The notes under the pieces are model-generated. The model was not told the origin of the DNA and made no database searches. It worked only from the letters and a program-made list of their open reading frames with translations. From Escherichia phage Ecwhy_1, in the sequence record MH791411.1: 64,000 bases of DNA; one strand, written 5' to 3'. The position numbers and the translations under genes were made by a program. Below are positions 1-64,000 of the stretch, one piece after another. Each line of letters starts with the position of its first letter. The first letter of the stretch is position 1.

Positions 1-228
<228 letters not shown>

Positions 229-263
229 TCATTATAGCACAGTTCTGGTGTTTGTCCTAAATT

Positions 264-458
264 TTATTCGGTTGGTACAAACATGACAATGTGTGCCTGA
301 ACGACTCTAGTACCATCTACCAGTACAAGACCATTGGGACAAACATCAGATACTGCACCAGTTACCTTAAATCCACCAGTTAGGTAGAAGTCATAGATAA
401 CATTACGCTCAATTGTAAAAATATCACTCATATAAATTCCATAAGAAAAGGGATTCAT
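264..458 (-). CDS. hypothetical small protein (64 aa)
   Basis: ORF immediately downstream of nrdB on same strand; no recognisable motif. Confidence 0.3.
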   Translation of the reverse strand: MNPFSYGIYMSDIFTIERNVIYDFYLTGGFKVTGAVSDVCPNGLVLVDGTRVVQAHIVMFVPTE

Positions 459-479
459 AGAATCCCTGTTAGTTTTATT

Positions 480-1604
480 TTATAGTTTAAATGGCGAGAA
501 TGTATCTCCTTGGATATCATTCACAATACCACCAATGATATAAGAACTGATTTCAGTTTCTTGTGGTGCTACCTGTACAGAACTACCACTTACCCAGTGT
601 TCAGTCCACGGTAGTGGGTTACTCTTGGATACAGTATATGGACATTTGATACCAAGTGCAGTCATACGCTTAGAACCAATCCAGCGAACATACTGTTTAA
701 GAATTTCAGAGTTCAATCCAATAATAGAACCATCTTTAAAGAGGAAATCTGCCCATGCTTCTTCTTGGCGAATAGCAGACATAAACATTTCCAGTACTTC
801 ATCATAGCACTCTTCGGCAATTTTTACCATATCTGGATCTTCTTTCTTTAGAAGACGTAAAATCATTTGTGTTGCTGCGAGATGAAGGTTTTCATCACGA
901 CAAATTAGACGAATAATCTTTGCATTACCTTCCATGAGGTTGTTCTCTGCAAATGCCCATGAACAAGCAAAACTAGCATAGAAACGAACACCTTCAAGAA
1001 TGTTAATACTATTCAAACATAACCATAGTTTTTTCTTTAGATCATACATATTAATTTCAATAGTTTTACCATTAACAGTATGAGTACCTTCACCTAATGC
1101 ACGATACAATGTTCCTAGTTCATCAAGGTCATCATAGTATTTTGAAACATCAGCAGCACAATCAGTGATTTCTGGAATGTCCAACATAGTATCAAAAACT
1201 TCAGATGGATTAGGATAAATGTTACGAATAATATGTGTATATGATTTACTATGAATAGCACCTTCAAAGAACGCCCATGTTTCAATAAAGTTTTCAAGTT
1301 CAGGTAGAGATGCATATGGTAGTAGCATTAGATTAGGACCACGACCTTGAACTGAATCAAGAAGGATTTGACGTTTTAAGTTTGATGTAAAGATATGCTT
1401 CTCAGAATCATTGAGGTTAGCAAAATCAATTTTATCTTTAGATACGTCAACTTCACCTGGTGTCCAGAAGAAACTTTTCTGTTGTTCAGTTAGTTTTTCA
1501 AGTGCAGAGTATTTGTTACTTTCAAAGCGTTGAATATCAACACTTTCATCAAAAAACATATTCTTTTCTAGGTGAGACTTCTCATTAATTTTGAAAACTG
1601 ACAT
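480..1604 (-). CDS. nrdB: ribonucleotide reductase class Ia small (beta) subunit
   Basis: 374 aa; di-iron/tyrosyl-radical R2 signature regions (e.g. ILEGVRFYASFACSWAFAE, RDENLHLAATQMI); size matches NrdB. Confidence 0.92.
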   Translation of the reverse strand: MSVFKINEKSHLEKNMFFDESVDIQRFESNKYSALEKLTEQQKSFFWTPGEVDVSKDKIDFANLNDSEKHIFTSNLKRQILLDSVQGRGPNLMLLPYASLPELENFIETWAFFEGAIHSKSYTHIIRNIYPNPSEVFDTMLDIPEITDCAADVSKYYDDLDELGTLYRALGEGTHTVNGKTIEINMYDLKKKLWLCLNSINILEGVRFYASFACSWAFAENNLMEGNAKIIRLICRDENLHLAATQMILRLLKKEDPDMVKIAEECYDEVLEMFMSAIRQEEAWADFLFKDGSIIGLNSEILKQYVRWIGSKRMTALGIKCPYTVSKSNPLPWTEHWVSGSSVQVAPQETEISSYIIGGIVNDIQGDTFSPFKL

Positions 1605-1616
1605 ATATATATTCCT

Positions 1617-2390
1617 TTATGTATTAATTTTATGACCCAATTTATATGATAGCCAATGGATATCACTAATTCCTTCTTGTGAACCCAAGTGTAGTGTAAG
1701 TAGTTCATTCCATGTCAAAACTGTATTATTGTCAGGTGTATGAGCATTGTATCGAGCCATACCATCGGCACATGGGTCCAACGCGAGTATTTGATTACCC
1801 GTAATAGTTTTTGCTGGTGCTTCTAACCCCATCAATGAGCGTATATCATCCGATAGTATTTGAAATGCGGATACTGCTGCAACATTTAATGCAGTAATAT
1901 TATCTTTGATAAAATCAACCGTTAAAGTTTGATAATATGAAATATAGTTCTTATCAATATAATCCCATTTATCTTTAATGAAATCAAGTGTTAGTTTTTG
2001 GTATCTGGAAATTTCCGACATTACACCATCTCTAAATTCAACAAGGTCATTCCATTTGTCTTGAATAAAATCTTGTGTTAGTTTTTGATACTTAGCAACA
2101 GTATCCAGAAAGTTATCTTTGAAGTCATTCCATTTTTCCATAATCAATTCCATTGGCATGACTACATATTGTGCAATAACATTTTTATCAAACCACTCCC
2201 ACTTTTCTTTAAGAAAATCAGTTGTCATTGTTTGATATCGAGCTAACATATTAGGGTTCATTTTATCAAAATGTTTTTTTATAAAGTCTTGTGGGAGTTT
2301 TTGATAGCGAACAATCATATCCATATCAAGATCATCCCAAAATTCTTCTATGAATCCAATATCTATTGGACTACGATAGTCAACTTTCAT
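1617..2390 (-). CDS. tandem-repeat protein of unknown function (six ~33-aa repeats, consensus around YQKLTxDFIKDKWD)
   Basis: 257 aa; repeats visible directly in translation (RYQKLPQDFIKKHFD / RYQTMTTDFLKEKWE / KYQKLTQDFIQDKWN / RYQKLTLDFIKDKWD / YYQTLTVDFIKDNIT); sits between nrdA and nrdB. Confidence 0.6.
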   Translation of the reverse strand: MKVDYRSPIDIGFIEEFWDDLDMDMIVRYQKLPQDFIKKHFDKMNPNMLARYQTMTTDFLKEKWEWFDKNVIAQYVVMPMELIMEKWNDFKDNFLDTVAKYQKLTQDFIQDKWNDLVEFRDGVMSEISRYQKLTLDFIKDKWDYIDKNYISYYQTLTVDFIKDNITALNVAAVSAFQILSDDIRSLMGLEAPAKTITGNQILALDPCADGMARYNAHTPDNNTVLTWNELLTLHLGSQEGISDIHWLSYKLGHKINT

Positions 2391-2435
2391 TATATCACTC
2401 CTATGAAATAAATCCCGCCGAAGCGGGATCTTTAA

Positions 2436-4754
2436 TTAGATCTTACAACTATCACAATCACCTTCATCTAAGTCAGGTAGTGTAGGTAACACAAACTGTC
2501 CTGATTCTGGTTTTGCAGCTTCTTTTAGTACTTTCTCAACATCAACTTCATCAGAACCATCATTAGTATTATGATAGTACAGATTTTTCAAACCAACTTT
2601 GTATGCATACATTAGTTCAGTTAGTAGTGTTGACATTGGCAACTTACCATCAGGGAAGTGTGCTGGATTGTAACTGGTATTCACACTAATACTTTGGTCA
2701 ATGTATTTCTGAAGAACACCACAGATTTGTAGATAACCGATGTTATCTTTCTGATCCCATAGTAAATCATATTTGTTTTTCAACTTATTGATTTCAGGAA
2801 CGACTTGTTTAAGAATACCATCTTTAGATAGTTTCTTGGTTACAAGTGAACGAGGTTTCTCAATACCATTAGTACTGTTACTGATTTGTGCACTAGTTTC
2901 TGCTGGCATCAGTGCCATAGTTGTTGCATTACGAATACCATATTGTTTGATATCCTGACGCAATGTTTCCCAATCTTGTTTTAGTTCAGGAGATACCAAC
3001 GCATCAATATCTTCTTTATAGGTATCAATTGGTAGAATACCTTTAGCATATTTTAGTGTGTCAAAACCTTCACACTTACCTTTCTCTTTAGCAAGCTGTA
3101 CGGAAGATTTAATTAGATAATAAGACCATGCTTCAGCCCACTCGTTAACTGTTTCCAATGCAGCTTCATTGTAACGCAAACCACGTTTAGCAAGGAAGTA
3201 TGCAAAGTTAATGATACCAACACCTAATGGGCGGTACATTTTTGTTGCACGATCTGCATGAACTACTGGGTAGTCTTGATAATCCAATAGAGAATCAAGA
3301 GCACGTACAGAAAGATCACAAGCAGTTTCCATATCTTCTGGTCGGTCAAAGTTACCCCAGTTGATTGCACTCAAAGTACATAGACTAATCAAACCTTCAC
3401 CAGTATTAATATCATCAAATGGCACAGATGGTAGTGCGATTTCTTGACACAAGTTGGATTGTTCAATTGGTGCAATTGATTCAATAAAGGTTGAGTGTGT
3501 GTTTGCATGGTCAATGTTTTGAATATAGATACGACCAGTTTCTGCACGCTCAGTCATTAGAGTACTGAATACTTCAACAGCAGATACAGATTTTTTACGA
3601 ATGCTTGGATCAGCTTCATACTTCTTGTACAGCTTTTCAAATTCTTTTTGGTTAGAACAGAATGCTTCATATAGCCCAGGAACTTCATTAGGACTAAAGA
3701 ATGTAATATTCTTGCCATCAACTAAACGTTGATATAGTGTTTTGTTCACTTGGAAACAATAGTCAAGTTGTCGAACACGGTTGAACTCAGTACCTTTGTT
3801 ATTTTTCAGTACTACAAGATTGTCAAATTCCAAATGCCACAATGGGAAGTGGACGGTTGCTGCACCACCACGCACACCACCTTGAGAGCAGCTTTTAACG
3901 GTCTTAGCAGTTGATGCAATGAAAGGAATCAAACCAGTGTGTACTGCATCACCTGAACGAATCTCGGAGTCCAGAGCACGAATGCGGCCCATATTGATAC
4001 CAAGTCCAGCTTTACGGGAAATATAACGTAGTATAGCGTGGTTAGAAGAACCAATACTATCTAGACTATCTCCAACGTTTAGTACTACACAAGAACTAAA
4101 CTGACGTGTATTGGTACGTAGACCAGCCATGATAGGAGTCGGGAGACTGATATCAAAGTTACTAACAGCATCATAAAACTTCTTAACATAAGACATACGT
4201 ACAGAGCGATCATACTCCATAAAGATGATTGCTGCAATGGTCATATATGCCATTTGTGGAGTTTCGTAGATTTTCTTAGTTACGCGATTCTTATATAGAT
4301 ACTTTCCTTCCCACTGACGCATAGCAACATAAGTGAATTTATCATCACGTTTATGTTTGATGTAACGTCCAAGCTCTTCAATTTCTTGAAGTGTGTATTT
4401 CTCAAGAATTTCTGGATCATAGATTTTTGTATCTACCATTTCTTGTAGATGTGCAGTGTATTTGATAGGGTCATAGTCGCCATACACTTGCTTACGGATA
4501 CTATAATTTAGTAAGCGACCAGCAACGTATTGGTAGTTTGGTGTATCTTCAGAAATAAGTTCTGCTGCTGATTTAATCAGAATATCATGAATAGTATTTG
4601 TTTCAATACCTTCAAAGAATTGAAGTTGTGCACGAATTTCAATTTCGGAAACAGATACACCACTCAGCCCTTCGGCAGCAAAAAATAAAATTTGATGGAT
4701 CTTATCCAAAGATAACGGTTCTTTTTTTCCATTACGCTTGGTTACGTTAATCAT
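2436..4754 (-). CDS. nrdA: ribonucleotide reductase class Ia large (alpha) subunit
   Basis: 772 aa; N-terminal ATP-cone (VTKRNGKKEPLSLDKI), active-site region CSQGGVRGGAATVHFPLWHLEF, C-terminal Cys pair (DCDSC). Confidence 0.92.
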   Translation of the reverse strand: MINVTKRNGKKEPLSLDKIHQILFFAAEGLSGVSVSEIEIRAQLQFFEGIETNTIHDILIKSAAELISEDTPNYQYVAGRLLNYSIRKQVYGDYDPIKYTAHLQEMVDTKIYDPEILEKYTLQEIEELGRYIKHKRDDKFTYVAMRQWEGKYLYKNRVTKKIYETPQMAYMTIAAIIFMEYDRSVRMSYVKKFYDAVSNFDISLPTPIMAGLRTNTRQFSSCVVLNVGDSLDSIGSSNHAILRYISRKAGLGINMGRIRALDSEIRSGDAVHTGLIPFIASTAKTVKSCSQGGVRGGAATVHFPLWHLEFDNLVVLKNNKGTEFNRVRQLDYCFQVNKTLYQRLVDGKNITFFSPNEVPGLYEAFCSNQKEFEKLYKKYEADPSIRKKSVSAVEVFSTLMTERAETGRIYIQNIDHANTHSTFIESIAPIEQSNLCQEIALPSVPFDDINTGEGLISLCTLSAINWGNFDRPEDMETACDLSVRALDSLLDYQDYPVVHADRATKMYRPLGVGIINFAYFLAKRGLRYNEAALETVNEWAEAWSYYLIKSSVQLAKEKGKCEGFDTLKYAKGILPIDTYKEDIDALVSPELKQDWETLRQDIKQYGIRNATTMALMPAETSAQISNSTNGIEKPRSLVTKKLSKDGILKQVVPEINKLKNKYDLLWDQKDNIGYLQICGVLQKYIDQSISVNTSYNPAHFPDGKLPMSTLLTELMYAYKVGLKNLYYHNTNDGSDEVDVEKVLKEAAKPESGQFVLPTLPDLDEGDCDSCKI

Positions 4755-4802
4755 GTGTCATCCTTGTTATATTGTTTATACAGTTCTTAAATTTTGTGGA
4801 AG

Positions 4803-4820
4803 AAAAAGGCGGGACGCCTT
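4803..4820 (-). terminator. putative rho-independent terminator (AAGGCG-gga-CGCCTT hairpin followed by T-run on minus strand)
   Basis: Inverted repeat read by eye directly downstream of the stop of ORF 4821-5402. Confidence 0.35.
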
Positions 4821-5402
4821 TTAAGGTTTGTCCCACCCACGATATACAAATTCTATGTGGTATCCTGAATTTAAATAATCCGCATTAACTATGTCAAATT
4901 GCATATTTCCAGTACTTGAATCATAAACTGGATTACTAAACAGAATAGATAAAATTGCATCAGTACGGCTTGTGTTATTTGACTGTGCAATCATAGTTGA
5001 AGAACCAGCAGCAACAATTTGCACTGTGCCTGATTCTAAAATAGTCTCATTGCTATTATACGCGATGTAGTCGATGAATACACGACTTTCACTTTCAATA
5101 ATAACTTCAACACTCTCTTGGTTTTGTGGAATGTCTACTTCAAATGGACGGTTGATGATTTTGGATACCGTTCTCCACGGTGAGAATTCGGTAATTATTT
5201 CCACGTTCTCTTTACCAGAGTTTGGATCAGTTTCCCATGTACGCCCAGCAACTAAGCTTGCTGGGTCTGATGAGGAAGGTAGGCCGATGAATACACGACC
5301 CACATCAGTACTGAATCCTATCTGGCCTTTTTCCAACGCGTCTGGTAAGTCACGTTGCTTACCAGTTCTTACTTGCTGTAACGCAATTTGTTGTTGTGCC
5401 AT
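4821..5402 (-). CDS. hypothetical protein (193 aa)
   Basis: Clean ORF in operon-like array; no motif recognised. Confidence 0.5.
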   Translation of the reverse strand: MAQQQIALQQVRTGKQRDLPDALEKGQIGFSTDVGRVFIGLPSSSDPASLVAGRTWETDPNSGKENVEIITEFSPWRTVSKIINRPFEVDIPQNQESVEVIIESESRVFIDYIAYNSNETILESGTVQIVAAGSSTMIAQSNNTSRTDAILSILFSNPVYDSSTGNMQFDIVNADYLNSGYHIEFVYRGWDKP

Positions 5403-5430
5403 AAAAACTATCTCCTATAGTATTATAGGA

Positions 5431-5970
5431 TTATTTAGCGTTTTCTTTAACTTCAGCAATACGCTCATTGATTAGTTGAGATACAACAGAGCTATCAACG
5501 GAAGAAAGAATTGATTCAGGAACTAGGGATTTCAAGTGTTTTACATAGTTTGCAACACTTTTTAGTTCTTTGGTTTTTAGTGCTTCTTTGATAATATCCA
5601 AATCTTCTTTTGAAGCTTCAACACGTTCAATAACAACAACGTCTTCTTCTTCAACAACAGGTGCTAGTTCTTCAGCGATTACTTGTACTTCTTCAGATAC
5701 TTTAATTTGTTCTTCAGTATCTACTACATATGATTCGATTACTTCTGGTGCAACATTACGAGATACTTCGTCAACACTAATATCTTCAGCAATTTTCTCT
5801 TTGATTACTTCTACAGGTTTTGCACCGCGAGATTTATAATCTTTAATATTAACTAGAAGTTTATTTGAAAGTTGTAGTTTGTCAATTTCTTCATCACTTA
5901 GTTTGATTACTTCATCTAAGGAGTAGCCTTTACTTTCTAGTGCACGAATTGTATATAGGTCTTGTTTCAT
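5431..5970 (-). CDS. hypothetical acidic protein
   Basis: Track ORF 5431-6075 overlaps upstream gene; likely start at internal ATG ~5970 just after the upstream stop. Glu/Val-rich low-complexity. Confidence 0.45.
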   Translation of the reverse strand: MKQDLYTIRALESKGYSLDEVIKLSDEEIDKLQLSNKLLVNIKDYKSRGAKPVEVIKEKIAEDISVDEVSRNVAPEVIESYVVDTEEQIKVSEEVQVIAEELAPVVEEEDVVVIERVEASKEDLDIIKEALKTKELKSVANYVKHLKSLVPESILSSVDSSVVSQLINERIAEVKENAK

Positions 5971-5974
5971 TTGT

Positions 5975-6694
5975 TTATGCTGTTCCATTTGATTCAATTT
6001 CTCCACGTAAAATATAGTATTGTTCAACTCTACCAATCCACATATCAACCGCATCTTTGAAGTCTTGTCCTTCAATAACGAATTCTTGATATTGTAAATT
6101 GTTAGGATCTTTTCTTACACAGATGAAAATTACACCACGCTCAATATTTGTTCCAAACATTTGATTATGCGATAGTGCATATGCAGCGATTTGCATACGG
6201 TAATTTTCGATATGTTCCCATGTCTTTAATTTACGGGAATTCTTATAGTCCATGATAGAAGGAATACCATCATGAACTCCAACTAAGTCAGTTGTTCCAG
6301 CCCATAATCCTTCATAGAATAATGGAACTTCCTGACCCCACACTTCATTGATTCTAGGCCATGCTTCTTCTTGAATTTTGTCAGCCATTCTACGGGCCAG
6401 AACTCGTATCGGCATACCACCTTGGTGGTCTGGCTTTCCATCCAGACGATATTCTAAGTTCTCGTGCATAAAAGTACCAACAGTACATGCTTCTAATGTA
6501 ATCTCATTAGCTTTCTCTTCACCAACAAATTCTCTCCATTTTTTCAACCCCTCATTGTCAGAGGTGGCACTAAGAATTGTTGTTACTGACGGCAGATTCC
6601 CTGTTGGAGTTGAATAAAGGCGACCTTCGGGGCCGCCTTCAATTCTTTTGTAATCAACGTATGTATATCTGCTAACAATTGGTGGTGTGTACAT
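5975..6694 (-). CDS. PD-(D/E)XK nuclease, RecB/Cas4-like exonuclease fold
   Basis: 239 aa; motifs GTFMHENLE, TDLVGVHDG, SIMDYKNSRK, YRMQIAAYA consistent with RecB-type nuclease motifs I-III (D, D/E-x-K, QxxxY). Confidence 0.6.
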   Translation of the reverse strand: MYTPPIVSRYTYVDYKRIEGGPEGRLYSTPTGNLPSVTTILSATSDNEGLKKWREFVGEEKANEITLEACTVGTFMHENLEYRLDGKPDHQGGMPIRVLARRMADKIQEEAWPRINEVWGQEVPLFYEGLWAGTTDLVGVHDGIPSIMDYKNSRKLKTWEHIENYRMQIAAYALSHNQMFGTNIERGVIFICVRKDPNNLQYQEFVIEGQDFKDAVDMWIGRVEQYYILRGEIESNGTA

Positions 6695-6740
6695 CCGTGT
6701 ACTCCTAATTATAGCATCGTATTTTTGTTTGTCTCAGTTT

Positions 6741-7070
6741 TTATTGCTTATTTGCTGCAACAGCAGCTTTTGTTGCCCAATCTTCAACTTGGTCTTCAGA
6801 GTTCTGTTCAACTTCACCAGTACTTTCTGAATCATTACCAGTAAATGTTACAACATCCGAATTCGCATCTTGCACAAATGGCAAAGAGTTTAGAATATCC
6901 ATCATAACATTATAAGGAACATCAATGTTGGTTCGCTTTTTGATTTCAGCGATTAAAGATTGTAGGTTCACTTCTTCGCGACCCGATGATACTAAAGACA
7001 ACGCAATAGTAGTAATCATATTGCGTATGTCTTTACCAGGAGCCTCTTCTGTAAGATCTTGAAATCTCAT
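6741..7070 (-). CDS. hypothetical protein (109 aa)
   Basis: ORF in same-strand array. Confidence 0.4.
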   Translation of the reverse strand: MRFQDLTEEAPGKDIRNMITTIALSLVSSGREEVNLQSLIAEIKKRTNIDVPYNVMMDILNSLPFVQDANSDVVTFTGNDSESTGEVEQNSEDQVEDWATKAAVAANKQ

Positions 7071-7086
7071 TTAGATTCATCCTTAA

Positions 7087-7743
7087 TTATTTTTTAACGT
7101 ATCCTAGTACACGTTTAACTTTCTTCTCGTTCTCAGATAGCCAAGTTTTCATTTCTTCTTTGTTTTTGAAGAATTTAGTACCTACAGTACCGCGAACACT
7201 TTCCATCTTAATACCAATTTGAGTTGGTTTTACAGATTCTTTCATTTCACGCTCAGTTGGTACTGGCTCAGAAATAATATCTTCTTCGAAATCAGCATCA
7301 GCACCCATGTCGAACGTTGGGGTGTCAGCAGCAATGTCGATATCAACATCTTCACTACCAATATCAGAAACTGCTGGACCATCAGTGATATCACCAGTTA
7401 GTTTTAAAGTTTCAGTACTGATTTTGTCTTTAACATCCATTAGAGTAGTAACTGCATGTTGAAGTAGGTGGCGAACGCTATCACTAAAGTTCTGTGCAGC
7501 ATCAAGACCTTGTTCCGCTTTGATACGGTCAAGTAGTGGGCCTAGAACGTCAACGCCCATGTTGTTGATTACTTCAGACTGACGTTGTAGTTTGTCAACG
7601 ATTTCACCTTTAACAGAGAGAACGATTTCAGCTTTCTCAATATTAGATTCGTTCAATTTGATGAACTTCATTGCTTCAACACGTGAAGCAGATTCCATTA
7701 GTTTTTTGTAGTTAGACATTTGAATTTCCTTATAAAATATCAC
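7087..7743 (-). CDS. hypothetical protein (218 aa)
   Basis: ORF in same-strand array; acidic C-terminal half. Confidence 0.5.
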   Translation of the reverse strand: MIFYKEIQMSNYKKLMESASRVEAMKFIKLNESNIEKAEIVLSVKGEIVDKLQRQSEVINNMGVDVLGPLLDRIKAEQGLDAAQNFSDSVRHLLQHAVTTLMDVKDKISTETLKLTGDITDGPAVSDIGSEDVDIDIAADTPTFDMGADADFEEDIISEPVPTEREMKESVKPTQIGIKMESVRGTVGTKFFKNKEEMKTWLSENEKKVKRVLGYVKK

Positions 7744-7752
7744 TAAATTTAT

Positions 7753-8430
7753 TTACTTTATATAACCTTCACTCTTTAGAAAGTTCAGTACACGCTCTTT
7801 GAGTTTGTATGCTTCAGCTTTCTTTTCAGCGATGATGATATCTAAATCTTTTGCTTCATCGTACTTCGACTCATTCAGAACACGTTGACGTTTCTGTGCA
7901 GCCTTCAATGCTTCGGTAATTACATTGGTGTATTGTAAACCGGAACTGATGATACCAAGAACTTTTGCATCTGTCAACATTCTTCCTTCGTTGAGAAGGT
8001 TTACTAGTGTTAGTGCAGCTTCATACATCATAATATTATTCATGATAACTTGAGAACTATGATTACATTTAACACTGTATACTTTTGTTGATTTAGTACC
8101 TTGAATTTTTTCTTCTACTAAACTCCAGTTAGTTTTAGGTTTAGCAGGTGCACGTTGTACAACAGGTTGTGCTGGTTGGTGACCAAGCATGTGTTCATTG
8201 TATGGGGCGTGGAATGGAACAACATGTGGATGTGTCTGTTCTGGATCAACACCATAATTCATACCAGCTTCATTTAATGATGTCAAAATGTCGGTCATTG
8301 CACCGATATCACCACCTGACTTGTAAGGAACACCAGACGCATTATGGGTTGCACCAGCTTCAATGTCATTCAAACCGCTTAACAAATCAGCCATCTGATT
8401 AACTGATTGTTGATCGTACTCGTAATTCAT
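7753..8430 (-). CDS. hypothetical protein (225 aa)
   Basis: ORF in same-strand array. Confidence 0.5.
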   Translation of the reverse strand: MNYEYDQQSVNQMADLLSGLNDIEAGATHNASGVPYKSGGDIGAMTDILTSLNEAGMNYGVDPEQTHPHVVPFHAPYNEHMLGHQPAQPVVQRAPAKPKTNWSLVEEKIQGTKSTKVYSVKCNHSSQVIMNNIMMYEAALTLVNLLNEGRMLTDAKVLGIISSGLQYTNVITEALKAAQKRQRVLNESKYDEAKDLDIIIAEKKAEAYKLKERVLNFLKSEGYIK

Positions 8431-8645
8431 TTATTACTCCTAACAGTTGAATACTCTTCAGTACCGTCATCTTTCTCAACAATATTTAGGACTCCACGAG
8501 ATACCATTTTATCCGCTAGTTCCTGATAGTATTCGTTTACTTTTTCAACTGGCACGGAACCTCGTGCCTTAATTTTCTGTAATAGTCGATATTCTTCGTT
8601 GGAAACCATAGTGTTGTGACCATGAACATTAGGTACAGTTCTCAT
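8427..8645 (-). CDS. hypothetical small protein (72 aa)
   Basis: Start/stop overlap with neighbours (translational coupling pattern). Confidence 0.4.
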   Translation of the reverse strand: MRTVPNVHGHNTMVSNEEYRLLQKIKARGSVPVEKVNEYYQELADKMVSRGVLNIVEKDDGTEEYSTVRSNK

Positions 8646-9607
8646 TATCGGCCTCGCATACGGTGACAGAAATCAATGATTTGATCTACCATCTCATCAT
8701 TCTCTTGTTGTGCAGAGTTTGCCATTACACTTTCATCACCATAGATATCATCTTCTTTTTCGATATCAGCGATTGCATGAATCATTTCACCCATACCTGG
8801 TGCGTGTTGTGTTAGTGGAGATGGTGAATTTGGATTACCGTCTGGTTCCATACCAGGCTCACCCATCACTTCACTATTAATTTCTTGTGGTGATTTCTCT
8901 TCACGAATTGTAGTACTTTGATTTTGATTGTCAACTGGAGTTACATCATCCAAAGGGAAAACATTCAATTCGTTTGGCTTAGTGCCACTTTTGGTTACTA
9001 CTAATGATTGTTGTGGATTTTGTCCAGCATCAATACCAACAACTGGTTCAATTGAATCAGTACCGCTTTGACTACCAGGAACACTAACTTTAATGTTATT
9101 AGCATTACGTTGTAGTTCTGCTTGTTTAAGTTTTGCTTGGGTTTGTGGATTAACTTGCTGTTGTTGCTGGGACACATTCATCTTAGCAATCTGTGTAGAT
9201 TTCAATTGGTTTTCAGGATTTTCCAAGTTAGAGGATAAATCTTCAAACACAATAGTTTTTAATTCTTGAATACTCAACTTAGAAACATCAGAGTATGTGA
9301 AGTTACTTTTGTATGCTTCAACTAAGTCTTTCATTGTCATAGAATCAACTGTCTTATGCCAATCAGAACTTTCAACAATATGTTTAGTTACATTGTCAGT
9401 ACTGAAGTATGAGAAACTTTCGCTCATTTGTGCTTTGTACTTTTGTAGAATTTGAAAAATTTCACGGTTATCTGAATTATCCATAGCGGCATTTAGTGTG
9501 ATGAAATCACCCGCATCCATATTATCCAGTACAACAGAAACATCAACATTCAAATTATGTGCGTCAGCAAACTTCTGTAGCTCCGCTGCTGTTTGGTTTA
9601 TATTCAT
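8645..9607 (-). CDS. hypothetical protein (320 aa), Gln/Asn-rich low-complexity centre
   Basis: ORF with RBS-like sequence upstream; no enzymatic motif. Confidence 0.5.
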   Translation of the reverse strand: MNINQTAAELQKFADAHNLNVDVSVVLDNMDAGDFITLNAAMDNSDNREIFQILQKYKAQMSESFSYFSTDNVTKHIVESSDWHKTVDSMTMKDLVEAYKSNFTYSDVSKLSIQELKTIVFEDLSSNLENPENQLKSTQIAKMNVSQQQQQVNPQTQAKLKQAELQRNANNIKVSVPGSQSGTDSIEPVVGIDAGQNPQQSLVVTKSGTKPNELNVFPLDDVTPVDNQNQSTTIREEKSPQEINSEVMGEPGMEPDGNPNSPSPLTQHAPGMGEMIHAIADIEKEDDIYGDESVMANSAQQENDEMVDQIIDFCHRMRGR

Positions 9608-9664
9608 AATTACTCCATATAAAATAAAAAAGACCTCTGTCTTGCTTTATGATATTTATCACAA

Positions 9665-10057
9665 TTAAGAAAAGGTCTGTTTGCTGATGCTAATATTTGT
9701 ATCATTACCTGTTGTGATAAATTTTGTAATTCTTTTACCATTTAATTCTGTCGGTAAAACTAATGGTATTCCATTCAAACGCAAGTCAACATCCATTGGT
9801 ATTGCGAATTTGAAAGTACTAAGAGTACATTTACCCCATGAAACTGGAAGATTATAGAAAGATGCGTTGTTATCTTTATATAGATCTACTTCAGTTTTTA
9901 CTACACTTACCATCATGGGATAATCATGTGCCATAATAGCCTCCAACAATCTCGACAAATTCATAGCACCAGTGAACTTAGAATCGATGATTGTTGGAGT
10001 TGTACCATCACCTATATCTACAACAGTATTAATTGTGTAGAAAGTATATGGTTTCAT
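9665..10057 (-). CDS. hypothetical protein (130 aa)
   Basis: ORF in same-strand array. Confidence 0.45.
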   Translation of the reverse strand: MKPYTFYTINTVVDIGDGTTPTIIDSKFTGAMNLSRLLEAIMAHDYPMMVSVVKTEVDLYKDNNASFYNLPVSWGKCTLSTFKFAIPMDVDLRLNGIPLVLPTELNGKRITKFITTGNDTNISISKQTFS

Positions 10058-10251
10058 TCAATATCCTTATTTTTAGTCTCAACAACTTTATATCCAAAGA
10101 AATTTGTAGGAGGCATTCTTCGAAGTAATGGGTAATTTAATCCAGTACTGACTGATGCTACTGCACCTGCTGATGTTGCACCAGCAGAAGCATTTTCTTT
10201 TAGTTTAGTTTTCTTCTTCATATCAATTCCCTTTATTACGTTTTTCATCAA
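10054..10251 (-). CDS. hypothetical small protein (65 aa)
   Basis: Overlapping start/stop with neighbours. Confidence 0.3.
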   Translation of the reverse strand: MMKNVIKGIDMKKKTKLKENASAGATSAGAVASVSTGLNYPLLRRMPPTNFFGYKVVETKNKDIE

Positions 10252-10495
10252 GTGCTATGTTCTCCAAGCCCTTCTGAAACTTTTTATAATCTCGGTTCTT
10301 AATACTAAGAAATAAACGTTTCTTCAAATCTTCAGCATCAGTTTGGTTAAATTCATCTTCGATACTCTCCAATAAATGAATAACAGAGTTGATTGCATGA
10401 TCTGCACGATTACCAAAACTCTGTAACGTATCTTTCTCTGGTGTATAGTCAACTATACTATCAAGTAGATTCTTTTTATTGGATTTACTAGACAT
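10223..10495 (-). CDS. hypothetical small protein (90 aa)
   Basis: ORF directly downstream of helicase gene. Confidence 0.35.
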   Translation of the reverse strand: MSSKSNKKNLLDSIVDYTPEKDTLQSFGNRADHAINSVIHLLESIEDEFNQTDAEDLKKRLFLSIKNRDYKKFQKGLENIALDEKRNKGN

Positions 10496-10498
10496 TCA

Positions 10499-12019
10499 TT
10501 ATTTCCTTTGATTTAACCATTGCTTCATTGCATTTACACGATCAGTACCAATGTGAGGCTGTTGAGGCTGGGATTCAGTTTGTGTAGAAGTGATTGGATC
10601 ACTATCTGTATTTAGTGTTACGCTTTCAACACTTGATGTAGTGCTTGGTTTAGGAGCACCAGAAAGCGTATGACGCAGTGTTTGCATTGTACTTGGTGGC
10701 ATTGCCATGTTACCACCGCCTACCTTAGAGATACCACTGTGACGGAATCCTGACCCATCAGTTTCTAGTTGTTGGATTGTTGTTGCATGGTCTAAAACAC
10801 GAAGTGAATCAATATCGTAAGACATACGCAAACGTGAACCAACTGCACTACTGTTACGTGTTTTCTGGAAGTCAAACCAAAGTTCGCCAGTTTCTTTACG
10901 TGCTTCAATGTAGATAACGTTATCCGCAGTATAGATTTTAGAAATACCACCAGCAATCTGACTTTGACTTTTCTTATCTTCATCCATACCACTACGGTTA
11001 AACTGTGACGCAGTGAATACGGTCAAATCCATTTTGGTTGCTAGTGCACGCAATTCTTCAGATACAAATTTATCTTTTGTAAATGTATTAGATTTATCAT
11101 TAGGACCAAGACGATTTGATGTTAATAGGTCAAGGTAGTCCACACAAACATAATCTAATTTGACTTCCATTTTAATTTGCAATTCACGAAGATAACTTTC
11201 AATATCATCAGTGGTTGTTACGGATTCTGGTAAACGTTTAATACGCAATATACCACTATCCTTACCTTCCATTTGAACTCGTAGACCAATCTTTTCAGCT
11301 TCGTTCTTAACGTTACTTAGCTTAGATTCAGTCATCATACCATAGATACGAACGGCTACCAACTCTTCTGCTAGTTCTAGTGAAATGTATGCACCATTCA
11401 TACCAGCCTTAGCAAAGTTAACTGCTAAGTTCTGTAGTACTACTGATTTACCACCACCAGACGCTGCTGCAAAGATTTCAAGTTCACGGCGACCAAAACC
11501 ACCGAATAGTTTATAGTCAAGGGTTTCCCATCCACTCTTGAATGAACCTTGCATAGTGCTCAATGAACGAATGGTATCTTCTGGATTTTCAAAGATATCA
11601 AGACCCAACTCATTCTGTACAGATACTAACATAGCTTCACGAATGAGTTCTTCGATGCCACCATATTTTTTCTGATGTACTAATTCCATACCTTTCTCTA
11701 CTGCTAGAGCTAGAGCTTTGTGACGGCAAAACTCACTACAGGTATCCAGTACTGCCTGTTTATGAAGTTCTTGTACTTCATACTGATCATACTGATAACC
11801 ACCTTTCACTTCGATATCTTTCAGTGTAGGGGATGAACTATATTTTGCTGCATAATCATGAACGTACTGAATACTTTCATGAAATGTTTTATCAAAATAT
11901 TCTGGCTTTAGAATATTTTTACAACGTACAAATAAATCTGGATTACTGAAAACTTGGGATAGTAAGTATTGTTGTGCATTAATCCCATACTGTTTGACGT
12001 CCACTGTGCTTTGAATCAT
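10499..12019 (-). CDS. replicative DNA helicase, DnaB family (T4 gp41-like)
   Basis: 506 aa; Walker A AASGGGKS within RecA-like C-domain; adjacent to primase as in T4 (61-41). Confidence 0.85.
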   Translation of the reverse strand: MIQSTVDVKQYGINAQQYLLSQVFSNPDLFVRCKNILKPEYFDKTFHESIQYVHDYAAKYSSSPTLKDIEVKGGYQYDQYEVQELHKQAVLDTCSEFCRHKALALAVEKGMELVHQKKYGGIEELIREAMLVSVQNELGLDIFENPEDTIRSLSTMQGSFKSGWETLDYKLFGGFGRRELEIFAAASGGGKSVVLQNLAVNFAKAGMNGAYISLELAEELVAVRIYGMMTESKLSNVKNEAEKIGLRVQMEGKDSGILRIKRLPESVTTTDDIESYLRELQIKMEVKLDYVCVDYLDLLTSNRLGPNDKSNTFTKDKFVSEELRALATKMDLTVFTASQFNRSGMDEDKKSQSQIAGGISKIYTADNVIYIEARKETGELWFDFQKTRNSSAVGSRLRMSYDIDSLRVLDHATTIQQLETDGSGFRHSGISKVGGGNMAMPPSTMQTLRHTLSGAPKPSTTSSVESVTLNTDSDPITSTQTESQPQQPHIGTDRVNAMKQWLNQRK

Positions 12020-12045
12020 TTATGTTCCCTCATTTATATCCTGTG

Positions 12046-13101
12046 TTACATCCACTTATCCGTTTGTGCTTTAATATAGAAAGGCTCGTCAACTATACTA
12101 TCATGTATCAGTTGTAAACAAAATAATCTTCCAAATCTAGCACATGCTTCGTCAAAATCTTTAATGTGACGTATAGTACTTCCAACACGTACTGCCCCAA
12201 AATCTGGGAAAGAAACACTAAATCCATATTCTAGTGCTTGTTCGATTGTTTGTAATCCATCCTTATCACGGTCTGGTACGATAACAATCTTTTTACCTTT
12301 TTCTTGTGCAGCTTTAAGTACATCTATTTGTACTGCTGACAATTTAAAGTTATTTGCAGAAACACCACCCATTAGTGCTGCATCCATTGGACCTTCACAA
12401 ACTAATATAGTTTTAATTCGTTCATCTTGTAACAGATCATAATTATATAGAATATTAGTACTGACCTGATTAATAAAACGATAGGTACTTCCTGGGTCTT
12501 TAAGTTTGTGTCTAGCAGTATATCCGATAATTTTACCGTTCATAACGTATGGTATGATAAATCGGTCATACATTTTATGTTCTTTAGCTGGACTCCAATA
12601 CAATTCTAAATCTAATAGATATGGATTTCGCTCATTCACATGATTCAGAACACTAATAAATTCTTGTGGTATTTGCTCTTCTGGTAACGATGCCCATTCC
12701 CAGAATGTTTTTGAGTTCGGTGGTAATTCACGAACAGTTACACGTTGATATAGTTTAGATGCAGTAGTTTCTTGTTCTGCAAAGTCTCCACTATCAACCA
12801 TTTCTTTAATGTAAAATTTAGCTAGTTCTATTTCCTTATCCTGTGCACCAAAAGAAATGAGCAAAGACTCCATATCTTTGCTCATATATTTTCCAGGTTG
12901 CCACCCAGTTTTTAGACTACAGTTAAAACAGTTATAAGAAACAGAACCATCTGCGTTAAACATATGATTGCCGCGATTTTTAGTATCGGGGCGTGAATGA
13001 CCACGGAACACACAAGCAGGACAATTGTGATGTGTCCACATACCAATTCCTGGTACTGGGTCATTCATGATTTGTGCCATGATGTTTTGTACAGCGTTCA
13101 T
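12046..13101 (-). CDS. DNA primase (T4 gp61-like), zinc-ribbon + Toprim
   Basis: 351 aa; N-terminal Cys/His zinc motif (HHNCPACVFRGH, NCFNCS), Toprim-like VCEGPMDAALMGG and VIVPDRDKDG. Confidence 0.85.
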   Translation of the reverse strand: MNAVQNIMAQIMNDPVPGIGMWTHHNCPACVFRGHSRPDTKNRGNHMFNADGSVSYNCFNCSLKTGWQPGKYMSKDMESLLISFGAQDKEIELAKFYIKEMVDSGDFAEQETTASKLYQRVTVRELPPNSKTFWEWASLPEEQIPQEFISVLNHVNERNPYLLDLELYWSPAKEHKMYDRFIIPYVMNGKIIGYTARHKLKDPGSTYRFINQVSTNILYNYDLLQDERIKTILVCEGPMDAALMGGVSANNFKLSAVQIDVLKAAQEKGKKIVIVPDRDKDGLQTIEQALEYGFSVSFPDFGAVRVGSTIRHIKDFDEACARFGRLFCLQLIHDSIVDEPFYIKAQTDKWM

Positions 13102-13156
13102 AATTTAATCCTTGTTATTTCTCACAAATGATTATAGCACAAACACTTGTTTTGTC

Positions 13157-14134
13157 TCACCTGCGAATCAAAATTTTAGGAACTGACAGTAGTGGGTCAT
13201 AGACTTTTCTTACTGCCGCATAGTCATAAGGAACTGGAACGATCTTAGGATGAATACAAACAACCAATCGCAACCACATGTAATTACCTTTAAAATTAAA
13301 TGCTTGAATCCCATCTAACGCTTTAGGGAATCCATTTTCATCAATATCATTTTCGATATATTCTTTACCATCCAATTTAACAATAAACCATTTATAGTTT
13401 TCGTTATCAGTTGGTACGTTATTACACAAACATCCTTGTAATTGAATTCTACCAATGAATTTATCAAAGTACATTGCAATAGTACTAAGACCATCAACTA
13501 ATCCGTACTGCATTTGTGCAGGAAGGGGAGATGTTGCCATTATATCAAATTCACCAATAACGCCACGAGCGATTGGTTCATGATACAAGCGTTTGATGGT
13601 AGTCCATGCTGGGTTTTTATTAACAGATACTTCAATACTTGGCACAAACACAGGAGCAGCTTGGTCGGAAATGATCAATTCAGCAGAGGCTTCATAATCA
13701 AGACCAGTGTATAAGTACTGTGTAGGTTCAATCAAGGAACCATCCATTGTTACTTTAGTAATACTCCATCTATATTTTGAACCAGGACTAGTATCCTGAA
13801 TTACACCAGCAGGAACAATACATCCATAATATACTTTTTTACTATTACCTAATGTTTGTCTTGCTTGTCCACTTTCTGATAGCCATGATGGTTTTTGTTT
13901 ATCCAAAACTACATCGAATAATTTAGTATTGTTTCTAGCATCAAAAATCATGAATGTTAGATATTCGTTATCTTTTAGTAATGTATATTTTCCATCAGCG
14001 TTATGCACTGTGAATGATAAATTGTTATTTGCACCTCTGTATATTGTAAGTTTCTCATTGCTATATGGCATATTAAAATTGCCCAATGATACTTCTTGGT
14101 TATAAGGGTACATAAACACGCCGTGATGAGCCAT
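13157..14134 (-). CDS. hypothetical protein (~326 aa)
   Basis: Track ORF begins at a TTG far upstream; preferred start is internal ATG (MAHHGVF...) preceded by AAGGAAAA. Confidence 0.5.
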   Translation of the reverse strand: MAHHGVFMYPYNQEVSLGNFNMPYSNEKLTIYRGANNNLSFTVHNADGKYTLLKDNEYLTFMIFDARNNTKLFDVVLDKQKPSWLSESGQARQTLGNSKKVYYGCIVPAGVIQDTSPGSKYRWSITKVTMDGSLIEPTQYLYTGLDYEASAELIISDQAAPVFVPSIEVSVNKNPAWTTIKRLYHEPIARGVIGEFDIMATSPLPAQMQYGLVDGLSTIAMYFDKFIGRIQLQGCLCNNVPTDNENYKWFIVKLDGKEYIENDIDENGFPKALDGIQAFNFKGNYMWLRLVVCIHPKIVPVPYDYAAVRKVYDPLLSVPKILIRR

Positions 14135-14191
14135 AGTTTTTCCTTCCATAAATAATAGGTATAAATTTATACTAATATTTATGGAACTCAT

Positions 14192-14545
14192 ATGAATCAA
14201 TATAATACTATTCCACCATTTATCACGGTAGTTCAGTGTGATGGTAAAACTTTCATTGGTATTATCAAGATAAAAAGTAAACAGTATACTACTCTTTACT
14301 GCTTTGATGATATGGATGAACCAATGCAAGATGAATTGTTGGGTATAGCACATGATTGGTGGTGGCAAAGCAACAGGTCAATTCCAGTCTGTCTATTCTT
14401 CCAAGAAGAGATGGAGAAATTTGAACCTTACACACAGAGATTCGATACCCCTGCGGTGAATTTCGTTTGTGGTCCAGTAGTTTCTTTAAGTGATTTGCCA
14501 CAAAAACGCATCAAGCGTCGTAATGTGGCTCTTAAGAAGAAGTAA
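14192..14545 (+). CDS. hypothetical protein (117 aa), opposite-strand insertion
   Basis: Only plus-strand ORF in this region, fills a ~400 bp gap between minus-strand genes; weak RBS. Confidence 0.3.
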   Translation: MNQYNTIPPFITVVQCDGKTFIGIIKIKSKQYTTLYCFDDMDEPMQDELLGIAHDWWWQSNRSIPVCLFFQEEMEKFEPYTQRFDTPAVNFVCGPVVSLSDLPQKRIKRRNVALKKK

Positions 14546-15170
14546 GATGTTCAACTAAAGCGTTAAGTTGAACTACAATCATTAAGCTGTATGCATAAGC
14601 ATGTGGCTTTTTGAAATATCGTAACTTATTTCCTGCTTGGTCTGTGCCAATAGTACTGTAATCCCATATAGTGGATTCAACTTCACTCCATGTATTCATA
14701 CTTTGGCACTGCCTTTTTCCAGGACGAATCATTGCAATAAACATTGCAAGTTCATCAATGGATTTAGGTTTCCACACATTTAATAATGTAACATGTTTTT
14801 TAATCTGTGAAAGATGTTCAACTATTTCTGGTTCTAACAGAAGATCCCAATTAGGTTCCTGATTCATTAGTTCTTTTAAATGTGCTCTATCACGAACATA
14901 CTGGTAAGCCGATTGTGACAGGATATCTACCTTTTGATATCCCAAGCGTTCGGCTTCTTTATATTGTATGCTGGCTAAACCAGTGATAGGGTCAATTGGT
15001 ATATTATCAAAATGAACACCACTGTTATGGGGGATTAAACCATCCTCCGTAATTTTTTCTGTACTTCGCACACAAGGAAGCTGTGCAATCACTGACTTAC
15101 TATCTTTAAAGTCAATGTCGATATCTGTTCGTGCTTTACGGTACGAATTAGAATTTGTCGAATCCTGCAT
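14532..15170 (-). CDS. hypothetical protein (212 aa)
   Basis: Clean ORF; no confident motif. Confidence 0.5.
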   Translation of the reverse strand: MQDSTNSNSYRKARTDIDIDFKDSKSVIAQLPCVRSTEKITEDGLIPHNSGVHFDNIPIDPITGLASIQYKEAERLGYQKVDILSQSAYQYVRDRAHLKELMNQEPNWDLLLEPEIVEHLSQIKKHVTLLNVWKPKSIDELAMFIAMIRPGKRQCQSMNTWSEVESTIWDYSTIGTDQAGNKLRYFKKPHAYAYSLMIVVQLNALVEHLTSS

Positions 15171-15477
15171 TTTTGATTTGCTCCTGCAATTTGTTTACAG
15201 TGTTAGATAATTTGGTTACCTGATTTTCTAACATTGTACACTTTTGTTTGGTCTTTGACAACTCTTGACTTAGACCAAAGAATCTTTCCTCATGTCTTTC
15301 AACCATACTGATAATTTTTTCTACACGAACAGGATCGTGCACCTGAAAGGTTTTACCATCAAGTGTAATTTCAGTTATAGAACCCTGTCTAAGCAATGAT
15401 AAAGATTTAGATTTATCTGCTTTAGGCACAGGTACATACCCTTCTGGTATTTTATTATATATACTTTTTCCATTCAT
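15148..15477 (-). CDS. hypothetical protein (109 aa), predicted coiled-coil
   Basis: ORF with overlapping start/stop to neighbours. Confidence 0.4.
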   Translation of the reverse strand: MNGKSIYNKIPEGYVPVPKADKSKSLSLLRQGSITEITLDGKTFQVHDPVRVEKIISMVERHEERFFGLSQELSKTKQKCTMLENQVTKLSNTVNKLQEQIKNAGFDKF

Positions 15478-16184
15478 AATCCAGCCTCACGTAGCATACT
15501 TTTTATTTCATCACATTCCTTTTTGTACTTTATAGTTTTAACCTCAAAGTAACTAGGATCAATGTATTTAAGTATATACTCGATTTCAGAGTTAGAGAGA
15601 TTCTTGAAAAACTTATTAGTACTTTCTTTTGGTGCTAACCAGATAATCCAAGGTGAAATCTTACCACTCTCAATCCATGCAATTGCACGGGCAGAACTCA
15701 CATTGGAAAAAAACTTATTCCACTCCAAGTTCAGATTCTGACCCCATTCCACCATCGCAACAACACTACGGGAAACCGCAGCATTGGGAGATTCAGAACG
15801 AATACAATCTAATATCCATTCATCCTTTGCTTTATAAGTACTCCATTCCATAATAGGACGGTTTCTTACAATTAGACTTTTCACAAAACCATCAATATCT
15901 AAAATATCACGGTTGTTCAAATAATAAATTGCAAAATCATAAAAATCACTAAAGTACTTTGATTTTATAAAAGCCATTAATGGTTCAACTCCCTTCTTGA
16001 AAGGGAAATGGTTTAACTCCATGAATTGCATATAAATGCGAAAAGCCTCCCTCATGGGGCGGCTATCACGATCTTCGTAGCGGTCACGTTTAACACACTT
16101 ATGTGTGTTAACTGTGTCTTCGCGTTTAAATTCTTTATCACAGAACTTACATTTGTATACGGGACTACTTGATTTCTTTGCCAT
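15474..16184 (-). CDS. hypothetical protein with N-terminal C2H2-type zinc finger
   Basis: 236 aa; YKCKFCDKEFKREDTVNTHKC near N-terminus. Confidence 0.5.
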   Translation of the reverse strand: MAKKSSSPVYKCKFCDKEFKREDTVNTHKCVKRDRYEDRDSRPMREAFRIYMQFMELNHFPFKKGVEPLMAFIKSKYFSDFYDFAIYYLNNRDILDIDGFVKSLIVRNRPIMEWSTYKAKDEWILDCIRSESPNAAVSRSVVAMVEWGQNLNLEWNKFFSNVSSARAIAWIESGKISPWIIWLAPKESTNKFFKNLSNSEIEYILKYIDPSYFEVKTIKYKKECDEIKSMLREAGL

Positions 16185-17010
16185 ATTTCTTACATTCTTC
16201 TTTAAATAATTTCATCATTGATTTCATTTCTTTCTCTTGCAAACCTATGTCTTCAAGGAAAGACTCGAATGTTTTTTTGTTATATTGCAACAAAACAATT
16301 TTATATTCATCTTCGTTCATTTGAGTTGCGATTGAATCTGGCTGTGTACTTTTAATGAGTTCAAATAATTCATTATTAGCACGCTTAAAACTCTTGGAAA
16401 AGTTTAACCAGTTTCGTGGCAATTCCTTACCACCCAACATATCATGAACAGAACATAGTAGTTGATATACAAGTTCAGGGTGTTCTTTCATATCCCAGAA
16501 CCCATCATTAACCATATCATTCAACATAATCAACTGATAACGTACAACGTCACTGTCAACCAATGAGATGATCTGTCCACCAGCAATACTAAATTCAGTC
16601 ATTGCTGCAATCAACTTGTTAGCATCATCATTGCTTTGTACGGCAAACTTGATACGCCAATCATAGTCACTGTGACAGTACTTAGTAACTGATGTTACAT
16701 TAACACCAGTACTATTGAGTTCTTTGACAAGTTCAGTTAGTGCTTCTTTACCACCAGCTTTCCACTTACCAAATACGTTTTCCACTTTACTACTAGGGAA
16801 AGTTACTTGAAGTGAGTCATCAAGTGAACTTACCCAACGAAGTACGGTATAAGGTGTAAATTCCTTACGCTCATCTTCGGTCATGTCATTATAGTATTTG
16901 TAATCTGCACGGTCAATATGTTTTAGAAATTCAGCAATAGAAAATGTATGCTGGGTTGGTTTATCGTTTTCGTCTACTGACTTAGCTTTAATATTACTGA
17001 AATCTAACAC
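16165..17010 (-). CDS. hypothetical protein (281 aa)
   Basis: Clean ORF. Confidence 0.5.
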   Translation of the reverse strand: MLDFSNIKAKSVDENDKPTQHTFSIAEFLKHIDRADYKYYNDMTEDERKEFTPYTVLRWVSSLDDSLQVTFPSSKVENVFGKWKAGGKEALTELVKELNSTGVNVTSVTKYCHSDYDWRIKFAVQSNDDANKLIAAMTEFSIAGGQIISLVDSDVVRYQLIMLNDMVNDGFWDMKEHPELVYQLLCSVHDMLGGKELPRNWLNFSKSFKRANNELFELIKSTQPDSIATQMNEDEYKIVLLQYNKKTFESFLEDIGLQEKEMKSMMKLFKEECKKYGKEIK

Positions 17011-17012
17011 TA

Positions 17013-17510
17013 TTACACTCCTAGATACAAATCTTGAATTTTCTCGTTCTCATCTGCAAAGTAAACACAAGGTGGATTATCACCACTGTGCAGAGGAACA
17101 CATAGTAAGTTCTTCTTAGGCAGCATAGGGATCTGCCACTTAGTAGTGAGTGCGAATACACGCAGTACTTTTACAGGTTCGAACTTAGGATACATCGAAC
17201 GGATTGGATTGTAAACAAAAGCTTTAGGTTCTTTCATATTAAGAATGTTTTCAATGGTACACATCTCAACCATACCCGTCTCTTCATCACCCAACATGAT
17301 TTGCCAACCCAATGGTACTTGGATAATCTTTTCACCAATCTGCAAATCAGCACTGATACTATTAAATGATACAGTGTTCAAAATGTGGCGAAAATAAAAG
17401 TCAGAGTCACCGTTTGGACTCAAATCTAAAACACAATACATTTCTGATGGAATGTGTTCAGTTACTAAATCCATATCAAATGAATTATTTTCTGGGGTTA
17501 ATACGTTCAT
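17013..17510 (-). CDS. hypothetical protein (165 aa)
   Basis: Clean ORF. Confidence 0.45.
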   Translation of the reverse strand: MNVLTPENNSFDMDLVTEHIPSEMYCVLDLSPNGDSDFYFRHILNTVSFNSISADLQIGEKIIQVPLGWQIMLGDEETGMVEMCTIENILNMKEPKAFVYNPIRSMYPKFEPVKVLRVFALTTKWQIPMLPKKNLLCVPLHSGDNPPCVYFADENEKIQDLYLGV

Positions 17511-17519
17511 CTCATCTCC

Positions 17520-17948
17520 TTAGTACTGGGAATCTTCATCTTCATCGTAGTAATCTTCTTCATCTTCATCGGATGTACCATAGAATTCAAGACCATACGT
17601 TTCACACATTTCTTGAATCTTATCAACATCGGTATCTAAGTAAGAATCAAAATTACCACTAAGACTAACAACATCAATAAACGTTGTAGTATCAGTACTT
17701 GCATAGATGATATCATATTTTAATGATTCAACTTTCGAGTCAATTCTGGTTTGCAATTCATAGATATTAATCCATGAATTAGTGTCAATATTACATCTCC
17801 AAACATTAGTATCGTCAGTTTCTAGTTCAGGTATATAGTCAAGTGAAGATACCATGTCATCCATAATACCATCATCATTCAACAATACATCAATTACATC
17901 TAACGTTTCTTGGTCACAGATAAAAGCAATACTAGATCTTAATTCCAT
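17520..17948 (-). CDS. hypothetical acidic protein (142 aa)
   Basis: Asp/Glu-rich C-terminus. Confidence 0.45.
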   Translation of the reverse strand: MELRSSIAFICDQETLDVIDVLLNDDGIMDDMVSSLDYIPELETDDTNVWRCNIDTNSWINIYELQTRIDSKVESLKYDIIYASTDTTTFIDVVSLSGNFDSYLDTDVDKIQEMCETYGLEFYGTSDEDEEDYYDEDEDSQY

Positions 17949-18004
17949 TTTTATTTTACTTCCTTGTTGTTGTCATACGACACATTATATCATGTACAGC
18001 GGGA

Positions 18005-19489
18005 TTATCCCGCTGTATTTTCCCAATCCTTAACATCTATGATACTATGAGGATATTGTGCTTCCTTATAGTATTGTAAACGTTCACGTAAGTGTTTTGC
18101 ACTATATTTGTTTGTACCACTGATATCAAAGATTTCCACGTGGTCTTTGTCTTCTGCACGACGCAACCCACGACCAATGGACTGTATTGTACGAACGAAG
18201 CTTTTTCCTGGTTCGATTAGAACGACATTATACAAACGAGAAATACTGATACCAGTACTTGCTACCCCATAGGTTGCAATGAGTATTTTGTTATCAGCCC
18301 AGCGAATTTCACCATATGAAGATTCACGGTCTTTCTTTTTGGTTTCCCCACGAACAAATTCTGACTTAGGAATACCCAAAAATTCACAAAGCAATTCACC
18401 AGCTTCAAGTCTATCAACCAGTACTAAAGTGTTTCCAGATTCTGCTAACGCACCTATCAGTGATGCTACATATGCCATTCTATCACGGTCAGTAACTAAG
18501 TACTTCAATTCTTCTGCATATGACGCGAACTTTAAATTACTTTTAAGTTTAATACAGTTCACATTACATGTGCTTAGTATTTTTTTATCTTGTAATTCTT
18601 TAGCTGTGATTTTAAATATCACATCACCAACGTTACATTTAATCTTCGCAGCGACAACTTGGTCTTTAGGGATTGTACCAGTTAATCCCCAGCGAAGTGG
18701 GACGTTATTCATAACTTTAGAGAGTACTTGAACTAATGCATCACCACCAGCACCTTGACACTCATCGACAATCACACAAACCACACCATCAATAAAGTCA
18801 TGAACGTCTTGTTCAGTCAGTTCAATTTCACCTTTCTTTGTTTTCTTCCACAAAGAGTTGAATGACTGCCATGTAGTGATTGTGTGTTGGTGACCAAAGT
18901 CTTTCTGTGCACCATAGAACACTCCAGTGTCAAGACCACACATAACATAGTCATCATATGTTTGCTGCACCAAATCAGTACTAGGTACGATAATCACAGA
19001 ACGTCCATACTCTTGTACCTTCTTGGATAATGCCGCTGTGATGAGCGTTTTACCAGCCCCTGTAGCTGCTAATAATAAACCATGTGGGTTTGCAAGGCAA
19101 GCATTAACTGCGTTCACCTGATGCTCTCTGAGCTTGATTGACTTACCTTCCATGTGGTGTCCAGCACCAAACACAACATCACTAAAAATATCTTCATCAA
19201 TTGGTTCAAAATTGAATCCATAATTGACACGATGATCTTCAAGTTCAATATCAATTTTTGCTTCATCTAAGATTGGCAACAACTTATCCAACATGTGGTA
19301 GTAAGTACTGCCACCTAAGTTCATAAACTGTACCTTACCATCCCAACGACCAATACGACCAGCAGGGGTGAACTTAGCGTATGGAAGTACATATTCTGTT
19401 GCACGAATCATCTTCTGACGAATTGAGGGATCTAGTCCCTCAAATTTACAATTAACCTCGTCCAGTAAGGTTAGCTTACAAGTTTTCAT
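18005..19489 (-). CDS. uvsW: SF2 DNA helicase, UvsW-like
   Basis: 494 aa; Walker A ATGAGKT, DExx box VIVDECQ, motif III LTGT; next to uvsX as in T4-like recombination modules. Confidence 0.75.
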   Translation of the reverse strand: MKTCKLTLLDEVNCKFEGLDPSIRQKMIRATEYVLPYAKFTPAGRIGRWDGKVQFMNLGGSTYYHMLDKLLPILDEAKIDIELEDHRVNYGFNFEPIDEDIFSDVVFGAGHHMEGKSIKLREHQVNAVNACLANPHGLLLAATGAGKTLITAALSKKVQEYGRSVIIVPSTDLVQQTYDDYVMCGLDTGVFYGAQKDFGHQHTITTWQSFNSLWKKTKKGEIELTEQDVHDFIDGVVCVIVDECQGAGGDALVQVLSKVMNNVPLRWGLTGTIPKDQVVAAKIKCNVGDVIFKITAKELQDKKILSTCNVNCIKLKSNLKFASYAEELKYLVTDRDRMAYVASLIGALAESGNTLVLVDRLEAGELLCEFLGIPKSEFVRGETKKKDRESSYGEIRWADNKILIATYGVASTGISISRLYNVVLIEPGKSFVRTIQSIGRGLRRAEDKDHVEIFDISGTNKYSAKHLRERLQYYKEAQYPHSIIDVKDWENTAG

Positions 19490-19504
19490 CCATGAATACC
19501 TTTA

Positions 19505-20323
19505 TTAATTAGTTCGAGTATTATATTCGTACTCAAATGTATATACTAAATCTTTATCACAGTTTGGGTTACTTGCATCAAGAATATCACTGTTAGTAAT
19601 CATCCATTCAATATAGTTCAATGGAACAGTTTCCATTGGTTCGCCTTTGTGTTTACCAAATGGCATGAATTTATAACGCATTGGTGTATTACAGAATGTT
19701 ACGATTTGTTCACCAATGTCACCATTAGGGTCAATATGTCCACGTTCAATCGCAACTTCAATCAATTTGATTAGAACTTGATAACACATAAACACGTCAT
19801 CTTTTGCTGCGTGAGCATTGACTGCACGATGTACATCACGATAGCAACCAAATTTATACCACAAATAACTTAGAGTTAAGTTTTTAAATTCAGTGTCTTC
19901 TGCAAACATCTTCTTAGCTAAACGAAGGGTACAAATCCATTTATCTTCATCGAGCAAGTACTGCGAAACTGAGTTACGATATTTATATTCGTTATCTACC
20001 ATCATTCGGCGGTCAAATTGAACGTTGTGTCCAATAAAATAATTACGACACCCCATTAGTGCGTCAATGTTTTCTAAGTCATCTTTATAACCAATACAGT
20101 TTGCTACATCTTCAGTACTGATAAAATGCACAGCACTTGCTTCTGGTGGTATATCTTTTAGTGGTTTATAACGCAAAGTGTAGTTATCAATAGTATCAAT
20201 ATTCTCATGTGCATCGTGAGGATATGAAATACTAAATTCAATAATATCATCTTCACTTTCGACACCAGTTGTTTCGGTGTCTAGTACTGATACGTTTGAT
20301 AGGAACTCATCTAATTTTGTCAT
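19505..20323 (-). CDS. DEDDh 3'-5' exonuclease, DnaQ-like (DexA-like)
   Basis: 272 aa; Exo I LDTETTG, Exo II HNVQFD, Exo III H-x4-D (HAAKDD). Confidence 0.65.
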   Translation of the reverse strand: MTKLDEFLSNVSVLDTETTGVESEDDIIEFSISYPHDAHENIDTIDNYTLRYKPLKDIPPEASAVHFISTEDVANCIGYKDDLENIDALMGCRNYFIGHNVQFDRRMMVDNEYKYRNSVSQYLLDEDKWICTLRLAKKMFAEDTEFKNLTLSYLWYKFGCYRDVHRAVNAHAAKDDVFMCYQVLIKLIEVAIERGHIDPNGDIGEQIVTFCNTPMRYKFMPFGKHKGEPMETVPLNYIEWMITNSDILDASNPNCDKDLVYTFEYEYNTRTN

Positions 20324-20336
20324 TTTATTCTCGCAT

Positions 20337-20362
20337 AGAAAAAGGACGCGTAATGCGTCCTT
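20337..20362 (-). terminator. putative rho-independent terminator (AAGGACGC-gtaat-GCGTCCTT, T-run on minus strand)
   Basis: 8-bp perfect inverted repeat read by eye between ORFs 20371-20832 and 19505-20323. Confidence 0.45.
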
Positions 20363-20370
20363 ATGGATAG

Positions 20371-20832
20371 TTATTCTAAACGTGCATCTTCAATACCAGC
20401 AGCACGTAGTCTCACAATATTGTTTAACTGAAAAGCTTTCATCTCTAAGGATTTAACAATACTGGAAAACGTATTACGGATATATGATACTTCATTTATT
20501 AGTTCGGATAATTCACAAACTTCTTTATCACCTTCAACATACTTTTTACAGTCAGAAGATGAGAGTGCTCGACGATATGCTTCAAGGAAATATTTAAACT
20601 TTTCAGCTTGTAGTTGACGCATTTCAATTTCTAGCATTTCAAGTACCGCTTCTAGTTCTTGAAGCTGACTGAGACGAGTCTCATGCCAGCCTGGAATCTC
20701 CTGAGCAATCTTTTCAATGATGCCAATCTTTTTAACTTCACGACGAGCTTCTTCAGTTTCTTTTTCGAAGTGTTCAATCATGTCGATTATTTTAGATTTA
20801 TCATCTTTGATGATCCAATGCCAAGGTTTCAT
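20371..20832 (-). CDS. hypothetical coiled-coil protein (possible UvsY-like mediator by position only)
   Basis: 153 aa between uvsX and the exonuclease; helical/charged; no sequence signature recognised. Confidence 0.4.
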   Translation of the reverse strand: MKPWHWIIKDDKSKIIDMIEHFEKETEEARREVKKIGIIEKIAQEIPGWHETRLSQLQELEAVLEMLEIEMRQLQAEKFKYFLEAYRRALSSSDCKKYVEGDKEVCELSELINEVSYIRNTFSSIVKSLEMKAFQLNNIVRLRAAGIEDARLE

Positions 20833-21950
20833 TATTCCTCACTACTTCCAATATCAGTACCAAATGATTCATCACCTTTTTCTTCTTCTTTGACTTCTTC
20901 AATCAAAGGGTGACGTTTGAATTGATTCATAACTAAATCAAGACAAGAATCTTCATTACGCATCCATTCTTTACGATATTTTAGAATCTGTTCACCAGTG
21001 TCAATATCAACGTACATTAGACGGTTACCAGATTTAACGATAAGTTCATATTTCTCGAACATATCTAGTAGACCACTGCGTGGGTCCATACCTTTATCCC
21101 AAGGAATTTTAATCTCAACATCTTCAAATGGTTTGTTGTAACGAGTCTTCATGACTTTACATTTAGAACGAATACCACTTACATCTGAAGTCTTGTTGCC
21201 TTCTTCATCTTCTTTAAGTTTTAGTTTACCCATTGCGATAACCATAGAAGATGCATAAATCAAACCACTACCACCAGATACTTTTGGATCAGGGTTGAAC
21301 ATATCTTGGGATTCATAACTATGGTTTACACAAACCATACCAATGTTAAGTGAACCAATCGAGTTTACGCAGTTGGTGATGTAAGCTTTAAGCTGTTTAG
21401 GTTTGTGACCCATATCACCTTTCAAGTTACCAGCTTTCATCTGGTCATTAGCAACTTCAGTATTCAACATACCAATTGAGTCGATAATGAATAATACTTT
21501 TTGACGTTCTTCTTTAGGAGTATTTTCGTATTCTTTACGATACCCTTCGATGAACTCATAGGTAAATTTAGCAACATCACCAATCATACCCATGTTTACT
21601 TTTAGTAGTTTTTCTTCTGAAGTGTCTACACCTAGTGCTTGTAGCCAATCTGAATCCAATGCGTTCTCGGAATCAATCATAACAACAAAGATACCTTGTT
21701 GTTGTGCTTCACGGGCGATGTTTCCAGAAACGATAAATGATTTACCAGAACCAGATTCACCAGCAAACATTGTTACTTTACCTAGTGGAATACCACGGTC
21801 AAAATAACCACTAATACGATAGTTCAAAGCAAAGTTACCAGTACTAATCCATGTATCAGGATCATGAAAGCCTACGCTAACACCAGTATTCTTTTTAACG
21901 CTACCAGTACTATTTTTTAGAATGTTTGCAAAACCACTTGTCATTTTCAT
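20832..21950 (-). CDS. uvsX: RecA-like recombinase UvsX
   Basis: 372 aa; Walker A GESGSGKS, RecA-fold Walker B region VVMIDSENALD, size near T4 UvsX. Confidence 0.88.
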   Translation of the reverse strand: MKMTSGFANILKNSTGSVKKNTGVSVGFHDPDTWISTGNFALNYRISGYFDRGIPLGKVTMFAGESGSGKSFIVSGNIAREAQQQGIFVVMIDSENALDSDWLQALGVDTSEEKLLKVNMGMIGDVAKFTYEFIEGYRKEYENTPKEERQKVLFIIDSIGMLNTEVANDQMKAGNLKGDMGHKPKQLKAYITNCVNSIGSLNIGMVCVNHSYESQDMFNPDPKVSGGSGLIYASSMVIAMGKLKLKEDEEGNKTSDVSGIRSKCKVMKTRYNKPFEDVEIKIPWDKGMDPRSGLLDMFEKYELIVKSGNRLMYVDIDTGEQILKYRKEWMRNEDSCLDLVMNQFKRHPLIEEVKEEEKGDESFGTDIGSSEE

Positions 21951-21970
21951 AATTCGCTCCTTGAATTTTA

Positions 21971-22001
21971 TGAAATAAAACGGGGCAAACTCCGTTGCCC
22001 C
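21971..22001 (-). terminator. putative rho-independent terminator (GGGGCAA-loop-TTGCCCC, T-run on minus strand)
   Basis: GC-rich hairpin between the gp32-like stop and uvsX start. Confidence 0.5.
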
Positions 22002-22019
22002 TTAACTTTTCAAATACTA

Positions 22020-23069
22020 TTACTTACCTTGTTGTTTCAAACGAGCAACTAGTGCAGATGCAGAAAGTTGTTCTTTTGGAGCTTCAGCTACTGGTGCTGG
22101 TGCAGCAGCTACTGGTTCAGCAGCAGGAGTAGGAGTAGCTACTGGTGCTTGCGGAGCAGGAGTTTGTGCAGGAGCAGGTTGTTGTACTGGAGCTTGTGGA
22201 GCAGGTTTGTTTTCACTAATAGTACCAGTTGTTGGTTTTTGTACACCTGCTGGACGGTAAGCGAAAGCCCAACGTGCAGGGTCATAAGGTTTACCATCAA
22301 CAGATGCTTCGAACATTTCTTCGATAGCTTTTAGTTCTTCTGGAGTTGGTTGTTTTGGCATAAAATCATTTAGATTATATAGACCAAACTTTTCAATCGC
22401 TGCCAGTTCTTCTTCATTGAGTGGACGCTCGGACATGGAGAATTGAGACATGTCATAGCTATTGTAACCACCACCATTCTTAGTTTTAACAATACCAAAG
22501 TCACGACCGTGAATGTAGTGAGTTGGTAGTTCTTTGATGCCTGGGTTTAGCAGGATAGATTTAACTTTATCAAAGATATCTTTGTTAGCTAGGATACGAC
22601 GGATTGGGTTTTCTGGAGCAATATCGTCTTTTACTGCTACGCTATCAGGAGCAACGAAACATTGCATTAGATAGGTTTTCTTTTTCCAGTAACGACCAGC
22701 CATTGCTTTCAGTTCTTCGTTTCCAGTTTCATTCGCACTTTGGAACCATTGACGTACTTCTTTAAGAATTGGACATGATTTAGGAACCCACATTTCGTTA
22801 CATGGTACTTGAACGGTAACTTTATCGGTGTGCATACCAACAATACCTTGGAACGTTAGGTTGATCATATCACGTTCACGCCAGAAGAATGGGTTAGACT
22901 CATCAGCATCTGGTAGAAAACGTAGGTTTAGTGGTTCATTGTAAGGGACATTCCAGAAAGCTAGGAAAGAATCGGCTTTACGTTCACCTGTAAATGTACC
23001 ATTCTTCTGTGCTTCTGCTTTTTCTTGTTCAGCTTTTAGTTTTGCACGAATTTCAGCTAGAGTTTGCAT
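22020..23069 (-). CDS. single-stranded DNA-binding protein (T4 gp32-like)
   Basis: Preferred start at second ATG (AAGGAAG 7 nt upstream). LRFLP motif, Cys/His zinc-site-like residues in OB core; C-terminal tail is Pro/Ala-rich rather than acidic. Confidence 0.7.
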   Translation of the reverse strand: MQTLAEIRAKLKAEQEKAEAQKNGTFTGERKADSFLAFWNVPYNEPLNLRFLPDADESNPFFWRERDMINLTFQGIVGMHTDKVTVQVPCNEMWVPKSCPILKEVRQWFQSANETGNEELKAMAGRYWKKKTYLMQCFVAPDSVAVKDDIAPENPIRRILANKDIFDKVKSILLNPGIKELPTHYIHGRDFGIVKTKNGGGYNSYDMSQFSMSERPLNEEELAAIEKFGLYNLNDFMPKQPTPEELKAIEEMFEASVDGKPYDPARWAFAYRPAGVQKPTTGTISENKPAPQAPVQQPAPAQTPAPQAPVATPTPAAEPVAAAPAPVAEAPKEQLSASALVARLKQQGK

Positions 23070-23242
23070 ATTGGGCTTCCTTGTCATTAGTTTGTTTGTT
23101 AAGTTTTAACGGGCTATTAACGTTGATTTGTCTTCATTGACTCATCAACAATTTACATTATATCATGGGATTTTTAACCGTCCCAAGGTTTTTTTACTCT
23201 GTTTGTCAAGGCTCATTGCCCTGACAAACATCATTATATCAC

Positions 23243-28477
<5,235 letters not shown>

Positions 28478-28494
28478 TCACTTTCCCAGATTTG

Positions 28495-28570
28495 ATAAAT
28501 AATATCATAGAGATCAGGGAATATTGCCTTAAATTTAAATGTGGTTTATATTTTTTGATAAATAATATTA
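28495..28570 (+). promoter_or_regulatory. two tandem late-promoter-like elements (ATAAATAATAT, T4 late TATAAATA-like) upstream of paralogous gene pair
   Basis: GATAAATAATATCATAG at ~28494-28510 and GATAAATAATATTA at ~28557-28570, followed by AAGGAG RBS and ATG at 28611. Confidence 0.5.
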
Positions 28571-28610
28571 AGCAGGGTGTTCCTGCACAAAATTTGACAA
28601 GGAGATTTTT

Positions 28611-29210
28611 ATGAGTCTTAATTCTTTTAACCGTAACTATGGTATGTCTGCTACTGCTCGTGAATACTGGGGTGGTAACAATGGTTTCGTAACCATCGTT
28701 GTTGATCTACCAGCAGATGTTGAAGTTGGTACTACCGCTGTTACTTCTGACGGTTCCGAAATTCAAGATGAAGCACTACAAACTGCAATCAGTAATGCTC
28801 AATACAACCAATTCATGATTACCCAACTACTACAACAACGTGCAGTACTAGTTACTACTTCCGTACTAGCTCTAGACACCGCTGTTGTTATCCCTGCTGA
28901 CTTTAAAACAGTTGGTGGTAACGTAATCGCGTTTGGTACTAGTGGTGCTGATGTTGCGGGTGGTGCTGGTTCTGTTGCTCTAACCTTCATCTGTGAACGT
29001 CAAGACGTATTTGACAAACAAGAAGTTCGCCCAGGTGCTGCTTACTCTGTTCCAGTTGATCCAACTGTTGAACTAGCTAAAGCAATTGCACAAGCTAAAT
29101 TCTTCCGTACCAAATCTTATGTTGCTCTAGGTACTGATGGTGTTGGTGATGCTGCTGCGGCTGACGCTGTTGCAATTAAAGTTCGTGCTGCTCTACCAGT
29201 ACAACTATAA
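28611..29210 (+). CDS. putative abundant late protein, paralog A (199 aa), function unknown
   Basis: Strong RBS, late-promoter-like motifs upstream, biased codon choice (CTA Leu, CGT Arg, GCT Ala); shares segments with the next ORF. Confidence 0.7.
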   Translation: MSLNSFNRNYGMSATAREYWGGNNGFVTIVVDLPADVEVGTTAVTSDGSEIQDEALQTAISNAQYNQFMITQLLQQRAVLVTTSVLALDTAVVIPADFKTVGGNVIAFGTSGADVAGGAGSVALTFICERQDVFDKQEVRPGAAYSVPVDPTVELAKAIAQAKFFRTKSYVALGTDGVGDAAAADAVAIKVRAALPVQL

Positions 29211-29225
29211 TAGGGGGACTACAAT

Positions 29226-29915
29226 ATGTCTAATACTAATACTTCTTTTGAACGTATCAATGGTTATTCCTTTGATAAAATTCTAGGTTACTTCTGTGGT
29301 AAAAACGCCCTAGCATCTATCGCAATTAGTAAAATTGGTAATGTTAACGTGCGTGTTACTGGTGCAGTTGGTTCTTTCGCTGGTCTACAACGTTTCCTAA
29401 ACACTGACGTAGCTGATGAAATCGTTGCATATCTAAACGAAAAAGGTATCATCCGTATCGATGGTACTCCATTTGAAGCAGCAACTCTAGAAGCTGATTA
29501 TAACGCTGCTTACGCTGCACAAACTAACGTTAAACGTATCGTTGATGTTGTTCAACAACGTGCAGTTATCATCGCTACTTCCGAAATCGCTGGCAACGAC
29601 GCTGACCCATTCGCAGTTACTGGTTTTACCAACGCTGCTGACGGTATCCTAAGTGTTGGTGCTGTTGATATCGCTAGTGCTTCAGTAGTTACTTTCCTCG
29701 TTGAACGTGCTAACGTATTTGATAAAGATATTCAATCTTTCCAAGGCGTTCCAAGTACTGAAATCGAAGAAGGCCGTCTACTAATTGATGACCTAACCGC
29801 AGTTCCACTACTCGCTAAAGATGGTGTTACTGAAGTTGTTCTACGTTCCCAAGCTGCTGATGCTGCTGGTGACTTCGGTATCAAACTATTCAAATTCATC
29901 CCAGCGATGGTTTAA
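29226..29915 (+). CDS. putative abundant late protein, paralog B (229 aa), function unknown
   Basis: Paralogous to 28611-29210 (QQRAV-[IL]-TS...VFDK blocks); followed by strong terminator. Confidence 0.7.
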   Translation: MSNTNTSFERINGYSFDKILGYFCGKNALASIAISKIGNVNVRVTGAVGSFAGLQRFLNTDVADEIVAYLNEKGIIRIDGTPFEAATLEADYNAAYAAQTNVKRIVDVVQQRAVIIATSEIAGNDADPFAVTGFTNAADGILSVGAVDIASASVVTFLVERANVFDKDIQSFQGVPSTEIEEGRLLIDDLTAVPLLAKDGVTEVVLRSQAADAAGDFGIKLFKFIPAMV

Positions 29916-29937
29916 TAAATTAAAGATAAAAGAAAAG

Positions 29938-29962
29938 GAGAGCTTTTGCTCTCCTTTTTTTA
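29938..29962. terminator. bidirectional rho-independent terminator (GGAGAGC-tttt-GCTCTCC flanked by A-run and T-run)
   Basis: Perfect 7-bp stem with TTTT loop between convergent genes. Confidence 0.7.
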
Positions 29963-30712
29963 TTTGTATGAACGGAACCCTTCAGGTAAACCAGGTAGAT
30001 TCTCTAACCCTTCGTTCGCATTCACTAGCTTTACGTCATAATCATCACTGAAATCATCCGTAGCTAGTTTACGCCCCATGTCTCTAACGAAGTTGTCAAT
30101 AATTTCTTCTTCGTCATTGCCTGGATGACCTTCCGCTTTTAACTTTTTCCAAAAGTATTCATTATAATCAAAAACAAATTCAACTTCATTTGTTTCTGGA
30201 TTAAGTACTACATCCAAATCAATCCAAGGTTCTTTACGTAAAGTAAAGATTTCCTTTGAATACTCTTGTTGTGTAATCTCTTCATAACGATATGCAAACT
30301 CGATAGCTTTAAGACGTTTGTCATCACCATCAGGCATTAGTTCGATTACTTCCATATCATACTCTTTTTGAGTAATTGCACCAGTACTTAATTTAGCATC
30401 AAGTAATTTTACATTATACTCATCACGGGTAATCTTGGAATACTTCAATTGTACATCTGCCTGTGCTATTAGATAATCAAGAGTTTCTAATACATTGTAT
30501 TTCTTTTTGATATCCAACTGTGCTACATCAACTTCATATGGTGTTAGATATGTAAGTTCTGCAACTAACATATCAGCTTCATAATCATCGTTATAGTAGT
30601 ATGCTTTCGCAATCTCTTTCGCTTTACCAGAAAGTCCCCAATGAGCGGGGACCATCCAGAAAGGAATAAACCTTTTTTTAGCCATTTGATTTCTTACCAA
30701 AAATTTCTTCAA
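29960..30712 (-). CDS. hypothetical protein (250 aa)
   Basis: Clean ORF. Confidence 0.5.
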   Translation of the reverse strand: MKKFLVRNQMAKKRFIPFWMVPAHWGLSGKAKEIAKAYYYNDDYEADMLVAELTYLTPYEVDVAQLDIKKKYNVLETLDYLIAQADVQLKYSKITRDEYNVKLLDAKLSTGAITQKEYDMEVIELMPDGDDKRLKAIEFAYRYEEITQQEYSKEIFTLRKEPWIDLDVVLNPETNEVEFVFDYNEYFWKKLKAEGHPGNDEEEIIDNFVRDMGRKLATDDFSDDYDVKLVNANEGLENLPGLPEGFRSYK

Positions 30713-30980
30713 TTTTCATCACATAATATGTGTCTTCACCACCACCAAGATCTTCAGTGATAGGAGTGTTTAGTGATGAACGACCGAATACAACCATATC
30801 ACCAACACAAATATTATGTTCTGCAATTTGCCCATTAGGTAGTACTTTACCTTCACCAACTGAAATCACCATACCAACACATGGTGGTTCCACGTTTCCT
30901 AGGATAATACCACCAGTACTTTTATTCTGTGCTTCAATTTGACGAACCAGTACATAATCGTTAATCATTTTAATTTTCAT
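30678..30980 (-). CDS. GroES-like co-chaperonin (Cpn10 family)
   Basis: Start at ATG ~30980 with GGAGG 8 nt upstream. MKIKMINDYVLVRQ...KSTGGIILG...GDMVVF resembles GroES mobile loop and beta-barrel. Confidence 0.75.
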   Translation of the reverse strand: MKIKMINDYVLVRQIEAQNKSTGGIILGNVEPPCVGMVISVGEGKVLPNGQIAEHNICVGDMVVFGRSSLNTPITEDLGGGEDTYYVMKIEEIFGKKSNG

Positions 30981-30981
30981 A

Positions 30982-31188
30982 TCAGTAACCTCCAGTGTTT
31001 GCAAACCATTTACCACGGAAATAAAGATTTGCACCTTTATCACCTGGGGTAAAAACTTCCAACTTCATAGTCTTCTCACCATTACATTGAGGACAATCAT
31101 GAGGTTCTTCACGATTGGCAATTTTTACAATCTTTTCTAAACTGTGTTTACATTCTTCTTTTTCACAACGATATGTATATAATGGCAT
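30982..31188 (-). CDS. FmdB-family zinc-ribbon protein (putative regulator)
   Basis: 68 aa; MPLYTYRCEKEECKHSLE...DCPQCNG pattern (CxxC...CxxC). Stop abuts the GroES-like start. Confidence 0.6.
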   Translation of the reverse strand: MPLYTYRCEKEECKHSLEKIVKIANREEPHDCPQCNGEKTMKLEVFTPGDKGANLYFRGKWFANTGGY

Positions 31189-31255
31189 TTTTTGTCTTCC
31201 TTTACTTATTTTTAAATCAAAAATTTGGGGAACTCCATGTTCCCCATTATTTATA

Positions 31256-31987
31256 TTAGCAACCTGTTACGTAAATCTTGTATACCGCAATACCAGTGTC
31301 TAGAGTTACGTTTAGCATACCAGTTTTGGTAATACCTAGGGTAACAGATTCTGCGTTAGAAACGCGGGATAGAGCTTGTAGAACACGGTCAATGTTATAA
31401 CCAAAACCAAGACCTAGTTCACCTTCAGTTTTAGAGAATGCTAGTGCACCAACGTGGTTACTTTTGTTCTTCTCACCAACGTGGAAGTAAAGAGTATCAC
31501 CTTCAGTGTATGGAGTTACTAGAGAACTGAAAGATTTAAACACACCAGAGAAGCTTTTTAGTTCCTGAACTTTAGCTGCACTAGGTGTAACCTGTACGTC
31601 ATATGGTTGTTCGTGGAAACGAGGCTGGGCTGGAATTAGTTTTTCTGGTTGAACCATGAAAGTAGTACTTGCATCTTCTGCTTTGAATGCTAGGCTCTTA
31701 ACTGCACCATCTTTCAAGTTAGAAGTGATAGTAGTTCCTTCAGTACTATAAGTTTTTAGAGACATTAGACCCTGTAGAAGACCTAGGTTACCAAGACCAA
31801 AACGACCTTGAACTTCTGGTACGTCTTCTTTAGTGTGAGCACGCATAACTAGGGTGCGGTCATCGGTGTATGCTTCCATGTAAACACGCTGTCCATCACC
31901 ACGGTCTTCACTGCTAACTGCGATACAAGAAAAGTCGATGCCGTTGGTAGTGTTAACTAGGTCACGTAGTACGTTGCGTAGATCCAT
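31256..31987 (-). CDS. possible DNA polymerase sliding clamp (gp45-like), tentative
   Basis: 243 aa, near gp45 size, close to DNA polymerase; only weak local resemblance. Confidence 0.4.
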   Translation of the reverse strand: MDLRNVLRDLVNTTNGIDFSCIAVSSEDRGDGQRVYMEAYTDDRTLVMRAHTKEDVPEVQGRFGLGNLGLLQGLMSLKTYSTEGTTITSNLKDGAVKSLAFKAEDASTTFMVQPEKLIPAQPRFHEQPYDVQVTPSAAKVQELKSFSGVFKSFSSLVTPYTEGDTLYFHVGEKNKSNHVGALAFSKTEGELGLGFGYNIDRVLQALSRVSNAESVTLGITKTGMLNVTLDTGIAVYKIYVTGC

Positions 31988-32091
31988 TATATAATTCTCC
32001 GTTTTATTTGTTAATCAAAAATGTTTTTGTATGCTTCAGATTACTACAAGCACCATTATATCTCGTGAATGATGCTTGTCTCAATTTTTTA

Positions 32092-32394
32092 TCAGTATTT
32101 TGTGTTCCAACGTTTAAGGTACGGCTTATCAGCGTTTACACCTGCACCAATGTTGAATTTGTAACGTAGATGTTCTAAGTCTTTTAACGTGTTAACATCT
32201 TCAACAATGACAACTTTGCGTTTCTTTTCAATAGAATAGACGTCAACAATCTCACCGTCAATTTCAACAGAACCAGTTCTGGTGAAACCAGCAGACATTA
32301 GAACAACTTCATCATCATTATTGTATGCAAGTACTGAATTTACGATAGTACTATCTTCCAGTACTGCACCAACACGCTTATAGATATTTTCCAT
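32092..32394 (-). CDS. hypothetical protein (~100 aa)
   Basis: Preferred start at internal ATG ~32394 with AAGGAGA upstream (MENIYKRVG...). Confidence 0.5.
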   Translation of the reverse strand: MENIYKRVGAVLEDSTIVNSVLAYNNDDEVVLMSAGFTRTGSVEIDGEIVDVYSIEKKRKVVIVEDVNTLKDLEHLRYKFNIGAGVNADKPYLKRWNTKY

Positions 32395-32546
32395 ATTACT
32401 CTCCTTGGGATGCACTCCATAAAACGTACTGTTCCCACGCCTCGTTAACACTGTCCTCAGACAGTGCCAGTGATTCATCAGATAATACGTCATTTACTTC
32501 GTCATATTTTAGTTTAGTTTCGTCTGCAATAATCATAATATTTTCC

Positions 32547-35500
32547 TTACCAGGTGAAGAATCCGTTATTAACGGCTGCTGTGCTTTTCTCATGAATACC
32601 AATATCCATATCCAGAATACCAAAAATGTTTTCTAATTTTTTAGTTAGAACTATTTCTTCCATTTTCTCTGTATCAAATGGTAGTTCTAAGAACCATTCA
32701 GGTAGATATTCCACACAGTCAATTGGGTAACCTACTGCTTTGATACCCATCGGGTTATCTTTTAAGTTACATACAATTACTTTTGTACCGTCAGTTACTT
32801 CAGGTACAGTTTTGTCATCATATACTTCACGTAGACGGTTCCATTGAATACCTGCTAATACGTGACCAACTTTACATTTACCAGAAACTTCATATTCTGC
32901 TTCTAAGTTGGTATAGTTCTTAACAGTTTTCGGTGAACCCTTTTCGTGTACAGGCATGTCTTTAAATACCTCTTTAAAGTCACGTACACGCTGTTTAAGT
33001 TGAGCTTCAGACTCACCCACCAGCAATGCAATTAGAGTCTCTTCTAGGAAGTTCTGGATGTATTTTGGCGTATCTGAACGTTTAATTTCAAGACCCATCG
33101 CTTTAATTTCACCAGGCTTTCCATCAACATCTTTACGGAAACCATCTTCCCAGTACTTGAGAATTGCATAACGCTTTTTCTTCAGGAATAGACCACGGGA
33201 ACCGACCATCTCTAGGTCTGCACCAACAATCTTACCTTTCTCAATACCAGTATTGAACATTTCGTTCATGAATGAAGGGAATGATTCACCAACTTCATCA
33301 CCGATTTTGATATACATGTCAACGATTTCTTCTTTCGAAAGATTATATGGAATACCTTGTTCTTTCAGATAATGAGTTACACTGAAGTAAACAGAGTCAG
33401 TATCACCGTAAATCACAGAGCCACCTTGGTGATTATAAACGCCAGTAGTGATTTCATTGATACGGCTTGCCATATGTTTAGTCATAGAACGACCAGTTAA
33501 GGTAACGGACTGACCTAAACGTTTATCAAAGAAACGTGAACCTTTGTTCAATAGTGCACCATATAGACTGTTTAGAAGAATCTTACGAATTTGCTGGTTC
33601 TGTTTCCAGAATGCACTTTGCTGTTTGAAGTAATTCTTATCTTCCGTTGCACAGAAAATACGACCATCTTTCAGTACTAAACCATTTTCCACAATGAGTT
33701 TTGCAACTTCTTCCCATTGACCTTTACCAATAGCAATACGTAATAGATAAACAGGATCATTGTCATGTAAGTTTGTACGGAACATTGTACCACTTGTGTA
33801 GTTAGATAGCAAAGGTTCAACCTTCTCAGAACCATTGAATTCCCACCCATCACTATACATGTGTTTGTAGTCGATTACCATTTTTTGTTGTGCTTTACGC
33901 TCAGAATACCATTGAGTAAGAATATCTGGAATTACACCATACTTAGACTTATCAAAAAGTGTTCCGTTAGCACTTAGTACAATAGTACTGTCTTCAGCAA
34001 AGATAATATCATACAATTCTTTACCAGTTGCATTGAACGAACTACCATCTTCTAAATCAACAATCAAAGTTTTGTCAGATTTTTCATGAACCATTGTAAA
34101 TTCTACAGCAGCAAATAAACCATGCCATGCAGCGGTCCAATCAGGTTCAAACGCTTTAGATTTGGATTTAGCTTTTTGCTCTTGTACTTTAGCAGCAAGA
34201 TATGCATCAGTGTAGTCTTGACGAAGTTGTCCAAGAATACATTCAGTACTCATGCCAAGTGTACGTAGTACAGTTGGATACAATGAGTTAAAGTCTGTAC
34301 ATCCCAAATCGCTAACAAGGCCAAGAACTGGATCTTGAACCCATGCACCAGCAGCTTTTGCACTGATTTTCTCATCTTCTTCATCACCTTCTTCACCATA
34401 GTACTCCATCTCTGGATCTAACTCAATATCATCTTTCGGTGCTTTGTTAAAAACAACTTCACCGCGACTGTGAGCAAGGTTGATGATAGCAGTGTCGATT
34501 AGTGCAACCGAACCCATTGTAGTACTAATTAGTACACATTCTTTATGAGCAAGACGGTTGTGCAGGTTGATAAAGTCACATTTAGCATCAATTTTCTTTA
34601 GAAGAATACTATCCTGCTTAGAATAACGCAAGAATGTAATGTAATCTTCACGGTATAGTTTATCCAATGAACCTTCATAGGATACTTTGTTTTCTTTAGT
34701 TACCTTTTCAGCAATATAATCTAGTTTGTACGACTGTTCAACTTGACCAGCATGTTTCTTATAAAGAGCAAGATAGTCTAAGTGTACGCGTCCAATAAGA
34801 TCATATGTTACTACAGTTTTACCAAAGTTATCAGCTTCACGAGCATTTGGTTTTTTATTCCACAAGCACCAACGAGCAGTAGTTGCTTCGTTGAAGATTT
34901 TCTTGGTACGGTTTACCATATATGGAATATCAAAGAATTCACTGTTCCAACCTGAAATTACATCAGAGTCATCGATTAGACTAAAGAACTCCATAAACAT
35001 TTCTTTCTCATCCGTATAAAGGATGACAGTACTGTTAGGGTCGTTAGTTTCTTCGTTTAACTGACGAACAATATCTTGTGCTTCGTACATTTCCATATCA
35101 GTTGGTGGCAAAGTCAGTACATAATCCTTACCAGTCCATGATTGATATAGAGAAATTGCAGTTACGCGGTTGAATGGATCTGATGGTGGAGCATAACCAA
35201 ACTTCTTATGGAAGTCGGTTTCGATATCGAAAAATGCTACGTTCAAATCCGGCGAACCTTTACCCATGTATTCTCTAGCCAACGTTTTGAAGGTAATGTT
35301 GCAATCACTTTCAAAAATACGTAGACCTTCATTTTTATGTTGCTCAACGCTTTTATTCATCTGTGATTGAGTTTCAAACTCCAAATGCTTTGCGTTGGTT
35401 CCATAAATTGTTTTGTGTTCACCAGTAGGAGATTCAACATAATATTCATATACTGGGTCCAACTGACGTAGAATACGTTTACCGTTTTTACGTTCTGCTA

Positions 35501-35552
35501 CGTGCAAAATATCACCAGTACGTTTACGTTCCATATAAGCATCGATATACAT
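32547..35552 (-). CDS. DNA polymerase, family B (T4 gp43-like) with 3'-5' exonuclease domain
   Basis: 1001 aa; Exo I FFDIETD, Pol motif A DFNSLYPTV, motif C YGDTDSVY. Confidence 0.93.
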   Translation of the reverse strand: MYIDAYMERKRTGDILHVAERKNGKRILRQLDPVYEYYVESPTGEHKTIYGTNAKHLEFETQSQMNKSVEQHKNEGLRIFESDCNITFKTLAREYMGKGSPDLNVAFFDIETDFHKKFGYAPPSDPFNRVTAISLYQSWTGKDYVLTLPPTDMEMYEAQDIVRQLNEETNDPNSTVILYTDEKEMFMEFFSLIDDSDVISGWNSEFFDIPYMVNRTKKIFNEATTARWCLWNKKPNAREADNFGKTVVTYDLIGRVHLDYLALYKKHAGQVEQSYKLDYIAEKVTKENKVSYEGSLDKLYREDYITFLRYSKQDSILLKKIDAKCDFINLHNRLAHKECVLISTTMGSVALIDTAIINLAHSRGEVVFNKAPKDDIELDPEMEYYGEEGDEEDEKISAKAAGAWVQDPVLGLVSDLGCTDFNSLYPTVLRTLGMSTECILGQLRQDYTDAYLAAKVQEQKAKSKSKAFEPDWTAAWHGLFAAVEFTMVHEKSDKTLIVDLEDGSSFNATGKELYDIIFAEDSTIVLSANGTLFDKSKYGVIPDILTQWYSERKAQQKMVIDYKHMYSDGWEFNGSEKVEPLLSNYTSGTMFRTNLHDNDPVYLLRIAIGKGQWEEVAKLIVENGLVLKDGRIFCATEDKNYFKQQSAFWKQNQQIRKILLNSLYGALLNKGSRFFDKRLGQSVTLTGRSMTKHMASRINEITTGVYNHQGGSVIYGDTDSVYFSVTHYLKEQGIPYNLSKEEIVDMYIKIGDEVGESFPSFMNEMFNTGIEKGKIVGADLEMVGSRGLFLKKKRYAILKYWEDGFRKDVDGKPGEIKAMGLEIKRSDTPKYIQNFLEETLIALLVGESEAQLKQRVRDFKEVFKDMPVHEKGSPKTVKNYTNLEAEYEVSGKCKVGHVLAGIQWNRLREVYDDKTVPEVTDGTKVIVCNLKDNPMGIKAVGYPIDCVEYLPEWFLELPFDTEKMEEIVLTKKLENIFGILDMDIGIHEKSTAAVNNGFFTW

Positions 35553-35634
35553 CGTTTGTATTCCTTTACGTTTATTAAGTTAAAAATAAAGCCCCCATTC
35601 ATTGGAGGCTATAAAGTTTAGTTTTTAGTACTTA

Positions 35635-35940
35635 TTAGTAATCGTCATCTGCTTGTGGCAAATTGTTAGTAACACTTAGGATAGTTTCGATATTATCGAG
35701 TTTGTTTTGTTTATCAAAGTAATCGCCTTTGTAGATACGTTGAGCGGCTTGTTTGATATCGGATGCATCAATACCTAGTTCATCAGAGATGGAACTAATG
35801 AAATCTGCATAGGATGCTTTGGTGTCGTCAATAAAAGTAAGTTGTACTACTGCGTTGTTTAGTGCATCACCTAGACGTTTACGTTGTTCATCATTTAGGT
35901 CACGAATTTCAACTTTAACTTCTTTTTTAGCTTTTGCCAT
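35635..35940 (-). CDS. hypothetical protein (101 aa)
   Basis: Clean ORF between polymerase and tail-fibre block. Confidence 0.45.
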   Translation of the reverse strand: MAKAKKEVKVEIRDLNDEQRKRLGDALNNAVVQLTFIDDTKASYADFISSISDELGIDASDIKQAAQRIYKGDYFDKQNKLDNIETILSVTNNLPQADDDY

Positions 35941-35963
35941 TTGTTTGCTTCTCCATGTGTTTT

Positions 35964-35999
35964 GAAAAAAATGTCATCTCACAACCTCTGTAAGATGAC
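35964..35999 (-). terminator. putative rho-independent terminator (GTCATCT-13 nt loop-AGATGAC, T7 run on minus strand)
   Basis: Inverted repeat with following T-run on minus strand, downstream of ORF 36041-36559. Confidence 0.45.
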
Positions 36000-36040
36000 T
36001 ACATTGTATCACTACTTACGATTTTGTTCCAAAAAAACTT

Positions 36041-36559
36041 TTAAACAGGTTTAACAGGGAACGAAAACTTCTTCTTACTAAATTCAGATGTTGTTAGAGA
36101 TGATAGCTCAAGAACATATGCTTTCAACTTAGGAAACAGTTCTATTTCATAATCAGTTGCTACCTCAAGATCTATCGCCATCTTAATGTTATTCAACTCA
36201 TTAATTGCTACGGTTCTTAATTCTTGGTGCTCAGATGATAGACGTTTGATCTTTTCATCAGTAGATTCAACATAATCAGAAATTTTACTTCCATCATAGA
36301 TTTTACCAACTACTTCATCTTCATCACCATCATGCTCCAACTCAGAAACACTGTATCCATACGGTACTAACAATGTTACATCATATGATGCTTGTGCAAT
36401 ATAACCATCATCAGAGTACTGAACTTTCAAAGTATCTTGTCTGAATTCGTTTTGACAATCATACCAGTCAACACCCTCATCTGACAATAGATAAAGAACA
36501 TTATCTCCATGTTTCTTTTCTACTGGGATATATTTTTTGAAATGTGTATATGTTTTCAT
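36041..36559 (-). CDS. putative tail fibre assembly protein/chaperone (by position)
   Basis: 172 aa, translationally coupled immediately downstream of tail fibre gene. Confidence 0.35.
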   Translation of the reverse strand: MKTYTHFKKYIPVEKKHGDNVLYLLSDEGVDWYDCQNEFRQDTLKVQYSDDGYIAQASYDVTLLVPYGYSVSELEHDGDEDEVVGKIYDGSKISDYVESTDEKIKRLSSEHQELRTVAINELNNIKMAIDLEVATDYEIELFPKLKAYVLELSSLTTSEFSKKKFSFPVKPV

Positions 36560-36560
36560 A

Positions 36561-38189
36561 TTAAGACTCCACTACTACGTTAGTCCATACACCATTGACT
36601 AATTTTTGTGTATATCTCCAACTATAACCTTCAACGTGTGTACCTGAACTACCATTTACTGAAATAAACAACCCATCCAGTGTAGCACCTTCTGGTGCAT
36701 AGATCCAAGAAGAATCAGGAACACTTCGCGTAGATGTTCTTTTACTTAAACGAACATCTTGTACAGCACCTAGTGTTAAAGTTACGTTACCGTTTGCATC
36801 AGCGTTGTTACCGTTAATAGATCTGACGATGTTTTTACTAGCAACAGTTGCTATGTTTCCAGAAATAGACAATGATGCACCAGTTACTGATGGAGCATAA
36901 AGTACACCAGAAGAGTTAATTGTAACTTCAGAACCACCATTACTTCTCAAACGTAATGTATTTGTTGATGAACTGTGATAAATTGCTGCACGTTCAGTAG
37001 TTCCTGCCGCGTTACGGAAGTAAAGTACTAATGAAGTATCATTCGAACGAATTGTTGCACTGTTTGCGATACTTAATGAACCAGACATTGTATCACCAGT
37101 TTTCAGTACATAACGGGTGTTTGCAACTTTTTCACTCAATGCAACGTTAGACTCAGCAATGTTATATAAGTATGCCACATTAAAGTGTGGTACGTCAATA
37201 TTGCTAATTCCGTGGGTATGTGCTTGTCCACTACCAACGGTATTGGTTGAACCACTGAAACTATGCACGTGATCAGGTGCTTCGTTAATGTTATTAATTA
37301 CAGTTGGGATTCCGTTGTCGTTACTGGATGTTAACGCATTAAGACCACTTCTGTCCATACCTTTTAGTGCTTGACTATGACCATGACGACCAGCAGCACC
37401 AGTAGTTCCACTGAAACTAAATGAGTGCGGTGGAAGTTGAGCAATTGATATCGCAGTCCCACTAATTGATGCACTACTTGCAATCACACTATCAGTTTTA
37501 GTTACGCCTGATGTGGTAATGCCTTTCAAGTATGCTTCTTGGTTAAGATTTGGAACTTGTTTTGTGATTGTACCATTTTCACCAACCCATTGCCACCACA
37601 TTCCATCAGCAAAACACCAACCATCAGAAGTTTTCCACGGAGAACCTTGTGAACCATTACGACCACTTTGACCATTGGTCACACCAGACATCTGTTCACG
37701 AATACTAGCAACAGTTTGTCCAGAAGTCAATGAGTACTGGGTAATTGCACCAGGCTTCATTGAAGTATAAAGACCTGTTGGGCCAGTACCGCTACTTGAT
37801 GGAATAGGGAATACGATATTTAAATTCGTACCACTAATGCTCGCACTTGGAACAGCACTACTACTATATGTTACTGTTTCAACTTTTAAATTCAGTTTAC
37901 GGTTCACTTCATCGAGTGAAATACGGATTGGTTCAAGAATTGTATCAGTATCGTATACTGCAATCCAACTTGTCCCGTTGTGGTATTTTAACACCAACTC
38001 ATTTCTATCAAATACCATAGCACCTTGCTCACCTGCTGGCAATGCCTGTACTGGTAAAATGACAGAAGATGAATTAAAACGAATAGGTCTTGGATTAGTT
38101 GGTGTACCACCAAGCACTATTAGTTCTAAAGATCCATTAGCACCAGTACTAGTCATAGTATCCAGTGGGTTATTAAAACTTATGCTCAT
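36561..38189 (-). CDS. tail fibre protein with HxH metal-binding-type motifs (T4 gp12/gp37-like distal region)
   Basis: 542 aa, Ser/Thr/Gly-rich; motifs RHGHS, PDHVHSF, AHTHGI resemble HxH repeats of T-even fibre tips. Confidence 0.65.
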   Translation of the reverse strand: MSISFNNPLDTMTSTGANGSLELIVLGGTPTNPRPIRFNSSSVILPVQALPAGEQGAMVFDRNELVLKYHNGTSWIAVYDTDTILEPIRISLDEVNRKLNLKVETVTYSSSAVPSASISGTNLNIVFPIPSSSGTGPTGLYTSMKPGAITQYSLTSGQTVASIREQMSGVTNGQSGRNGSQGSPWKTSDGWCFADGMWWQWVGENGTITKQVPNLNQEAYLKGITTSGVTKTDSVIASSASISGTAISIAQLPPHSFSFSGTTGAAGRHGHSQALKGMDRSGLNALTSSNDNGIPTVINNINEAPDHVHSFSGSTNTVGSGQAHTHGISNIDVPHFNVAYLYNIAESNVALSEKVANTRYVLKTGDTMSGSLSIANSATIRSNDTSLVLYFRNAAGTTERAAIYHSSSTNTLRLRSNGGSEVTINSSGVLYAPSVTGASLSISGNIATVASKNIVRSINGNNADANGNVTLTLGAVQDVRLSKRTSTRSVPDSSWIYAPEGATLDGLFISVNGSSGTHVEGYSWRYTQKLVNGVWTNVVVES

Positions 38190-38230
38190 GTATAAATCCC
38201 TTTAATGATTAATATATACTATATTTATTA

Positions 38231-38539
38231 CTATAGCAAGTCGTTTTCCATATCGTCAAGAACAGAATCGACGATGTTCGCTGCTATCTTCTTAGGCATC
38301 TTGAACCACTCGGTGTTAGGTTGCCTTACTGCGTTCATTTGTTTTAGTCTTTTGTGAATTTCTTTCTCTGCTAAACGTGCATCTTCAAAGTGTACTTCAT
38401 GGTATACCACAAAATCTCTAAAAGGTGTAGCAGTTTGATATGTCCTTAAACGTTCTGTCATTTCAGATTTACTGGTAAATCCTATCTTAACATAATCAGG
38501 CCACGCATCATTTACTATAACATAACATATCTGTGACAT
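38231..38539 (-). CDS. T5orf172-domain protein (GIY-YIG clan, homing-endonuclease-like)
   Basis: ICYVIVNDAWPDYVKIGFTSKSEMTERLRTY matches T5orf172-type core; preferred start MSQICYV with GGAGA upstream. Confidence 0.5.
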   Translation of the reverse strand: MSQICYVIVNDAWPDYVKIGFTSKSEMTERLRTYQTATPFRDFVVYHEVHFEDARLAEKEIHKRLKQMNAVRQPNTEWFKMPKKIAANIVDSVLDDMENDLL

Positions 38540-38578
38540 AGAAAATATCTCCATCAGTAATATGAAGATATTTATTAA

Positions 38579-38938
38579 TCAAGTAATTCGGAAATTTACC
38601 CCAGCATCAATTAGGCGTTGGAATGGGTTTTGTGGCTCGAATTCAGAAGGAGTTTTTGAAATGTTCAGTACTGGAGCATCAGCATGTAACTTTGACATAC
38701 GTTCTTTGTACTTATCTAAGTATTCTTCATATAACATATCTTCAGTGTTACTATCAAGTATGTCTTCAATAAATGAATCAATACTATAGTCCAGTCTATC
38801 ATCATTATAATACAAAGTTTCACTAGCTTCATCATAACCAACTAAAGTCCCGTATGGAACGTTAATCTCAATTTTTGAGTACTGACTCTTTAAGTACTCT
38901 TCTTTCTTAAAAATGTATACAGTTAACATCCGTGTCAA
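38579..38938 (-). CDS. hypothetical protein (119 aa)
   Basis: ORF between the two T5orf172 genes. Confidence 0.4.
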   Translation of the reverse strand: MTRMLTVYIFKKEEYLKSQYSKIEINVPYGTLVGYDEASETLYYNDDRLDYSIDSFIEDILDSNTEDMLYEEYLDKYKERMSKLHADAPVLNISKTPSEFEPQNPFQRLIDAGVNFRIT

Positions 38939-38952
38939 CTCCTTATGGTTGT

Positions 38953-39876
38953 TTACTTAAAAGTATTTACGATTTCCAAAACACTTTCAAGATACTTAGC
39001 ATCAAAAGTTTCAGTAAATCCTGATGGTAACTCTTCAGTACTTACAACACCACTTTCAATGTATTGCTTGATGAACTTTTCCAATAATAATGGTTTGTTA
39101 CCATCCTCAAAGTAACGTTCTACCAGTACAGTGTGTTCAAAATCAGAATCACGGCTTTGTTCATGAATTCGCCTCTTCATGTCACCAGTAATTCCGTATT
39201 TGTAAACGACTTTTGAGTTATTAGATAGTTTTTGTACATAGAAATATCCAGGCTTTGATGGTTGATAACCATACTCACCACATGATGGACATCCTCTTCC
39301 TGCCATATGAGATTTGGGTATTTGTTTAAAGACACCATGTTCAGGACAAATAATATCCACATGTTCATCACTAGTCTTGTAATCCACCAAGCTATAATCA
39401 TACTTATGGTTATGGATAGGCGACACAAGTTCAATGAAACGTTCAGTACTTCTTCCACCTTTACCAGAACATATTCCACAACTAGTTTTTCCTTTTAATA
39501 ATGTTGCGGCTGATACTTCCCAATCATGAACATCATTTGGATCGTTGTGACATGTTACCGTCACTTTCCCATTACAATCACGTTGTCTTTTGTAGATAGT
39601 TTTTTCAAATGACAATGTTGGATGAATTGTTTTTACTTTCTCTATGAACGTTTCAGTTGTGTATGCTGTATTTTTTTGGCAAATATTACATCCCTTTGCA
39701 GTAGATCTTACAATTTGCATAGGAGTGATTTTGAAATAATGACCACCTTCCACACAATAAAGTTCAACCTGTTTATGTGCATTTATGTATACCATTTTAT
39801 CAAACAAATAAACCCCAGTGCCATATTTTTCATTCACCGTATTGATAAATTTTTCTTCATTTGGATTCATTGTCAT
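38953..39876 (-). CDS. zinc-ribbon repeat + C-terminal T5orf172-domain protein (freestanding homing-endonuclease-like)
   Basis: 307 aa; three repeats with Cys/His clusters (e.g. KYDYSLVDYK...VDIICPEHGVFKQIPKSHMAGRGCPSCG), then YFYVQKLSNNSKVVYKYGITGDMKRRIHEQ. Confidence 0.55.
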   Translation of the reverse strand: MTMNPNEEKFINTVNEKYGTGVYLFDKMVYINAHKQVELYCVEGGHYFKITPMQIVRSTAKGCNICQKNTAYTTETFIEKVKTIHPTLSFEKTIYKRQRDCNGKVTVTCHNDPNDVHDWEVSAATLLKGKTSCGICSGKGGRSTERFIELVSPIHNHKYDYSLVDYKTSDEHVDIICPEHGVFKQIPKSHMAGRGCPSCGEYGYQPSKPGYFYVQKLSNNSKVVYKYGITGDMKRRIHEQSRDSDFEHTVLVERYFEDGNKPLLLEKFIKQYIESGVVSTEELPSGFTETFDAKYLESVLEIVNTFK

Positions 39877-39904
39877 TTCTCTTCTTCATTTATAATGTAC
39901 GCGT

Positions 39905-39933
39905 ATTATTACACAAAAAATGTGACATGTCAA
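39905..39933 (-). promoter_or_regulatory. sigma70-like promoter (TTGACA - ~17 nt - TAATAAT) upstream of the T5orf172 gene
   Basis: Read by eye on minus strand between MCP terminator and ATG at 39876. Confidence 0.4.
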
Positions 39934-39947
39934 CACAAAAAAGAAAA

Positions 39948-39965
39948 GGGACTCCGAAGAGTCCC
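39948..39965. terminator. bidirectional rho-independent terminator (GGGACTC-cgaa-GAGTCCC)
   Basis: Perfect 7-bp stem; T-runs on both strands; directly downstream of the MCP stop. Confidence 0.65.
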
Positions 39966-40009
39966 TATTGTTTTTAATTTCTTGATTAAATCTTTTAAAT
40001 CGATTACAA

Positions 40010-41185
40010 TTACATGAAAGTAACGTTTTTGATAGCGATTTTGCTGTAGTAGTCAGCAGCGTTACCAAGAGAAGAAGTACTATCAGTCAATTGTACATAA
40101 CCATACCTGGTAAGGAAAGTTGTGACCAATTCCCCAGTGTTAGGGTCCATTACAGTACCGGAAGCCATTAGTGGGATGTATGGGCAATAGAACACACCAG
40201 CATCAGTTTCAGCATTACCTTTATAACCAATCAAAATGTCCTCGACATCTGAGGCATACGTATCGACAAAAATACGCATGGTGCTGTTTAGAGTACCAAC
40301 GAATTTAACGTTAGTTGGAGCTTCGAAAGTACCTTCAGTAGTACGTGCAAAACTAGAAGTAGTTGCAGACTGTAGAATGGTTAGAGCGGTTGGAGAAACA
40401 ACAGCCCAGTTCGCAGCACCACGTTTGGTACGACGAGCAACTTCGTTCGCTTGACGGTTGATTAGGGTAGCTAGAGCAGCGTGCTCGTCACCAACGAAGG
40501 TCGCAACACCAGTAACTTTAGATTGGTCATAAGTTACAGCAGCAGCACCAGGTAGTGCACGTAGACGGCTTAGTAGCTCTTGGTCGATTTCAACGGTAAC
40601 TTCTTGAGCGATTGCAGCCATTAGTTCAGCTTCAACATCGATACCATGTTGGGATTGTGCATCTTGTGCAGATTCAACAGTCCAACGTGCAGATAGACGA
40701 CGAGATTTCGCTTCAACAGTTTCACGTAGGATACGGATGTTAACGCGACGACCCATAGTACCTTCTAGTTGGCTAGTAGGAGCAGCTTGTGGGTTGCTGT
40801 TGTCTGCGTTTAGGTCACCAGTATAAGACTTAGCGATTTTGTATGGAGAAAGCATTTCTTCACCAGCGATAACACCAGGAGCGTTGTCAGCATATTGAAC
40901 ACGTAGGGTGTGGATCTGACCAACTGGGCCAGTCATTGGCTGAACACCGATGATTTCGTTAGCGATTACGGTTGGCATAACACGACGCATAATTGGTAGA
41001 ATCACTTTGTTTAGAGTAGCGATGTTACCAGCGGTGGTTGCACCAGAAGTAGCAGATTCGTTTAGCATTAGTTTACGATGGTTATCAAGTACGGTTTCCA
41101 TTACGGACTTACGAGTACCTTGTAGACCTTCAACTAGTTTCTCTTTAACTGCTACCCATTTGGATTCATTTAGTAGTTGTGACAT
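40010..41185 (-). CDS. major capsid protein (T4 gp23/gp24 family)
   Basis: 391 aa; HK97-fold gp23-like, N-terminal propeptide-like region; late promoter + AAGGAG upstream; strong terminator downstream. Confidence 0.85.
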   Translation of the reverse strand: MSQLLNESKWVAVKEKLVEGLQGTRKSVMETVLDNHRKLMLNESATSGATTAGNIATLNKVILPIMRRVMPTVIANEIIGVQPMTGPVGQIHTLRVQYADNAPGVIAGEEMLSPYKIAKSYTGDLNADNSNPQAAPTSQLEGTMGRRVNIRILRETVEAKSRRLSARWTVESAQDAQSQHGIDVEAELMAAIAQEVTVEIDQELLSRLRALPGAAAVTYDQSKVTGVATFVGDEHAALATLINRQANEVARRTKRGAANWAVVSPTALTILQSATTSSFARTTEGTFEAPTNVKFVGTLNSTMRIFVDTYASDVEDILIGYKGNAETDAGVFYCPYIPLMASGTVMDPNTGELVTTFLTRYGYVQLTDSTSSLGNAADYYSKIAIKNVTFM

Positions 41186-41229
41186 TATTATCTCCTTAAA
41201 GATGTTATATTCGTTTTTCAGTATGATAT

Positions 41230-41237
41230 TATTTATA
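41230..41237 (-). promoter_or_regulatory. late promoter -10-like element TATAAATA upstream of MCP
   Basis: Minus-strand TCTATAAATAATATCATACTG ~50 nt upstream of MCP ATG. Confidence 0.5.
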
Positions 41238-41275
41238 GAACTGAAAAATTTGATTATTAAAATGCTTTAAAATGT

Positions 41276-42391
41276 TTATTTTTTATTGATACCAGAAAGA
41301 ACATCGAGTTCTTTTAGGAATGCCATATCGTCAGCGGTCATTTCTTCGCTTTCAACAATAGCCTGACGGTTGCCAGTGATTACTTTACCTTCTGCAAGAG
41401 TTCTCTTAGCGGAAGACTGAACTGCTTGACGAGTGGTAGCAGATTCATTTACTTTAGTACCGTTAAGTACTGACTTATGGTACTTGCTGAAATCGTCTTT
41501 AAGCTTTTCTGTAGGAGAAGTAGCTAGAAGGGATTCCATAATTTGTTTCTGTTGTGTAGTTAGTGGCTTAACTAGTTCAGACATAATCGCATTACGAGCT
41601 TGTGAATCTTCCATAATACGTAGTTTGGTTTTAGCAGCTTTAACTTCACTTACAGTTTCATTTAGTTCTTGTTTAACTTGTGCAATTTCGTCTTCTTTAG
41701 ACTTAATTGATTCAGTTAGGGAACGTAGTAGTGAATTCTCATTAAATTGTTTGACATTAAACTCTTGAGCAAACGCTTCAAAGATTTTACGACCAAACAT
41801 ATTTTGTTTTGCTTCAACAAGATCTTCTTTCAAAGCGTATAGGTTTTTCTGAGTAGTTTCTGCAATGTATTTAGCAGCACTTTCAGAGGTACGTTTGATG
41901 AAGTTGTTACGTGCTTCAGCAATTTGACGGGAGCCTTCAGCTAGTAGTTTTACGCGAGTTTCAACTAGTTGACGTTTCTCGATGTGGAATTCTTTTAGCT
42001 CTTCTGCTAGGATACCGTTAGAGAAATTAACGAATTTACCCATGCATTCTTGAAGATGCTTACGTTCTTTACGCATTTGTTTAACTTCTTCAGCCAAAAC
42101 AGAGTTAGAAAACGCAGAGAAATTACTTAGGGTTTTACGGAGAGTTACACGATCTTCTACAAGACGTTTTTTCTCTTCATATACTGCACCCATTTCTTCA
42201 GCGATAACTTGAGTAACCATAGTATTTAGACCTTCGGTTAGCTCGGACAAATCTTGTTTGTAGCGGCCTTTCATTTCTTCACGCATTTCTGCGGCAAGTG
42301 TGTTTTTTTCTTCATTCCATGCTTCCTGAATTAGCTGTTTTGCCTCATCAGAAAGAGATGATTCTTTTAGAAGCTTTTCTAATTTAGACAT
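41276..42391 (-). CDS. prohead scaffold protein (gp22-like), coiled-coil with internal repeats
   Basis: 371 aa, helical/charged, repeats (NFSAFSNSVLAEEVK / NFSNGILAEELK); between protease and MCP. Confidence 0.55.
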   Translation of the reverse strand: MSKLEKLLKESSLSDEAKQLIQEAWNEEKNTLAAEMREEMKGRYKQDLSELTEGLNTMVTQVIAEEMGAVYEEKKRLVEDRVTLRKTLSNFSAFSNSVLAEEVKQMRKERKHLQECMGKFVNFSNGILAEELKEFHIEKRQLVETRVKLLAEGSRQIAEARNNFIKRTSESAAKYIAETTQKNLYALKEDLVEAKQNMFGRKIFEAFAQEFNVKQFNENSLLRSLTESIKSKEDEIAQVKQELNETVSEVKAAKTKLRIMEDSQARNAIMSELVKPLTTQQKQIMESLLATSPTEKLKDDFSKYHKSVLNGTKVNESATTRQAVQSSAKRTLAEGKVITGNRQAIVESEEMTADDMAFLKELDVLSGINKK

Positions 42392-42438
42392 TCGTTCTCT
42401 CCTTTAAGTACTGAAATATCTGTACTTCAACATACAAA

Positions 42439-42446
42439 TATTTATA
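42439..42446 (-). promoter_or_regulatory. late promoter -10-like element TATAAATA upstream of scaffold gene
   Basis: Minus-strand AAAAATATAAATATTTG upstream of AAAGGAGA RBS. Confidence 0.45.
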
Positions 42447-42457
42447 TTTTTAAAATG

Positions 42458-43078
42458 TTAACCTTTTAATTTCTTGAAAAAATCGTAAATTTCAGAATCT
42501 ACATTATTTACTGTTTTAGATTCTGTGATTTTTTTAGGACTATTACAAGGTGATCCGTACTTACTCATCAGAGATTCAAAAACCGCAGTAGGGTATGCCT
42601 CTGGAGCACTAGGTTGAGCAACAATATCAATTGTGATAATTTCAAAATCAGAAACTATTCCATTGTAATCCACGTTACCGGAACCACGAGAACTTACACC
42701 AAGTTTCACACCAGCTTCTAGCATTTTACGAATATTAGTACCATGAGCAGTATCAAGTAGTTTGATTTCTGCCATGCCGTTAGCACCTTCCATCCAGACC
42801 TTAGTAATCATTGCTGCTACACGGTCAAGGTTAATTGTTAGTGTTTCTGGGTGGTCACATTCAACTAGAATACTTTCACCTTTAGCCAAACGTTGAGCCA
42901 TATTATTAACAGCTTTAGTAATTTCGGCTAAAGGGTAAATTCTCTCATTTAAATTTCTTTGATCGGCTTGAATAGCAATACCACGAAGATAGCAATCACG
43001 CCCACCAAGTCCATTATCACGATGTTCCAAAACAACTTTAGAATCATTGAATGAAGACCATTCACGAATCATACTCAT
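42458..43078 (-). CDS. prohead core protease (T4 gp21-like)
   Basis: 206 aa; ECDHPE and GVSSRGSG regions typical of gp21 family; size matches. Confidence 0.8.
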   Translation of the reverse strand: MSMIREWSSFNDSKVVLEHRDNGLGGRDCYLRGIAIQADQRNLNERIYPLAEITKAVNNMAQRLAKGESILVECDHPETLTINLDRVAAMITKVWMEGANGMAEIKLLDTAHGTNIRKMLEAGVKLGVSSRGSGNVDYNGIVSDFEIITIDIVAQPSAPEAYPTAVFESLMSKYGSPCNSPKKITESKTVNNVDSEIYDFFKKLKG

Positions 43079-43109
43079 AATGATCTCCTTTCCTTTTCTT
43101 TATTTAGTG

Positions 43110-43943
43110 TTAGATTTTTGGTTGTGATTTTGGTAGTGGAGAACGAGATTTAGAAGCGGTATTTTTTGGCTTCGCAACATCTTTCATTTCGCCACGAGCA
43201 TTTTTACCTAGGTCTTCATCAGTGTGGGACATAGCATCTTCGTTTTCAAAATCATAATCTACTTGTTTTTCGGAAGCTTTAGCGAATTTCACTGGAGCAA
43301 CACCTTGAACTGGAGATTTAGCTTCTGGGGCAACTGGAGACTTGGTATTAACGCCAGCTTTTTCTTTCTTATCAACCGCAGCAACTTGCTTAAGTTTGAA
43401 AGACTCACCAACTTTCTCATCACCGAATTGTACATCAGCAAATTCGTCTTCAGATTCTTCACCATCAGCACCGAATTCTTCTTCCGCACCAACTTCAACT
43501 TCTTCGTCGTCAGAACCTAGGTCAACTTCATCACCACCGATTTCGTCAAACATTTGTTGTAGGCCACGGAAAGCATCTTGAATAGATTCCCATTGGTCTT
43601 CGGAAGGAACTTCTGCACCAACTTCTGCTTCAGCGTCAACTTCTTCGCCATCAGCATCAGCAGAGAATTCAACTTCTTCTTCTGCACTTTCATCTTCTTC
43701 ACCTAGGGTGTATTCGATTTCAGCATTTAGACCAGCGTCTGGTTGAACATCAAAGTCTTCGTCAAGTTTTTCTTCGTCTTTGACTTCAACTTCACATTCT
43801 TCTTCGTCCATGCTTTCTTCTAGTTCTTTATTGATTTCTTGAGCTTGCTCAACAAAGTACTTACGCATTTTTTTATCAGCAACATCTTGTTCGCCGTTTG
43901 CAAACGCTTCAATTGCTTCTTGTAGTAGTTTTAAATTCGCCAT
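43110..43943 (-). CDS. acidic prohead core/internal protein (gp67/gp68-like by composition and position)
   Basis: Strongly Glu/Asp-rich; preferred start is second ATG (ATGGAGGATATAATG, GGAGG as RBS). Confidence 0.5.
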   Translation of the reverse strand: MANLKLLQEAIEAFANGEQDVADKKMRKYFVEQAQEINKELEESMDEEECEVEVKDEEKLDEDFDVQPDAGLNAEIEYTLGEEDESAEEEVEFSADADGEEVDAEAEVGAEVPSEDQWESIQDAFRGLQQMFDEIGGDEVDLGSDDEEVEVGAEEEFGADGEESEDEFADVQFGDEKVGESFKLKQVAAVDKKEKAGVNTKSPVAPEAKSPVQGVAPVKFAKASEKQVDYDFENEDAMSHTDEDLGKNARGEMKDVAKPKNTASKSRSPLPKSQPKI

Positions 43944-44043
43944 TATATCCTCCATAGATATATTACATTCATATAAAGTATGATATTATTTAGTACTGAA
44001 AAATTTCGCCATTTTTAAAAGCTTTAAAAAGTGCGATTTTTGT

Positions 44044-44271
44044 TTACATTAATCCTGAACCATCACCGGATGGTGCTGCTGCATAAACAACAGCGACAAC
44101 ATTTTTGCGTCGTTGTTCTTCATTAGCTTTAAATTCACGGTACTTTCTTAAATTATTAAGTACTTGTAATGTTAGTTTTGGTTTTCTGGAATCAGTAATT
44201 TTATATACGTTCTGATCATCTTCAGGGTCGTATAAAGAATCACTGCTAGATTCAAAGATGTCCTTTAACAT
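44044..44271 (-). CDS. hypothetical small protein (75 aa)
   Basis: ORF between portal and core protein. Confidence 0.35.
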   Translation of the reverse strand: MLKDIFESSSDSLYDPEDDQNVYKITDSRKPKLTLQVLNNLRKYREFKANEEQRRKNVVAVVYAAAPSGDGSGLM

Positions 44272-44344
44272 TTCATCTCCTTTGAATATGCATTATAATG
44301 AGGGCAACTAATGTACCCTCATTCTTATACATTGTTATTTATGA

Positions 44345-46081
44345 TTAAAAAGAATCGCCTAAATTATTCGGGTTAAAACCTGCACTTCCTTGTTGTTCTT
44401 GGTATTCAGCATCGGCACTTTCTAAGTTACCGTCACCATCAATACCCAAATCCATACCAGGATCGTTAGGAGCATCTATACCAACAGATTGCAACCCAGC
44501 AGCATCTTCTTCACCACTTGACGGAGCGGAACCATCTTGTGGATTTTCTTGGAGCCACATTTGCTCATTCTTAACAATATCAGCTTTAGAGAAGCCCATT
44601 TTTTCAAGAATAGTTTGTTTTGCCATATATGGCAGATCGTTAAGTGGGAGATAGGTGTTAATTAGTTTAGCATCTAGTTCCGCTTTACGATAAGAAGCCA
44701 AGTTAATAGGTGGATTCATAATTACTTCAAAAGATGAAGTACTAATGTTATATCCATTTTTAACCATAAAACGTTTAAATTCTGCATCAAATAGTTTTGC
44801 AACTAAACGTTGATAACGCATACATTGGTTATTAAAACGTAATTCACTTGCCATTGCTTGTGTTGCACCATCACCGAATAGTGATACACCACCATCATCT
44901 GGACCTTGCGGTAGATATGAAGCTGGAATTTGCAATCCACGAATCAATTTATTGTTGAAGTAACGCAAGTCATCAATCTGACCTAAGTTATCACCACCTG
45001 GAAGTGTTTGTACATCTGAACCACGACCTTCAGAAGTTTGTGGGAAGAAGTAATCTTCTAGAATACTTAATGGATTATATGCTGCATCCATTAGAGAAGT
45101 ACTGCCACCTTTATTTGAAGGAATACGTCTTTGGTGAATTTCATTTTTGAATCGTTCTACGTATGCCATTGCTTGGTGAGTTTGCATATCACCAACGTCG
45201 ATTTTAAATACACGACGCTCTGGAGCACGTTGAACACGATAGATAATAATACTATCTTCAAGTAATTCTTTTTGTTTATAGACTTTGAAAACATCTTCAA
45301 GTATACTAGTACCAAAAGGCCAAACTCCATCTTGTCCTGTATTTAGGGTTAGATGAATTACGTGTTCTGCACCAACTGGAATAACATCAAGACGACCGTT
45401 AGTACTGAATGGGTCAGCAGAGTTTCCTTGGTTAGTAAAGCCAGATGCACCACCTGCTGCTACTGAACCACCGCCACCTAATGTGGTAGGGATTGCACCA
45501 GGATATGCAGTTTTGTCAAAACCAACTTGTAAGTTACTAAACACTTTATCTTTAAGATTCAAAGATACGTCACGGATATAATAAATTACAGGGGTTTTTC
45601 CGGTTGCTTCGTTAACGAATACTTGTTCAACGTTTTTTGGGCTTACCCAGTACCAGTCAAATGTTTCTGGGTCACGAATGAAGAATTGGTCACCGTATTT
45701 TAATAGGCCACGTACAATTTCATACATTCTGGTTTTAAAATCATTTTGTTCAGTCCATGCATCCAAACGGTCTTCAATAGTAGTTACTTCTGTATCACCA
45801 ATATCATCTTTATATTTGATTTTATATGGAAGACCAAAATCTTCAGTACTTTGTGTACAGAAGTCAGCAATGATATTAAGTGCTGTTCTAATTTCAGGAT
45901 CTTGGTCCATCTGTTCATACTGACTATAACGTTCAGTACGGTTAGCTAAACCATTGTATACTACTGGAAGATAGGAAGCGAAATTGGTTTTCGTTCCTGT
46001 TGATTTGTTGCTATTACTGGACTGATTAGGGACGACCGATAACTTCGATCTCCCCATTGTCATATGTCGTTTCCAACTCAT
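44345..46081 (-). CDS. portal vertex protein (T4 gp20-like)
   Basis: 578 aa, upstream of core/protease/scaffold/MCP as in T4; YSQYEQMDQDPEIRTALNIIADF resembles portal N-region. Confidence 0.7.
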   Translation of the reverse strand: MSWKRHMTMGRSKLSVVPNQSSNSNKSTGTKTNFASYLPVVYNGLANRTERYSQYEQMDQDPEIRTALNIIADFCTQSTEDFGLPYKIKYKDDIGDTEVTTIEDRLDAWTEQNDFKTRMYEIVRGLLKYGDQFFIRDPETFDWYWVSPKNVEQVFVNEATGKTPVIYYIRDVSLNLKDKVFSNLQVGFDKTAYPGAIPTTLGGGGSVAAGGASGFTNQGNSADPFSTNGRLDVIPVGAEHVIHLTLNTGQDGVWPFGTSILEDVFKVYKQKELLEDSIIIYRVQRAPERRVFKIDVGDMQTHQAMAYVERFKNEIHQRRIPSNKGGSTSLMDAAYNPLSILEDYFFPQTSEGRGSDVQTLPGGDNLGQIDDLRYFNNKLIRGLQIPASYLPQGPDDGGVSLFGDGATQAMASELRFNNQCMRYQRLVAKLFDAEFKRFMVKNGYNISTSSFEVIMNPPINLASYRKAELDAKLINTYLPLNDLPYMAKQTILEKMGFSKADIVKNEQMWLQENPQDGSAPSSGEEDAAGLQSVGIDAPNDPGMDLGIDGDGNLESADAEYQEQQGSAGFNPNNLGDSF

Positions 46082-46093
46082 TATTGTTCGTCC

Positions 46094-48292
46094 TTAACTG
46101 TTTCTCTCACCTTGGGTGTTTTCAGAGATAGTTCTTAGATAATTATTTGTCTGTTGTACAGCAGATAGTGATTGTTCATTAACATCGGCAAGCTTTTTGA
46201 GTATTTCTTTCATTTCATCAGAAATCGGTGCTGGTGGTCCAGTTCTCGATGTCACTGCACTACCATTATTTATCATCTTCTTAATTGCCTCTGTATCGTC
46301 AGGTTTTGGTGGAACTGGTGGTTCACCTGGTGCCCATGCAGTTTTATCAAAATCTTTACGAGATACAGTTATTTCTGGAGCAACGTTATTGGTTTTTTCA
46401 ATAACAGGACGAATACGTTCTACTCCTGGACGGTTGAATAAACTGTCAGCATAATCAGATGGTAGTGGTTTTGGTTCTTTGTAGTTACGTGAGGTGTTCC
46501 ATTTGTTGAACTTATCCCACATCCCTGCAAAATAATCACTAACACTATTTACACCGTTGTCAATGATGTTGTTTACGCTTTCTGCTGGGGTTTCAGTACT
46601 GTTATTGAGTTTTATATCATTATCAGAACCACCACCGAACCAACTTTTAACAGAATTCCATAGGTTACCTGGTAAATCCATTAAGTTATTCATAAAGGTA
46701 TCAAATGCTTCTGACACTTTAGAGTAACCTGAACCGAATATATCTGCACCCAATCCATCCAACCAAGCTGTAAATTCAGCACCAATACGATCAAGGTAAG
46801 CAATTGCATCTTTAGCAATAGGTACTAACCCAAATCCATCAAGAGCCAATTCCCCAATAAACTCCCATGCACCATCAGTTCTGTCTGCAATGTCAGAAAG
46901 ATAATCCACAATTGAATTTTGTGTATTAGCATACATTGTATTAAATGGTTCAGTGAATTCTTTACTAATCCACATATTGAAGCGGTTAGTAAATTGAGTT
47001 AATTTATCAGCGGGATTATTTTTAGGTTCATTTACGGTTGCTTCCATATCCAATAGTTGTTGGTAGAAGGTTGCAGCAGTTGTGTTTCCTAATTGAATCT
47101 GGTTAAGCAAATCTTGCTTAATTAATTCTTTATTCTTTTTAACGAATTCTAATTGTTGGCGACGAATTTCTTGTGAATCAGTTACACCACTACGTACAAG
47201 ATTTTCACCTAAATCAGCGAACTGGTTCAGTACTGGAGTGAGTAGGTCATCCGGTACGCCACCAATAGACAATCTGTGTGATATCAAACGGAGGAAATCT
47301 GCACCTGCATCACCCATTGCACCCGCAGCTTCGTTGAACGCCTTAGATGTTGCTACAGCAGCTTTACTGGATAGTCCAGAGTAGTTCTGCAATGCAATTT
47401 GCATAGAACGAGTATCGAGTGATTTATCTAGGTTTTGCGTTTTGTTTAGTAATGCATCAACGGATTCACCCATACTTTTACTGAATTTAGTCATGCTCAT
47501 GATAAATTGTTCAGTACTTTTAGCTTGGTCCATACTACGAAGAGCTTCACGACCACCATATTGTTTTTGGAACTTAATGTTTCTTGCAGTTAAATCAGTT
47601 AATGTTTTTTGAGAAATACCATAAAGGCCAAGTTCATTTTGAGCTTGTTGAACAGTTCCTAATAATTTACCAAAGGTAGCAACACCATCACCATATGCCC
47701 CATCCAATTGAGCTACTACAGAACTATGTGTTTGTAGAGCTTCACTGAATGCATCCATACTCAACATAGATGCACCTGCACCTTTCAGTACTGAACCATA
47801 ACCTTCAGCCAATGCAACACCAGCACTGTTAATTCTGGTATATACTTCCAATTGTGCATTAAGTGCGTTATATACAGCAAGACCAGCACCAGTAACGAGT
47901 TTAAATGCTGCTGCCGCTGCACCAATTGGACCTGGCATCATTGCTAATGAACCAGCAAATGATGATGCACTAACGCCTAATGAGTTTACTACAGTACTTA
48001 CGTTCGTACTGGAGTTCATCATTGTTTTGCTTACATTGGAAACTTCAGAAGATAGTGATTTGAACAATTTACCAAATGCTTTCCCATCATCGGCTTGTGC
48101 ACTTCCACGATTTCCACGATTACTGGAAGAACTGGAACTGGAACCATTCTTTTTACTATTTGAACCTGATTTTTTCTTATCATTCTTTATATTTTCAGCT
48201 AATAACTCACGGATAGCAGTCAAACTATCATTGTTATCTTTAGTTTGATTAACCAACTGCTGTAGTAGGTAATCACTTGTATTGACAGCCAT
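46094..48292 (-). CDS. tape-measure-like / baseplate hub length-determinator-like protein (gp29-like), tentative
   Basis: Track ORF has spurious N-extension; start at MAVNTSD (~48292, AAGGGA upstream). Ser-rich linker, Gly/Ala hydrophobic segment. Confidence 0.45.
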   Translation of the reverse strand: MAVNTSDYLLQQLVNQTKDNNDSLTAIRELLAENIKNDKKKSGSNSKKNGSSSSSSSNRGNRGSAQADDGKAFGKLFKSLSSEVSNVSKTMMNSSTNVSTVVNSLGVSASSFAGSLAMMPGPIGAAAAAFKLVTGAGLAVYNALNAQLEVYTRINSAGVALAEGYGSVLKGAGASMLSMDAFSEALQTHSSVVAQLDGAYGDGVATFGKLLGTVQQAQNELGLYGISQKTLTDLTARNIKFQKQYGGREALRSMDQAKSTEQFIMSMTKFSKSMGESVDALLNKTQNLDKSLDTRSMQIALQNYSGLSSKAAVATSKAFNEAAGAMGDAGADFLRLISHRLSIGGVPDDLLTPVLNQFADLGENLVRSGVTDSQEIRRQQLEFVKKNKELIKQDLLNQIQLGNTTAATFYQQLLDMEATVNEPKNNPADKLTQFTNRFNMWISKEFTEPFNTMYANTQNSIVDYLSDIADRTDGAWEFIGELALDGFGLVPIAKDAIAYLDRIGAEFTAWLDGLGADIFGSGYSKVSEAFDTFMNNLMDLPGNLWNSVKSWFGGGSDNDIKLNNSTETPAESVNNIIDNGVNSVSDYFAGMWDKFNKWNTSRNYKEPKPLPSDYADSLFNRPGVERIRPVIEKTNNVAPEITVSRKDFDKTAWAPGEPPVPPKPDDTEAIKKMINNGSAVTSRTGPPAPISDEMKEILKKLADVNEQSLSAVQQTNNYLRTISENTQGERNS

Positions 48293-48437
48293 AACATTCC
48301 CTTTTAATAGATGTATTATAGAAATATTTATGAATCTATAACGAATAAAAAAGACCCATCTATAACATTTGTCCAATTTGTCCCATTTTTTGGTAATAAA
48401 TACTACAGAGACATTTATTACATGGAGATTTAATAAA

Positions 48438-49274
48438 ATGGCAATGAACCCACTAGCTAAGTATACTAAAATTGAAGAACTTGGTACAAAATTGGTCACA
48501 AATGGCGTGATTCCTTATAAAGAAGGAGTTCTTGGCTCTAAAGGTATCAAATGTGGCATTTGTGCTCGTAGTGCACGCGATGAAATGACACTCAATACAC
48601 CAGATATGCTTCTAAATGGTGATGCAATTGCTCGTGTTATTGAAAACTGCGTACCTAACGTACTTGATGCAGATGAACTTTATGTAAATGACGTAGAGCA
48701 ACTACTTATCGCTATTAAAGTAGCTTCTAAAGAAGAATCATATGATATTAATGTGACATGTCCTGAATGTAACAAAGAAGGCCGTTTTGAGCGTAGCTTA
48801 TCATATCTACTAGAAACAGCACAAACTTTCAGTGAAGTTCCTACTGTACAATTGGATAATGGACTAAGTTTAGAGTTTAGACCACTTACTTGGAAGGAAT
48901 ATTCTAACTTCGCAGAAAGAATGTTTACAGAACAACAAAAAACTAAATTCCTTGAAACTGCCGAAATGGAGCAGGAAGAAAAAGTTAAAGTGTTTGGTGA
49001 AGTATTTGAAAGTATGGCACAACTCAACTTTGATATGATCGCAGGAGTTATTGCTAAAGTAATTACTCCTGAAGGTGATGAAGTAACTGAAAACGAATTC
49101 ATTGCTGAATGGCTAGGTCAGCAGTCCAAAGGAACACTTAAAATAATTCGTGAAAAAATGGATGAAGTACTTGAAATTGGTGTTTCCCATACTATGGAAG
49201 TTGAATGCAGTGACTGTAATCATCAATGGGAAATTAATGGACTGAAATATGACCCAAGTCATTTTTTCGCATAA
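48438..49274 (+). CDS. zinc-ribbon-containing structural/assembly protein, unknown
   Basis: Start at MAMNPLAKY with GGAG RBS; three CxxC pairs (CGIC, CPEC, CSDC). Confidence 0.5.
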   Translation: MAMNPLAKYTKIEELGTKLVTNGVIPYKEGVLGSKGIKCGICARSARDEMTLNTPDMLLNGDAIARVIENCVPNVLDADELYVNDVEQLLIAIKVASKEESYDINVTCPECNKEGRFERSLSYLLETAQTFSEVPTVQLDNGLSLEFRPLTWKEYSNFAERMFTEQQKTKFLETAEMEQEEKVKVFGEVFESMAQLNFDMIAGVIAKVITPEGDEVTENEFIAEWLGQQSKGTLKIIREKMDEVLEIGVSHTMEVECSDCNHQWEINGLKYDPSHFFA

Positions 49275-49483
49275 TGCTTCTCCACTCATCTCCTGAAGAA
49301 ATACAAGAAGTACTTAAGGAATTTGAGTTGAATAAGTCAGATATTAAAACTGCATTAATGGAGTGTTCTGTTTATATGGAAAGTGTTGATTACGGAACAC
49401 TACTTAATATGCCACTAATTGATAGAGACTTATTAGTTAAGTCTTTTAATAAGAAAATTAAAAAACAAAACGAGAAGCACTAA
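49274..49483 (+). CDS. hypothetical small protein (69 aa)
   Basis: Coupled start/stop with upstream ORF. Confidence 0.35.
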   Translation: MLLHSSPEEIQEVLKEFELNKSDIKTALMECSVYMESVDYGTLLNMPLIDRDLLVKSFNKKIKKQNEKH

Positions 49484-49494
49484 CTCACAAGGAG

Positions 49495-49523
49495 CCAGCA
49501 CATTGTTGCTGGTTTTTTTTTTT
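49495..49523 (+). terminator. rho-independent terminator (CCAGCA-cattgt-TGCTGG + T11)
   Basis: Perfect hairpin followed by 11 T residues. Confidence 0.65.
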
Positions 49524-50323
49524 GGTTTTAAACTACAGAATTGATTGAATTGAATTATGAAAGGAATTAATTATTTTATAGTGAACTCATCTAACTCATT
49601 TCATTCGTTAGCTGAAGAATATTCGTTACTACGTAACTCATATTCATTTCTTATAATTAATTATAAAGAACTTTAAAAGATTTAATACTTGACGGGATTT
49701 GTTGAAGACATTTTCATCCCCCCGCAGGGGAATGAAGACAATAAAAAAGAGACAATTAAGTCTCTTAATTCTTGACGCTGATGGTTTCAGCATTTATTGT
49801 ATTGCGAATTTCTTAAAATTCATTAAGAACGAAAGCGGGTTGCTCTGTTTCTCTCTATCGCAGTCATGTGCAACGGTCGTCAGTCTTAATCATCCTGACA
49901 CTCACCTGAAAGTCTATACAATCAAACTTCAGGCTGTTTATTAAATCACTTAATAAACTCCCTTAGCAAATCTGGTAAGGTGCGATCCTTATACATCTAT
50001 CGAGGAACTCTCTGTATGCTTATCGGAGTTCTTTATTGAGCCGTGTCGCCGTGAGGGGTTCAAACTATGCCCACATCTAACGGGTTTCTTCTGCTCATCG
50101 CACTGTTGAACTGCTCATCTGCCATCTACATTTTCGATAGGATCAGGTTCTAATTTATATGCATTTCTGCATTCAACAGGATTGTCATCACTACAATTAA
50201 CATTATAGCACCAAATTCAAAAGTGTCTCACTATTATGATAAAAAATTTATAAAAAGTACATAATTCTTGAACATTGAAGTAACGCATAAATATTTTGAT
50301 AAGAATTAGTTTAGTGGGGATTT

Positions 50324-50815
50324 ATGAAGAAAAGATTAAAAGATAGTAAAGAAGCTGCAAACTATCGAAATGAATTACTAAAGAAGCAAAAAGGAATTGA
50401 TCCTATAATTAAGGAACCAATCACTAAGCCAGTACTTGATCACTATCACTTCGAGAATCAACACTGTCGTGAAGTTCTCCAGAACGAAGTGAACGCATGG
50501 GAAGGTAAAGTACAGAACAGCTTTAATCGCTATATGAAGCACTTAACCGATAAACCCTTATACGAGGTACTACGAAATCTTGCGGATTATCTGGAGCGTA
50601 ATAACAGCATTCCTGAAGATGAGCAAGTTATACATCACACTGCACTAACAATCGATACGAATAAGTTTAAAAGGCTCCCAGCAGGACAACAGAATGCAAT
50701 ACTGGAAGAGTTAGGTGTTATCCCTGGTGCAAACAATGCTGCTCGTGTTAAGCAAGCCAGAAAGCTTATCAAGGAAGGCAAATTAAATATGGTAGATATA
50801 AAAAAAGGGAGCTAA
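50324..50815 (+). CDS. Endonuclease VII-like protein (T4 gp49 family-like His-Me finger core, zinc Cys apparently absent)
   Basis: 163 aa; PVLDHYHFENQHCREVLQNEVNAWEGKVQNSFNRY aligns by eye to EndoVII core LDHDHE...CNLCNAAEG...FNR. Confidence 0.5.
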   Translation: MKKRLKDSKEAANYRNELLKKQKGIDPIIKEPITKPVLDHYHFENQHCREVLQNEVNAWEGKVQNSFNRYMKHLTDKPLYEVLRNLADYLERNNSIPEDEQVIHHTALTIDTNKFKRLPAGQQNAILEELGVIPGANNAARVKQARKLIKEGKLNMVDIKKGS

Positions 50816-50822
50816 GGCTCCC
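50807..50822. terminator. bidirectional rho-independent terminator (GGGAGC-taa-GGCTCCC)
   Basis: Hairpin between convergent genes; TAA stop of the plus-strand gene sits in the loop. Confidence 0.6.
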
Positions 50823-50833
50823 TTTCCTTTTAA

Positions 50834-52981
50834 TTAGAATACATCATCAAGAGTTGTATACTCAACAGTACTGAAACCATCCTCTTTAACTACTTTTAGG
50901 ATTTTCTCAGTCTTAGAAAGCAATTCTTCTCTGTGAGAAATGGCATATACATTCTTACCACGCACAGCAGCCATATCTTGGAAGATAGACCACACGCGAA
51001 GAACACCACTTGAATCAAGACCTTGGTCAATCATCTCATCAATGATAAGAATATTGATACTTTGATACAATGACTCATATGTATCACGGAAAGCACAAGA
51101 TAAAGCAATGTTTACCCTTGTACGCTCACCGCGACTAAGCTGTTTATAGTCAAAGTACTGACCACTTTTCTCAATTTCTACACTCAAATCATTCAAGAAC
51201 ACAACATTATGTTCAGAACCACACATATCAATGTAATATTGAAGACGTGTATTCAGATACGAAATGTTTTGTTCAATAATACGCTTACGGACATAAGAAT
51301 CCTTGTTTAACAACAATTTAACCAAGAAATCTTGGTGATTTGCCATCTTATCAAGGTTATTATAGTCACTATAGTCGATTGGTACTAATGAATCGGTCGT
51401 AAGTGTATTAATTTGTCCAATAAATGTGTTAGTAGTTTTCAATTCACGATCTAATTGCTGCGATAATGAAGTTACTGTCATTTCTAACTCTTTTACTTCA
51501 GATTTATTCAATGTATCTGGTACTTCTTGAAGAACATGTGCGTTCAGTTCTTCATATGATGACATAAGTTCATTAGCATAGATGTTAATTTGCTCTTCTT
51601 CACTCTTTTTAATAAGTTCTTGAAGCTTATGCTCATGCATTTGTGCTTCAGTTAGTGTAGAATAGAATGTCACAGGCTTAGGTGGCATATCAAAAATCTC
51701 AATACTATCAATTTCCTGAAGTATTGTTTCAATTTCAGAAGCGGAACTATCAATTTTCGATTGAAGTTCATTAATAGTATTTTGAATTTTATCTTTAATA
51801 GACGAAGTATGTTCATTATGTTCTAATTCGGACATACAAAGTGGACATTTACTACTCTCCACTGTTGCTAATTTGTCCACCTCAGCACGTAACGAACTCT
51901 CATGACCATTTAAAGCCACCTTTAATGCGTTAAGTTTTTGTTCTTTGAAACGTTTTTGGTTATTATTCTCTTTTAGAATACCCTCCAACTGTTTCCATAT
52001 CTCCAACTCATTGTGATTTTCTAATTCAGTACTGATATCAATAGTTTTTAGCTTATCAATACTTACATTTAATGCTAATTTTGCTGTTGCTAGTTCACGG
52101 TCATATGCATCATACTTCAAAGCTAACTCTTGCACACGTCTTTCTATTTGATCACGAGCAGCATTATGAATAAGAGCTTTCTCTTTCACTTCTGCCAAAT
52201 CATAGAGATCGTTGAAGTCTAAAGTTTTGTAGATATTCAATTCTTCAGTCAACTTAGATACTCTATTATTTTTATCAATCTCAAATTGGTTAGCTTGTTC
52301 TTGTAATGATTCAATACTTTTTTGAATACGTTCATTACTTGCAGCCACAGTTTCAATTTTAAACTTTTCTTGTTCAGCTAAACGTTTAGAATCTTTATAC
52401 ATATCCTTTAATAGTTCAGCTTTCTCTGTTAATTGTGTGATGCCCAGAAGTTCCTCAATCATATCACGTTGTTTCTGTGATGATAATGCAAGAAACGGCT
52501 CTACGTTAGCATTAAGTACTACAATATGTTCAAATAGTAGTTGAGAAATCCCAAGAATCTCGTTTAGATCTTCTTGTGTATCTTTCTTCTCCCCTCTTGA
52601 CTCATCTTCGACCTTATTATCTTTACCTAATGTAATAAAGTTGAAATACGTGGGACTTCTCCCACGCTCGACGAGATATTGTACACCATCTTTCTCGAAC
52701 TCAACAGATACTTCACAGTTTTTAGCATTAGTTTTATTAACTAAGTTTGGAATTTTGATATCGTTACCAATACTTTTTCCAAACAAACCAAAAACTAAAC
52801 CTTGAATGATGGCACTTTTACCAACACCATTACGGCGACCGGAACTATCACCACCTTCAATAACTGCATCATTGTTTTGACCAAGAACTAACGATATATC
52901 AGCACCAGACAAATCAATTACTTGTGGTGCATTGCCAAATGAAAAGAAGTTCCTCATTGATATACGTGTAATGTTTAGCAC
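50834..52981 (-). CDS. recombination/repair ATPase, Rad50/SbcC-like (T4 gp46-like)
   Basis: 715 aa; Walker A GKSAIIQG, long coiled coil with CPLC zinc hook, C-terminal signature/Walker B region. Confidence 0.85.
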   Translation of the reverse strand: MLNITRISMRNFFSFGNAPQVIDLSGADISLVLGQNNDAVIEGGDSSGRRNGVGKSAIIQGLVFGLFGKSIGNDIKIPNLVNKTNAKNCEVSVEFEKDGVQYLVERGRSPTYFNFITLGKDNKVEDESRGEKKDTQEDLNEILGISQLLFEHIVVLNANVEPFLALSSQKQRDMIEELLGITQLTEKAELLKDMYKDSKRLAEQEKFKIETVAASNERIQKSIESLQEQANQFEIDKNNRVSKLTEELNIYKTLDFNDLYDLAEVKEKALIHNAARDQIERRVQELALKYDAYDRELATAKLALNVSIDKLKTIDISTELENHNELEIWKQLEGILKENNNQKRFKEQKLNALKVALNGHESSLRAEVDKLATVESSKCPLCMSELEHNEHTSSIKDKIQNTINELQSKIDSSASEIETILQEIDSIEIFDMPPKPVTFYSTLTEAQMHEHKLQELIKKSEEEQINIYANELMSSYEELNAHVLQEVPDTLNKSEVKELEMTVTSLSQQLDRELKTTNTFIGQINTLTTDSLVPIDYSDYNNLDKMANHQDFLVKLLLNKDSYVRKRIIEQNISYLNTRLQYYIDMCGSEHNVVFLNDLSVEIEKSGQYFDYKQLSRGERTRVNIALSCAFRDTYESLYQSINILIIDEMIDQGLDSSGVLRVWSIFQDMAAVRGKNVYAISHREELLSKTEKILKVVKEDGFSTVEYTTLDDVF

Positions 52982-52993
52982 AATAAATTTCCC

Positions 52994-54025
52994 TTATAGT
53001 GATCTGTAAATTTGGATTAGAAGATTTTTATCGAACATAGGTGAATCAATTTCCATGATTTGTTGTAACACAATCTCATCAACTGACTCAGTACTTTCAA
53101 AGCTTTCACCATCTTCAATAAGTTCTTTGATACTTTGCTTGCTAGTAACAACGTTAAACTCACGAATGTTATAAAGTTTAGTAAAAGTATCACGAATAAA
53201 ACTAATCTCATCAGTAGTGATAGCAATATCAACTTGAACCTTTGAAATAGTATTGTCTTGAAGATAATAACTTGGATCTGTTAATAGTTCTGAAAGTGTA
53301 AATGTTCTATATTTTGGTGCTTCTGACCAAGAATGGAAAGTTGGTTCTTTACCATGTTCTAAAATCATCACACCTCTTGCATCATCCCATGTATCAGAAA
53401 AGTTATGTGGGAAACAGTTACCTGTGTAAATTACACGAGTTCCTTTAGATGTTGTTTTTGCTTGTCTCTTGTGGAAATGTCCACTAAAAACATACTCACA
53501 ACCACCAAAAGAACCTTCAGTCTCTTTACCATGATCTGGCATCTCAACCATTTTATTGAGCAAGTATCCAGGTAACTCTAAGTGACCAAAAACATACTTA
53601 CTTTTAAGTTGAGGTAGAACTTTGTATTCATCTTCAATCATAAATGGAATGAAAGTACAATCATCAAATGTTGTGATTTCATTAATGAACTCGATGTTCT
53701 CATAAACTTGTGCCATATTAATACTAGTAATGTCACGTTTATTTTTATGATACATGTCATGGTTCCCAACTAAGAAGTAAACCTTATCAAAGTTGTCATT
53801 TAGTAATTGTAGAATTTGTAAACCATAGTTTAATGTTTGAATGTTAATATTACTGCGGTTATGGAAGTAATCTCCCATAAACACGCATACAGTAATACCA
53901 TTTTTCTTAGCAAGTTCAATCATAAACTTGATGAAGTTCAAACAATCTTCGTTGTGCTGCTTGCTGTTATTCTTTAATCCTAAATGAATATCAGTAAATG
54001 TAATTGCTTTATCAAATAGAGCCAT
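52994..54025 (-). CDS. Mre11/SbcD-like nuclease (T4 gp47-like)
   Basis: Start at MALFDK; phosphoesterase motifs DIHLG, GDYFH, GNHD. Confidence 0.85.
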   Translation of the reverse strand: MALFDKAITFTDIHLGLKNNSKQHNEDCLNFIKFMIELAKKNGITVCVFMGDYFHNRSNINIQTLNYGLQILQLLNDNFDKVYFLVGNHDMYHKNKRDITSINMAQVYENIEFINEITTFDDCTFIPFMIEDEYKVLPQLKSKYVFGHLELPGYLLNKMVEMPDHGKETEGSFGGCEYVFSGHFHKRQAKTTSKGTRVIYTGNCFPHNFSDTWDDARGVMILEHGKEPTFHSWSEAPKYRTFTLSELLTDPSYYLQDNTISKVQVDIAITTDEISFIRDTFTKLYNIREFNVVTSKQSIKELIEDGESFESTESVDEIVLQQIMEIDSPMFDKNLLIQIYRSL

Positions 54026-54851
54026 CTTCGTTTTTCCTTTCAATCATGTTCATTTCAATTTCGATTTGACGAGTGTGTGATGGTGTAAAACCATGCATCT
54101 CAAGTAAATCGTCTCGGATGTTACGAACATTTTTCTCACTATTAAGAATCGAACGGAAACTATTGTTAACGAACGAAGTATAGTAAGAGAAAGGATTCAA
54201 CTGTACTGCTGGTTTATCTTTTTTGTAAAGAATACTCTCTTTAAAGAGAAGTGCGTTTTTAACTAATTGTATTCTGGCATCACCCATCATTTCATCCAAA
54301 TATGTATAGTTTCTATAGTTGGATTTGTGTGAGATTTCCTCTGCCAGTTTAATGAACATTTTACCTAGTTCATTAGTGATTTTACCATGAACAGTACTGA
54401 ATTCTCCGTCTTCAAGATCACCTTTCCAGTGAGAACGAACGACTTCGTACAGAATACCTTCTTCATCTACAATGTAATGTTTGAATGGTTCAAAATTTAC
54501 TCTTGTATCTGCTGGGATATGTTCATCGGTAATTACACGAATAACCACCTCATCGATAGGTACATCAGTCAGTACTAAATTGTGCTCATCTGCGTATTCC
54601 TTCGCTTTCTTCGCACTCATACCTTCTTTTTCACGAATTGCATCAAGCATTTCATTGTTGAGACGTTTAATACGTGCTGCTTTAGCTTTATCTAAAAGTT
54701 CTGCTGTAATTTCGGATTCATCAAAAACGATATAATCGTACATACTGTAGCACTTATCTAGTAACCAGCAATATGAGATTTTACTTTTTTGTATCTCACG
54801 AAGTAAATCAGCATTGTTAAGATACTTTTTACGCTTCGGCCTATTTGTCAT
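54012..54851 (-). CDS. late-transcription sigma factor (T4 gp55-like) with large internal insertion
   Basis: Start at MTNRPKRKKYLNN (GGAGAG upstream); N-region KKYLNNADLLREI and C-region ITNELGKMFIKLAEE...NPFSYYTSFVNNSFRSI resemble gp55; ~279 aa versus ~185 in T4. Confidence 0.6.
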   Translation of the reverse strand: MTNRPKRKKYLNNADLLREIQKSKISYCWLLDKCYSMYDYIVFDESEITAELLDKAKAARIKRLNNEMLDAIREKEGMSAKKAKEYADEHNLVLTDVPIDEVVIRVITDEHIPADTRVNFEPFKHYIVDEEGILYEVVRSHWKGDLEDGEFSTVHGKITNELGKMFIKLAEEISHKSNYRNYTYLDEMMGDARIQLVKNALLFKESILYKKDKPAVQLNPFSYYTSFVNNSFRSILNSEKNVRNIRDDLLEMHGFTPSHTRQIEIEMNMIERKNEDGSI

Positions 54852-54939
54852 TATTTCAACTCTCCATGTTTTAAATCCAATAGGTACATTCCTTGTACCA
54901 TCAATGTTATTATAGCACCAAAAACGTCTTTGTCCCACG

Positions 54940-54947
54940 TATAAATA
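54940..54947 (+). promoter_or_regulatory. late promoter -10-like element TATAAATA upstream of first baseplate-module gene
   Basis: CACGTATAAATACATC ~36 nt upstream of ATG 54983; divergent from the sigma gene. Confidence 0.45.
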
Positions 54948-54982
54948 CATCAAATGTTCCCTTCTTATGGAGAATCAAAAAG

Positions 54983-55714
54983 ATGATTGATCGTAGAATC
55001 CGATTAAGACCTAAAACCGCAGGTGCTAACTATGTGTATGGTGATTTTGGCAACAGTTCAGAACCAACATTGCTATCGTTTCTGCGTCCAACAAATGGTT
55101 TGGTTTGGACTGTAACCCCAACTGTAACTGAACAAAGGTCGGTTCAATATGAAACACAGTCCCCTATACATACTAACAGTAACTACAACAACTACAAGAA
55201 TACAACAAACACTGTTTTCACTATTCAAGGTGAGTTTTATGCGAACACTGCTGCTGAAGCAATGTATGCATTGGCTTGTGTTCATTTTATTCGTTCCGTG
55301 TCCTTAATGGACTTTGGTCGTCAAGCAGCATCTGCTAATAATCCCGAACTAGCAATTGCAGGTGCACCACCGCCAATTTTACTATTAAGTGGGTATGGTC
55401 GTTATACATATAATGATATTCCTGTTATTTTGAAAGCATATAATTTTACATATCCAAATGATGTTTCTTACATTCAGGTTCCATTGAATAGTAGTGATAG
55501 TACTTTTAATTTATCTGATATGGATAGTCGTAAATTCTTCGAACAGCTTAGAAGTACTGGATATATGAATCCACAAGATGAGGTATGGGTTCCACAGAAA
55601 ATATCGGTAACGCTTCAACTTGAAGAACAACCAACATCTGATTACATGACTAAAAAGTTCAACCTAAATGCATTTAAGCGTGGTGAACTATTACGTAATG
55701 GAGGATTTATCTAA
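54983..55714 (+). CDS. putative baseplate/tail-tube-associated protein (gp48/gp54-like?), tentative
   Basis: Start at MIDRRIR with GGAG RBS; first gene of plus-strand late module. Confidence 0.45.
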   Translation: MIDRRIRLRPKTAGANYVYGDFGNSSEPTLLSFLRPTNGLVWTVTPTVTEQRSVQYETQSPIHTNSNYNNYKNTTNTVFTIQGEFYANTAAEAMYALACVHFIRSVSLMDFGRQAASANNPELAIAGAPPPILLLSGYGRYTYNDIPVILKAYNFTYPNDVSYIQVPLNSSDSTFNLSDMDSRKFFEQLRSTGYMNPQDEVWVPQKISVTLQLEEQPTSDYMTKKFNLNAFKRGELLRNGGFI

Positions 55715-56028
55715 TGTCCAATTATAGTCAATACTCTCCTTATGCAAAGGTTAAACAAACGTGGTATCTTGGTTACAATTTACCACGTGATATGGTTCCT
55801 GCTGATACTGACGACTTCTATGTAATTCCATTGAAGTATGAGCATCAACCTTGGCGTTTAGCATACGAAATGTATGGTAATGAACGTCTGTATTATGTAT
55901 TTGCCCTATTGAATCCTGATATATTAGGAGAAGACCCAATATACAATTTTAATAGTGGTATCACAATTCGTGTTCCCTCAAATCAACGAGTGCAAAACTA
56001 TTTGAACGGTACTCGTAACATAGGTTAA
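55714..56028 (+). CDS. hypothetical baseplate-module protein (104 aa)
   Basis: Coupled to neighbours within late module. Confidence 0.4.
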   Translation: MSNYSQYSPYAKVKQTWYLGYNLPRDMVPADTDDFYVIPLKYEHQPWRLAYEMYGNERLYYVFALLNPDILGEDPIYNFNSGITIRVPSNQRVQNYLNGTRNIG

Positions 56029-56039
56029 TGGAGTAAAGT

Positions 56040-58295
56040 ATGGCAGATTTACAAAGTTCTGTTGATAATTTTAAAAATGATATTTCAAACATCACAAGTT
56101 CTGCAAAGGCAGCAAAAGAAACTGCAACAAGTACTATTGAAAGCTTAAAAGCCACTGCTAATACTTTGCAAAATGATCTTGAAAAAGTAAAAAACAATTT
56201 TAAAGCTAAGGTTAGTAACGTACAGTCTTTACCAAAGCAAAGTGCAAGCGTTGACCAAGTGTATGAAGACTTGGATCTAAGTGAGTTTGTTATTCCTTAT
56301 GACAATAAATTGTTAAAGTATGACAATCCAACTTGGCACTTTTCCCTTTTCGCATTAGACAAGGATGATTTCAAAAACTTCTGGCTTTACCCAGATGCTG
56401 AAGTTCAACGTCATGTCATCTCTGAAAGTGGTGTAACTGGAAAGTATAATATCACAAGTGTTCAGATGACGCAAGCTGGTCCTTCAACTCCAGGGATGAC
56501 AACCAACTATTGCTTCAACACAGCAGTACTGAACCTTTCAGAAAACAATAGTATGAGTTTATATGATGAACTAATTTCTTTAAGTAATAAACTAAGGTAT
56601 CATAAGTTCATGGACTTACCTTTAATATTAGAATTGAAATTTATTGGATTCAATACTAATGGTGTACCTGAAACTATACCAGAAACAACTCGTAAATGGT
56701 CCGTGAAGATTAACAGTGTTACCGCTAGTGCATCACAAAGTGGTAGTACTATGATGTATTCTATGAGTCTTGTTCATAACCGTACTGCTCTAGTGGATAA
56801 CGTTGAATGGACTCTTAAAGAACCATTTAACTGCACAGCAGAAAACTTTGGTGATTTTTGTTTTGATTTGGAAGATAAATTGAATCAAATGGCAGACCAA
56901 CAATATGGTTATTTGCGTTATAAATTTGGTGAGTTAGCAGAAGGGAAGTTCTTTGAATTTAAAGTTGCACCAGATTTACAGGATTTGTTTATAAACTATG
57001 ATTCTAAACAGATGGCAGAAGCTGGAGCTACAAAAAGTGGTGCACAGGGTTCTAAAAACTTTTCATGGAATCCAAGTACTCCAATTTCTCGAATTATCGA
57101 TGACGTAATAGATACCTGTACTGTACAGGCTGATGATAGTACTAGTGTTCGTCAATTTGTTAATATAATCCCACTTAAACAGTATGTTGGATTTGATAAT
57201 TACCGAAACACGTCAGTTTATAAAGTTGTTTTCTATATAGTTCGTTTTAAAATTGGTGATATTGTTCATGAATCCGATTTACAGCCAGAAAACTTTACAT
57301 TTGAGTATTTCTTTGAAAATGCCGAGAAATATGTAGACCCAAATGACCAAAAACCAAAGATTAACATGAAAACTTACAATTATCAGTTTAGTGGACTCAA
57401 TAGTGAGATTCTAGACCTTGATTTGAAGTTTGACCAGCAATTCTTTGTGGCTACAACTCGTAACCCTGGACCAATACAGGATGTTGCTAACCACGCTGGT
57501 ACTCATACCTCCCAAGAATTGAATATACAAGGGGTTCAGTACAACAGTATACCAGATGCATGGGCAAAAACAAGTGATTTACGCGTTACACGTGATCTTG
57601 GTGGTATGTTAACACAGGCCCAGGAACAACTACTCAATAAAGTTGAAACTTTAGCAAAAGAACAAATGCAAGTTGGTAATGCTGAAGAACAGGATCGTTA
57701 TAATAACTATCAAGTAAACGTTCTACCACAGTATATTGAAGATTATGTAACCACATATGAAGAAAATGACGGTGGAACCGATGGAATTGGTCATCGATAT
57801 GGTGAAGTGTTTACAATGCCGACTGAAGCAACAAATAATGAAACAACATTGTCTGCATCATTGAACGATAACAGTAGCACATATGAAATGGATCGCCGTA
57901 AAATTCGTGACAACTATTACAATCGTCCATTCTTGTGTAAATTGGATATGCGTGTTGTTGGTGACCCATTCTGGTTGGGTTGGAGTGATTATTCATATAT
58001 CCAATATCTTGAACAGGTAATTAATGGGGAAGATATGGAAATTAATCCCGAAGATTACCATGTTGCTAACTATATTACATCTGAAGCATATCTTTTATTG
58101 AAATTACAACCTGTGGTTTCTATAAATGATAATACTGGTGTTCTTGATATTAATACACCAACTACATTTAACCAAACTGTATATCGTGTTAACAAAATTG
58201 TTCATGATTTTGGTGCAGGTGGTTCATTTACACAACAAATTCAGGCTGCAATTGTAATTCGTGCACTCAAACGTCACGATAGTATAATTGAATAA
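56040..58295 (+). CDS. putative baseplate hub/structural protein (751 aa)
   Basis: Large ORF directly upstream of the gp5-like spike gene; GGAG RBS. Confidence 0.5.
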   Translation: MADLQSSVDNFKNDISNITSSAKAAKETATSTIESLKATANTLQNDLEKVKNNFKAKVSNVQSLPKQSASVDQVYEDLDLSEFVIPYDNKLLKYDNPTWHFSLFALDKDDFKNFWLYPDAEVQRHVISESGVTGKYNITSVQMTQAGPSTPGMTTNYCFNTAVLNLSENNSMSLYDELISLSNKLRYHKFMDLPLILELKFIGFNTNGVPETIPETTRKWSVKINSVTASASQSGSTMMYSMSLVHNRTALVDNVEWTLKEPFNCTAENFGDFCFDLEDKLNQMADQQYGYLRYKFGELAEGKFFEFKVAPDLQDLFINYDSKQMAEAGATKSGAQGSKNFSWNPSTPISRIIDDVIDTCTVQADDSTSVRQFVNIIPLKQYVGFDNYRNTSVYKVVFYIVRFKIGDIVHESDLQPENFTFEYFFENAEKYVDPNDQKPKINMKTYNYQFSGLNSEILDLDLKFDQQFFVATTRNPGPIQDVANHAGTHTSQELNIQGVQYNSIPDAWAKTSDLRVTRDLGGMLTQAQEQLLNKVETLAKEQMQVGNAEEQDRYNNYQVNVLPQYIEDYVTTYEENDGGTDGIGHRYGEVFTMPTEATNNETTLSASLNDNSSTYEMDRRKIRDNYYNRPFLCKLDMRVVGDPFWLGWSDYSYIQYLEQVINGEDMEINPEDYHVANYITSEAYLLLKLQPVVSINDNTGVLDINTPTTFNQTVYRVNKIVHDFGAGGSFTQQIQAAIVIRALKRHDSIIE

Positions 58296-58308
58296 GGAAT
58301 AATTTAAG

Positions 58309-60972
58309 ATGGCAGATACAAGTAAGAAATATGCCCAACAACAGTTGGGTCGTTTTGACCCTTCGTATCCACAACTAGCAACCGTGATGGATAACCGTGA
58401 CCCAACTAAATCCGGTAAGCTAAAAGTGTGGATTCAAGGTTCACAAAGTGATAAAAATTCAAAAGAGTCATGGATTGAAGCATCATACATGTCTCCATTC
58501 GCTGGTAAAACTCCAGGGATACCAAGTGCTGATGCTTATGGTCAATATCCAAAGGGATATGGTTTTTGGGCGGTTCCACCTGATGTCGGATGTACTGTTG
58601 TTGTTATATTTGCACAAGCAAGAACATTCCAAGCGTATTGGATTGGTTGTGTTTATGACCAACGTATGAATACGATGGTTCCTGGGATGGCTACTGAAAT
58701 AAGCAACTATGCTGGTACTGATATGCCATTACCCGTAACTGATTATGACCGTAATACAATTTCTACCAGTACTCAAGACAAATATGCAAACGTTCCAATT
58801 ATTGCAGGTCTGAAAAAACAAAACTTACTTTATGATGAGGAAGCGGGTGTTGCTAACCGTAGCAGTACTCGCCAGACCACCAGTACTGTTTATGGTCTTT
58901 CCTCACCTCGTGGTAACAGTTTTATTATTGATGATGGTTACACAGAAGAAGAATTAACAGCACCTACATGGGATCAAGATCCAGATGGTTATCAGGATAC
59001 CCAATTCAATAACCCAGTGAACGATACTCGTGTTGGTTCTCGTAAAAATGAAGGCGTTGTAATTAAAACACGTAGTGGTGCACAGTTGTTGTTATCTGAA
59101 GCCTCTGGTGATGTTCTTTTAATTAACCGTGATGGTACTGCACGTATTAAATTCACTGGTGAAGGTGATATTGAAATGCACTGTGATAAGAATATTAACA
59201 TTCGTGCAGGTCAAGATATTAACATGGTTGCTGGACGCTCATATAATATTGAAAGTGGAGCAGACTTCAATGCTCGTGTTGGTGCAAACACTAAACTAGA
59301 TTTGGTTGGTGCATTGGATGCTAAAGTTGGTGGTCAGGTTGTTATTAACGCTGGAGCAGATTTACGTTTAGTAACAGCAGCTTCATTACGTATGCAAAGT
59401 GGTAGCAGTACTGATATAACTGCTGGTTCTAATGCGTCAATCTCTGCTGCTACCAGTGCTAATCTTATTGGTTCTTCATCAGCTATTATTAGTGGTGGTG
59501 GTCAAACTCTTACTGTTAACAGTGGTGGTAATAGTGGTACTGCTGAATTTAATGCACCAAACTTCCGCACCCCATCTGCTGGCTTGAATGATCATATACA
59601 TGATATATCGGCTTGGGTTGATGCTGAGAATCACGGCAGTACTGTTGAACCTCCACGTCAAGGTGGTGGTAGTGGGAATAGTGAATCCCCAGTTCAACCT
59701 GAACCTGCTAATGATGTAGCTCCAACTTTAGCTCCAGTACAGGACACTGAAGCAATTCAATATGTAAATTATACAACAGAAACAGAACAAGTTCAAACAC
59801 AAGATTTAATGACTTCTGATCCTGGTATGACTGGTTATAGCATTACGTATGAAGGTCTTCATATGTTCATGCCGTGTAGTGGAACCATTCGCCAATACGG
59901 TTATTGGGGGAAAGGTGTCCCGACTAGTGGTGGTGGTAAAGCTGATAGAAGTGGCTGGGAAATACAGTGCAAGGGTGATGTTGTAGCTCCAGATGGCGGT
60001 GTAGTTGTTATCACTAATGGTGCTTTATTGGTTCAACATAAGTCTGGATATAAATCTGTATTTTATAATATTCAATCAGATTTGCTCAATAAAGACGTTG
60101 TTCAAAAAGGTCAAGTTATCGGTAAAGCTAATGGTGTTATTCAATTTGAAATAAGAGTTACCTCTGCCAACGTACTAGGATTTAGTGGTTCAGTTGACCC
60201 TGGATTATTCTATGCATCCCAGACTGGTACAGGTTCTGAAGCGGGAAATAAAACATTAATTGCAGGACAAGCAACGAACCAAGCAGCACCGAAAGCTGTT
60301 GTTCAACCTTCTGTTGATAGTGATGAATTAGTTGTAACAACTAAAATTAAAACTATCGGTACTGGGTATTCTCAACGTGGTTCTCGTCATGTCCCTCGTC
60401 GTAGAAGAACACAACGTTCAGGTGGTACTCCAGCACCCACTGCACAAGAATCATACAATGTGGGTAATGTTGATAAGACTGCAATTGATTGGAAAGTTGT
60501 TCCAGGTGATTCACAATTTATTTCTGAATTGAAAGAATATGAAGGAACAATGGCGTATCAACAAGCTAAAGGATATTACCGCAATGGTAAATTCTGGAGA
60601 TATTTGGACAGTCGTGGGTTCCCAACCATCGGCTACGGACACTTGATCGTTGGTGGTGAAAACTTCTCTGGTGGGATTACCGAACAGGAAGCCAATGATA
60701 TGTTGGTGCGTGATAGTAGTAAGGCTATATATGACGCAAAATCCATTTACGCTTCTTATAAGATGAAAACACCTTACATGGCACAACAAGTTCTATGTCA
60801 AATGGTATTCCAGATGGGTAAAGGTGGTGTAATGAAATTTAAGTCAATGCTATCTGAAATGGCTAAAGGTAACTACAAGCAAGCTGCTGCTCAAATTCGA
60901 AATTCAGCTTGGTATCGTCAAACTACACGCCGTGCTGAATTAATGGCACGTAGATTAGAGGCATGTCAATAA
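58309..60972 (+). CDS. baseplate central spike protein (gp5-like) with beta-helical repeats, M23-like domain and C-terminal T4-type lysozyme domain
   Basis: 887 aa; Gly/Ser-rich repeats (VGANTKLDLVGALDAKVGGQVVINAGADL), M23-like beta segment (GWEIQCKGDVVAPDGGVVVI...), C-terminal GFPTIGYGHL...MVFQMGKGG...SAWYRQT lysozyme signature. Confidence 0.75.
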   Translation: MADTSKKYAQQQLGRFDPSYPQLATVMDNRDPTKSGKLKVWIQGSQSDKNSKESWIEASYMSPFAGKTPGIPSADAYGQYPKGYGFWAVPPDVGCTVVVIFAQARTFQAYWIGCVYDQRMNTMVPGMATEISNYAGTDMPLPVTDYDRNTISTSTQDKYANVPIIAGLKKQNLLYDEEAGVANRSSTRQTTSTVYGLSSPRGNSFIIDDGYTEEELTAPTWDQDPDGYQDTQFNNPVNDTRVGSRKNEGVVIKTRSGAQLLLSEASGDVLLINRDGTARIKFTGEGDIEMHCDKNINIRAGQDINMVAGRSYNIESGADFNARVGANTKLDLVGALDAKVGGQVVINAGADLRLVTAASLRMQSGSSTDITAGSNASISAATSANLIGSSSAIISGGGQTLTVNSGGNSGTAEFNAPNFRTPSAGLNDHIHDISAWVDAENHGSTVEPPRQGGGSGNSESPVQPEPANDVAPTLAPVQDTEAIQYVNYTTETEQVQTQDLMTSDPGMTGYSITYEGLHMFMPCSGTIRQYGYWGKGVPTSGGGKADRSGWEIQCKGDVVAPDGGVVVITNGALLVQHKSGYKSVFYNIQSDLLNKDVVQKGQVIGKANGVIQFEIRVTSANVLGFSGSVDPGLFYASQTGTGSEAGNKTLIAGQATNQAAPKAVVQPSVDSDELVVTTKIKTIGTGYSQRGSRHVPRRRRTQRSGGTPAPTAQESYNVGNVDKTAIDWKVVPGDSQFISELKEYEGTMAYQQAKGYYRNGKFWRYLDSRGFPTIGYGHLIVGGENFSGGITEQEANDMLVRDSSKAIYDAKSIYASYKMKTPYMAQQVLCQMVFQMGKGGVMKFKSMLSEMAKGNYKQAAAQIRNSAWYRQTTRRAELMARRLEACQ

Positions 60973-61009
60973 ATATTTCAGTACTATAAATAATAATGAG
61001 GAAATCTTT

Positions 61010-61498
61010 ATGAGTAAATGGGAAATCAAAAATACCGACGAACAATTTTTTAAAGAAATTAAAGAATTTGAAGGTACTATTGCGTATCAGAAAAAACTTG
61101 GTTATTTTAAAAATGATAAGTTTTGGGTATATAAAGACAGTCTAGGTCTTGATACCATTGGTTACGGTCACCTTGTACTTAAGGGTGAAAGTTTCAAAAA
61201 TGGACTCACTGAAGCAGAAGCTGATGCTCTCCTTATAAAAGATGCTCAGACCGCTTACAATGACGCAAAATCAATCTATGATCAATTTGGAATGACTGCT
61301 CCAGTACAGGTTCAGCGTGTATTGTGGTTTATGGTGTTCCAAATGGGTAAATCAAAAGTTTTAAATTTCAAAAAAGCGATGGCTGCTCTCGGTCGTGGTG
61401 ATTATAAAACTGCTGGTAAAGAAATGCGTGATAGTTCGTGGTACAAACAAACCACATCCAGAGCGGAGAAGATGGCTCGCATCGTCGAATCCGTATAA
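61010..61498 (+). CDS. T4-type lysozyme (GH24 muramidase), standalone
   Basis: 162 aa; EFEGT, LDTIGYGHL, MVFQMGKSKV, SSWYKQT match T4 lysozyme catalytic/signature regions; paralogous to the spike C-domain. Confidence 0.8.
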   Translation: MSKWEIKNTDEQFFKEIKEFEGTIAYQKKLGYFKNDKFWVYKDSLGLDTIGYGHLVLKGESFKNGLTEAEADALLIKDAQTAYNDAKSIYDQFGMTAPVQVQRVLWFMVFQMGKSKVLNFKKAMAALGRGDYKTAGKEMRDSSWYKQTTSRAEKMARIVESV

Positions 61499-61513
61499 TA
61501 AAGGAAACACATA

Positions 61514-61909
61514 ATGGCAATTGTTTTTAAAGGTTTTTCAACTCCAGTAGTTGGAAGAACTGAAACATTGTATGACAGTGAATTGGTTCGTCAGGATTTA
61601 ATGAATCATTTCAATACAAAAAAAGGTGAACGTGCATTTGATGCTGATTATGGGTTCATTGCGTGGGATTTGCTATTTGAATTGGATGGTTATAATACAA
61701 TCAACCTTTTGGAAGCAGATGCCCGTAGAATTATTAGCTTGGACCCACGTTTAAGCTTAAAGAAACTTCAAATATCAAGAATTGAGTACGGTTATCAGAT
61801 GGATATAGTACTTGAATATGTTGTTCTCAATACTCTTGAAGAATTAACTATAGTTTTTGATGCAAGAAGTAACAACAGAATGGCTACCTATTCTGTATCA
61901 TCTTTGTAA
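61514..61909 (+). CDS. baseplate wedge protein gp25-like (GPW/gp25 family)
   Basis: 131 aa; KKGERAFDADYGFIAWDLLFE resembles gp25 core; followed by gp6-like gene. Confidence 0.7.
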   Translation: MAIVFKGFSTPVVGRTETLYDSELVRQDLMNHFNTKKGERAFDADYGFIAWDLLFELDGYNTINLLEADARRIISLDPRLSLKKLQISRIEYGYQMDIVLEYVVLNTLEELTIVFDARSNNRMATYSVSSL

Positions 61910-61918
61910 ATTATAAAA

Positions 61919-61944
61919 GCACTCTTCGGGGTGCTTTTCTTTTT
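61919..61944 (+). terminator. rho-independent terminator/attenuator (GCACTC-TTCG-GGGTGC, UUCG tetraloop, T-run)
   Basis: Hairpin and T-run directly after the gp25-like stop. Confidence 0.6.
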
Positions 61945-62011
61945 GGATAAATATTTCTATATATAATTCCCAGTACTGAACTAGTACTTTACTGATTTAA
62001 AGGAATAAATT

Positions 62012-64000
62012 ATGTCACAACAAAAAAGGCAATCAAATTTATACGCTGGTGAAGATTGGACTCAAGTATATGAAAGCTTTTATAAGATCAATCTAACAGC
62101 TTATGACTTTGATACAATCCGTCAAAGTATGATTGACTATCTACGTGCTACGTACCCAGATTCTTTCAACGACTGGATCGAAAACGACCAGTTCATCTTT
62201 ATTCTAGATACCATTTCTATGCTAGGACAGAACTTAGCATTCCGTATGGATTTAAACACTCGTGAGAACTTCCTAGATACTGCTACTCGTCGTGCATCAG
62301 TACTGAAACTCGCAAAAATGATTTCTTACTCTCCACGCCGTTCATATCCAGGTCGTGCAGTTGCTAAATTAACAGAAATAAAAACCAACCAAGACGTTCG
62401 TAATAGTTTTAACGAATCACTTAAGGATAAAATCATTCGTTGGAATGACCCAATGGACACAAACTGGTATGAGAACTTCATTCTAGTTATGAACAGTTCA
62501 TTTGTCAGTACTAACCAGTTTGGTAATCCGGTTAAACGTATCGATATCAATGGTGTTTCTCGTCAGCTATATCGTATGAATACAATTCCAATGTCAGCAC
62601 CAAGTCTTCCATTCACAGCTACAGTTAATGGTGAATCGATGACATTTGAAGTTGTCAACCCTGATATTACAGCAGTTGGTGTTGAAGAGCGTCACCCTGA
62701 ACCACAAGAGCAAAAATATATCGTTTATCAGAATGATGGTAACGGATTTAGTTCACCAAATACTGGTTTCTTCGTTTATTTTGTTCAAGGGACATTGACA
62801 TACCAAGATTACCAATATAATATTCGTGAAGAAAACCGTATCCAAGACATCAACGTAGATAATATCAACGAAACTGATGTTTGGGTTCAGGAAATCAACG
62901 AAGATGGTATTGTACGTACTAAATGGACCAAAGTTCCATCTATGGAAAGTATCGCATACAATACTGTTAACCGTCAACTAAAAACAATCTTTGCTGTCAC
63001 AACTCGTGATAAAGACCAGATTACTATTAAGTATCCTGATTCTCGTAGTGGTGTTGTTCCTCGTGGGACGTATCGTGTATGGTATCGTGTTAGTAATGGT
63101 GAAACATACAACATTAAAACGTCTGAAATCCAGAACAAAAGTGTAAAATACACCTATAGAACCAAAACACAATCAAGCTATGAATCCAGTACTTTGGATA
63201 TTCGTTTCACATTGCAATATGAATCAGATCGTGCACAAAGTGCAGAAACAATTGAACAAATTAAGGCTCGTGCTCCACAAATGTATTACACTCAAAACCG
63301 TTTTGTTAACGGCGAAGACTATAACATTGCTCCGTTGAGTTTGGGTAACACAGTTCTTAAATCGAAAGCAATTAACCGTTTATATAGTGGACAGTCACGA
63401 TTCATTGATATTAATGATCCAACTGGTAAGTATCAAAACACTGATGTGTTTAGTGATGATGGTTCAATGTATCAAGAAAACACACAATTTAATAAATCTT
63501 TACAATTACCAACTACCAAAACAAATGCTAGTATTGTAATTGATAATATTCAGCCATTGATTGGTGAGAATGCTGTAATCCAACGTTATCAAGCATATCC
63601 ACCGAATACAATTGGTATTGAAATTCAACAAAAATGGACACCTGAATACAATTCTAATTACGCAACTAATACGTATGGTCGTATTATGGGGGCAACAGGT
63701 AACGTATTCGGAAATTATCAAGTTGGTACGTTGATTAAGTTTTCAAATGCCGGAACTACTGTGTGGGCTAGTATTGTTAGTGTTCTTGATAATGGATATT
63801 ACGTTCTAAGTACTTCAGTTTCATCAAATATGCAAGCACAAGAGTACATTTTACAATACAGAACACGTTTTAATAGTGTCGAAGTGCAAGCAATCGCTGC
63901 AATGCTTGATAAAAAGACAGATTTTGTTATTATTCATGATAAAGAAACAACTTCTTGGATTCCATTAGAAATCAGTACTGATGAAGATACTATTTCTTAT
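62012..64000 (+). CDS. baseplate wedge protein gp6-like (Baseplate J-like), 5' portion; gene continues beyond window end
   Basis: ATG at ~62012 (AAAGGAA upstream); open frame of >660 codons to the window end with no stop. Assignment from position after gp25-like gene and size. Confidence 0.5.
   Translation, partial: MSQQKRQSNLYAGEDWTQVYESFYKINLTAYDFDTIRQSMIDYLRATYPDSFNDWIENDQFIFILDTISMLGQNLAFRMDLNTRENFLDTATRRASVLKLAKMISYSPRRSYPGRAVAKLTEIKTNQDVRNSFNESLKDKIIRWNDPMDTNWYENFILVMNSSFVSTNQFGNPVKRIDINGVSRQLYRMNTIPMSAPSLPFTATVNGESMTFEVVNPDITAVGVEERHPEPQEQKYIVYQNDGNGFSSPNTGFFVYFVQGTLTYQDYQYNIREENRIQDINVDNINETDVWVQEINEDGIVRTKWTKVPSMESIAYNTVNRQLKTIFAVTTRDKDQITIKYPDSRSGVVPRGTYRVWYRVSNGETYNIKTSEIQNKSVKYTYRTKTQSSYESSTLDIRFTLQYESDRAQSAETIEQIKARAPQMYYTQNRFVNGEDYNIAPLSLGNTVLKSKAINRLYSGQSRFIDINDPTGKYQNTDVFSDDGSMYQENTQFNKSLQLPTTKTNASIVIDNIQPLIGENAVIQRYQAYPPNTIGIEIQQKWTPEYNSNYATNTYGRIMGATGNVFGNYQVGTLIKFSNAGTTVWASIVSVLDNGYYVLSTSVSSNMQAQEYILQYRTRFNSVEVQAIAAMLDKKTDFVIIHDKETTSWIPLEISTDEDTISY

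Follow-up and report, generated by a model that had tools for sequence, protein, structure and literature searches.

How does a contractile-tail spike carry its cell-wall hydrolase when the enzyme does not sit where T4 gp5 holds it? The question is raised by an 887-residue gp5-like reading frame, followed by a small lysozyme gene, in the window, the 64,000-nucleotide stretch of Escherichia phage Ecwhy_1 DNA (MH791411.1) analysed here. Both reading frames had been described in a first-pass annotation and are present exactly as it gave them, with the quoted peptide strings verbatim. They also coincide with annotated coding sequences of the Asteriusvirus phage vB_Ec-M-J of Escherichia, to which the window is 99.3% identical in DNA; published Asteriusvirus genomes show 84–99% identity to the window at the DNA level. 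The genes lie in a baseplate block with the order gp53-like/751-aa protein/spike/lysozyme/gp25/wedge. The 887-residue protein probably forms, as a trimer, the central spike in the contractile tail of a PBECO4/121Q/Rak2-like jumbo coliphage, an Asteriusvirus, and has a C-terminal cargo and an old solo paralog.

Domain order of the spike and its family

The family census covered 85 homologues of the window spike, the family-level Pfam scan 22, and the spike was modelled with AF2 as a monomer (pTM 0.48). The proposed gp5-like order of OB fold, beta-helix, M23/LytM fold and C-terminal T4-type lysozyme was borne out by several methods (Table 1). PF04717 was matched in all 22 homologues, and the OB fold would dock the spike to the hub or tube, a role taken by analogy from T4 gp5 and P2 gpV. 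The region that follows, residues 117–270, is the most conserved segment of the family, with a mean identity of 70% to the window protein, and has a pLDDT mostly of 47–74 in the AF2 monomer. The Pfam match to the DUF2345/VgrG helix begins at residue 278. Profile matches of the beta-helix include VgrG1 (4uhv, E 5.6e-5), further VgrGs, a phage central spike (8kea) and a T4-like spike (9f4a), and AF2 models the segment as an extended chain with a pLDDT of 85–94 in the monomer. The designer repeat proteins 'Cake' and 'Scone', which topped this profile search, were rejected as artefacts of summed ~4-bit matches to 'INRDGT' turns.

Table 1. Features of the spike locus in window coordinates; aa numbers refer to the 887-residue spike unless another protein is named.
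Feature	Coordinates	Strand	Basis
751-aa virion structural protein, conserved neighbour upstream of the spike	56040..58295	+	PHROG 11190
Baseplate central spike/tail lysozyme gene, 887 aa, 95.5 kDa	58309..60972	+	ORF; CDS EcMJ_321 in vB_Ec-M-J
N-terminal OB fold, aa 23-116	58375..58656	+	Pfam PF04717 (Phage_base_V), E 8e-7
Highly conserved middle region, aa 117-270, no fold assigned	58657..59118	+	Family alignment, AF2
Ser/Gly-rich beta-helix, VgrG/gp5 type, aa ~271-425	59119..59583	+	Pfam DUF2345, profile search
H429-I-H431 (HxH) motif directly after the helix; putative metal 'histidine cage'	59593..59601	+	Residue census
Acidic linker 1, aa 446-512, pI 4.05	59644..59844	+	AF2, alignment
Degenerate, catalytically dead M23/LytM domain, aa 513-636	59845..60216	+	Family scans, PDB profile, fold searches, census
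Basic linker 2, aa 637-727, pI 10.1	60217..60489	+	Alignment
C-terminal GH24 T4-type lysozyme domain, aa 728-887, E745/D767/T773	60490..60972	+	Pfam, alignment
TATAAATA, late-promoter-like motif in the 37-nt spike-lysozyme spacer	60985..60992	+	Limited to own subgroup
Standalone GH24 lysozyme, 162 aa, pI 9.2, no export signal, E21/D43/T49 of the solo protein	61010..61498	+	ORF, Pfam, paralogy with spike C-domain
gp25-like baseplate wedge protein, conserved 3' neighbour of the solo lysozyme gene	61514..61909	+	Pfam PF04965, E 1.5e-8

Domain annotation thus places an M23-like fold in the spike and the lysozyme outside the conventional gp5 position. The first-pass annotation called this order unusual, which is true relative to T4 gp5 but not within the Rak2-like homologues, where it is the rule (85/85). 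Two orthologues, phAPEC6 gp241 and CBB_240, are virion proteins by MS. The closest published relatives have orthologous genes of equal length and identical domain order, likewise in gp53/751-aa/spike/lysozyme/gp25 synteny, and nothing essential differs. The difference from gp5 and a possible central M23 domain had already been noted for phage CBB in 2017 (PMC5259590). The architecture is mostly known, and it is conserved across Rak2-like jumbo phages.

What goes beyond the literature is that the LytM domain is catalytically dead family-wide yet as well conserved as the lysozyme, that the HxH motif is internal, and that the cassette of dead LytM and lysozyme is found in this spike family only. 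Neither the family-wide inactivation of M23 nor the invariant internal HxH is reported in the publications found on these phages. Our literature search returned no paper on a degenerate LytM domain in any phage spike and no cryo-EM structure of a Rak2-like baseplate. Long proteins that end in a lysozyme of this subtype (P0123 and others), considered as candidate spikes without LytM, match Pfam in the lysozyme only. The baseplate of Staphylococcus phage 812 was set aside as a comparator that is not relevant.

The gp25-like gene keeps its place in all nine loci examined. Upstream, the 751-aa protein gave no Pfam, PDB or NCBIfam match and no detectable gp27 homology; its phAPEC6 counterpart, gp240, was found by MS, and from synteny we would guess that it is a candidate hub partner of the spike. 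The annotated genes between spike and wedge include no PAAR gene.

The internal HxH motif and the degenerate LytM domain

The HxH behind the helix is invariant in all 85 homologues, in a segment (residues 426–445) with a mean identity of 43%. The Fe-binding Apex domains of spikes are recognised by their HxH motif (bioRxiv 10.1101/2023.02.25.529910). In the window spike HxH would likewise form a metal-binding apex, yet it lies 456 residues before the C-terminus, and an apex is topologically awkward as a sharp tip when so many residues come after it. Alternatively, the motif could be an in-register clamp like that of tail fibres (bioRxiv 10.1101/2023.02.25.529910). The segment has no sequence match to the apex domains of gpV and gp138. 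The internal position of HxH is at odds with the usual assumption that the motif denotes an apex at the C-terminus, which makes this spike family a good target for cryo-EM.

With the single sequence, Pfam reports Peptidase_M23 at residues 550–607 with an E of 0.003 and 18 bits, under the 28.7-bit cut-off. We accepted this match only once it was backed by the family-level scans, by the profile search of the PDB and by two fold searches. PF01551 was matched by 19 of the 22 homologues (best E 7e-10), and a profile of the middle domain retrieved M23/LytM chains from the PDB with E <= 0.06 (SpoIIQ, LasA 1.8e-5; DipM; EnvC). An M23/LytM-like segment without the catalytic HxxxD and HxH had been proposed for the spike, and the fold is indeed present while both motifs are absent. 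Alignment with intact M23 by hhalign maps N587, V610 and Q612 onto the three histidines of the latter, and these columns hold His in 0/85 homologues. The HxxxD positions, located by visual inspection of the alignment and of the Pfam range, are R547 and E551 in the window spike; 5/85 homologues have the His and 2/85 the Asp. H577, E614 and R616, which belong to the scaffold, are kept. The few homologues with the first His or the Asp, together with this scaffold, favour a domain that is still a peptidase by way of non-canonical residues. However, the three canonical positions vary freely across the family (D/G/N; V/I/T; E/Q/T/N and others) and a 7-residue loop is deleted before the former M23 HxH, so that such activity is close to refuted.

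Despite its lost active site, the LytM domain has a mean identity to the window protein of 58%, compared with 57% for the lysozyme. Among 1.84 billion representatives, the cassette of dead LytM and lysozyme was confined to this spike family; in remote relatives of the spike, the C-terminus holds different wall hydrolases, among them an intact M23 (97.7 bits). The linkers on either side differ in character. Conservation of linker 1 is low (39%) except at A467, D469, V483 and D499, and AF2 predicts a small strand-helix element at residues 478–499. Linker 2 is distinguished by a conserved QRGSRxxP together with an RRRR run (residues 689–700), and AF2 gives residues 701–719 a pLDDT below 50.

The two lysozyme copies

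Both copies have the lysozyme fold, with a Pfam match to Phage_lysozyme at residues 765–882 of the spike (E 2e-10), and the best PDB sequence matches are the gp5 lysozyme domain and T4L. The catalytic residues of spike and solo copies align with T4L E11, D20 and T26, and the Glu and Asp of the spike are kept in 84/85 homologues. In both copies a 13-aa insertion after the catalytic Glu lengthens the Glu-to-Asp spacing, and both are without T4L residues ~35–50. By its sequence, the spike GH24 muramidase looks active.

The downstream gene had been described as a duplicate that resembles the spike domain over some 60 N-terminal residues. It is a true paralog, but the likeness extends over the whole 159-aa module, since spike residues 728–886 align with solo residues 4–162 at 50% identity (E 7e-57) without gaps. 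The duplication looks old rather than recent, because orthologues are closer (59–61% identity) than paralogs (49–53%) and, in an NJ tree, none of the solo copies pairs with the spike domain of the same phage. Deep support in this tree is weak (bootstraps 1–48%), so the tree was used only for the lack of own-spike pairing, alongside the identity tables. XaC1, fHe-Yen9-03 and three metagenomic lineages have the solo gene, whereas three others lack it, which looks like patchy loss.

The solo protein is probably an active soluble muramidase; its orthologue LysUE1 of phage UE-S1 (90% identical) is active in vitro. LysUE1 was expressed, reduced turbidity and CFU and was muralytic in vitro (PMC12805682). 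No signal or TM segment was detected in the solo lysozyme. Its gene would be co-expressed late with the baseplate genes, and the protein is most likely an auxiliary endolysin that works from within the cell and not a component of the virion. A second endolysin needs justification, because a separate SAR-type endolysin, CBB_187, with homologues, is already predicted in these phages (PMC5259590). Instead of a lysis enzyme, the solo lysozyme might be provided in trans as a part of the baseplate or hub, or as an assembly factor. Consistent with this are the other predicted endolysin and the strict synteny between spike and gp25 genes in very divergent lineages, with spacers of 3–35 nt, mostly 10–13 nt. 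Yet the solo gene was lost in three lineages that keep the spike, and its product is unconfirmed in any Rak2-like virion proteome; orthologues are unreported for CBB and phAPEC6 virions. This absence is weak evidence, since the adjacent gp25-like product (presumed gp243) is also missing from the phAPEC6 list. On balance we regard a baseplate role as distinctly unlikely. The TATAAATA motif was rejected as a dedicated late promoter of the solo gene: it is unconserved in other genera, and its count across the whole window is not above chance.

A model of the needle and its alternatives

In the mechanism that we propose, the N-terminal OB fold would seat the spike on the tube or hub, and the VgrG/gp5-type beta-helix, closed by the HxH metal clamp, would be a rigid needle that sheath contraction drives through the outer membrane. 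The cell-wall module would follow behind the apex as C-terminal cargo, held by two flexible linkers much as in 'evolved' VgrGs. This cargo would consist of the catalytically dead LytM domain and then the active-looking GH24 muramidase, which, once periplasmic, would cut glycan strands and allow passage of the tube. The dead LytM domain may serve as a non-catalytic binding module. Docking of the enzyme on peptidoglycan stem peptides is a plausible but tentative role for it. Binding or regulation of a protein partner, be it the lysozyme of the spike or a hydrolase of the host, is possible though on the unlikely side, and a structural role takes up what remains of our expectation. To our knowledge, the characterised dead LytM domains (EnvC, NlpD, DipM and SpoIIQ) all bind proteins and not peptidoglycan, which weakens the stem-peptide idea.

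The partner could lie within the spike itself. The LytM domain might mask the tethered lysozyme until deployment, or pack with linker 1 back along the helix, which would put the cargo at the base of the helix, its place in T4 gp5, and leave the tip sharp. LytM and GH24 always occur together as one cassette, in this family only, and are equally conserved; the strand-helix element of linker 1 is conserved and moderately confident; and linker 1 (67 aa) should span back along the 155-aa helix, an estimate scaled from the dimensions of T4 gp5C. The T4 gp5 lysozyme is likewise held within its complex, as Kanamaru reportedly found in 2002. Infection also depends on spike diameter (bioRxiv 10.1101/2023.02.25.529910). 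Against these points, the reasoning is purely geometric and the model is a monomer of pTM 0.48, and we consider an intramolecular partner unlikely. Still more doubtful is a mimic of EnvC or NlpD, in which the spike delivers the dead LytM to the periplasm, where it binds and de-represses the host amidases AmiA/B/C or other autolysins, so that host enzymes cut the wall peptide and the phage lysozyme the glycan. Equally speculative is the idea that contractile-tail needles come in a third design, with neither a PAAR cap nor a terminal apex, in which the metal-clamped HxH apex is followed by tethered cargo and the dead LytM acts as an EnvC/NlpD-like switch that gates its own lysozyme or hijacks host amidases at the puncture site. 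If such a switch acts on host amidases, this would be the first case of a virion that delivers an activator of host autolysins.

The C-terminal half (residues ~446–887) might also be removed in maturation, as a chaperone of assembly or trimerisation or as a released enzyme, leaving a mature spike that ends at the HxH apex like P2 gpV. HxH normally marks a C-terminal apex (bioRxiv 10.1101/2023.02.25.529910). Both linkers are predicted to be disordered, and linker 2 holds the conserved QRGSRxxP/RRRR. T4 gp5 itself is cleaved during assembly. However, the phAPEC6 and CBB lists give the full predicted mass, without peptide positions, and the CBB proteome supplements record presence or absence. The lysozyme catalytic residues are strongly conserved, which argues for function at infection, and removal of the C-terminal half appears highly improbable.

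The proposed needle, with its cargo behind the helix, has partial counterparts in known systems. T4 gp5 has the OB fold, GH24 lysozyme and triple beta-helix in common with it, and in T4 the spike lysozyme likewise has a soluble paralog (T4 lysozyme, gene e); the paralog gene of the window spike adjoins the spike gene. The order in gp5 is OB-lysozyme-helix, whereas that of the window spike is permuted to OB-helix-(LytM)-lysozyme, so that the GH24 domain follows the helix instead of lying between it and the OB fold. The helix is C-terminal in gp5, with a blunt, PAAR-capped end, but internal here, and only the window spike has the extra dead LytM domain. T4 gp5 lacks HxH and has a PAAR tip (bioRxiv 10.1101/2023.02.25.529910), whereas HxH follows the helix of the window spike. 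P2 gpV and phi92 gp138 share the OB fold, the beta-helix and an HxH right after the helix, as compared with our monomer models. In gpV, however, the apex is the C-terminus (residues 191–211 of 211), whereas the window spike continues for 456 residues beyond HxH.

'Evolved' VgrGs of the T6SS, such as the peptidoglycan-degrading VgrG-3 of V. cholerae, share the DUF2345/VgrG helix, a linker and a C-terminal cell-wall hydrolase, a resemblance of design and not membership. They have a fused gp27-like N-terminal module, whereas the window spike starts with the OB fold and has no gp27/VgrG N-terminal Pfam match. They also belong to a secretion system, while the window spike belongs to a phage virion and has HxH and a dead LytM before the cargo. 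As this clade shows, the T4 gp5 arrangement is not the sole way of mounting a lysozyme on a spike, and the enzyme can also trail the tip, as it does in evolved VgrGs. Correct annotation is the practical value.

EnvC, NlpD, DipM and SpoIIQ reside in the bacterial periplasm or forespore, where their partners are amidases, lytic transglycosylases or SpoIIIAH. They rank near the top of the structural matches of the LytM domain and have equally lost the Zn and catalytic residues, but identity to them is only 19–24%. Conserved yet catalytically dead, the LytM domain of the spike makes a clean candidate pseudoenzyme of the virion, and its candidate partners (peptidoglycan, phage lysozyme, host autolysins) are within reach of simple biochemistry. 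The phi29 tail-knob enzyme gp13 also combines a lysozyme with a following M23 domain; there, both are active and, unlike those of the window spike, not fused to an OB/beta-helix spike.

Architecture of the spike and its locus

The spike and the solo lysozyme belong to a known phage clade, in which they are conserved and have been described before. In phage CBB, Buttimer et al. 2017 (PMC5259590) described the trio CBB_238 (gp25-like), CBB_239 (T4-type lysozyme) and CBB_240, an 894-aa protein with the gp5 OB domain at its N-terminus, lysozyme at its C-terminus and an architecture unlike gp5; as annotation, the finding is therefore already known. Only 238 and 240 of the trio are confirmed virion proteins, and the predicted endolysin is a distinct protein, CBB_187, with TM, LysM-like and lysozyme domains (PMC5259590). 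In the phAPEC6 proteome gp238-241 are listed, among them the spike (95.9 kDa). Missing from that list are gp242 and gp243; to judge from gene order, these should correspond to the small lysozyme and the gp25-like protein.

The window closely matches jumbo myoviruses in the genus Asteriusvirus: identity is 99.3% (6 kb) with Escherichia phage vB_Ec-M-J, and 84% with PBECO4, phAPEC6, slurp01 and related genomes. The baseplate block is ordered 243-aa virion protein, gp53-like wedge, 751-aa virion protein, spike, lysozyme, gp25-like protein and large wedge. The first-pass annotation was correct in its observation and interpretation: both reading frames are present exactly where it placed them, the OB, helix, LytM-like and lysozyme order holds, and the dead LytM domain and lysozyme paralogy are borne out below. 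T4 gp5, in contrast, runs OB, lysozyme, helix. Profile matches of the beta-helix include VgrG1 4uhv (E 5.6e-5), other VgrGs and the phage central spikes 8kea and 9f4a.

Features of the spike locus (nt, window positions; aa, protein positions)
Feature	Position	Strand	Description
Spike ORF	58309..60972	+	887 aa
Solo lysozyme ORF	61010..61498	+	162 aa
OB fold	aa 23-116		PF04717, E 8e-7
Conserved middle region	aa 117-270		mean identity to window protein 70%; pLDDT low
Beta-helix, VgrG/gp5 type	aa ~271-425		DUF2345 signal from aa 278; pLDDT 85-94
HxH	aa 429-431		invariant, 85/85
Linker 1, acidic	aa 446-512		pI 4.05
LytM-fold domain	aa ~513-636		Pfam, profile and structure matches
Linker 2, basic	aa 637-727		pI 10.1; disordered 701-719
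QRGSRxxP, then RRRR run	aa 689-700 (60373-60408)		within linker 2
13-residue insertion, spike	aa 747-759 (60547-60585)		
13-residue insertion, solo	aa 23-35 (61076-61114)		
751-aa virion protein	56040-58295		directly 5' of spike
ORF of 243-aa virion protein	54893-55714		mechanical call from TTG 54893; published annotation from ATG 54983
TATAAATA	60985-60992		18 nt 5' of solo-lysozyme ATG
TATAAATA	54940-54947		36 nt 5' of ATG 54983

The basic linker preceding the lysozyme is variable except for QRGSRxxP, in which G691 is invariant and S692 and P696 are kept in at least 90% of homologues; with the RRRR run it may mark a site of cleavage or binding. The 751-aa protein has counterparts (678-814 aa) immediately 5' of the spike in six of seven homologous loci from other contigs; the seventh contig stops a short way 5' of the spike. 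The 751-aa protein has a coiled-coil-like region at its N-terminus and no homology in Pfam, PDB or NCBIfam, and is a candidate gp27-like hub partner. The TATAAATA motif, a T4-type late promoter consensus, occurs six times across the window against seven expected, no excess over chance, and the site upstream of the solo lysozyme is not conserved in other genera. The ATG 54983 start is favoured because the motif there falls within the TTG extension.

The LytM-fold domain

Against the window protein alone PF01551 scored 18 bits only (cut-off, 28.7 bits); at the family level it was matched by 19 of 22 diverse homologues, with a best E of 7e-10. PDB chains found by the domain profile at E <= 0.06 were M23/LytM only (SpoIIQ and LasA at 1.8e-5, DipM, TagE, zoocin A, EnvC). 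In Foldseek, the domain as modelled by AF2 (aa 505-645, pLDDT 86.7) retrieved LytM domains: DipM (E 1e-6, TM 0.69) and EnvC (TM 0.64/0.69), followed by ShyA, lysostaphin and LytM. Three approaches thus uphold the proposed M23/LytM-like fold.

The proposed absence of the HxxxD and HxH catalytic histidines was likewise confirmed, by hhalign and by a census of 85 homologues. Aligned by hhalign to the intact spike-borne M23 of P0105 (motifs HPGVD, YGHM, HCHFE), the spike has N587, V610 and Q612 opposite its three histidines and lacks a 7-residue loop. The HxxxD positions are taken by R547 and E551. Histidine occurs at the three C-terminal catalytic positions in none of the 85, while the first His is kept in five and the Asp in two. 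These former catalytic columns vary freely; H577, E614 and R616, which belong to the scaffold, scarcely vary at all. Judged by its residues, the domain has lost its catalytic machinery. Mean identity to the window protein is 58% for this domain versus 57% for the lysozyme, and such equal conservation argues for a maintained pseudoenzyme rather than decaying sequence. M23 domains are common elsewhere in phage, in tape measures, hubs and internal proteins.

An old pair of lysozymes

Solo aa 4-162 align without gaps to spike aa 728-886 (50% identity, E 7e-57). The downstream gene does parallel the spike C-domain, as proposed, across the whole module rather than the ~60 N-terminal residues first noted. 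Alignment of the catalytic Glu, Asp and Thr found the T4 lysozyme triad in both copies (spike E745/D767/T773; solo E21/D43/T49). Compared with T4 lysozyme, both carry 13 extra residues following the Glu and lack its residues ~35-50; these indels, common to the two copies, place them as each other's closest relatives. Separating the catalytic Glu from the Asp-bearing strand, the insertion is partly helical in the AF2 model, and is 7 residues shorter in XaC1-type spike domains; Glu-Asp spacing is 22 residues in both lysozymes versus 9 in T4.

The local duplication proposed for the muramidase module stands as paralogy of the adjoining gene, and is evidently not recent. Orthologues (solo-solo 59%, spike-spike 61% for the window against fHe-Yen9-03) are closer than paralogs (49-53%), and none of the solo copies groups with its own spike domain in an NJ tree of weak support. 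The ~880-980-aa spike architecture was found in all 85 full-length homologues, among them those of GAP32, pEa_SNUABM_50, fHe-Yen9-03, XaC1 and many metagenomic phages. A solo lysozyme lies between spike and gp25 in fHe-Yen9-03, XaC1 and the metagenomic P0077, P0078 and P0084 (three divergent lineages), and is absent from P0076, P0079 and P0085. The simplest reading would be one old duplication of the spike C-terminal module into the adjoining position, followed by losses.

When 1.84 billion representative proteins were scanned exhaustively, the complete cassette of dead LytM plus GH24 turned up in only 8 clusters, all 870-984-aa spike proteins; among the matches listed, the remainder were the lysozyme part alone, except one 84-aa LytM-region fragment. 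Where the N-terminal spike module occurs in remote relatives, the C-terminal modules differ, such as a fully canonical M23 in P0105 (97.7 bits) and a GH19-like segment just below cut-off in P0099. C-terminal wall-hydrolase cargo thus recurs as a design, with T4 gp5 the exception in the wider family.

Substitutions at Thr26 of T4 lysozyme alter its reaction chemistry. The matching residue (T773 column; window 60625-60627) is Asp in 19 of the 85 spike homologues in alignment A4, and these lineages may therefore differ in product or mechanism. In the divergent P0085 (locus L004, 400-3153) all three spike catalytic residues are lost (Glu to Asp, Asp to Arg, Thr to Val); with no standalone lysozyme gene either, this baseplate module appears to be without active muramidase.

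Proposed roles and the internal HxH

The spike would act as a needle piercing the membrane, its GH24 domain being peptidoglycan-cutting cargo set behind the tip, as in evolved VgrG, and its dead LytM domain a binding module without catalysis. The solo lysozyme would be a soluble paralog, expressed late, and probably an auxiliary endolysin. It has no hydrophobic export segment; LysUE1, its 90% identical orthologue from UE-S1, lyses cells permeabilised with EDTA when purified (PMC12805682). What the present sequence comparison would add to the published description is that the LytM domain is catalytically dead throughout the family and under purifying selection, that an internal HxH is invariant, that the cassette is confined to this spike family, and that the solo copy is old and patchily lost. 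A dead LytM domain serving as a virion-delivered regulator is speculative.

H429 and H431 are invariant among neighbouring residues (20) that average 43% identity. In a study of P2 gpV, HxH was the sole universally conserved spike feature: in the Apex domain, three copies form a cage around an Fe ion, HxH near the C-terminus serves to identify an apex, and spikes without HxH carry a PAAR protein (10.1101/2023.02.25.529910). Here, in contrast, HxH lies 456 residues before the C-terminus, and a sequence search of the spike matched no known apex domain. Either the apex would be internal, the chains running on as tethered cargo, or HxH would clamp the chains in register, as happens in tail fibres. 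Six remote relatives (P0091, P0098, P0099, P0103, P0104, P0105) have R(V/L/M)PxHEP(W/F)xxH after the beta-helix in place of HxH, lengthened to HENL(N/D)P except in P0105. Their C-terminal modules differ (intact M23 in P0105, GH19-like in P0099), and the shared motif may be another metal or tip motif.
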